Positions 1-64,000 of a stretch of DNA of 64,000 nucleotides are shown here, one piece after another. The translations under genes were made by a program, and so were the position numbers. The notes beneath the pieces are model-generated. The model ran no database searches. It had not been told where the DNA came from and was given only the letters and a program-made list of their open reading frames with translations. Origin of the DNA: Saccostrea echinata (lineage: Eukaryota). Each line of letters starts with the position of its first letter. The stretch's first letter is position 1. The stretch covers positions 5,704,001-5,768,000 of the forward strand of contig NW_026889778.1 of the NCBI RefSeq assembly GCF_033153115.1. Reading direction: 5' to 3'.

Positions 1-278
1 CACATCTAAAATCAGCATGTACTGGAGGGAACTAAGGGGAGATAAATCTGTAATAAAAAACAATCCAAAATATATACACATATTAATCAGAGTTAAAGGG
101 GGTTAAATGGAGATAAATCTTACTGCAGAAAGAATCAGAACATATAGAATCAACAAATGACATAAAGAAAAAAATTAACACGAAATCACAAAGAGCTGAA
201 ACAACAAATGTGCACTTAGCAAAAGAAATTAAGGAATGATTAGATTTCCATGTGAAAGCCTAAATTATAAAACAATAC

Positions 279-2299
279 CTGTAAGTTCATTGTAGGGTAA
301 TTCTACCCTCTGAAGATGTACAAAATTTGATAGAGCTGATATATCTTTCAAGTTGAAACCCTACAAAGTAAAAATTAAATTCAAATCTATCTGTACTTTT
401 AATACTTTTGTTATATTTTCTTTTGACAAAAATTACAGAAAGGACAGCACTGACTTCTTTTTAATATTTAATTATCATTCTGAGAATGATTTTCATTTCA
501 GTGCATAAATTGGCTTATAAAATTTTCATTTATCTCTGGTATATTATTAATATTAGAGATCTTATAAAATCAATGTCAAATTATAAAAGATTACATTATG
601 TTTGTGTGTTGTTTTAAACACCTTAGAAGTTCTATTTAAATGAGCTTTACTTGGACATATTGGAAAAAAAACTTACTGCAATAGTAACATGAAGAAACAC
701 TTGTTGAGTACCATCAGCAGATCTTCCCAGATTTGATAAGTTTCGTCCAATAGTTTCCTCATCCAATATTCCACCTGGCGAAAGCTGTAATTATGAAAGA
801 AGGCATATTAAATTATCATAATCTCTAATCAATGCAAAATATAAACACATGTAAATGTTAACATCCCTCCACCTCTCAGTGCAAATCACAAATTCCTCAG
901 GCAATTGATATGCTGTTCGATAAAACACAATCCAAAAGGTAAAACCATAATTCTATGCTAACCTCTTTTATTTGTGAACAGATGACAGTTACATCTACTG
1001 ATTTCTACTGCTAATTTACTAAATTACTTACTAATTTACAGAACAAGTTCCTGTGTTTATGAGTTATAGTGAGCATAGCAAGGGGTGCAAAGTGCCAGCT
1101 CAAGCTTACAACAATGCATGGGCGAAGAGAAAATTTGAACACACTGATTCAGATGAATATTTTTCTGCTGTTACCTTGAGCAGGTCCAGCACAATACCCT
1201 GATAAAGGTATATAGCTTGATAAAGCTATTTAGCTTTATCAAGGTATTACAAATACCTTGATCAAGGTATTTTATGTAATGAAAATACAAAAAAAATCTT
1301 AAAAAATTAAATTTAAAAAGTCAAATTATGAGTTGGGGTCACTGTGTTCACTCGTGCATGAGAAGTACTCTGGTATCAAGAAGACAGCATGAAAGAACGT
1401 CTCCTCACACGACATGCTTTTAAACTGATTTCTTTGTGTTTGAGTACTTTACATGCATGAGTGAATTTCCTGACAGCAACTCAGAACTCTACTTTCAGTA
1501 TTTATTTTTTTATGATTTTTTTTGTATTTTCATTACATAAAATACCTTGATCAAGGTATTTGTAATTTATCAAGCTATATACCTTTATCAGGGTATTGTG
1601 CTGGACCTTTTGAGACACACAATGCGATGCAAATGCATCTCGCTGCTAACTATGTGCTCGTGGTAAGAGTAAAAGTACACCAAAAAATAAGCTTACCTTG
1701 TTTTCATGAGTATTGCTTATAGATTGTAGATTAAATATTCTTTGTTAAAAATTTTGCACTTTTAAGACTGTGTAATGGAAATGCAGCTAACTTTTTATGT
1801 CATATAGACATTCCAAATGTCTCATGTGGTTTAATAAGGCAGGTTTAAGTTAAAATTGAATAGGCATCTAGTAAGACACAACTGCGCTCGCCCTAACGGT
1901 AGCACAATCAACATATTAAATTTTGATCAAATAAAAATAATAAGCTAGCTGGTACATGGCTATATTCTAGTACATGTAATTTAGAAAAATGGGCCAAATG
2001 TTAGACAATATGCTAGAATACGCCTCTTTTATTTTGTATATGATACTTAGAAGACATTATCTCAAAGGTTTTGGGGCACTTGTTACCTCAATATCCTCCT
2101 CCTCTTCGCCATCGGACTCGCACACTTCGTTTTCTGCGCCATCCGTCAATTCTGTTGGCACTCGCACATTATCTAGAGACAAGACATTTGTGTCATAGTT
2201 CAGAATATGTGTTTCTCCACCTGTATGAACTAAATTTCCCTCAACTACGGGAGAAAATTCATTTTCTCGCATTGCTTGTTGTCCATCCATAGCGGCCAT
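279..2299 (-). CDS. LRGUK: Leucine-rich repeat and guanylate kinase domain-containing protein, first three coding exons (gene continues beyond window start)
   Basis: Exons 2299-2087, 784-677 and 360-279 join in frame with GT-AG sites to give ...EEEEDIE|LSPGGILDEETIGRNLSNLGRSADGTQQVFLHVTIA|GFNLKDISALSNFVHLQRVELPYNELT. This resembles the LRGUK N-terminus (LGRS-x-x-GT-x-QV-Y/F-L followed by the first LRRs), recalled from memory. Confidence 0.85.
1182..1608. mobile_element. MITE with long TIRs (>100 bp) in LRGUK intron 1
   Basis: AGGTCCAGCACAATACCCTGATAAAGG... is mirrored by ...CCTTTATCAGGGTATTGTGCTGGACCT. TSD unclear. Confidence 0.75.
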
Positions 2300-2611
2300 G
2301 ATGTTTTCCTAGGATACAATCAGGTTCGCAGTGAATAAATTTTAAAATAATAAAATTTCGAGCCCGATTTATTTTCAAAGTGAAAGTTGGCATGCCGGAT
2401 GAATAGGATAATTTACTCGGGTTTCTTCTATATATTAAAGAAAAAAAAAACAACAATTTCTGTTATTTGAGCTATGGTAAATAATGAAATTTGTAATATT
2501 CTTCGAACAAATCATTTTTCAGGACTATTTATTTCGGTCTCGGAATGCAAACTTTGGCCTTCACTAATCATATGATCGCTTTACAACAGACGACAAAAGG
2601 GCCATGCAAGA

Positions 2612-5600
2612 ATGTCGGATTTTTTCCAGTTTCTTAAAGATCACATCTATGTAAGACTTCATATATGATTATATGCTATCACTTGTATTTTGTTGTTGTT
2701 AAAGTACTAATCATGGGTTTAAAATGTCATATTTTAAGCAACTTTCCATTTGAAGTGATTGCCATATAGGCCTATATACTATATGATCATGAGTACATTT
2801 ATCTGTTTATATAGTGCATATATGAAATATTTACTCAGATGCCTTTATATTTATTCACTGATTCTGGTTGATCAGGATTTTGTAACTTATTACAAATACT
2901 CATCAAACTTAATTCATTTAACATTATATATCATTTTCTGTTTCAGATTGAAATTATATTTTAAGGTAGTATGGGATACCTCTACGTTATGACGTATTTC
3001 CGTTTGAAGTATTGTTTTGATTTGCATGAGTGCTTATTATCGGGTCAAAATTTGTAGATACACCGTTGAAAAGAACACTCTGAAGCCTATTTCAATGCAA
3101 GTTCTCACAAGTCGGCATTTTAAGTAAAAACAGACAAAAAAATCGCAAGTATATAAATTTACTTATAATTGTACAACGGACATTTAAAAAAGCAAACCCC
3201 TGTAAAAGGTAGTTTCAACATTGCTGCTTTTGAACACTTTTAAGCAAAAGCTGTATTTCAATTGTTTGAGTAACTGTACAGCACCTTGTGTGCGGTGAGG
3301 CATGGATAAGTGCGATTACTTCACATTGTGCTGAATTATCACCAATCAATTATCACGTTAACCAGAGCTGGACTTTTTTGTTATTTAATTCAAGAAGTAA
3401 CTGTTTGGTCACAAATCAGCTAGCTGTTGTATATAGTCCCAAAACGTTCAGATGAATGCAATTGCTCTGAACAAGACACGTCCTGGAAAGCGATTGTCCA
3501 TGCATTGTTTTCAAAACCGCTCAAAGTTGAAAACTACAAAGTGCGACTTTTTTATGGTTGGGAAAAAATGCTCATCATTTCTAGAATAGCACCCAGGTTT
3601 TTTCAACCCTTGGAAAATAAAGAAGGATAACTCTTCCGCTCGGATCTTTTAATTCAAAAAATTTTATATGCATTTTATATTTTCCATTTATATATATATT
3701 TTCAATTTGTTTATTTCACTTTGCTAACATATTAAGATACATTCTTATTGTAGACTTTCATGAAATGTTATCCGTCTGTTTTCAAGAAATAAAGTTTTCC
3801 CAGTTTTTTACGCTTATTTTTTGTTGAAAATTAAAAAAATACTAAGACATATTTCTTGTCATTTTTGTTTTTATAAACACTTTATATTAGCAAACGCCTG
3901 CCTATAATATTAAGCTTATGAAAAAAGAATTATGCAAGAAAAAAAATCGTTTTTGTATTTCTCATTAAAATAATAAAAAAATTATTAAAATTACACTTTA
4001 ATATACTGAAAGGTGGGGGTATTTCAAATCCTTCTAATTTGGGTACATAAATATGTAGGAGAAGTTTCGTTTGGTATCCCATACCACCTTAATTTGAAAG
4101 TTGTTTTTTTTTTTTTGAAAGATGTGCTTTTGAACTTTTTTCACTGTAGATCCCGATTCTGGTTGGATTATTTGTCCTGTCCCTGATACTCCTTCTGATC
4201 TGGTGGTGCTGTAGAAACAGGTAACAGAAATCCATACATAATGTCGCAAAAGCATAAGGTCTTTTTATAGGATCGCTATAATTATTCAAGCAATGTCAAA
4301 TAACAGTCTTCTTGACCTTTTTTGTTATGTTCATCAACAGTGTGCTTCATTGACATTTTTGTCCCCAGACACCATGGACACTTTCACTGAAAGTGGGTGA
4401 TATTAATTTGAAATATTTTATAACAACTCCCAGTGGCCTCGAAAAGACCCATATTGATTTTGAGGTCAATGGTTATGGTCAGAAATACATATTACATAAA
4501 TAATTTTTTGATGATAATTTTAGTTTTTCTGTTAGCTTTTGCAATAAACTTTAGGCCATGAATTTTTCTAACTTTAAAAAGACTCCTATTGACTTTAAGG
4601 CGAAAAGCTAGAAGGTCAAGGTTGACTTTTTTTTTCTCCTTCTCCATCTGCATATTTTTCCCAGTTCTTCCACCCTCTTCTTTTTTCCTTAAGCAGGGAA
4701 TACAAATTCTCTGAATTAGCTGGTTTGTTCTCTGATTAGGAATAGGTACTTATATCAGCCACTGAACACCCATGATGTGGCTCTGTATGACCGGATGTAC
4801 AACAACCAGAAACAAACAGAAGAAAAAGTTCAAGGTAACAGTCTAATAAATTAATAATCTGATTAACACTTGAAAATTATGCATATCCCATAACTGATCA
4901 TCCAAATAAGCTAAGATTTTTAGAAATAATTAATGCATAGTCATTTTGCAAGTTTTGTTGGAATTCTTTCAGTTTTGTTTCACTTTTACAAATGTAAGGA
5001 GACCAATAGGGGTTTTCATTGCAAAACATTTGTTCAGAATAGGGAAAGATTTAAAGCATATTTAAACTTTTAAAGTAATTTTTTCAACAAAATTTATTAA
5101 ATTTAACAAAATCAAGAAATCACAGGTAAAAAATCTTAATTACATATTTTTTAAAACTAATTATTTCTTAACAATTTTTCAAGTGATAGGTAGAAGGACA
5201 TTGTTATAGTGTGTTTGTGACATTAATATGATAATTAAAACTTCTTTAAGAGGTGGTCATAAAAAGTGTTATAAAAGAAAAGGCATAAGCTCTTTTAAAA
5301 GATCTTAAAACCCCAATCAGCTCCCTTAATTTATTTCCTGACTCGGCCTTTTTTCCATTTTTTTTTTCTGCAGACATTTATGTCTCTGACTCGGCCTTTT
5401 TTCCATTTTTGTTCTGTAGACACAGCCTGGATGAATGCTCAGTACTACCTACGATCTCATTCACAGTTCAACAAACTTGAACAGCTTAATCAACTAGGTA
5501 ACATCCTCTTGACTTTGAAAGTCAGTGTTTATTTTTGTTAGGAAATGTACTATTGTTTTATTTCTTTTAAACTTAAATCTGTATTGCCTAAGTTGTGTTT

Positions 5601-8600
5601 GAATTGTCCACCATTATCAAAGTTTGCATAAAATTTGAAAAAAGTGCCAAATATTGAATTTGCAGATTCAACTTCACTTTTCTTTGTTTGCATGATAATT
5701 CGTGAAAATTAGATTTTTCTGTATGACTGGCACTTCTTATTTACCTATCTGTGCTCTCTATTATTTGTGAAATAGAAAAGTGCATTTCAAAAATTTCTTT
5801 ATTAAAAACAGGAAGCAGATCTGAGAAACAATGGTTTCGTGTCAGCGATCAGAGAAGAAAGTCCGAGTGTGTCCTGAACACGCTTCCACGCCCGGATAAA
5901 TATCTTCTGGAATTTGACATAAAAACCAGAAAAGTGTTGAAAGAGCTGTTTAACCTTTTGAGGGTTAGTAATACATATATCTTCTGATCACTTCAGAAGA
6001 GGAAGATGATATTGAAAATCATGTTTTATTTACTAAAAGTTTATTTCTTAATAATTTTGAGAGATTGTCTTGACATGAAAATAAAATTCTACTGAATATT
6101 AACAGAGAACTTACTCATTACTGAACAGTTGGAAATAAATATACATGTATTGTGAATAAATAAATGCTACTGTCTTCTGAAAGTAAGGTTACTCAAAATA
6201 AAATGAACATGTCATAAGAGGGATGTATTTGTTAAAATCATATCTTATAAATAAATATAATGTTTAACTCTCATATTATGAAAACATTGTTCCTGTAGAT
6301 TAAATGTAATGATTTACAAAATGTACTCTTTCTACATTATGGGGGAGGGTAACTAGGGGTAAGAAAATAATCCTGTTATAAATGTATCTCTGGTTAGAAG
6401 CTGTCTTGTTTATACCTTTGTGTATTGCAGCATCCATACATATTTCCTATGATAGAGTTTGACTTTGTGATCGATCAGAATTTTGTGGTTATTATTCAGC
6501 CTGTTTGTAACAAAGGATCACTCAAGGATGTCATATATCAGGTAATGTCTTTAAAGTTTAATATCTAAAAACATCTTGAAGTTCTTAAATACAGTTGAGC
6601 TTTGATATCTGGAACTCCAATATCTCAAAGACCATGGATATGTTGAAGTGATTTGAAAGTCCCAACACTATTTCCTTATTGTATTTTAAAGTCAATATCT
6701 CAAATCTTCTGATATCTCAAAGTCAATATCTCAAATCTTCTGATATCTCAAAGTCAATATCTCAAATCTTCTTATATCTTAAAGTCAATATCTCAAATCT
6801 TCTGATGTCTCAAAGTTTTTTTCTTTGTCCCTTTGAGTTTGAGATAGCAAAGTTTGACTGTAATTTGAAGGGAAAGTCTTGTACAGCTAATTAAAATATT
6901 AGAACTATGAATTGTTTTATTTCCTGACAGAATCAAATGTCTTTTTTTTTTATAGAAAAAAATTTAATAAAAAAGGTTTTAAATGTTTCTTTATTCAGTG
7001 AGTGATTTAGGAAACACTTGAATAAACAGAGCTTTTCCTTCAGAACTCAACTTAGAGTGAGCTGTCTTTGTCAGCCTGTTAGGTGTCTGTGTAGTATATC
7101 TAGAGTACACTGTTCTATTATTTCTTTTTACAGAGTCGTTACTACACATCCTGGCATGATAAATACAAAGTACGAAGTCGCGGTCTAGGTATACAACAGG
7201 TAGCAGTGTACGGAAAACAAATTTTACAGGTAGATCCACTAATGGAAGGTTATATAACATTAACATCTTCATTATTCATCATAGTAAAGTACCGTATATA
7301 CTCGCCTATAAGTCGGATTTTTGGGAGTTAAACTTTGGTCCAAAACTCTATGTCCGACTTATAGGCGAGTTATGAAAAGATTGGTATCTTAGAAGGACAA
7401 TCCCTCTAAAATAAGCTTCAAAAATACAACCGACTTATAGGCGGACCAACTTATAGGCGAGTATATATGGTATTGAGTTCTATCTCCAGGGAAGCCCCCC
7501 TCTCTCTCTTCCTCTCTCTCTCTTTCTCTCTTTCTTTCAATCTCTCCCTCTCTCAATAGGTATTATTTATCAGTAATTTACCTTTATCCTAATACAGGGT
7601 CTATTATACATGGAAGAGAAGGAGTTACCTCCCCATGGGCATCTTCACAATGGAAACATTATGTTTGATAATGGGGTCTGCAGGTAGAATAACTCTAAAG
7701 ATATGTATGTCTTAATCAGAAAACATTTGATAATCAGCAGGTGGACTGCATAACTTCTATTTTCTCTGTATTTTGACAGAATAACAGGGTATGAGAACAG
7801 TTTCCTTGGTTTGAAGTCCAAACTTTCCATAATGGCAAGGAAGAAACTAAAGGAACAACCAGAGGCGATTGATGTCCTTTCCTTTGGTAATACTTAGTCT
7901 AAATTATGTAGACTATATCAAATAAAATACACATTCACTGTAAAATTAGTACATACATTTACAGGTTGATAAGGAATCCAATAATCTCAAACTATTTTCT
8001 TTTATTTAAATGTCCTTATTGTGTGTTACCTTTATAGTTCTCAAGGGGCAACTCAATTTTATGGTATGATATTTTGTATGATTTTACAGGTCATGTGTTT
8101 TACGAGATGTGTACAGGGTCAGAGCTTGACTCCGCCCACCCAGAGCCTCGACATCTCAGTGTCATCAACAACGCAGAAATTGTATCGGTAAGGTGTAACA
8201 TTTAGCTTGATTTATTTCTATGCCGCAGACAATCTGGCATCAATTCCAGGCAATTGACTGCCTGTATATCAAAACTCACACTTAACTTTTCACACAGTAA
8301 TAAAACTTTGCGAGATTTATTTCATGTTCAAACTTCAATATATTGATAAGGATTTGATTCAGCATTTTGTGTGGTGGATCAAAGGATGTTGATGTGTGTA
8401 GATTTGACCCTTTATGAAGAATTATTTATATATTTTGTTTAAAGATATTTGTCAGGTGTCCTCAATTTATAGTTGTGGGAATTTTTGTATATGTTAAGTT
8501 TCAATCCTTAAAGTAGAATGCTTTATCCACGTGTAGGCCTATAGGTCTCTCCATTAATTTTTTTCCATCTTAATAATGACGTCGACATTCACCCCAAGCT

Positions 8601-11600
8601 AGTGGCAGGCAGTAATTATTTACAGTAAACCATAGAAAATAAACCAAAACATAAAGTACCCAAGCTTATTGTGTGGAAAGTTGTTTTTCTTTTATTTATT
8701 TGTTTTTTTTCTTTCTTTTGGCTATGAAGTATAAGATATGGAATCTTTCTTGTGTCAGACATTAAAATAACTTAACAGTTATTTATTGATAATTCATCAT
8801 CCAAATATAAAAATTAAGAAAAACTCATAATATATCTATATTATACTTCTTATGATTAGTTGTAATTACAAGCCTAGAAAGATATCATTTATATTTTAAA
8901 TCTTTTAATTCTATAATTTATTATTTTGTTTAATAATTAATATTCTTTGAACTCTTAACAAATGTTTAAAAAAAACTTTTCATGAATAGGAATTGATCTA
9001 AGAAAACATTTTTTAAAAATGATTTAAACTCTTATTTAATACATATACTATGTTCTAAAAATTTCATTTTTTTTCAATTTATTAAGTAAATGTTCTGCTA
9101 TCAAATCTTTATTATTAATTGTTGATCAAATTCTCACTTTGAAAATTCAACACATTGAAATAATTATCTATATTTTATCAATAATTACCATCATTGGTCA
9201 GCATCTCACTTTTAGAGGTGGTCTGTTACCTATTATTGGTCAATTATTATAAATCATCATGATCTTTTTTCTTTGATCTGTTATCTTTTGTGTATTAATT
9301 ATGACCCATCACAGACTAGCTTATCACTTTGATCCTAACAGCACAAGGACACCTCACCAAGCATCCCCTTAATGACCCAAGCTAATTGACCTGCTTAATA
9401 AAAGGGAGGTGTTAAGACTCTAAATAAACCAATCAGTAATCAGTTTTGGATTCATTAACCAATCATAGAAAAGGATATATACTTTCAGCCAATGAAAATT
9501 TAATTAAGCAGTCCAAGCTGATTTCTAGCAGAATTTGGGGGTACAAATAAGCCTGCAGAATTCAGTGTTGACAATTCACCATTGTGATCCAATCTAAGCT
9601 ATCATAGTGCTAATAAGTGAGATTGCAATCTGATAAATTTAATCAATTGTGCTTTGTGCATCAGTTGAATTAATCCCAGTGTGGTATTATCCTCAGCTTG
9701 TTGTGTGTTATATAGTGAAAAAGTTAATGTTTTAGTATTGTTTTGTGAAGTGTTTCAGTGTTGTGTAGTGCTTCAGTGTTGTGTAGTGTTTCAGTGTTGT
9801 GTAGTGCTTCATTGTTGTGTAGTGCTTCAGTGTTGTGCAGTGCATTCAGTGTGTCATCATGGCTGCTCGTGCATCTTCCCCAGTCATCGAGATCAACTTC
9901 GCCACCACCCTAGAAGACGTCATCAAGGCCACCATCTTTGACGATGCCCCGCCTTCACCGCAGCCTTCCAGCACCTCCATCCAGACCACCCTCAACACCA
10001 GTGCAGCTGAGACCAGATTTGATGAGTGCCTGAATTCCCTCATCAGTGATCATCCCACACCAGAGAAATCCGCAGACAACGACCTCCAGCTAGCTCTACA
10101 GTGTCTCCATCCTTCAGCACCAGAGAAGATCTGTGACGACAACACCATCTCCTCTACGGAAATCTTCAGTGCCCTCCAGACCATCTTCCGCTATGAAGCC
10201 AAGTCATCCACACCATCAGTGCTCATCAAGTCTGTTCAACCAGAGCTGTCTACTTCCCAACGTGAACAACAGCTTCTTCAGAGATTCAACGTCCTTCATC
10301 ACCATCACCCTCAGCAGATCAACGACTTGTCATCATTCTTCAAGTACCAGAGTGCCCAAGTGGAGACAGACCGCTACTGTGCCCTTCATCAGAACTCCAA
10401 CCAGCCACATCACATCAGAGAAAGCATCAACCAACACTACAACATCACCCACCATCGCATCATGGACCGTGTGGAGAACAGCCTACAGATCCTGGAGGAG
10501 AATCTACCCCAGCCATCACCCATCAACACCAAAACTACCACCACACAGACCAACAGCCAGATCAACAACCTCCGCACCAGACCGTCGCTATCCCAGAAGT
10601 CTGTTCAGCTGATGGAGAAGTGGTTCTACAGTCATCTAGAGCATCCCTACCCATCGTCCGACATCATCGAGGAGCTGGCCAGGAGAGGAGGGATCAAGGA
10701 GGAGCAGGTCAAGAAGTGGTTCTCCAACAAGAGGAACAGGAGCCGGAGGTCATCAGGGGTCAACAAGAGGAAGGTGTCCAGTGTCAACAAGAGTGTGCCA
10801 TGCTTCTGGTGATTGTGTTGTAGAAGATTGGTTGTGTCAAAAATAGTGGGTGTAATTCTGATGATTGTGTTCTAGAAGATTGGTTGTGTCTAAAACGGTG
10901 GGTCTCCATTCTGGTGATTGTGTTTGTGCATCAGTGAAATTCTCCAAGGGAAAAAGGTGAAGAAGTGGTGGTGAGTATTTAGTGCTCAGTGTTGTGTGAA
11001 GTTCTGTATATAATTGATATGTAGTGCTTTATATAGATTTAGTGCTGTGAACTATAAGTGCTATCATGTTTATTTTAATATTGTTTGAGTTTCATTTATA
11101 CAGTGCTTCTAATTTTATTTATGAATGTTTGAATGTTGTAGAATATATGAATAAATAAAAGATCTAATGAAAAGAGGGTTTTTGTCTTCTTTGTCATGAT
11201 TAAGAAAGGAAAGAATACACTGTATACATAATATTTTGGTGGTGTATTCTATTTAGCACTTTTGGCAGAAAGCAGCTTCTGCTAAATCAAGTACATTGCT
11301 CATAGTCTTGTATACTATATTATATATCATACTAATAAGATTAGTCATATAAAAGAAGTATCCTCAAATACTTCATCTAGTGGAATTACCTGATAACCCT
11401 TAGAATGGACTAGCCAAAGGGTATGTAAGGCAAAGCTATGGGAAAGTAAGGCATTCAGAATCTAACCAAAGAAGTTGAGTGATGAATCAGCAATAAAGAT
11501 CAATAAAATTGAATCCATAACATATGTGTAGGGGATTGAATACACGTATATTTAGACATAATTCCCATTTATTAGTATTAGTATATAAGGATGGGATGTT

Positions 11601-20600: not shown

Positions 20601-23525
20601 AAAAGAAAAAAGGTGAAGAAAGGAAAGGTGCAATTAGTGCTTAGTGAGGATCCAGTGCTCAGTGTTGTGTGAATTTAAGTTGTGTATATAAGTTGATATA
20701 TAGTGCTTTATATAGATTGGTGGCTTTGATTGAAATACATGTATAAGTGCTATGATGTTTATTTTTACTTTATTTCTCTGTTTCTCTGATATAGTGCTTC
20801 TAATTTATTTATTAATGTTTGATTGTTTTTAAGTATTTGAATAAAAAAAATAATTTATGAAAAAAAAGGTTTTTGTCGTCTTTGTTTTGTCATAATTGAG
20901 TAAGGAAGGATACACTGTATACATATCATATTTGGCGGTGTACTCTATTTAGCACTTTTGGCAGAAAGCAGCTTCCCCTAAATAAAGTACAGGACTAAAT
21001 GTCTTTTATGAGTGTATATATATTTACATCCACTGAATATCATCAGCTCCTTTATTTCTTATGAAAACCATTGCTGGTAATCTGTCAGTACCGGTAAATG
21101 CTGTTTAGCAAATCACTTACAGAGATTTCTGAAGCAGCGGCTATTCCATCTGCATCAATGAAACATACAAGCTCATGCATATCAATAATAAAATATTCAA
21201 CCAAGTTTTTTATACAGATAATATACCAATCGTTGGTTGTTAGTATGGGAATTAATGCATTTTATTGTTTAAATTCATATTTAAATTAGCATGTCCAGAA
21301 GGAGCTGATCAAATCTTCACTAACTTGTTGGAAATCAATTTCCGCTAAGTATACAGTATTAAAAGGAATTACCTGTATCTTTTGTTAACCAATAAATTGA
21401 GCCAGCCCTTGAGATGAGTACCTATATATATGTTTTCTTTGATGATCTTATGAAAGCAAATATTTTTATATTTCAGGTGCTGAATTTTATCTTTGGAGTG
21501 GACACAGGGGGCAGATACCCTTCATTGAAAATGGTAATCCGACTAAGGCAACATTTTATGCACATTATATTCTATTGCTTTTGTCCAATGTTTTGTAGAG
21601 CATTTTTAAAATAATATATTTCATTAAATAGTATTCAAAAATGAATTAGATGATAGAAAAAAAGATATATGACATTTAAAGGGAGAATGTTAAAAATTGA
21701 TTAAATAAAAAATTGTCAGACTCTTTTTGCACTTAATTGATTTATTCAGGGTTATTATGAAAAATTAAAATGTTTTGTGTATCAATTATAACCAATCACA
21801 CACGAGTTCTCTGACTTTGATCTGTTATGTTTTGTGTATTAATTATAACCAATCACACACAAGCTCTATCACTTTGATCTTTTATGTTTTGTGTAGATAT
21901 TGGAGCTGAGCTTCTTCAAAGCAGTGAAGTTAATGGAGATAGATAAATTTAATCCTGCAAAGGTTTGTATATCTTATTTTTTTCAAAATTCTGATGTATT
22001 CATTTAATTAAGTTAAATTCAAAGTTCAAAGATTTTAGAATGTACGTGTTAATAAATACTTTAACTATTTTAATTAGCAGTAAGTCAAGGTATTGAAAAA
22101 AAAAATACTACAGACTGAGTTTTAAGGTTTCATTTTGTGAACATCTTCCACCTTATACAGTGTATTTTTGTAGATTCATTTATCTAAAGAAATGAAGAAA
22201 GCAATCAAAGCTGTCAGCTCTGGAAAGAAGATGTGAGTAACCTGATATAGAAATCACTGTACCTTTTTGTCTATCCATCAAAGCTTTTTTATATTATAAT
22301 GCAGCTATAATTATCTTGAGATGTTTAGAAGATGATACCCTCTAAATGTTGAGCTTTCTCAATCAAATGCACATACAGTAAAACATGGTTATAGCAAACA
22401 TGCTTATAATGAATTTTAGTGTAGTGATTTTCATTCCTTGTAGTTTTTAAACCTGTTGTGAACTGAATGGATATGAACTGAATGGTGAACTGAATGGATA
22501 TAATGGATATGTACATTTATAATGAAGCAAACTCGTTGGTCCCTGTCACTTTGCTATAAGCATGTTTTACTCTCTAGTTAAACTTCAAGACTGCTGAGAG
22601 AAAAAAAAAAGATATTAAGAAATAAAAACAAGCATTCTGAGAGTATTGCATTAGCAATACTAGTCCCCTACCGGTAAGTGTAATCTGGTTCCCATCAAAA
22701 TTTAAAATGTTGTAATTCCGTCAAAAAAATCATTGAAGCGGAACGTAGCATAAACTTAATTTGTAACTCATCAAGATACACTTACATACCAAAAATCAGC
22801 TCAATATCCGCAAGCGTTTAGACAAAAAGTGTGGAAAACCCTTGAAAATTAAAGGGCCGTAATTCCCTCAAAAATCAATGAAGCGGAACGAAATTCAAAC
22901 TTGATCTGTAACTTATCAATATACACTCACATACCAAAAATCAGCTCAATATCTGTAAGCGTTTAGAAAAAAAGTGCGGAAAACCAAGTGGGACAGACTG
23001 ACAGACAGACGGACAGACAGACGGACGGACAGACTCCGAGGAAACCTATAGTCCCCTCCGGTTTCACCGGTAGGGGACTAATAATGGATATTTGCAAGAT
23101 TTTTTGCTTTGTGAATATATGAACATGCTTTTTTTTTAACTTGTTCATGCAAATCTTTTTGTGACAATGCTGTAATATTATCCCTTTCAATTCACAGAAA
23201 GAAATTGAAGAGGACAACCTCCTCAGTCAGAATGGAGAGAACAGATTCCAAAACCATGCTTCACAGTGGAGGATCTAGACCTCCCTCACCCCCTCCCCCT
23301 GGTGGCCCCCCTGTGGGGGTCCCTCCACCACCACCCCCACCTCCTCCACCCACCAGCCCTGGAGGACCACCACCACCTCCCCCTCCTCAAGCCCCGGTAC
23401 CTCCACCACCACCCCCAGCATCATCAGGAGGGTCAGCTGGGAGGGCTGCCTTGCTCGGTGATATAAGGTCGGGGACTAAGCTAAAGAAAACTGTAACTAA
23501 TGACAGAAGTGCCCCGAAGTTGTGA
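2612..23525 (+). CDS. Slowpoke-binding protein / PXK-like pseudokinase with N-terminal TM helix, polyproline tract and WH2 domain (14 coding exons)
   Basis: In-frame GT-AG exons: 2612-2650, 4150-4220, 4740-4834, 5420-5497, 5812-5963, 6431-6541, 7134-7229, 7598-7683, 7780-7886, 8090-8187, 21477-21533, 21897-21962, 22174-22232, 23198-23525. Motifs HPYIFP, KGSLKDVIY, YGKQILQGLLYM, HGHLHNGNI, IDVLSFGHVFYEMCTG and C-terminal GRAALLGDIRSGTKLKKTVTNDRSAPKL (WH2) are typical of PXK/Slob. Confidence 0.88.
2965..4088. mobile_element. Non-autonomous TTAA-TSD DNA transposon (Kolobok-like)
   Basis: TTAA|GGTAGTATGGGATACC ... GGTATCCCATACCACC|TTAA. Confidence 0.75.
6592..6860. mobile_element. Tc1/mariner-pogo type MITE with internal ~31-bp tandem repeat
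   Basis: TA|CAGTTGAGC...GTTTGACTG|TA; internal repeats of TCTCAAAGTCAATATCTCAAATCTTCTGA. Confidence 0.65.
7292..7470. mobile_element. pogo/mariner-type MITE
   Basis: TA|CCGTATATACTCGCCTATAAGT ... ACTTATAGGCGAGTATATATGG|TA. Confidence 0.75.
9180..9600 (+). promoter_or_regulatory. Promoter of homeobox copy 1 (TCF/LEF-type sites, CCAAT x3, TATA-like element)
   Basis: CTTTGATC at 9271 and 9327; CCAAT at 9429, 9459, 9489; TACAAATA at 9542. The block is highly conserved in copy 2. Confidence 0.65.
9859..10812 (+). CDS. Intronless TALE-class homeobox protein (spiralian TALE/SPILE-like), copy 1, nested in pseudokinase intron 10
   Basis: 317-aa ORF from ATG 9859. Homeodomain RTRPSLSQKSVQLMEKWFYSHLEHPYPSSDIIEELARRGGIKEEQVKKWFSNKRNRSRR has the TALE PYP loop and WFxNxR. 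AATAAA at ~11151. Confidence 0.92.
   Translation: MAARASSPVIEINFATTLEDVIKATIFDDAPPSPQPSSTSIQTTLNTSAAETRFDECLNSLISDHPTPEKSADNDLQLALQCLHPSAPEKICDDNTISSTEIFSALQTIFRYEAKSSTPSVLIKSVQPELSTSQREQQLLQRFNVLHHHHPQQINDLSSFFKYQSAQVETDRYCALHQNSNQPHHIRESINQHYNITHHRIMDRVENSLQILEENLPQPSPINTKTTTTQTNSQINNLRTRPSLSQKSVQLMEKWFYSHLEHPYPSSDIIEELARRGGIKEEQVKKWFSNKRNRSRRSSGVNKRKVSSVNKSVPCFW
12436..13833. mobile_element. Non-autonomous element with ~140-bp terminal hairpin (Helitron-like), hosting an RTE fragment
   Basis: Imperfect palindrome 12440-12580 (TACAATATTCACCT...AGGTGAATATTGTA); absent from duplication unit 1. Confidence 0.5.
13048..13615 (-). mobile_element. 5'-truncated RTE-clade LINE (3' end of RT ORF, frameshifted)
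   Basis: ORFs ...NSNVKSILLYGTETW... and WGWIGHTLRKP...ALTWNPQGKRKRGRPRNTWRR; (TAAG)n tail at 13048-13060. Confidence 0.85.
13927..15320 (+). mobile_element. Helentron-associated element (HINE) carrying ~7 copies of a ~167-bp satellite (Cg170-like)
   Basis: 5' TTAGGTCACCTGAGT, 3' ACTCGGGTGACCT plus short hairpin. Unit landmark GAATTTCATGGCC recurs at ~14229, 14398, 14565, 14732, 14897, 15052, 15220. Confidence 0.8.
16507..16810 (+). mobile_element. tRNA-derived SINE inserted in the LINE RT
   Basis: A/B box head, (CAAT)n tail, 14-bp TSD TCGACAYGGTATGG (16493-16506 / 16811-16824). Second copy at 47103. Confidence 0.88.
17711..17916. mobile_element. TA-flanked MITE inside the LINE
   Basis: TA|CTGCAAATGTAC ... 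GTACGTTCACAG|TA. Confidence 0.55.
18968..19400 (+). promoter_or_regulatory. Promoter of homeobox copy 2
   Basis: CTTTGATC at 19068 and 19124; CCAAT at 19226, 19256, 19286; TACAAATA at ~19339. Confidence 0.65.
19620..20570 (+). CDS. Intronless TALE-class homeobox protein (SPILE-like), copy 2, nested in the same intron
   Basis: 316-aa ORF, near-identical paralogue of 9859-10812, with HPYP and WFSNKR intact. AATAAA at ~20840. Confidence 0.92.
   Translation: MASCASSPVIEINFATTLEDVIKATIFDDAPPSPQPSSTSVQTTLNTSAAEARFDECLDSLISDHPTPEKSADNDLQLALQCLHPSTPEKICDDNTISSTEIFSALQTIFRYEAKSSTPSVLIKSVQPEMSTSQREQQLLQRFNNLHHHHPQQINDLSSFFKYQSAQVETDRYCALHQNSNQPHHIRESINQHYNITHHRIMDRVENSLQILEENLPQPSPINTTTTTTQPDSQISNFRTRPSLSQKSVQLMEKWFYSHREHPYPSSDVIEELARKGGIKEEQVKKWFSNKRNRSRRSSGVNKRKVSSVNKSVPCF
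20915..21357. mobile_element. MITE downstream of homeobox copy 2 (truncated remnant at 11219-11290 after copy 1)
   Basis: CTGTATAC...GGCGG / CCGC...GTATACAG termini; the same left end is present in unit 1. Confidence 0.5.
22628..23081. mobile_element. HINE-type element with (GACA/GACG)n microsatellite
   Basis: TAGTCCCCTACCGGT subterminal repeat, terminal hairpin TAGTCCCCTCCGGTTTCACCGGTAGGGGACTA, internal tandem duplication. Confidence 0.7.
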
Positions 23526-24409
23526 AGAAACAGCATTGATCACAGCCATGGTGACTCAAAACGAAGGGAAATTACTGATGTCTACATTCAACTGCTTGAT
23601 AGTCTTTAAACAGTATTTTTTCTGTATTGTGTATTTTGAATATTGATGGGTATTCTATTCAACATCATAATTTAAACAACACAAGAATTTCCAATTGATA
23701 GAGGTTTATGACTCTGTTTTCTGCAATATTTTAACAATACTCCTATGTGAACATTACCAGTATTGGCTTTACTCTTTGTGATATTATTTTAAACCTGTAT
23801 AATATTAACTGAAGTATTTTATCAAATTTAACTGAATCATATACTCAGGTGTTTAGTTGGTGTATAATTTATAAATATTCTATATTTCAAATGCATATTT
23901 CAAAGAGAATACAAGTCACACGTCCTATGGTATGGACCTCTACTGTCTCGAGGCTTTGATTGATCTTTAAATTGTTCCCATAAAGGTTGTCAATTCTCCC
24001 TCTGTACTACTATTATTATGATTTCCCTGTTTTAAAATTGCCATTTCCAAAGGAGAATAATTTTTTTTTAAATCACACTTCATTTCATCATTATATGTAC
24101 ATAAATGTGGTTGTGATGCAGTACAATATGTACATCTGATTTCAAACTAGTGCAATGGATTTATTGTTTGTTATCAGTTTAGATATATATTTTGTTGATG
24201 ATTTGGTGCCAGATTTTCATTTATCATATTGTTACACATTAAGAGTATATTTGTTATTTGTTCATTGACAAGAAAAAGTTGTTGATTATCTGAAATTGAC
24301 CTTTTGAAAATGACAGCTACGTGCTCTTGAATTGTTAAATTGTTTACGTTCAGTAAGAAGATATGTCTTTGTGTGGTTAAGGACTTCTTAAGCCCTTTTG
24401 TTTTTATTA

Positions 24410-25602
24410 TTAGCTCACCTGAGCCTTTACCTGAGCCAAAGGTTCAGGTGAATTTTCTGATCAAAGAGTGTCCAGCATCCATCTGCTGTCTGTAAACTTT
24501 TCACAGTTTCAACTCCTTTTCCAATAATATTATGCTAATTCCAACCAAACTTGCTACAAAGATTCAAACTGATGGGAACATAAAGGGGAGATAAATAAGG
24601 AATGTTGAATGTAAGTTTCTGTCATTTAGAATCACTGGGGCAGAAAAAAAATTGTGTGAATTCCTTTTTTCATGGCTTCTGAAACTAAAGTAGGCCCACA
24701 ATAGGGGGAGGGAAAAATCAATGTTTTATGTAGGATTATAAAGGGAAAAATCTATAAAATTCCTTGTCGGGAACAGCAGGGCCATAATTATTCATCCTCA
24801 TGTAGTGTGAATTCAACTTTGGTGAAGGAATGGGACTGCAATAGGGAATAAAATATTTACAAGGAAATATATTGTAAAAATCATTAGAGAGCCTCTTATA
24901 AGGAACAATTAGGGTAGATTGAAAGTGATTTAAATTGTAGCCCTCCTTTCAGGTTAGAATGGTGCCACAACAGAAAGGATGCAAATTATAAATTGTCTTA
25001 TATTGTAGGAAAAATCTTGTTTCTCAGAAGCCGCAAGGCCACAATTAGCCATACATGTATTTTATATATATGTACAAGCACTTCCATGCAGCATAAAATC
25101 AGTTTTGTTGAAACAGGGCCCCTTGGGGATAGAATGCAGTAAAGTAAAAAGTAAATTTTACATAGAAATACATACGGGGAGGGGGAAATTGAAAAAAAAA
25201 GAAGCTTTTTATGAGTAGCAATGTCCTTGATTAATAAGCATTCCATTTTGTGTAAATGTATTTTCTTCCAATCATGGTAAAAATTGAAAAAAGCTTTTTA
25301 TGAGTAGCAATGTCCTTGATTAATAAGCATTCCATTTTGTGTAAATGTATTTTCTTCCAATCATGGTCCCCAGGGCAAGGACTGATCTTGAAATGGAGAG
25401 CTTTCACAAGAACAAACTAACTGAAATTTGTAACCTCAATGATACCATAAATTCAAACTGTACCCTCAGTAATACCATAAATTCAATTTCTTGAAATCAT
25501 GGACTTTATTTGGTGACCACAGTGAGAGTTTTATCATCTATAGATAAATATTCATATCAGAAAGGGAATTTTTCTTAGGTGAGCATTGCATTCTATAGGT
25601 CT
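24410..25602 (+). mobile_element. Degenerate HINE element between the converging 3' ends
   Basis: TTAGCTCACCTGAGC 5' box with hairpin; AGGTGAGC 3' box; decayed satellite units inside. Confidence 0.55.
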
Positions 25603-25844
25603 TTTTACGGCACATCATATCAATATCTCATGACATGTGGGCTTCTTCCCCAGAGTTACCAGTATACATGTACTGAATAAAATTAAACACACTGTCAAAT
25701 TCAATGTCTTGTAATTTAAAGATACACTGAGGTATTGATGTATTTTATTACATAATTCAGAATTCTATTTTGACAGAAAATCCTGCTAAGAAAATTGTAT
25801 TTAAATGGTAACATTCTGACCAAATATGGCATTCAGTTTATGAT

Positions 25845-28800
25845 TTATAAATTGTCAACGCTAGCCAGTCCGTGATAAGTAAAGCCACGCCCACTTCTGA
25901 TCTGAGACACCAGGCATGCGCTGACGGCACTCCTTCCGTAGTTCAGAGGATACAGTCTCCTCCAAGCCTTTTTAGTGGGGTCATACTCCTCTGCGTTTGG
26001 GGATGTTGTGGAACCTAAGATTTAAATACAACAATTTCATATTTGTGTATTTTTTGTTGCAAAATCTAAAGCAAAGCATGTTAAATGCAACAGAGACAAA
26101 GAGAAATCATTTCTTGTTTGTCTAGCTAGCACCAGCAGCCTCGAAGTGAGGCTGAAAGTTTTACTCTTCTCATAACCAATCACTGCACAAATGTATAAAT
26201 AATACTCATGTAATTTTGATGTTAATATATATTTTTTCTTTTTTAATTTCTCTTACAAAATACATGACATACATTTAATATCCAAAATGGTTAATAGTCC
26301 TTTTGATAAGTTTATGCCTAAAACGAAATGGCCCTCGATCTTTTTTTTTCTTTGATGCCCAGTATGAATAAATGTAAAAGATTCACGTAATCACTAAAAT
26401 TTAAAAATTCAGGCCTATACTTGGCATGTCAGCGTAATCTGACCAGTGTACGTCATTATATATATCATGTCTTACCGCCACGCTCATTACGTCTCTGGTA
26501 GCCGACAACTTACCGTCATATCCTCCGATAACCACTATTTTCCCATTCATTACCACGGCTGCAAAGTTACTGCGACCCTGTATCATAGAACCCATGGGGA
26601 ACCAAGAGCGAGTTGCCCAACTGTATCGCTCAACTGGTGAAAGTAAAATGTATTATCATTATTTATATTTCTTATGTTGAAAAAAATTCCTACAAATGTT
26701 AGTAAAATGCAATTTGCAGATTTACATCTGTTTTCAAATCTATACTGGACTACAAAAATGTTTTTGCCTGTGTGCCATGCTCGCAGTAAATGATGCCGTT
26801 TCAGAAAATCTTGTACAATTTAGGTACCTGTCGAAAGTCGGTCACTCCCATTGTATCCCCCCAGTGCAATGAGTTCTTTCTGCAATGCCACCAAAACCAC
26901 GCCACTTCTGCGTGACGTCATATCTGGCAGCATTGTCCATTGGTTTACAGTGGGGTCGTAATACTCGGCAGAATCCAAACACGACGCGCCGTCAAAGCCG
27001 CCAGCAATGTAAATCTTACCTGAAATGTAGTAGAACTGATTGCAAGGAAATATTTTTAAAAGAGCAGGGAGTAGCATTGAAAAATAAATACTGATAATAT
27101 TAATAAATGTTGCAACGTTGATGAACCAAAATCACAAACTGAACACTTTAATTTTTTTAAGTCGAATTTTGTTTTTCCATCCAAAAATTTTACAGAATTC
27201 TAATGGGTGACATGATCTGCTAATACTCGATCAAGGGAAAGGGATGAAAAGAGAATGGCGAAATGCCTGCCTATAATTCATGTCCATCACACAAACTAAA
27301 AACGCATGCAAATTAATCTTCAATGTGCATCTTTTTTTCCAATCAAATGAACTAAAATCAAGAATTAAGAGGGATGGTCAGAATAAAAAGTTATGAAACG
27401 CAACACGACCCATGCATAACTCTAGCCAAAAAGCTTTTGCAAGATCGGTGACGCTGCATCTAGGTCTTAGTAAATAATTTCTGCTAGCCTCCCCTACTTT
27501 CCAAACATAATAACCATGCAAGGCATAGAGGACGATAGCTAAAATTTGACGTTGTCACCTTGCTCATGCCAAATTAAGCAATTTAGTTTAGTTTTCAGGT
27601 ATATAACAATAACTTTAACCATCAAGAGCCGTAGCCCCGGCGTCGCTGCGTTTCCTCCACATCGGCTGTACGTGGGTCCACTGGTTCTTTATTGGGTTGT
27701 ATTTCTCTACAGAGTCTTGTCGATTCCGTCCGTCAAAACCACCACAGGCATATATTATACCTACAAAGTTGCAATACTTTTTTTTTACAAAAACATCTCT
27801 TCTCCGAGTTTCGACTTCGACGTATAAATTGATTTTATTATATAATATAATTTCTTTTTGGATTAATAATTTCTATAGCCTTGTTATTGTACAATATTAT
27901 ACTTTCATGTAAATTAGTTGAATCTAATTCATCGAGAAACATTTGTTAAAAAACACTATTACCCGCTGAATGATGAAGCCACGCCCTCCACCGTAGCAAC
28001 AGTCAACATTGCTTGACGACGGGTGATATTCCAAAAAATAGTGACTGCGCAGAATTTATGCGCGCACGGTTCAATGTATTTGTATAAAACATTCAGTATA
28101 ATATAATTAATATTGCATGTAGTTGAGTGTAACATAGAAAATTTTCAAATTTTCTTGGGGTGAAAATTTTCAATGTTACACTCAGCTACATGCAATATTT
28201 ATATCTTACAGTACCTACGCCCAGCGTATTGTACCATTTAATTCAACAGCACTGACGTAACATCTCATGATATACATCGGAGCTCTCTCTTCCCAAGTCT
28301 TCTCGTCAGGGGAGAAGCAGTAGACACTGTTGAGATACTGGGTCCCGTCAAATCCCCCTACAATGAAAATCCGTCCGTTCATAAACACCGTGCCGTGATA
28401 GGCGCGCGAGCACGGCATACATTGCTTGGTAACGTACCATCTGTCAACGTTCTTGTCGTAGGCTTCAATTGAGTCCACAACCCCAGTGCTGGACCAGCCC
28501 CCCACTGTGAAGATTATTTCGGGGGGTACTCGGGGTCGCAGTAAGATATTATCGTCGTCCACGATAAAGGGGCTCTCGTAGAAGATCCTCATTAGGTTAG
28601 ACACCCGATTGATGAGTTTCTTGCAATCTCTTAGATTTACAAGCGTTTTGTTTCTTTGAATTTTGGTTTGGAAGAAATCGACATTAACGAAGCAAAATCG
28701 CATTGATTTTAGAAGCTCTGGATATTTGTCTCTTCTGTCTCTTTGTTCGTAATCGATCCATCTTTGAATTGCCAGAAATACTTCGCTTTCGTTACACACA

Positions 28801-29360
28801 GAAAGGTCGTCGTCATTTAATATCTCTTTCAAGTCGTCGACATGCAACTGTAAATACTCTTGACTCTTTTCAACAATATCTTTGAAATTTCGCACGATGT
28901 ATTCCCAAGCTTTTCGCGAAAGATGTTGACAATTATAGAAGCGAGAAAATTTGAATATTCCTATGCAATTCTCAGGAGATATCTGTTCATAAAGGTAGTT
29001 GGTACATTCTTTTAAAAGTCCAAAAACATGAAATCTATCAGACGCTGCTAAAAGATCTTCTACGTTATCTGGGGTTATAATAGCCTTCCTAATATAGGCA
29101 TACTGGATGATTTGGTTCATAATATTTGCCGACACACCATAAATGGAAATTTCATTTTGTTCCGATTCCTTTAGTCCGGACGTGAACAGTGATCTGAAAT
29201 AATGACTGCAACTTGCCATGACGTTTCTATGCACAGGCAAACGGGTGTTTTCATCCGGAATCTTAATGTATGCGTCACAAAATATCCCTTGCAAGCGCAT
29301 TTCGTGAAGTTGGGTCTGGGGATCCATGTCATAAACACTACAAACTTGTAAATCAGTCAT
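25845..29360 (-). CDS. Kelch-like protein (BTB-BACK-Kelch), KLHL10-like
   Basis: Exons 29360-28235, 27760-27620, 27019-26828, 26633-26514, 26014-25845 join in frame. BTB (FCDA...HRNVMASCSHYFRSLF), BACK, LLRPRVP...IIFTVGGWS and six GG-containing kelch repeats; ends ...GRSAVSACLV...ASVDNL*. Confidence 0.9.
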
Positions 29361-30022
29361 TTTCGAAAAGTTTAATCTTCATTCATATCAAAGTTAACGT
29401 TCTTTACGTCACTTACTGCGACGTCACAGTAATATTAAATTTAATTCGGGAAAAATTGCATTATTTTCAGTTATTCAACTTTCCCCCCAAAATAATTTTA
29501 ATTACTGAAAAGAAAAAATGATTAAAATAGTTAAAGGTTAAGTCTGGTTAGGTTGTCAAGTTTTTCTACGTAAAACAGCACATTGACAATGAGATTTAAC
29601 GAATATTGAAATAAAAGTTAAAGTCATTAGGAAAAATATAAACACTCTTTCATTGTTATATTCAAGCGTTTTACGTACAGTTCGTTTACATATTTAAAAC
29701 GAAATTAATTAAATCATTTATATATTTCAAATTCCCCTGGCCTTTGCCCTTCTTTAATAACAAGCTTCTTTTATTCATGATTCCGTTGTTGTTGTTTTTA
29801 AATTAATGTGATTTTATTTTATCCATGCATTTACTAGTATTTTTGGAAGGAGGGGGAAGGGGGCTCTATTCAATAAAAGGAGTGGAGAAAAACAAGATGT
29901 TTAACTCGAATTCTTGTACATAATAATATTGCAAGATTCTCATCTTGGCGGATTTCTCTCATGCAATTCATCATTTGAATACAAATAAATAAAAACTTCG
30001 TTAATGTACGTTGGTTTCAAGG

Positions 30023-30067
<45 letters not shown>

Positions 30068-30170
30068 CATCCTGTCTCCAAAGCAAAGCTAACACGCATT
30101 TGTTTAACCCGTTTTCGTCTAGACCATATCATTAAAGGGAGCACATACACGTTTGAAGACCACGGTGAAG

Positions 30171-30200
30171 CAGGGACCTATACATTATAATATGCCCCTG
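30171..30200. mobile_element. 30-bp P-superfamily remnant (probable excision footprint)
   Basis: GGTGAAG|CAGGGACCTATACATTATAATATGCCCCTG|GGTGAAG (7-bp TSD). Confidence 0.65.
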
Positions 30201-30367
30201 GGTGAAGTAAACAGCTAAATACCTTAGCTAGGGTACCCCCCATTCATCATTTAAAAAGTGCAGGAAATATTTCTAATATTTATGCCTCTGTTGTACATGC
30301 CTTTTTTCAGTTGACAGCTTAAAATGTACACATCTACACAATATAAACAATGATTTAGCAGACCACG

Positions 30368-30422
<55 letters not shown>

Positions 30423-31112
30423 TATTCCAAATCAGGGCCCTTTTGAGCATATTTATTGAGCATGATTATTAAACAGACCATATAAGTATAATAATTATTT
30501 TATATTCGATGCTTTTAAAACTCGTCAGAACTTTACAAAAAGAACATTCTAATATAATTTATCTTCATTTATGTGCCTGTATATATACTTTGTATATTGT
30601 TAAAATATTAACAGTGACATATAAGTCCTTTGGGCCGGGTGTAAAAATCTAAGTATATTGTTGTAAAATACACTGTATTACTGTATAATACACATGTCAC
30701 TATAATAAATTTACTTACTCACTATTCACAAAATGTGATAATAGTAATATTCAGCATATTCGTAATACATTTACTTAGTCAATTTACACATGGTTCATAA
30801 GTTGAGATAATTGCTCACATGTAAAATTTAAAATACACATTGTAAAGTATAAACAAGTACCACCGTGTAGCATAATGCAAAAAAGCCAGAGGTATACATA
30901 TACAAAAATATATATACTGAAAAGATATATTCCACAAAATTGCAAAAGATACCACGGGACAGTGCATTGGTACTTTTTAAGTCACCATGTTTGCATATCT
31001 TATGACCAAACTAACATTTATTGAGTGTTAAAAGTATACATTTTTTTTAAATTCTATATATAACAATTTATAATAATTTATATATTAAACGAATTTTTTT
31101 TTTTTTTTGGTT

Positions 31113-31147
<35 letters not shown>

Positions 31148-31782
31148 GCATTTACAGTTACATACGTGTATTTTGATCAATATATTTTGCATATAAATAT
31201 AACTGAATAATAGACAGCTGTCAGAATTTTGGTATGCACATATGTATTTTCACATTATTAAAAATTCAGTTAAGATTTTTCTTTAAAATTGCAAGGGGTT
31301 TTCAAAACACTGTTTCAGACGTTTTCGCGGAATTTTAGAGTAGTTTCCCTTTGAGGAAGTAGTGGATAATGCGCACTTTCGGTTTAACAAATCTATTTTT
31401 ATCTGTACATATTGCTTAATAACATTTTTGTGTGTGGCAATGTAAATCATGTAAATTGTGCGTATTTAAAAGTATTTCTTTGCTTCGTTTTGAGAAAGCA
31501 ACTCAACTTGTGTGGATTCAACTTAAGTGTAAGTACAGAAGCCCCCCCCCCCCCTCCCTTTTGTCCTTTGATAAATAATCATCTTTAGTAATAAATCATT
31601 TTCGTGTTTGCAATCGCAGAACTTGCTTAGGTGTTTAGATTTATTACATAGATATTGTCGCTTTAAGCAATATAAGTAATTATTTCATTTTCAATTCACT
31701 TATAAGAATTCACCCGAAGACCTATCATTACCCACAATGTAATATGTAATGTTTTGTAGATGTAATCTGCACACTTTGACAA

Positions 31783-32934
31783 ATGACTGGAATAAAGATC
31801 TCACAGAACCTAGGGCTTATATGCTCATTTTTATGGTTCCTACCTCTTGTAGCAGCTTTCCAAACTGGTAATTATTGACCAAATTTAACATGAGTGTAAA
31901 GTATTTAACAGTAACTAAATTGTGTGTGTGAAGGGGGGGGGGGGGATACTGATAATGGTTATAGATTTTTTTTTTCATCTTTAATCCCTTGCACTAGGCT
32001 AAATTTTTGACATTGCTCTTAATAGTATACAATAAGGACAGATGATAAAAACCAACTTTTATCAAAAATCTTGAAAATAACAACTAAAGACTAAAGTCAT
32101 GTTTATATATGTTAAATGAATAAGTTTAACCGCATATATGTTTTTATTTTTCATTCAAAGTTTCACAATAATGTGATTTAAAGTGACAAAAAATTGTATA
32201 GATTAATATTAAGTATGGTCACAGAAAGGTGGGATTTTGAACATCATAGTAAGTTAAGAATTTCTTAATATTTTAAAAAATTATCATCTGCATCATTTAC
32301 AACCAAAAAGGTCCAAAAGTATATACCAATCCAAGTATCCATTTATTTGTCTGTATCATCTGTCCTTAAACCTATTAAATGTATTGAGAGATAAGATTCA
32401 TTGAGAGTTTGATCTCGTACATTTCAGAAACTGAGTTTGATCTCATACATTTCAGACCCCAGGGATTGGCCTACCTTGACAGCAGTGTCAGTAGTGGTGT
32501 CTGCTGTAATTATCTTGGTGCTTATTGTCGTTCTTATCCAGTGTGGAGGTTGCGTAGGAATGGAAGTGTCTTCCGAATCTCATCCCGCTGCCGGCACCAA
32601 CAAAGGACAGCACTACCCCTCCTCAGTCGTCACAGACGCAAACACCCAAGTTCTAATGTCTTCCCATACTCTCCCAGGAGATGACCCGTATCAACCAAAT
32701 AATGGGGGACAAGGCTTGCCATATTCACTTAACCCCACTGTTCCCAGTGCCCCAGGATTTACTGGTTATCAAAGCACACCTACTGCACAGCCTGCCCCAG
32801 GATGGGGACAAGGAGGGGGGCCAGGACAGGGTTATCAGTCCCCTGGCCCTGGAGCACACCGCCCAGCAATGGGAAGTGAACCCCCTCCCCCATCATACAA
32901 TGACAGTGTCCGGGGTAGTGATGCTTTGTGGTGA
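31783..32934 (+). CDS. Small type-I membrane protein: signal peptide, very short ectodomain, TM helix, Pro/Gly/Gln-rich tail with PPxY motif
   Basis: Exon 31783-31867 (MTGIKISQNLGLICSFLWFLPLVAAFQT, phase 1) joins exon 32456-32934 (DPRDWPTLTAVSVVVSAVIILVLIVVLIQCGGC...PPPPSYNDSVRGSDALW*). Confidence 0.75.
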
Positions 32935-34097
32935 ATTTATTTCTTCATTCTAGAATTTGCAAATTTCATTTTGTTCTTGTAGACTTAAGTATTACATTAA
33001 CCGATGTATGGATTTCAGCATGCATTAAATTGTTCTTAACATGCTGGGCATTAAAATGTACCTGTTTCTATATCATCATTGGCTTGTGGTAAACCATTTT
33101 GTAATGAACCAACTACGCTTGAAACTTTAACATCATCGGCTTTCGTTATGAAAAATACTGTTAAAGTACTTTTTCTGTGTGGAATTTATTTAAATGCTAT
33201 GTACATATTGACCAATTTTCAGTAGTAATTTGTCCCAGCATACTTCAAGTACATCCTAGGCATATAGTGGCAATCTATAAGAAATCAGAGCAATTTTCTA
33301 TCTGTGGATTGAACAAAAATTAATATGTTTTCTGAGAATTACTAGCATGACTAGAATGACCCCCATGGGAAAAAAGTATGTTTTCAGTAAGTGAAAATAC
33401 TGATCAAGGTAGTAGAGTACATATATATTTCTGAGATTGATGCATCTTTCAGAGGGGGTGTTAAACATTTTCCAGTTTGATTTGAACATATTTTATTGTA
33501 ATTTACTATTACAAAGGGATTGGGTACACATTTTAAAACTTATTACGCCCTCTCCTTTCCGATTGTAATATGTATGTCTGCCTATGGCTTTAAAATTAAG
33601 AAGGCAAGATGTGCTTATAAAGTACAGATATAAAGGACTTTATTAGGGTATCTGACCCGTTTCAAAATAACATGCGCTGCTATCTGTGATATTATCTTTG
33701 TAATATTTAACCATTGTTTACATGTGTGAGTTTTTGATTGATCTGTGACCGAAATAAAATATGTACTAGTTATTACTGACATAACATTTATGTGTAATGC
33801 ATAATGTGTAATGCATAATGTATGTTATTGTTTTTATATCCTTTCCTTGGTTGTTTATCTAAATAATACTTATAGGCTAGAAATTTTGTATGTGATTAAT
33901 TTTACAAGTTGTGACATTTTACCTACCATTTACAAAATAAATTCAAATGTACCAGGATTGATTAATAAAGTTTTAAATTAAGAATTTTATGTCCTCACTG
34001 AAATTTATTGGGATGGTTGTGACATACATGTATCATGGGCTACGCATCAAGACGCTGGTGCCCTGAAAGTTATAACAGGAAGAGGGGGGAATGCAAT

Positions 34098-34168
34098 GAG
34101 CCAGACCAGGATTCAAACCCTTGCCGCTGAACTTAGACAAGTGCTCTACTAGCTGAACTGTCTGGCCA
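34098..34168 (-). mobile_element. Degenerate tRNA-like SINE head
   Basis: Reverse strand GGCCAGACAGTTCAGCTAGTAGAGCAC...GGTTTGAATCCTGGTCTGGC: decayed A/B boxes, broken anticodon arm. Confidence 0.45.
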
Positions 34169-34587
34169 CTAGTGAACAAACATGGCTGCCCTCCACATCA
34201 TACCACCATGGCCATTTGGACTACATATCCACACCCGACAGGAAATCAAGTCATTTTCTATCTCATCAGTAATACGTTCAAAATAACCAGATTACCTTCA
34301 CACTACAGAGCTGCCAAGCCTTTCACTTTTGGCATGAGGCTTATGGATTGAGTGTCACAAATACACCTTGCACATAAAGTTTCTCTTTTCGTTCTTCTGA
34401 TTTCCATTTTTCTCAGTCAAAAGATTGAAATATACCAGAATTTTCGTAGCTGTCCACCTTCAGTTTTCACTATCGTAAAAAATCATAGTCTTAACTACAC
34501 TTGCTTGTATTGTCATTATCAGTTTCCATGCAAACTTGTACTATAAATCATTTTTGAATAAACAAAGTGCAAAAACCCATTCATTAG

Positions 34588-35168
34588 AACAAGAGGCCCA
34601 TGGGCCACAATGTTCACCTAAGTCACTATCATCCTTCTGTTTTTTCCCTAATTCCAATGTAAAACTTGAATCAGGTATTGTGACCTAACCCTAGGGGTAT
34701 TATTTGAACAAACTTGAATCTACACTACCTGTGGAAGCTTCCATATAAATATGACAATTTATGGCTTTGCTGTTCTTGAGTAGATTATAAAAAAAATTTC
34801 TGCTCATTGTGGCCTCCCCTTACCCCTTGTGGCCCCTCCCTACCCCTGATCTGTTTTGAACAAAACTGAATCTACACCATATCAGGAAGCCTTCACATAT
34901 AAGTTCCATCTTTTCTGGCCCATTAGCTCTTGAGAAGCTTTATAAATGACCCCACCCATTATTTCCTAATTATCTCCCCTTGAAAAAGGGTGTGGCCTTT
35001 CATTTGAACAAATTTATATCCCCATTACCCAAGGATACTATGTGTCAAGTTTGGTTGAACTTGGCCCAGTAATTCTGTAAAAGAAAATGAAAACATGAAA
35101 AGTTTTCTACGATGACGACAGACAACGGAAAAATTTTGATCAGGAAAGCTCACTTGAGCCTTCAGCAA
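34588..35168 (-). mobile_element. HINE element (reverse orientation)
   Basis: AACAAGAGGCCCATGGGCCAC at one end and AAAGCTCACTTGAGCC at the other; repeated TTTGAACAAACTTGAATCTACAC units. Confidence 0.7.
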
Positions 35169-35679
35169 AAAATCACCAGCAATCTGGTGTCTAAGAGGAC
35201 CCTGGACCCCCTCCTCATGATTTTTCATTTTATGATGCTGGCAGCTCTGGCATTGTTTTCAATATAAAATACTACCAAATGTTTATGTGAAATTTTAATT
35301 GCTTTAAGAATCACCGTCACAATTAAAGTGAAGGGTTTTATACAAATAATCTGAAAATTTATACAAAATTTTATACAATCAAACTGCATAATTTAAGTCT
35401 CATTTTAATGTCACTATATGAATGTAAGTATCTCTCATACTCCTTAGTTCACATAAACACATCAATCAAGTACAATCATAGTACAAAAAAAGTCATAATT
35501 AAGTAATATGTCCTTAAACATTAAGGACACAGCATGACTTAAACCAAGTTCATCTTTATGTATACAAAGAAAATACCACTGGTATGTACCTGAACATTTT
35601 TCAAATCGTAAAAAAATTTTTAACTGATTTTTGAAGAAAAAAAATCATAACTTAATTAAACTTGACTGTACCAACCCAG

Positions 35680-36170
35680 GGCACTGACCAATTCTACGGC
35701 AAACAGATTGGGGAATTATCCTCCTTATAGTAGTGTTATTGACTGGGTCATCTATTTTACATCAAGGTACTGAACTACTCTAGCAGATCTGGGAAAGACC
35801 CTCCCTATAGTAGCATTATGGATTGGGATGTCAGTTTTACCTCACAGCACTGACATATTCTACTACAAGTAGATCTGAGGAACACCCTCCCAATAGTAGT
35901 TTTACTTCATGGCACTTACCCATTCTAGCTGATCTAGGGAATACCCTACCTATAGCAGAGTTGACTTGGATATGTTTTACTTCATGGCAATGACCCAATC
36001 TAGCAGATCTTGGGAGGCTCCTACTTATTGTAGTATTACAGTTTATGGCACTGACCTACTACAAGCAGATCTGGGGAAGACCCGAGTTGTCTTCGATATC
36101 AGTTTTATAGCAGTGACCCATTCTACTGCAAACAGATCTAGGGAAGAGACCCTCCATAAAGCAATGTTAA
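35680..36170. repeat. Diverged ~60-75-bp tandem repeat downstream of the NRF1-like gene
   Basis: Recurring AGCAGATCT(G/A)GGGAA.ACCCTCC.TATAGTAG ... GCACTGACC. Confidence 0.7.
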
Positions 36171-36831
36171 GGGATCTGGCATCCATTTTACTTGGTGTAC
36201 AAAGTCTAAGATCTGGCATCCATTTTACTTGGTGTACAAATTCTAAGATCTTTGAAACTGAGGTAGTCAGTACATGCATTTTGTTATGGCAAACAGTGCT
36301 GATAAAATAAAAATTGTAATTGAACAAACTGTGTTGATCGTTACATTAAAATACATTATTATCACCCCTGGCCTGGGAACTGCAGTGCACAAATCTATTT
36401 AAACAGCAAAGAATTTATGTTGATTTGGTGAGGAAAAATGATTGCAGAGAACTCTAAGACTCATAAAACACAAAATTGAATCAATAAATAAATATACAGG
36501 AAATAGCATACAGAGATCTGGAACTGGTTTCTTAACCTATCCTGTATCAAACAGGATTTAATATATATACACAATTCATTTACACTCGAAACTTTCTAAT
36601 AAAACAAGTCTATTGAAACTGAATTGAAAATAAATAATTGCAATGAAAGGAATCATCTATCTGTCATAATTGGATATCAATTTTACAATACATTATTTAT
36701 GTACACTTTTTCAAAATACTTAGTGATGTGGTCACTAGTGACCAAAGAAGTATATTTCTTGTGCTTATCAAATCAAAATTAATGCCTTCTGGAAAACACA
36801 ATGAAAAACATAGACATGTAATTCCTTCTCT

Positions 36832-39800
36832 CTAGTCCTCATCATCAATTACAATAGCCTCCTCTGGCTTATTGCTGACTAACTTTAGGGGAGCTATAGC
36901 TATAGAAGGTCGCTGAAGGACGTTTGGTTTGGCAGGAGTGTTGGTAGTAGGTTTTGATTCTATTTGGACAGTCTCAAGAACCCCTGAAAATTGTTCCAGA
37001 ATGGGGTTTCGCATCACTTTCTTATCCAGAATGGATTTCATTGTTGGTACACTTTGACTGTTTGAGATTCGTAATGCTGAAGGGATACCCACTTGACCAA
37101 AACTAATGTTACGACTAGCTTGGGAAGACGGCTGTGGTTTTTGTGGCAGTTCTCTCATTGTGGTGGCTGCGGGAGGAGTAGGGTGGAGTTGCCGCTTTAC
37201 GGCATCTTGCTGAACCGCAGACGGGGAATCGTACTTAATTCCCATATAAGTAATCACACCTGTTCGTGGTTTTAATTGATTGTTTTTCATTATGGGACTG
37301 TTGCGGCCCACAAGGTTTTCACTGGACATTGATGTTGGTTTTAGGATACCTGTTCGAGATTGTGGAGTGCCCGGTTTGACTGTACGATTCATCTGAGGTG
37401 GACACTTCCTGGGTGACTCAGTCAGTTTTGACTGATCTGTTTCGTCGTCCGAGGAGTCAGACAACTCAATAATCTGAATGTCTTCATCCTCTTGGACAAC
37501 TTTCCTATATGGACTAAAACTCTGTTTCCTCTTTCTCTCCTGGGTTTTCTTTGGAACATAAATAACTTTCATGGTTTCAGTGCCGTCTGGATTAGTTACA
37601 ACCTTGGTGATCATATCATAATGCTGCATTGACTGACTTGTGCGAATTCTGTTAATATTTTCGTTGATCTGTTTAATTCTAGCACTCTTAGGCCCAAACA
37701 GTGGTTTACTGAGAATCTGTCGGAGATGGGAATCTACTTTTGTGGCAGTCTGGTTGTTCATTGAGTATCGAGGCACAAATACTGGCTTTGTTACCGGTTT
37801 TGTTATTGGTTTTGGCTTGGGTCGGCACCATTCTTTAATAATCTCTGGTTTCAGTCGTTGGAGTTTTACCGAACAGTCTTTGAGATGACACAGTAAATCT
37901 CGGCTTCGTTTGGTCAGGCCAGTTTTCTTTGTGATCATAAACTCTCTGCGCTGTTCAGAATTAAACTTGAATGTGTGCGTGTGTTTCGTGGAGAACTTTT
38001 TGCGTTTTTTGTACACAATTGGATAAGTCCTTTCGGAACGAAGTTTCTCCATGAACTGATTCTTGTCAGGTCCACCACAAAACTTTTCGTATTCTTTGAC
38101 CACAGGAATGGTTGAGTCAATCTTTAAGTGTTTTTTCACTCTATGTCCCAGAGCAGATGTAATGTCGATGCCAAACAAAAGAGAACTCTTTGAGATCTTC
38201 TTCTCCATCTCCTCTCCGCTCTCAGAATCACTAAACATCCCACTAAAACTGAGACATCGCCTTCTTGAGTGTGCTTCTGAGTCTCGACTGAGTTGAGACA
38301 TGAGTGATTTCGGTGTTCGAGGTGTACGGGGGGCCTCAGGAAATGACACCTCGATTATCTCACAATCGCTATCCACCTCCTTCTTTGGAGAAGCTTCCAA
38401 TGATTTTTCAGCATCTGGTTTTTTCACCAAGTCTAAGAGTCCAATGAACACAGATTTTTCTGGTCGTCTATTTATGTCTAAATATCGAATTCTCCTTCTC
38501 CTTTTGCGATATCTCAAAAAGTTTCTGTTTTCCTGAAATCATAAGGTTAAAAAAAAATTTGCTATCACTCAAAGATTACCAAACATAATATGTGTAACTT
38601 AAGCAATAAACAAATTATTTTACATCCATCAATATGCATATTTTTTTTCAAAAATTCATCTCTTCGCAAATGTCGAAACAAGAAGTCTGTTATGACAGTG
38701 TAGCTCCACTTGATGAATTTAATGGTTTAAGGATATCCGATCCTCAGCCAGGAAGGATAACTCCTCTTAAAATTATTATTTAATTTTAAAAGTCTCAAAA
38801 TAAAGCTTGAAATTGTAATATTTTTGTGCAACAATTTTCATTTCATGTATTTCAGTATGATTCAAGGTTCTTTGAAGTCTTAGAAACGGTCTTGTAAAGA
38901 ATTGACATTTGTACCCCCATGAATTTCAAAGATAATGCATTTTTATAAAAATAGAATTTCCTTTAATCTAGCCTTAGATGCCAATGTTTATTAGCTTGAT
39001 ATGAAATAAGAAGTGATTTGTGATGTCTTACAATGATAATATAATCATTTTACACTATGTATTTTATATCAGTTGCTCTAATTAGAAGAACTAAAGTACT
39101 AAATAAGTATGAAAAACATGCAATCTTCTCCCTATGCCTGGATACCTATAATTTTTAATCACAAAATATATTTGTTGATCAATTTTCTTTCAGAAAATGC
39201 ATAGTGGGTACTTTGATTGGCATTTCCTGAAAATATAGTGTTTGAAATTTAATAATTGTCCCTATATAATATGATTAATGATGAACTTTGAAGAAATACC
39301 TTGGGTAAATACACATTAAGTATTTTGAGAATTCAGAGACCTTTTTGTAAGCATTTTCAATTACTCAACTCTCGATTTTCAGAACCTGAGGATCGGACTA
39401 CCTTAAATTAAGACTTATTCATTTTGAAAAAATCCATGCAATCAAGATATCAATGTTTTGAGATACTGAAGTTCAATTGTATTTATGGTATACAGATATT
39501 CAATCCACAAACATTTTTTTCAGCTCTTCTGTTACTTGGTTTTGGTTTTAATCCACATAATTCAAATTCTTAAAGCAATAGAACCGACGCTGAAAAAAAT
39601 ATACCTTTACTTCAATTTTCAGTAACAGTTCTTGCTGCCTTTGGATTTCCAGAATACGTTGTCGGGCCTCCTGAATTTCAGCCTCTTTTTCACATTCCTC
39701 CTGGTGTTCCATCAGCACTTCCTGGTCTCGAAACTGTTTGGTACACAGGAAACAGATCCAGATGGGGGCATCATTAGCTGGGGATTCCCCCGTCTCAGCC

Positions 39801-42687
39801 GCTGTAATCATGGCAACAGAAATTTCTACTTACTGAACAAAAACTCTGCAGTAAATCATAGTTGTTATAATTTTCTTGATAGATTTTTTTTTTTACTTCT
39901 GTGATATTTCTAGACACAATCACTGTACAGTCGCAGATAATTACAGTAAAACTCAGTTATAAAAAACTCCTTTAAAAAGAAAGCTTGGTTCTAAGGAATT
40001 TTTTTATGAATCCTGTATTTGGCTGTGCCTTTATTACCTGAGCCCTGTGTAGGGGGAGCATCAGTTACACCCCCCTCCCACTTTGAGTCCTCTGGCCGGG
40101 TCTCTGTTGGTTGATTTTCTTCCTGTTCTGTCTCCATGACATCCACCTGTAAATCTGATTCATTCAGAAGCTTTTCTTGACCTAGATGTTTATAGCAGGA
40201 GCGTACCACCTTTCTCAACAGCTCCAACTGGTCCTACATAATGGTGAATGAAGAAATACCATAACCATTTTAAAAGACTTTTGTGAACAGAAAGTAACAG
40301 AAATATTATGCTGCTATGTGTTGATTTAAATTAATCTATAATTTTCCTCAATGTAATATTTCAGCTATTCTCTGTGTAAAATTTGAATTCCATGGTTCTC
40401 TAAAGATAGGAATCAGCTCTTCTCCATAAAAATATCTACTGTAGATTACTAAATTTTTTGCGACATCTTATTTTCATGAGATAGATATTCGATATTTAAA
40501 AGCAAGACAAAACTTTCGCACACTGTGGTTTCTGTTGTATATAATCCTTAACAAAACAAACAGATGCAAGAATAAAATTTTCGCAAGCAGACAGACTCGC
40601 CATAATTACGCGAAAATAAAGTTCTAGCTAACAAAAAGTGATTTACAATATGCATATTCTGCACATATGAAACAGTGAAGATAAGTGAGAACAAAGACTG
40701 GATTTTAGGCATCAACACAACCACAAATGTACTTGCCCCTAGTTCTTACCTCCTGTGGATTTTCCTCTAAGCCTGGATCCACCCACGGGGTTTCACTGGG
40801 CCACCACTCCGGCTTGAACTGGTTTTGACCAAACAAGGGCAGTTCTCTCCCAGTGGAAAGCTGCACTAAGTTAGGAATGACCTCCGTTAACTGGACCTGA
40901 GTATCAAAATCAAAGATTAAAAGATTCACAAAGCTAGAAACAGCTATAAAAAAAATCTAAAGATCCTGGAAGGGGGGGGGAGAGAATCCCCATGAAACCC
41001 TCCTTCCCTTCTAGATCTGTGCATGCTTATCGTTTCCATCTCAGGACTGTACACTGTATTTTTTCTCACTTGTCCAGTCGGATAAGTGACTGGGAAATTT
41101 ACTTGTCCAAACATTAATTTTTAACCTTGAAATTGAAATTTTTTCAAAAAAGAACTATTTGACAACTTGAAAAATAGAATCTATAATATAGTCACTGATT
41201 TTTAACACATATAGCAAATTATGAAGCTAAAATGTATCATCCTTTCTAAGATGTTCTAACAAAAGAAATTGATAATAGAAAAATAGCAACAAGAAATAGG
41301 TTCAACAATAAACGTTTATTTGCCTTTTTCTCCAACACTTTTTATTAACGTCATTGTTTTCTTTAGTTATTGAAAATGTAAACCCAAACTTCATCAGATC
41401 CATGCAACTAATAAAAGTTCAAAACTAAAAGTAATGCCTCCATTAAGAACTTCAATCTCAACAGGGATAGACATTAAGTTTCAGATCCACTTGCCCTTCG
41501 GCCAAGTGATCTTAGACTTTGACTTGTCCGAATGCTAAACTTGGTTGCCCAAAATTAGGAAAGAAATTAAGAAGAAAGTTATTAATTTCTGTAGACGTTA
41601 CGATATTAAGAAAAAATCTGACCAAATACACAACTGTCAATTTGGCAAGTTGAGCTACCTGAAAAAAAATTTCGATGCTGCATTTGTACATAAATGTATA
41701 CCGCTGTACTTGCAAAATTTAACCTGTTAACACGTACTGCCATGCAGCATTAACCCTCCATTTCCTTTTAATAAAATTAATATTTTATTAAAAAATTATT
41801 TTCGGTAGGATCCTTTCGTGATTCGTTATTTTCAGAGGTAACTGTGAAGCAACGCTTAAGGAAGATAGTTGCTACGAAACATACATCTTATCTTGATCAG
41901 GATACATCGTGTTATACTGTACTTATATATTCTGTGCGTAAATAAATAATCTAATTTCCTAATTAGAAGTTAATAAAATTTTGTTAGACATAGAGCATAT
42001 TTATTACGAAAGAAAATAACGAACCCGATTTTTAAATGAACGGTATAATCCAGAAACGCTTCCATGGAATTTCAAATGCAAAAACATTGTCAGTCAGGTG
42101 CGTGACGGAAATCAGGTGTTCAATTTATTGTTTTATTTATTAATTAATGTAAACTAAATCAATATGTACATTAAAATGTATGAGAACAATTCACTTGCCC
42201 GATCGGACAAGTACGACGTCTACAAGTTCACTTGCCCGAACTGAGAATTTACTTGTCCCGGGCAATCGGACAACCGTTAATGTCAATCCCTGTCTCAATC
42301 AAGTTTGATGACCGGGATCAAAAATCAATATTATGATTGGGATCAAAGCTACTAACACACTGCATGCTTTTAATTAAAAGTTGATAAAAAGTTTTAGTTT
42401 TCTTCATTTTCAACTTTAAAAAAAATTCTTCACAGAAAAATCACTTGTCCAATCAGAAAAGTGCTCAGCAATATTCATTTGTCCATGAAAAATTTCCACT
42501 GGTACTAGACATGTGGATAAAAACATCAAGCCTTGAACCTTTGATTATCTAGAAGAAACCAATACTTCCACCCAAGACAATTTTTTTAGACAAACAATAC
42601 CTGTGTCATTGTATCCACCTCCAAGGAAGGTAACTCTGCTGTCAACATCTTGTTGACTCCCTGCTGTCCTTCAACTTGTACTACCAT
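36832..42687 (-). CDS. Uncharacterised nuclear protein with NRF1/EWG-like domain, C2HC-like zinc finger and SUMO-interacting motifs (~780 aa)
   Basis: Exons 42687-42601, 40896-40750, 40233-40038, 39825-39605, 38532-36832 join in frame. LPSLEVDTMTQ|VQLTEVIPNLVQLSTGRELPLFGQNQFKPEWWPSETPW...LRKVVRSCYKHLGQEKLL parallels the NRF1 core. WICFLCTKQF...HQEEC finger follows. An acceptor at 42695-42697 implies a further upstream exon. Confidence 0.8.
38731..39402. mobile_element. Kolobok-like MITE
   Basis: TTAA|GGATATCCGATCCTCAG ... CTGAGGATCGGACTACC|TTAA. Confidence 0.75.
41042..42292. mobile_element. hAT-like non-autonomous element
   Basis: Clustered CACTTGTCC/CGGACAAG subterminal motifs at both ends; right end GTTAATGTCAATCCCTG, left end decayed. 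Confidence 0.55.
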
Positions 42688-42695
42688 GCCTCCTC

Positions 42696-43190
42696 TATAC
42701 ATCAGTAGTCATCATGTCTACAAATACATAAATCAGTAGTCACATGTCTACAAATACATAAATCAGTAGTCATCATGTCTACAAATACATACATCAATAG
42801 TCATCATGTCTACAAATACATAAATCAGTACTCATCATGTCTGTCTACAAATACATACATCACTAGTCATCATGTATGTCTACAAATACATACATCAGTA
42901 GTCATCATGTTTGTCTACAAATACATACTTCAGTAGTTATCATGTCTGTCTACAAATACATACATCAGTACTCATCATGTCTGTCTACAAATACATCAGT
43001 ACTCATCATGTCTGTCTACAAATACATCAGTACTCAACGTGTCTGTCTACAAATACATACATCAGTACTCATCATGTCTGTCTAGAAATACAAACATCAG
43101 TACTCATCATGTCTGTCTACAAATACATACATCAGTAATCATCGTGTCTGTCTACAAATACATCAGTACTTATCATGTCTGTCTACAAAT
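42696..43190. repeat. Minisatellite, ~30-35-bp unit
   Basis: Roughly 15 copies of ATCAGTACTCATCATGTCTGTCTACAAATACATAC. Confidence 0.9.
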
Positions 43191-43302
43191 TAATACATAA
43201 AATCCTTACTGACCAACAAAGTTGACTTTTCAATACAAGATAATAATAAAAGAACTATGCATGCTGATTCTCGATTCCTGCCTACATTTTACATCCATTT
43301 AA

Positions 43303-44284
43303 GGAGGCTCATTACACCCACAGTTTATTTTAGATTTCATTACAGGGCCACTTAATATTAAGATTTCAAATATCCAAATGGAGGTTATAATACAATATTT
43401 TAAATATTTTTTAAAGATTTTTTAATCGTTTTTTTCTGATTTTGGTTATGTTTTATTTCAAGTTTCTGAATGATAGTATTGCAGGAATCTCAATGTCAAG
43501 TGAGGGATATCATCTTCAGATATGTAAGCAATAACACTTCATAATATTCAATATTATTTTTTATTAGAAAAAAAAATTTTCTCCCAAAAAAGAATTAATG
43601 TGATTTTCTTCTTAATCTTTGCATGAATTATTTAGAAAATCAGTTATAAATAGACAAGGAAAGTATATTGATGAATAACAAGTAACAAATTGAATGAAAA
43701 ATGTTTTAAGGAAATGAAAATTCCAATCTAAAAAATAATTGGAATAAAAAGTCCACTTGCAAGAGTTATCTTTCTTAAATCCGAACTCAAAACACTTAGG
43801 AATGGTTGAACATATCAGATTCAGAATAAGCTTAAATTTCTAGAATAAATATACATTTTTGAAAGAAATAAAGACAAGCACACAAACCAACAAGAGTAGA
43901 GTACTCTAAAAGCTCAAGTCAATTATAATTTATTTCAACGAGGTTGTAGATTTCAACTCGAATTTCCTCTAAACGTGTATGTCAGTGGTGGAACTTGCTG
44001 CTTTCACCATGACATTGTACACTACTTGGGTAGCAAAGATTTTACTGTCATTCTCATTGGTCTCTACTTAAAAATAACCCTTCTTCGTTTGTGATGTATA
44101 ATGAATCTGTTACCTTGTTCTCATTGTTTACAACATCGCATGTAGTCTATTTTTAGAGCGTTTTAAAGATTTAGATCATCAGCAAAGCGAACCTGTACAA
44201 TTCGTCCGGGCCAGGAGAAAACGGACGAAAAAAAGGTTTATTTTTCTGTGTAGTATGTCATCAAAAGTGGTGTAATGAGCCTCC
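43303..44284. mobile_element. Kolobok-like MITE
   Basis: TTAA|GGAGGCTCATTACACC ... GGTGTAATGAGCCTCC|ATAA. Confidence 0.75.
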
Positions 44285-45326
44285 ATAAAAATTTGCACTA
44301 TTCAGACTCCGTCATGGAAGTACTACTATCACATAAAAATTTTACGCGACAGTCTTGACTGCATGCGTCTGACCTTAAACCTTCCAGTGTATGAAGTTGT
44401 GGATCTAAGTGTATATAAAGGTTTTTGATGTTATCCACTGATAAATACAATTGCACTCCACCAAACCATCAAATCATCAAACATAATATTTTGATCAATT
44501 TATATAGTTATACACATCAAAACAACTAGGCACTTCTTTTTATCTCCTTAACATCTGCAGTTTTCAGTAATGTAAATGTTTTTGTCCATAATATAACCTC
44601 TTTGGACTGTGCAGTCTATGCAAAAGTCACCGGACCGTTGGTTTTTACCGGTAAAATTTGGTTTGGGTCGGTAAAAAAATTCAGGATACAGGACCAATTG
44701 TACGATGAAAAATTAAGGCCTAAAAATCTGAATTTACATGTACATATGGTCTTATTCTCCACACATATCCTTTATTTGATCCATTTAGCAGTAATACATG
44801 ATTAATTTTAATCTAGAAGAATCATGTCATGATCGTTTATTTTTAACTCGAATTTCCTCTGTCATGGAATATAGATCTATAGATAGCTCATACGCAGATT
44901 CGGTTGGGTGAAATTATTTTCATTATTAAACTAAAGTTACCGTAATGAGTTACCTTAGGAAAGAAATACATAAATTTTAAAGTGCATTTTAATTTTTGAA
45001 AAAAAATCTTTGACAATGTGTATTTTGTTTGTTTGTGTCAAATAACCAGAAAAAGAGAAAATTGTATGGAATTGTATATTACCTTTAAAAAAGGAAAACT
45101 ATTAATAGTAACCTTGTTCATTTCAATAAAATAATTTTTTATAATCTCAAATCTGGATCTATTTGAGGTTCAATTTAACAGTGAGAATCCCCCCTCCTTT
45201 TTTCAATCTCTGTGTCATAATGATGTTTGATTGAATTTAAAGAAAAGAGTTCGGTCTGGTAAGTAATTGCTTGGTCTGGTAAAATATATAATTTTACCAG
45301 ACCTTATGTCCTGTAAAAATTTTAGA

Positions 45327-58941: not shown

Positions 58942-59130
58942 CTTTACCAATCTAGAACTGTGAAAAGGCTGTTCGTGGGACAAAGTGCTTATTAGAGTAA
59001 AAATGAAAATCGACAACATTAACACAACTGTCGACAATAAATAGTACTTCATTCTTCTCATGTACCATAAAACATATCGTATATCAATGATGCCCGCCAT
59101 ATTGTGTGTTATATCTGCATATCTCTTCAT
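58942..59130 (-). CDS. Possible first coding exon of a type-II membrane protein
   Basis: Basic N-terminus then hydrophobic YYLLSTVVLMLSIFIFTLI. Candidate GT donors follow, and Ets/CRE-like motifs lie at ~59180-59210. No downstream exons were identified. Confidence 0.3.
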
Positions 59131-59855
59131 TTGATATCCTTATACTGTTAACAGTGTATAACTTGATCAATACTCATACGTCACGCGAGTTTCCCGGAAA
59201 TGTGACGTGAACACTATGTTCTGGGGGATAGAATCCGGTTTCATCTCAGTTAAAACACAATGTCCAAGTCAAACCTCAAGGTATGTTTGGGGTCAAACTA
59301 TCAATATAATCAATGTACTGCGTTAATTACAATATAGCTATATTTAAGATGTGCATGAAGTCTTTACAGTAAGATCCGGAGGAAAAAATTACATAATATA
59401 ACTATTTCTTCGTAATTATTTTCTTAAACGTCATTTTTAATTGATTAAAAAAAATCAAAATAAAATAATCTTTTACTTTGACACTTCATGGCGGTAGGAA
59501 AACTTGGCATATATTTTTCTTTCTTTTTAGCCAAAATGGTATGAAAATTTGCAAATTTGAAAAAAAAAACTTCCACCTACATAAGAAAAATTAAACTTCA
59601 ATTTAAAAAAATCAGTTTAGCAACATCAATATCTTCGAATCAAAACAAGGCAGAATGACTTAAAAAATAGATTTTAAAACATACAGGTTTGACCAACCAC
59701 AGTTTAACATATTTATCTGAAAGGTGTCACGCGAAGTATTTCAATATCACAAATGTGTACAAATGTGATACCTATTCTTTAAACAAAACATGCATGCTTC
59801 ACCATGTATGTATCTTACTTACTTTCATTTTCTAACTTGCATAAATCATTTAAAC

Positions 59856-59891
<36 letters not shown>

Positions 59892-60448
59892 AGACCAATT
59901 TAAAAGTATGGCGAGATAGCAAATAGTGTTTACAATTAAATATTATCACTTCAATTGATGGCAAAATATTGTTTTCTTTGATTTAAAGTTAATTTTGTCT
60001 TCTTATTAAAATAAAGCCAAAAAATCTTGAAATTTTTATCTTTTGTTTAAAAAAAGTCTCTATTTGGAGCTTTGATATCGCTCATAGCTGTACTGCCGTA
60101 TTTTCTACGCAAAACTCGACTCACTTCATTCTTTTTTCGCAGTTTTACATTCAGTTTACCTGTCATCTAATAATAAAATTATTTTCACTTATTGAAAAAT
60201 TATACATACGTTAATTTTCAACCAAGTCCATTGCAAAACAGTATTGAATATTTAAGCAATGGAACTTATGAATATAAAATTAATATATATATATGTAATA
60301 GTCATGATTTTAAATTGATTTTAATTATAACAACAATTTTCTTTCAGATGCCATTGAAAGTTATGAAATAACTTTCAATAATAAACTTGATTTATTTAAA
60401 TATTAAACAGTTAAAATAAATTTAAAATCATGACTATTACATATATAT

Positions 60449-60608
60449 NNNNNNNNNNNNNNNNNNNNNNNNNNNNNNNNNNNNNNNNNNNNNNNNNNNN
60501 NNNNNNNNNNNNNNNNNNNNNNNNNNNNNNNNNNNNNNNNNNNNNNNNNNNNNNNNNNNNNNNNNNNNNNNNNNNNNNNNNNNNNNNNNNNNNNNNNNNN
60601 NNNNNNNN
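60449..60608. other. Assembly gap (160 N)
   Basis: N run, preceded by an inverted repeat at 60285-60448. Confidence 0.99.
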
Positions 60609-61739
60609 ATCATGAATCTTTGCTTTAATTGTAATTTATTTGCACCTATTTCTCTTGATACATGTACATGTATTATACACTGCCTATGGTCATTGTTTTC
60701 ATCAAACTGAACATGTTTAAAGAGAACTGTTACATTCTCATTGGCTCATACAGTTACGAACGACAAATCTGCATATATGGGAGATTGCAAAGAGAAATCT
60801 GTACAGTGTATTTCATTTAACTTATTTACCGCTCTGCTCACGAAACATGAAATATAAAATACGGTATTTTTTCAGGATAACCAATTGAAAGTAAAAATAT
60901 ATCTAGCGTTGCAGGTCGACTTTTCCATCGGTAAAGCTATCGCATTTTTTCATATTCCCCGCGGTATATCTCACTAAAAATGTCCAGAGACACGAACAAT
61001 AAAAATGTCTTTTTTATATCCAATTGAAAACTTGACCTCTCATATATTATTTTTCCTTTGGTCATTTTAAAATCATTGATTTTATTTTTCTCTTCTATAT
61101 ACATGTACTATACCGGTATATAATATATGCCGTTGCTCAGTGTTATAATTGATGCATGAACGAATGAATGTTTGCAAAATAAATTAAATTTTATTATGAA
61201 AATCAATTATTCGTCTTCAAGCATTAAGAAGTTTGAAAATTTGAGAGTCATCTTAAACAAATTATTTAATATCTTATTTGTATACATGTATACCTATGAA
61301 ATATTTTCAAAAAATGTCATTAACTACTGTTATGATTAAAGATATTAGACCTCTTTGAATAAACAGTGTTGATCGACTTGCTTTCACGTGATCAGTTTTA
61401 AAAGTAGGAATATGAAACCAATCTTGTAGCTTTTAACGAATCTCATCTACCTGAATATTATGAATCATTTCAAATGAAATACCACATATCACGTGTTTAG
61501 CAAAACCGCGCTTAAATTCGGCAACTTTTCTTGTGTATTTAATAAACCAATTTTACCTATGCATCAAAAATCGCTATTCAGGCATCGTCTAGACGATTTT
61601 CTTCGTCATAGGCATTTGTTTATTTACATATAAATGCCTCGGTTTTTGCATATTTCGCTAATTTGTACATTTGGTTCAAGCTCTAAGTGTTTCATTTTGC
61701 TGGAATAGAGTCTCTCGCAATACTCATTGGCCAGCTTGA

Positions 61740-61895
61740 AGAGCCCGGATGTACGGTAACAGGCGCATTATGTTTAGACGCCATTTTGCCAGTATAAAAA
61801 TAAAGATAGCAATGCCTGATTGATTATTCGACAAGTTGTCGGATCGGGATAAATATTACTGCGAGCTGAATGTTTATAGTACAAAGATGGTAAGT
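61740..61895 (+). promoter_or_regulatory. Probable promoter and first exon of a gene running off the window
   Basis: Locally CpG-rich, YY1-type CGCCATTTT at ~61779, and ATG|GTAAGT donor at 61887-61895. Confidence 0.4.
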
Positions 61896-62639
61896 TGATG
61901 TAAACAAAGGCGAATAGACGATCGATACGACCTGGAAATTTAAAATATTCGAGATTGTTTAACTGGGTCGCCGTTGTATTGTGAGGTCAGCGACACCGCG
62001 CTGTACGATATCGCGTAAAATAAGTATTGGAAATTTTACGTTGCGTTTTGACGTTATCCTTTTCTCTATATATTGTCTTTTGTTTATTTTAGTCAATAAA
62101 AAGTTTAGAAAAAATACAAAAGTAATGTGAGGTGTAAAGTTGAAAAAATATTTAATTGACCAGTGTGCTTAATCACGGTAATTAACGATACAAAAATAGT
62201 TATAAACTTGAATATTTAATATGTGAAGGTATGTACATTGCAAAAAAGTCTTAAAGAGTTCATTTAAAAAAAAATGATTTGTGGGAAAATATTACTTAAA
62301 ATTACTAGTGTTAGCATCTTGTAAAATAAAGGATTATTTTTAAGGCATATTTTAAAGCAATATTAGATCTAAGTGTAAGGTAAATAAAATTTTTGGATCT
62401 CTGAATTAAATATGCAAAGGTATATGTCATTGTGGCATTTAATATAAAATGTTTAATTTAGATACATGAGATATATAATTTTTTTTTTTCTAATAAAAAG
62501 TTATTCACAGTTCTGAATTTCAGGAAAGCTTTGTACTTATTTATTGTCATTTAAGTTAAATAATTTAAAGGGCAGGAATAGAAATGTGGATAGAGTTGTA
62601 ACATTTTCTCAGAATAAAATTTAGGGTTTCATTAGGGTG

Positions 62640-63881
62640 CAGGGGTGTGCAATTAGCATCGCCTGACGCCCAGGGCTACCATTTTTTTGGGTCACGCTAG
62701 TGGTTTTCTGCATGCAGATAGCCCCGTGGTCTAGTAAAAATTAAAAATGCCAATGTAATATATTAAAATCACTACTGGTATTTTTACTCATTTTTTGCTA
62801 TTAAATTCCCAACCAATGAAAAATTTCTAGGCAGCATGCTCCGTAAATCTCCATAATCTTATCCGTTTTGCAGCACATCCTGACTTATTTACTTCCAAAA
62901 ACGATCGTTTTTTTCAAATCCGAATTTCCTCCATTCATGTGTTTATGGTAAATAAAGGCAGATATCTCATTAATTTATTTACGATAACTCAATCAACTGA
63001 AAGATAAGTGTTATATGATTTACATAAAATATATTTCCAGTGTATTTATTAATTTAAGATGAAAGAAAATGATTTCTTTTCGTTTTAGATGAGCTAGTGC
63101 AATGCCCAGAAAAAAGAAAAATAATTTTTTAAATTCATTTTTATTTTCTATCATAATTATTAATTTATACATGATCCAAATTTACTAGTGAGAATTAAAC
63201 TTTTATTTTAAAAAGAATGACCTTAAGGTCAAGATCTAGTAAATGAGTTTAGACGGTGTTTTGGTACTATATCCATTATGACATCATAATTGATTTAAAC
63301 TTAATTTTTCCCGTACTTTACGGCTATAACAGAATTATGTAGAAAATGACGCATTTCATGGAATTCAATTTGAAACCATGTTAAAAGGAACCCTGAAACC
63401 TATATTCAATTTAATATCATTTTAAAGTAGAGGTCAAGAAGATATGAATAACTGTTTTCTGAGAGTCTGTAGGCAATAAAGATACATTTCCTATGTCTGA
63501 GATGGAGAAAACTCTCATTCTTACACCTGATTTTCTTCATTTTTCTTTGAAAAGGGCAGTTTAAAATATGTTTTTTCATTGAGTTTATCTTAAAATTATG
63601 TCCCGATACACCTTAATTCATTATGCTATAATTGTAAATTAAAGATTATTAAAGGAATCCGTTTCTCAAATTTGAGAAATCTGTAGCACTCTTCATTTAC
63701 TAGATCTTGACCATAAAACCCTGACTTTTTCAACAATAATCTATTTATTTTCAATATTAGTTGTTTATTCCCCCCCCCCCCCCACGCATTTGGGCTAGTA
63801 ACTTTTTACTTGGGGCTAGTAACTTTATTGCTGCCACTAGCCCATGGGCTAGTACTTGATTTTTTTAATTGCACACCCCTG
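62640..63881 (-). mobile_element. Internally deleted copy of the 45327-49515 hAT5-like element
   Basis: GGGTG|CAGGGGTGTGCAATTAG ... TAATTGCACACCCCTG|GGGTG; ends are the reverse complement of ~49075-49515 and ~45327-45610. Confidence 0.85.
63227..63712. mobile_element. Kolobok-like MITE nested in the hAT5-like copy
   Basis: TTAA|GGTCAAGATCTAGTAAATGA ... TCATTTACTAGATCTTGACC|ATAA; the empty TTAA site is visible in the other copy at ~45513. Confidence 0.8.
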
Positions 63882-64000
63882 GGGTGATAGGACAGGTACT
63901 GTTAAACAATATATATATATTTACATTTCCAACTATTTTTCCTTAAGATTCTTTGCAAATTACAAAAAAAGTTCATGTCCTCATAGACTCGTAGGAAGCA

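What the first reader, a model, noticed from the sequence alone, without database searches (positions are those of the whole stretch)
8188..21476. Two intronless TALE (SPILE-like) homeobox genes nested same-strand inside one intron of a Slob/PXK-like pseudokinase
Seen: host exon 10 ends at 8187 and exon 11 resumes in frame at 21477. Between them lie two complete single-exon ORFs (9859-10812, 19620-20570), each with its own promoter block and AATAAA. The homeodomain has the TALE PYP loop and an unusual Ser50 (WFSNKR; PBC has G50, MEIS/PKNOX/TGIF I50, IRX A50). A conserved-looking helical block lies upstream (QINDLSSFFKYQSAQVETDR...HYNITHHRIMDRVENSLQILE). Known: spiralians have lineage-specific TALE expansions (SPILE; oyster novel TALE clades, some with a PADRE domain) that act in early cleavage. 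Inference: a tandemly amplified early-embryo transcription factor cassette housed inside an unrelated signalling gene; annotation pipelines could easily miss or fuse it.
Basis: partly seen in the sequence, partly recalled or inferred. Interest (0 to 1): 0.9.

Follow-up and report, generated by a model that had tools for sequence, protein, structure and literature searches.

The report
Oyster TALE homeobox pair inside slob gene
Two working copies of a mollusc-specific early-embryo homeobox gene, already described in the Pacific oyster, sit inside one intron of an unrelated pseudokinase gene. The same arrangement in other oysters explains several odd "kinase-homeobox" gene models in public databases.

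Summary
The window is Saccostrea echinata. Two intact single-exon ORFs (9859-10812 and 19620-20570, + strand; 95% identical proteins, dN/dS 0.19) lie inside the 13,289-bp intron 10 (8188-21476) of the slob2/PXK-like pseudokinase gene. That gene's exons match RefSeq XP_061187370.1 at 100%.

The ORFs are not a new family. They are orthologues of Pacific-oyster CgTALE11/12/13, classed as TALE Clade VI (Paps 2015), TALE-VI (Barton-Owen 2018) and SPILE A/C clade (Phuangphong 2021). The PADRE domain, the QVKK motif, Ser50, tandem copies and egg-to-blastula expression are all published.

I found no published mention of the nesting, and it is conserved:
- The M. gigas model CGI_10021478 (CgTALE12, listed with a "PKc_like" domain) joins slob exons 1-10 to the TALE ORF.
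- Two C. virginica RefSeq "PXK-like" models of 605 aa make the same join at the same junction.
- S. cucullata carries both genes on one 371-kb contig, with consecutive accessions.

The fused models cut a conserved N-terminal motif and use a weak acceptor, so they are probably artefacts. Neither window ORF is in the 15-billion-protein collection.

Verdict: a new member of a known kind, of modest interest.

The parts
2612..8187 (+). Host slob2/PXK-like gene, coding exons 1-10. Approximate exons (+/-2 nt): 2612-2650, 4150-4220, 4740-4834, 5419-5498, 5812-5964, 6431-6541, 7132-7229, 7596-7684, 7780-7887, 8090-8187.
   Evidence: Exact exon-by-exon matches to P0054 (XP_061187370.1) residues 1-312. 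Also matches the N-terminal part of C. virginica P0044.
8188..21476 (+). Host intron 10 (13,289 bp, GT...AG). It is by far the largest intron of the gene and holds both TALE genes plus repeats.
   Evidence: Orthologous mRNA-like proteins P0052 and P0053 carry the exon10-exon11 junction.
9009..11327 (+). Duplicated unit 1 (promoter, 5'UTR, ORF, 3'UTR).
   Evidence: blastn against 18808-21023: 89% over 1.8 kb, then 77%. Regional identities.
9251..9560 (+). Conserved upstream (promoter) block of copy 1, with two CTTTGAT motifs and three CCAAT boxes.
   Evidence: 95.2% identical to copy 2 with no gaps, against 79-87% in the flanks. Partly retained upstream of the C8 paralogue. Sequence read.
9743..9852 (+). 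18-nt tandem repeat, 6.1 copies, just upstream of the ATG (presumed 5'UTR). Copy 2 has 3.5 copies at 19550-19613.
9859..10812 (+). TALE-VI / SPILE A/C gene copy 1, single-exon ORF of 317 aa.
10240..10512 (+). PADRE domain coding region of copy 1 (residues 128-218).
   Evidence: Conserved block in the bivalve alignment. Three long helices with pLDDT about 90. A PADRE-only profile finds 133 clusters, and sampled hits carry a C-terminal TALE homeodomain.
10573..10752 (+). TALE homeobox of copy 1 (residues 239-298; PYP loop, Ser50, QVKK motif).
   Evidence: Pfam. Best structural match is Exd, 4cyc_B: Z 10.2, rmsd 0.8 A, 43% identity.
11150..11159 (+). First + strand AATAAA after the stop of copy 1 (two overlapping copies).
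   Evidence: Aligns with 20840 of copy 2.
11400..18800 (.). Spacer made of dispersed repeats: reverse-transcriptase-related fragments at 13181-13639 (-) and 16885-17634 (+), and a 168-bp satellite at 14213-14996.
   Evidence: Pfam DUF6451 and a weak RVT_1 hit. Thousands of first-look matches in the same genome. TRF.
18808..21023 (+). Duplicated unit 2. Its promoter block lies at about 19048-19357.
19620..20570 (+). TALE-VI / SPILE A/C gene copy 2, single-exon ORF of 316 aa (homeobox at 20334-20513).
20840..20845 (+). First + strand AATAAA after the stop of copy 2.
21477..23525 (+). Host exons 11-14 (21477-21533, 21897-21962, 22174-22232, about 23199-23525). The last encodes a proline-rich region and a WH2 motif.
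   Evidence: Exact matches to P0054 residues 312-480. WH2 Pfam hit at 5e-13.

Best explanation
These are two tandem, functional, intronless paralogues of a mollusc-specific TALE homeobox gene. The gene belongs to TALE Clade VI / TALE-VI / SPILE A/C clade, and the copies are orthologues of Magallana gigas CgTALE11/12/13. Each protein has a disordered N-terminal half, a three-helix PADRE domain and a PBC-like TALE homeodomain. Both genes lie on the same strand inside intron 10 of the S. echinata slob2/PXK-like pseudokinase gene.

Shown here: the coordinates, the orthology, purifying selection on both copies, a co-duplicated and conserved upstream block, and conservation of the host-guest arrangement in Saccostrea, Magallana and Crassostrea.

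Inferred: each copy is transcribed from its own promoter as an unspliced mRNA of about 1.6 kb in the egg-to-cleavage embryo, where it acts as a sequence-specific transcription factor in blastomere specification, as published for its relatives. The host pre-mRNA reads through both genes and splices 8187 to 21477. The 'kinase-homeobox' gene models in M. gigas and C. virginica are annotation chimeras produced by this nesting.
For: ORFs and domains:
- The ORFs are intact and carry TALE homeodomains.
- Between the two copies dN/dS is 0.185 with dS 0.126. Against the third paralogue on contig C8 it is 0.21-0.22 with dS about 0.6.

Orthology:
- The proteins are 73% identical over their full length to P0004 (K1RAG1), whose sequence is CgTALE13.
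- CgTALE11-13 are TALE Clade VI with the QVKK motif and PADRE. They are TALE-VI in Barton-Owen and SPILE A/C in Phuangphong.

Host gene:
- All 14 host exons match XP_061187370.1 exactly.
- Transcript-sized orthologues P0052 and P0053 carry the exon 10-11 junction.

Conserved nesting:
- CgTALE12 (CGI_10021478), P0044 and P0045 all read slob exons 1-10 and then the TALE ORF from ATIFDD onward.
- Paps Supplementary Table 1 lists 'PKc_like superfamily' for TALE12.
- S. cucullata slob2 XP_062618833 and TALE XP_062618834 lie on the same 370,766-bp contig.

Own promoter:
- The 310-bp upstream block is 95.2% identical between copies, against 79-87% in the flanks.
- The block is shared with the unlinked C8 paralogue.

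Expression in relatives:
- Oyster TALE7-14 are expressed from egg to blastula.
- Mussel A/C-clade genes are expressed in specific blastomeres at the 4- to 16-cell stages.

Fused models look artefactual:
- The junction removes the TTLEDIIK motif, which is conserved across bivalves.
- The internal acceptor has a pyrimidine fraction of 0.53 with two upstream AGs, at the weak end of the host's own acceptors.
Against:
- Transcription start, poly(A) site, timing of expression and absence of chimeric splicing are therefore all inferred.
- Nesting in M. gigas and C. virginica is deduced from fused protein models, not from their DNA.
- In Ostrea edulis the TALE pair and the PXK-like protein are recorded on contigs of different length (93.5 and 88.7 Mb). 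The arrangement may therefore not hold in all oysters.
Confidence: 0.8

Rival explanations
1. The TALE ORFs also serve, or serve instead, as alternative 3' terminal exons of the host. Splicing from 8187 to the in-frame AG at 9927/9928 (or 19688/19689) would give a real membrane-anchored pseudokinase-PADRE-homeodomain fusion protein conserved among oysters.
For: Two independent pipelines in two species produced the same junction...VVS|ATIFDD in GLEAN model CGI_10021478, and ...LVS|ATIFDD in Gnomon models XP_022299812 and XP_022302805. Exon 10 ends in phase 0, and AAG|GCC is present in both window copies.
Against: - The junction cuts off 23 N-terminal residues, including the TTLEDIIK motif conserved from oysters to mussels and scallops.
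- The acceptor is weak: pyrimidine fraction 0.53 with two AGs in the tract.
- A later C. virginica annotation has a stand-alone 317-aa protein (XP_078340059).
- The AG is fixed by coding constraint (Lys codon), so its conservation says nothing about splicing.
- Each ORF has its own conserved upstream block.
Confidence: 0.12
2. One or both copies are recent non-functional duplicates, either pseudogenes in the making or never expressed.
For: Neither exact ORF is in the 15-billion-protein collection, which includes RNA assemblies. There are no RNA data for this species.
Against: - Both frames are intact.
- dN/dS between the copies is 0.185, with 24 synonymous and 17 non-synonymous changes.
- The promoter block is conserved at 95%.
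- Tandem pairs of the same gene are kept in O. edulis and M. gigas.
Confidence: 0.05
3. The copies are processed retrogenes that landed in the intron.
For: They are intronless and have an AATAAA about 300 nt after the stop.
Against: - The duplicated unit includes about 850 bp upstream of the ATG, with the conserved promoter block. The unlinked C8 paralogue shares that block, which indicates DNA-level duplication.
- Other PADRE/TALE paralogues in this genome also show long open frames, so lack of introns is a family trait.
- No poly(A) tail remnant follows the 3' end.
Confidence: 0.03

Closest known systems
Magallana (Crassostrea) gigas CgTALE11, CgTALE12, CgTALE13 (CGI_10021477, CGI_10021478, CGI_10015317); TALE Clade VI of Paps et al. 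2015 (PMC5322547), TALE-VI of Barton-Owen et al. 2018 (PMC6118893)
   Same: Full-length orthology: 73% identity to CgTALE13 (= K1RAG1). Same length, N-terminal TTLEDIIK motif, PADRE, QVKK and WFSNKR motifs, and C-terminal SVPCFW. CgTALE11/12 are adjacent gene models. The CgTALE12 model carries the slob/PXK-like N-terminus, which implies the same host gene.
   Different: This is a different genus. The two S. echinata copies are each other's closest relatives (support 99/95), so duplication or homogenisation is lineage-specific. I found no published mention of the nesting in the library searched. The S. echinata copies are not in the protein collection as stand-alone proteins.
SPILE genes, A/C clade (limpet NfSPILE-A and -C; mussel MvSPILE-6 to -13; Phuangphong et al. 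2021, PMC8524836)
   Same: Spiralian-specific TALE homeodomain with a PADRE domain upstream. Lineage-specific tandem duplication is described for limpet, chiton and abalone members. Expression is at cleavage stages.
   Different: Only 33-40% identical outside oysters. Blastomere-specific expression is shown for mussel and limpet, not for these genes. Position 50 is Ala or Gly in most non-oyster members.
PBC class TALE proteins (Pbx / Extradenticle)
   Same: Closest canonical homeodomain by sequence (42-47% identity) and by structure (Exd: Z 10.2, rmsd 0.8 A). Some database names for the orthologues say 'Pbx-like'.
   Different: No PBC-A/B domain: Pfam PF03792 is absent and hhalign of PADRE against PBC gives probability below 1%. 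Position 50 is Ser rather than Gly.
Slob (Drosophila Slowpoke-binding protein) / vertebrate PXK, the host gene
   Same: Kinase-like domain and C-terminal proline-rich region with WH2 motif. The catalytic motifs are degenerate: HGHLHNGN replaces HRDxxxxN.
   Different: No PX domain hit is recorded for the molluscan proteins, whereas the vertebrate PXK hits carry PF00787. The N-terminus has a hydrophobic, transmembrane-like stretch instead (read by eye from the sequences; no TM predictor was run).

Membership tests
TALE-class homeobox genes | Three-residue insertion between helices 1 and 2 (P-Y-P) and a match to the KN-type homeodomain profile | tested here: met
   HPYPS loop present. PF05920 scores 51 bits against a cut-off of 24 in both copies. 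Structural match to Exd, Meis2 and TGIF1 homeodomains.
TALE Clade VI / TALE-VI (Paps 2015; Barton-Owen 2018) | Groups with Cgi_TALE9 and 11-13; QVKK motif in helix 3 | tested here: met
   73% full-length identity to CgTALE13 (P0004). The oyster clade has 100/100 support. EEQVKKWF is present.
TALE Clade VI / SPILE A/C clade | PADRE domain of about 87-90 aa upstream of the homeodomain | tested here: met
   Residues 128-218 align with the conserved block of oyster, mussel, pearl-oyster and scallop homologues, with 14 invariant columns in that span. Predicted as three long helices at pLDDT about 90. A PADRE-only profile retrieves CgTALE13 at 6e-36 and 133 clusters in all. Eight of ten sampled hits have a C-terminal Homeobox_KN domain.
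SPILE genes (functional definition) | Zygotic or maternal expression at cleavage stages with a role in blastomere specification | not testable with these tools
The only support is published data for orthologues and relatives.
PBC class (Pbx/Exd) | PBC-A/B domain N-terminal to the homeodomain; Gly50 | tested here: not met
   No PF03792 hit. hhalign of PADRE or the whole pre-homeodomain region against a PBC alignment gives probability 0.4-0.6%. Position 50 is Ser.
Nested (intronic, same-strand) gene pair | Guest gene lies entirely within one host intron, and the host is spliced across it | tested here: met
   Host exons 10 and 11 flank both ORFs and match the RefSeq protein exactly. Splicing across the intron is supported by orthologous transcript-sized proteins. 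It was not confirmed with reads from this species.
Nested gene pair | Guest has its own promoter and poly(A) site and is transcribed independently | tested here: inconclusive
   A conserved upstream block and a positionally conserved AATAAA are present. No transcript data are available.
Slob/PXK-like pseudokinase (host) | Kinase-like domain lacking catalytic residues, plus a WH2 motif; a PX domain in PXK proper | tested here: met
   PF07714, PF00069 and PF02205 are recorded for P0054. WH2 hit at 5e-13 in the last exon. The HRD motif is degenerate. No PX domain hit is recorded for the molluscan proteins, so this is Slob-type rather than PXK proper.

The most novel reading that the evidence does not exclude
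The in-frame junction from slob exon 10 into the TALE ORF is used in vivo. Oysters would then make, beside the stand-alone factor, a conserved chimeric protein that links a transmembrane-anchored pseudokinase fragment to a PADRE-homeodomain module. That would amount to a membrane-tethered homeodomain factor, or a regulated switch between host and guest output. Separately, the nesting may be kept across oysters because the slob intron supplies regulatory context for early embryonic activation.
Probability: 0.1. Interest if true: 0.65.

Novelty: new member of a known kind. Interest (0 to 1): 0.32.

Why it matters
- It corrects the record for a gene family used in spiralian evo-devo. The 'PKc_like' domain listed for CgTALE12 is a by-product of nesting, not a companion domain. 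The 605-aa C. virginica 'PXK-like' proteins have the same origin, and the fused CgTALE12 sequence has been used in published alignments.
- It adds two apparently unannotated SPILE-type genes to the S. echinata gene set.
- It shows that a host-guest arrangement has been kept across at least three oyster genera while the guest keeps duplicating or homogenising within each lineage.
- It gives a concrete locus for asking how an early-embryo gene is switched on inside a gene used elsewhere.
- It does not reveal a new kind of gene or mechanism.

Tried and rejected
I could not fetch the DNA of the M. gigas, C. virginica, S. cucullata or O. edulis loci, so synteny rests on protein models, contig lengths and accession order.
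- The third homologous-protein search (P0044 residues 311-605) returned nothing. It should at least have found mussel homologues, so it is uninformative, and I could not list fused models in other species.
- hhalign of PADRE against the PBC domain gave probability below 1%, so PADRE shows no detectable relation to PBC.
- A fold search for PADRE gave only generic antiparallel helical bundles such as F-BAR, I-BAR and designed coiled coils. Z was 8-9, below the stated noise level for helical proteins.
- Complex prediction on a PADRE homodimer gave no verdict (score 0.00). This is no evidence either way.
- I tried to locate the scan's other note, a TALE gene in a TBC1D31 intron, by searching the genome for RabGAP-TBC. 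No hit lay near any TALE locus.
- I looked for slob-like exons within 30 kb either side of the C8 paralogue and found none. That copy is not nested in a slob paralogue.
- I considered and rejected an assembly artefact or haplotig. The units are 11% diverged, lie 9.8 kb apart and are separated by different repeats.
All host comparisons were made exon by exon against P0054.
Full report
**Observation**

9859-10812 and 19620-20570 (+ strand) each open at the first ATG after an in-frame stop. They encode 317 and 316 aa that are 95% identical without gaps. Both score above Pfam's gathering threshold for Homeobox_KN and Homeodomain. The TALE P-Y-P loop and WFSNKR (Ser at homeodomain position 50) are present.

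The host exon boundaries are also right. Exon 10 is 8090-8187 and is followed by GTAAGG. CAG at 21474-21476 precedes exon 11 (21477-21533), and the join is in phase 0.

**Identity of the genome and host**

Every coding exon I could find in 2612-23525 matches, residue for residue, the RefSeq protein XP_061187370.1 (P0054). That protein is annotated as 'probable inactive serine/threonine-protein kinase slob2' of Saccostrea echinata. I made these comparisons exon by exon and did not build a joined coding sequence.

The window is contig C29:5,704,001-5,768,000 of a 923-Mb assembly.

The host protein has these features:
- a hydrophobic, transmembrane-like N-terminal stretch (read by eye from the sequence; no TM predictor was run)
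- a kinase-like domain with a degenerate catalytic loop
- a proline-rich tail with a WH2 motif

Its relatives are named Slowpoke-binding protein or PXK-like. No PX domain hit is recorded for the molluscan proteins, whereas vertebrate PXK has one.

Intron 10 (13,289 bp) is far larger than the other introns. Transcript-sized orthologues from Magallana (P0052, P0053) carry the exon 10-exon 11 junction.

**What the guests are**

The nearest proteins are annotated oyster proteins:

| Species | Identity |
|---|---|
| S. cucullata | 88% |
| S. echinata, contig C8 paralogue | 76% |
| M. gigas K1RAG1 | 73% |
| O. edulis | 72% |
| C. virginica | 72% |
| Mussel, pearl-oyster, scallop and Dreissena proteins | 31-43% |

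Canonical Pbx/Exd matches only over the homeodomain.

K1RAG1 (P0004) has the sequence given as CgTALE13 in the supplement of Phuangphong et al. 2021. CgTALE11-13 have been classified three ways:
- TALE Clade VI in Paps et al. 2015, defined partly by the QVKK motif and the ~87-aa PADRE domain
- TALE-VI in Barton-Owen et al. 2018
- SPILE A/C clade in Phuangphong et al. 2021

The window proteins have QVKK. Their residues 128-218 align with the conserved pre-homeodomain block of all bivalve homologues.

An AlphaFold model built on that alignment shows three long helices at residues 132-214 (pLDDT about 90). The homeodomain at 246-298 has pLDDT 85-91, and everything else is disordered.

The homeodomain is closest to Extradenticle: Z 10.2, rmsd 0.8 A, 43% identity. 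PADRE matches only generic helical bundles below the noise level and shows no profile similarity to the PBC domain.

A PADRE-only profile built from six paralogues of this genome finds just 133 clusters among 1.84 billion representatives. Eight of ten sampled hits, including the weakest, carry a TALE homeodomain C-terminal to the match. PADRE is thus a genuine, narrowly distributed partner of this homeodomain.

Ser50 is shared by all oyster and scallop members. It is visible in the published CgTALE11-13 sequences, so it is a clade trait and not an oddity of this locus.

**Are both copies functional?**

- Between the two copies there are 24 synonymous and 17 non-synonymous differences (dS 0.126, dN/dS 0.185).
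- Against the C8 paralogue, dS is about 0.6 and dN/dS 0.21-0.22.
- Both frames are intact.

The duplicated unit runs from about 850 bp upstream of the ATG to about 500 bp past the stop. Identity between the two units varies by region:

| Region (copy 1 coordinates) | Identity between copies |
|---|---|
| Distal upstream | 87% |
| Block 9251-9560 | 95.2%, no gaps |
| ORF | 95.7% |
| 5' leader | 84% |
| 3' region | 83% |
| Beyond the AATAAA | 79% |

The conserved block holds two CTTTGAT motifs and three CCAAT boxes. It is partly retained upstream of the unlinked C8 paralogue. Together these point to DNA-level duplication of a complete transcription unit with a constrained, or homogenised, promoter.

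The first + strand AATAAA after each stop lies at homologous positions, 11150 and 20840. The motif itself is common in this AT-rich DNA.

The spacer between the units consists of dispersed repeats and a 168-bp satellite.

**Conservation of the nesting, the part I could not find published**

*Crassostrea virginica.* The 90%-identity cluster of the C. virginica orthologue contains two 605-aa RefSeq proteins named 'PX domain-containing protein kinase-like protein' (XP_022299812 and XP_022302805). Their first ~312 residues are the slob/PXK-like exons 1-10. The rest is the TALE protein from ATIFDD onward.

*Magallana gigas.* The gene model CGI_10021478 (CgTALE12) is built the same way, with the same junction. 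Paps et al.'s Supplementary Table 1 lists 'PKc_like superfamily' for it. Its neighbour CGI_10021477 is CgTALE11, a stand-alone ORF.

*Saccostrea cucullata.* The slob2 protein and the TALE orthologue have consecutive RefSeq accessions and sit on the same 370,766-bp contig.

Together with the S. echinata DNA in hand, the simplest reading is that a TALE-VI gene, often a pair, has lived in this slob intron since before Saccostrea, Magallana and Crassostrea diverged.

*Ostrea edulis* may differ. Its near-identical pair (LOC130047056 and LOC130047057) is recorded on a 93.5-Mb sequence, and its PXK-like protein on an 88.7-Mb one.

None of the papers I read mentions nesting, introns or a kinase in this context.

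In the tree, the two window copies are sisters (99/95) to the exclusion of the S. cucullata orthologue, and the O. edulis pair is likewise species-specific. The cause is either recurrent duplication or concerted evolution. I cannot separate the two.

**Are the fusions real?**

Probably not, but this is untested.

Against real fusions:
- The junction removes 23 N-terminal residues, including the TTLEDIIK motif conserved from oysters to mussels and scallops.
- The internal acceptor has a pyrimidine fraction of 0.53 with two AGs in its tract, at the poor end of the host's own acceptors.
- Its AG is simply the end of a conserved Lys codon.
- A later C. virginica annotation gives a stand-alone 317-aa protein.

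For real fusions:
- Two independent pipelines chose the identical junction.

I give a real chimeric isoform about 10-12%.

**Annotation status**

Neither window ORF occurs as an exact sequence in the 15-billion-protein collection. That collection does hold the host protein and the C8 paralogue of the same species. No 95-100% hit of 174-555 aa appeared either. The two genes are therefore either unannotated in S. echinata or hidden in a longer fused model that I could not see.

**What could not be done**

Expression, transcript ends and splice usage in this species therefore rest on orthologues:
- Oyster TALE7-14 are expressed from egg to blastula.
- Mussel A/C-clade SPILE genes are expressed in specific blastomeres at the 4- to 16-cell stages.

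One protein search was blank and uninformative. The PADRE homodimer prediction gave no verdict.

**Verdict**

The new points are the conserved host-guest arrangement, the explanation of the chimeric 'kinase-homeobox' models, and two probably unannotated genes. This is a new member of a known kind, with interest about 0.3.

Noticed in passing
window 21770-21895: A 57-nt tandem repeat (2.2 copies, 91% matches) in host intron 11 ends right at the acceptor of exon 12 (21897). It contains a 65-nt stretch that is 91% identical to part of the TALE promoter block (9271-9334), including the CTTTGAT motif. The scan also noted this as s1-810159.
   Followed up: partly
window 9743-9852 vs 19550-19613; 10804-10924: Copy-number differences in short tandem repeats inside the presumed UTRs. 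An 18-nt unit has 6.1 copies in copy 1 and 3.5 in copy 2, just upstream of the ATG. A 52-nt unit (2.3 copies) straddles the stop codon in copy 1 only. The C8 paralogue also repeats the 52-nt unit.
   Followed up: partly
G000:C8:3987846-3988787 (L003): A third close paralogue (78% aa identity; RefSeq XP_061171782.1) on another contig. It is intronless and shares the promoter block, but no slob-like exons lie within 30 kb on either side. Its S. cucullata counterpart is named 'pre-B-cell leukemia transcription factor 2-like'.
   Followed up: partly
G000 loci L004-L012 (C1:9.94 Mb pair, C56, C54, C30, C9, C29:4.29 Mb, C2:27.74 Mb): Further TALE paralogues in the same genome, at least three of them with PADRE. 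Nearly all sit in long uninterrupted frames of 306-646 aa, so lack of introns looks like a family trait. The C2 locus shows two homeodomain matches about 100 bp apart, as described for SPILE B-clade genes.
   Followed up: no
window 14213-14996: A 168-bp satellite, 4.7 copies at 80% matches, inside the spacer between the two TALE units. Related units continue to about 15239.
   Followed up: no
window 32413-32931 (+): An open frame of 173 aa with a hydrophobic segment and a Pro/Gly/Gln-rich tail, downstream of the host gene. It has no Pfam hit.
   Followed up: no
protein P0171 (676 aa): One hit of the PADRE profile shows eight separate matched stretches and only fragmentary Pfam hits. It may be a repetitive or mis-predicted PADRE-containing protein.
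   Followed up: no
window 60449-60608: A run of 160 N (assembly gap or masked).
   Followed up: no

What the first reader, a model, noticed from the sequence alone, without database searches (positions are those of the whole stretch)
9180..9570. Promoter architecture conserved in both homeobox copies: paired optimal TCF/LEF sites and three CCAAT boxes at exactly 30-bp spacing
Seen: CTTTGATC at 9271/9327 (19068/19124 in copy 2); CCAAT at 9429, 9459, 9489 and 19226, 19256, 19286; reverse CCAAT at ~9193 and ~9235; TAAT-rich sites; TATA-like TACAAATA. This non-coding block is much better conserved than the DNA just upstream of it. Known: CTTTGATC is the TCF/LEF consensus, and phased CCAAT arrays bind NF-Y in strong cell-cycle-type promoters. 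Inference: these may be direct beta-catenin/TCF targets at zygotic activation, linking animal-vegetal Wnt asymmetry to spiralian TALE genes.
Basis: partly seen in the sequence, partly recalled or inferred. Interest (0 to 1): 0.72.

Follow-up and report, generated by a model that had tools for sequence, protein, structure and literature searches.

The report
Oyster embryo homeobox promoter, Wnt-gated candidate
A conserved stretch in front of a mollusc-specific homeobox gene in an oyster carries evenly spaced CCAAT boxes, a TATA variant and TCF-type sites that recur near the closest mussel relative, so it is likely the gene's promoter and may let beta-catenin confine the gene to the embryo's future dorsal cells.

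Summary
All motifs are at the stated places. The gene is an intronless PADRE/TALE (SPILE A/C-clade, CgTALE11-13 type) homeobox gene of a rock oyster. The block is constrained: 16/391 substitutions between copies against 24/207 synonymous. It survives in a third paralogue (dS about 0.6) and in two related organisms, where the TATA variant reads TATAAATA.

Exact 30-bp spacing is not conserved (30-33, 40-42, 51); helical phase is. Phased CCAAT pairs occur in 8 of 11 SPILE-like upstream regions, 0 of 16 Fox ones and 7 of 224 background windows. So the CCAAT/TATA core is a family trait, not a cell-cycle promoter.

CTTTGATC is not family-wide (0 of 8 other SPILE genes within 1 kb). The closest mussel relative, however, carries four copies (0.17 expected). 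That mussel gene matches MvSPILE-7, which is D-quadrant specific rather than animal-vegetally tiered. No Helper sites flank the TCF sites although oyster TCF has a C-clamp.

Best reading: NF-Y/TATA drives early zygotic transcription; TCF likely gates it by default repression relieved by beta-catenin, possibly in the D quadrant. Binding, start site and Wnt response are untested.

The parts
9180..9620 (+). Constrained upstream block (likely proximal promoter) of homeobox copy 1
   Evidence: 4.1% divergence from copy 2 over 9180-9570; about 70% match in the C8 paralogue; two organism-D contigs align over 9193-9620
9193..9197 (-). Reverse CCAAT box; not kept in the C8 paralogue
9235..9239 (-). Reverse CCAAT box, kept in all three paralogues
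9271..9278 (+). TCF-type site 1 (CTTTGATC), inside a 15-bp run identical in all three paralogues
   Evidence: no difference shared by both organism-D contigs; single-contig differences not excluded
9305..9309 (+). CCCAT; reads CCAAT in paralogue-type contigs of organisms C and D and in the downstream repeat unit (likely decayed further box)
   Evidence: 9307 C>A
9320..9326 (-).
   Evidence: 9317-9334 shows no listed difference in organisms C and D; kept in C8
9327..9334 (+). TCF-type site 2; CTTTCATC in the C8 paralogue
   Evidence: no listed difference in organism C/D gene-type contigs; changed in C8
9368..9387 (+). 20-bp footprint containing CCAAGC, factor unknown
   Evidence: no listed difference; CCAAGC in 6 of 10 independent SPILE upstream regions vs 24 of 275 background windows, not significant after correction for all hexamers
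9429..9433 (+). CCAAT box 1
   Evidence: flank change 9428 A>G keeps the purine
9459..9463 (+). CCAAT box 2
9489..9493 (+). CCAAT box 3, 53 bp before the TATA variant (51 in C8, 53 in the mussel gene)
   Evidence: (loose end)
9542..9549 (+). TATA variant TACAAATA; TATAAATA in organisms C and D
   Evidence: 9544 C>T at full depth in both runs; TACAAATA in all three paralogues
9570..9580 (+). Predicted transcription start region, about 30 bp after the TATA variant; not measured
   Evidence: inference from TATA and CCAAT positions
9859..10812 (+). Intronless 317-aa PADRE + TALE homeodomain gene, SPILE A/C clade, CgTALE11-13 type (copy 1)
18967..19403 (+). Second copy of the block: TCF 19068/19124, CCAAT 19226/19256/19286, TATA variant 19339
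19620..20570 (+). Homeobox copy 2, 316 aa, 95% identical to copy 1
21770..21895 (+). Two tandem 57-bp units derived from the TCF1-TCF2 interval, each with one CCAAT and one CTTTGATC, 1.2 kb downstream of copy 2; no homeobox remnant follows
   Evidence: a similar unit in organism A

Best explanation
The block is a conserved non-coding stretch in front of an intronless SPILE A/C-clade homeobox gene and is likely its proximal promoter, where a helically phased CCAAT array predicted to bind NF-Y and a TATA variant would drive early zygotic transcription while the upstream TCF-type sites likely gate it, TCF repressing by default and beta-catenin lifting the block in a subset of blastomeres, possibly the D quadrant. 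Shown here: the motifs, their constraint, the family-wide phased CCAAT core, the TCF cluster upstream of the mussel relative, a C-clamp in oyster TCF, and no Helper sites. Inferred: real promoter (about 0.9), NF-Y use (about 0.85), TCF binding that matters (about 0.55), beta-catenin-dependent spatial control (about 0.4), D-quadrant output in oyster (about 0.25).
For: Constraint beyond synonymous sites. The block is retained in a paralogue at dS about 0.6 on another contig. In organisms C and D, 38 of about 176 vetted positions vary but 0 of the 18 in TCF2, CCAAT1 and CCAAT2 (hypergeometric p 0.01). Canonical TATAAATA in those organisms. Same-strand CCAAT pairs 28-54 bp apart within 700 bp of the ATG: 8 of 11 own SPILE-like genes (6 of 9 counting the three close paralogues once), 0 of 16 Fox genes, 0 of 4 HMG-box genes, 7 of 224 background windows. 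Spacings cluster at multiples of about 10.3 bp (Rayleigh p about 1e-4). The mussel locus L019 has a CCAAT pair 40 bp apart, the same 53-bp gap to its TATA box, and four reverse CTTTGATC sites at -923 to -784 (0.17 expected, 0 of 200 shuffles); its DNA does not align with the oyster block. CgTALE11-13 are expressed egg to blastula (PMC5322547); A/C-clade SPILE genes start zygotically at 4-16 cells and MvSPILE-7 is D-specific (PMC8524836). HMG sites alone suffice for basal repression, while activation needs Helper sites, in fly and worm (PMC3916239). Oyster TCF has a C-clamp-type segment; no Helper-like motif lies within 30 bp of any of 10 sites checked.
Against: No binding, reporter, start-site or expression data for this gene. 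TCF site 2 is changed to CTTTCATC in the C8 paralogue. No CTTTGATC within 1 kb upstream of 8 other SPILE-like genes, including L005, which the tree places next to this group. The mussel support is one locus; two of its four sites are a 31-bp duplication, the sites lie on the opposite strand and farther from the core, and a repeat origin could not be excluded. One-to-one orthology of the oyster and mussel genes is a reciprocal best hit with a modest margin and is unresolved in two trees (p-AU 0.25). CTTTGATC also occurs upstream of 1 of 16 Fox and 1 of 4 HMG-box genes, and in 11 of 224 background windows, twice or more in 1. The 28-54 bp window and the phase test were chosen after seeing the spacings and include related promoters; control start codons were inferred and two Fox loci are probably not first exons. 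Other footprints are as invariant as the TCF sites. I found no report of nuclear beta-catenin in the bivalve D quadrant.
Confidence: 0.45

Rival explanations
1. An ordinary NF-Y/TATA early promoter whose spatial control comes from other factors (GATA, homeodomain, the CCAAGC-binding factor) or from mRNA segregation and decay; the TCF-type octamers are passengers inside other footprints or do little.
For: Site 2 decayed in C8; 0 of 8 other SPILE genes carry the site within 1 kb; no Helper sites; GATA and CCAAGC footprints are equally invariant; PMC8524836 argues that mRNA degradation shapes SPILE patterns.
Against: Four sites upstream of the mussel relative in non-alignable DNA; site 1 sits in the longest identical run across the three paralogues; the motif was named before the mussel locus was seen.
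Confidence: 0.33
2. One reading: direct beta-catenin/TCF activation that reads animal-vegetal sister-cell asymmetry.
For: Optimal sites in pairs or clusters; beta-catenin is nuclear in vegetal daughters in Platynereis (PMC5069452); limpet SPILE genes are tiered along this axis (PMC8524836).
Against: The matching mussel gene is in D and all its daughters, animal and vegetal. The oyster gene closest to the macromere-specific MvSPILE-6/10 (L004, CgTALE10 type) has no CTTTGATC in 3 kb. No Helper sites.
Confidence: 0.14
3. The similarity is only recent duplication or gene conversion, or a haplotype artefact, and the motifs are chance.
For: The copies are 95% identical in protein; synonymous divergence is very uneven (1.4-23%); the two copies group together in the tree.
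Against: The block survives at dS about 0.6 and in two other organisms with alignment ending at its borders; organism D holds three distinct block-like contigs at similar depth; C. gigas has three such genes; family-wide CCAAT phasing.
Confidence: 0.04
4. A cell-cycle (G2/M, cyclin B2-like) CCAAT/CHR promoter.
For: Three phased CCAAT boxes, as in cyclin B2 (cited in 10.1101/2019.12.27.884890 and PMC1802594).
Against: No CHR hexamer in 9420-9640 or in copy 2, TATA-type element present, no CpG in the block.
Confidence: 0.04

Closest known systems
Multi-CCAAT NF-Y promoters (cyclin B2, cdc25C, thymidine kinase; Mrps12/Sarsm)
   Same: Array of spaced CCAAT boxes with purine-purine flanks close to the start (passages in PMC1802594 and 10.1101/2019.12.27.884890).
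   Different: AT-rich, CpG-free, TATA-containing, no CHR; spacing varies in steps of about 10 bp across the gene family; drives a lineage transcription factor.
TCF Wnt-response elements of invertebrates (end-1, pxb; HMG + Helper sites)
   Same: High-affinity HMG core in pairs or clusters next to general activators; the TCF of this genome has a C-clamp-type segment.
   Different: No Helper sites; only site 1 (partly) fits the S..S flanks of SCTTTGATS; untested.
SPILE A/C clade, CgTALE11-13 (TALE clade VI) and MvSPILE-7
   Same: PADRE domain + TALE homeodomain with QVKK motif, intronless, lineage-specific duplicates.
   Different: No promoter analysis of these genes was found in the library searched.
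siamois/twin (Xenopus) and dharma/bozozok (zebrafish) (recalled, not from a call)
   Same: Lineage-restricted homeobox gene switched on at zygotic activation on the dorsal side through TCF sites.
   Different: Those are PRD-class genes with shown beta-catenin dependence; here the analogy is a hypothesis.

Membership tests
SPILE A/C-clade (PADRE-TALE) gene | TALE homeodomain (PF05920) with QVKK motif | tested here: met
SPILE A/C-clade (PADRE-TALE) gene | PADRE region upstream of the homeodomain; grouping with CgTALE11-13 | tested here: met
   P0004 matches the CgTALE13 row of Fig. S5; oyster clade support 100
One-to-one orthologue of MvSPILE-7 | Reciprocal best hit and a supported clade | tested here: inconclusive
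   Best hits in both directions; L019 matches MvSPILE-7 at 50 of 63 PADRE residues by eye; clade neither recovered nor rejected, p-AU 0.25
NF-Y multi-CCAAT promoter | CCAAT with RR..S flanks, several boxes in helical phase, last box 30-55 bp before TATA | tested here: met
NF-Y multi-CCAAT promoter | NF-Y binding and dependence; mapped start site | not testable with these tools
   needs CUT&RUN/EMSA, reporter, CAGE
Cell-cycle CDE/CHR promoter | CHR element near the start; TATA-less and CpG-rich | tested here: not met
   (CHR hexamers recalled)
Invertebrate Wnt-activated element | High-affinity HMG sites, conserved | tested here: met
   site 2 changed in C8
Invertebrate Wnt-activated element | Helper site near the HMG site | tested here: not met
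   none within 30 bp of 10 sites; consensus from PMC3916239 passages and the PMC4267635 abstract
Invertebrate Wnt-activated element | Response to beta-catenin/TCF perturbation | not testable with these tools
   needs embryos

The most novel reading that the evidence does not exclude
The first zygotic D-quadrant homeobox gene of bivalves is a direct TCF target, kept so in oysters and mussels by independent TCF clusters on a shared NF-Y/TATA core. Polar-lobe inheritance would then specify the dorsal lineage through beta-catenin lifting TCF repression, a spiralian parallel to siamois/dharma. SPILE paralogues would have diversified by adding such gates to one phased-CCAAT promoter chassis.
Probability: 0.25. 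Interest if true: 0.82.

Novelty: new member of a known kind. Interest (0 to 1): 0.55.

Why it matters
How polar-lobe cytoplasm sets the D quadrant is a long-standing open question, and nothing was found on what switches SPILE genes on. A 400-bp block with a family-wide activator core and a clade-specific TCF module gives a direct reporter and drug test of whether beta-catenin is the link. Even without the TCF part, the phased-CCAAT core is a candidate strong early promoter for molluscan embryos and points to NF-Y as an activator at spiralian zygotic activation.

Tried and rejected
Start site and expression: no RNA holder listed. Runs X1 and X4 are guessed RNA, contigs only, at depth 2-5 on the gene; they say nothing on start or expression.

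Genome-wide search for the 30/31-bp CCAAT triad: 285 matches; the 100 listed are nearly all 30-bp minisatellites, so it is uninformative.

Rfam over 8000-23000: 0 matches. No homeobox remnant after the 21770 module. The two TCF sites as one ancient internal duplication: the flanks are not alike by eye; rejected. DECA-CCAAT composite: not seen by eye. L020 (a distant TALE gene from a metagenome contig): no CCAAT pair and no CTTTGATC.

The first tree (39 rows, quick) and the second (20 rows, careful; long, partial and redundant rows left out) did not resolve cross-order orthology. De novo hexamer enrichment: nothing survives correction. Earlier findings of the scan: nothing by place, words or sequence.

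Ten literature searches found no paper on SPILE promoters or on TCF/NF-Y control of SPILE genes; one search was too loose to inform. Subscription papers, including Morino et al. 2017, were not searchable. The FASTA supplements of PMC8524836 could not be read, so MvSPILE sequences are not in the trees.

Full report
OBSERVATION. In 3000 dinucleotide shuffles of 9180-9570, none held two CTTTGATC and 13 held a CCAAT triad at 28-54 bp. The duplicated unit runs from about 9009 to 11327. Inside it the block differs by 16/391 substitutions, against 20/148 just upstream, 35/200 in the 5' leader, 62/416 in the 3' flank and 24/207 synonymous sites (Fisher p 9e-4 or lower). Synonymous divergence is very uneven along the gene (23%, 9%, 1.4% by thirds), which suggests gene conversion, so the two-copy comparison alone is weak and I sought older comparisons.

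THE GENE. 9859-10812 and 19620-20570 are single-exon ORFs of 317 and 316 aa. The best relatives are oyster proteins (72-88%, best in Saccostrea), then mussel and pearl-oyster proteins. The Magallana protein P0004 matches the CgTALE13 row of Fig. S5 in PMC8524836. The gene is therefore a SPILE A/C-clade PADRE-TALE gene of the CgTALE11-13 group. That group is expressed egg to blastula in C. gigas (PMC5322547, passages), and A/C genes start zygotically at 4-16 cells (PMC8524836).

OLDER COMPARISONS. A third paralogue on contig C8 (78% aa, dS about 0.6) keeps the block at about 70-79%. In it TCF site 1 is intact, site 2 is CTTTCATC, the CCAAT spacing is 40/31 and TACAAATA is kept. Two DNA runs of related organisms (coded C and D) hold contigs that align over the block; the two organism-D contigs span 9193-9620 with 54 and 66 differences. 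Position 9544 is T in both organisms, giving TATAAATA, which identifies the element as a TATA variant. On 9262-9500, 40 of 41 difference rows were shown. Positions near contig ends are not listed, so about 9295-9470 is vetted: 38 of 176 places vary, none of the 18 in TCF2, CCAAT1 and CCAAT2 (p 0.01), and 9428 A>G keeps the purine flank. CCAAT3 is intact in the loose end of one contig (spacing 30/31); three other contigs are gapless (30/30). For TCF1 and CCAAT3 only a difference shared by both D contigs is excluded.

CCAAT CORE IS A FAMILY TRAIT. Eleven SPILE-like genes were found in the genome. Same-strand CCAAT pairs 28-54 bp apart lie within 700 bp of the ATG in 8 of 11 (6 of 9 independent), 0 of 16 Fox genes, 0 of 4 HMG-box genes and 7 of 224 background windows. 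Spacings are 30-33, 40-42 and 51-52, in phase with the helix (Rayleigh p about 1e-4); background spacings are scattered. The window and the phase test were chosen after seeing the data and the promoters are related, so these p values are optimistic. A TATA or TACA element follows the last box by 32-53 bp in 7 of 9 regions examined. There is no CHR and no CpG, so the cyclin-B2-type label does not fit.

TCF MODULE IS CLADE-SPECIFIC. CTTTGATC within 1 kb occurs only in the three close paralogues, in 0 of 8 other SPILE-like genes, 1 of 16 Fox genes and 1 of 4 HMG-box genes; the background is 13 in 159.5 kb. A metagenome scan gave two loci. L020 is distant and has no site. L019 is a mussel gene (66% to Mytilus P0008; in the Mytilus clade at 100/99). 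It has four AGATCAAAG sites at -923, -843, -815 and -784 (0.17 expected; 0 of 200 shuffles), a CCAAT pair 40 bp apart and the same 53-bp gap to its TATA box, in DNA that does not align with the oyster block. Two of the four sites are a 31-bp duplication, and this is a single locus. By eye L019 matches MvSPILE-7 at 50 of 63 PADRE residues. Mytilus proteins of this type hit the window's group best among oyster SPILE genes, with a modest margin. The trees leave strict orthology open (p-AU 0.25).

WHAT THAT CHANGES. MvSPILE-7 is expressed in the D blastomere at 4 cells and in all D daughters at 8 and 16 cells, and the authors suspect polar-lobe control (PMC8524836). This does not fit animal-vegetal sister asymmetry of the Platynereis kind (PMC5069452). 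The oyster gene nearest the macromere-specific MvSPILE-6/10 lacks the site in 3 kb. Oyster TCF has a C-clamp-type segment, yet none of 10 sites has a Helper-like motif within 30 bp. In fly and worm, HMG sites alone give basal repression and activation needs Helper sites (PMC3916239). With a strong NF-Y/TATA core next to them, the sites are more simply read as a repressive gate lifted by beta-catenin. I found no report on beta-catenin localisation in cleaving bivalve embryos; in Crepidula the passages seen concern the 4d lineage (PMC3724503).

MECHANISM. Shown: motifs, constraint, family-wide phased CCAAT core, clade-restricted TCF clusters, no Helper sites. Inferred: promoter with a start near 9570-9580 (0.9); NF-Y activation at zygotic onset (0.85; NF-Y acts at vertebrate ZGA, PMC11802806 passages); functional TCF binding (0.55); beta-catenin-dependent restriction (0.4); D-quadrant output in oyster (0.25).

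PAPERS SEEN. PMC8524836: parts 1-4 of 6 of the main text, supplement 1 part 2 plus search passages, supplement 2 part 1; FASTA supplements unreadable. Passages only: PMC5322547, PMC3916239, PMC5069452, PMC11802806, PMC1802594, PMC3724503, PMC11903683, PMC12780502, PMC12550047, PMC12551290, 10.1101/2019.12.27.884890. Listing and abstract start only: PMC4267635. The siamois/dharma comparison and the NF-Y, CHR, GATA and TATA consensus forms are recalled. Ten searches found no study of SPILE promoters; subscription papers were not covered.

VERDICT. A real, constrained promoter of a known kind, not described for this gene family in the library searched. The TCF idea gains independent but single-locus support and points to D-quadrant gating rather than animal-vegetal activation. 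Interest 0.55.

Noticed in passing
window 21770-21895: Two tandem 57-bp units made from the TCF1-TCF2 interval, each with a CCAAT box and a CTTTGATC, 1.2 kb 3' of copy 2; a similar unit is in organism A. Possible derived enhancer or remnant of a lost copy.
   Followed up: partly
window 11235-11300 and about 20930-21000: High-copy element with nested inverted repeats (about 100-fold depth in related DNA runs) at the 3' end of the duplicated unit in both copies; resembles a Helentron/MITE end (recalled) and may mark the duplication border.
   Followed up: partly
window 8495-8833 and 12080-12434: A 340-bp segment upstream of copy 1 recurs downstream of it (79%); a short similar stretch lies upstream of the C8 paralogue (by eye).
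   Followed up: no
window 9859-10812 vs 19620-20570: Synonymous divergence falls from 23% to 1.4% from the 5' to the 3' third while 8 replacements remain in the 3' third: gene conversion, possibly with selection near the homeodomain.
   Followed up: partly
window 9513-9518, 9377-9382; L005, L006, L007, L010, L019 upstream: CCAAGC recurs in 6 of 10 independent SPILE upstream regions (24 of 275 background); in the oyster copies and the mussel gene one copy lies between the last CCAAT and TATA. Factor unknown; not significant after correction.
   Followed up: partly
window 9730-9850: The 5' leader is built of 17-bp GT-rich repeats (TTCAGTGTTGTG core) before the ATG in all three paralogues; possible RNA localisation or decay elements.
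   Followed up: no
L149/L153, G000:C2:7590788-7591132: Oyster TCF has two tandem alternative HMG-box exons and a C-clamp-type segment.
   Followed up: no
window 28215-29360 (-), 36832-38301 (-), 42697-43198, 14125-15239: A BTB-kelch-like ORF, a 489-aa ORF, a 31-35-bp minisatellite and a 168-bp-period repeat array elsewhere in the window.
   Followed up: no
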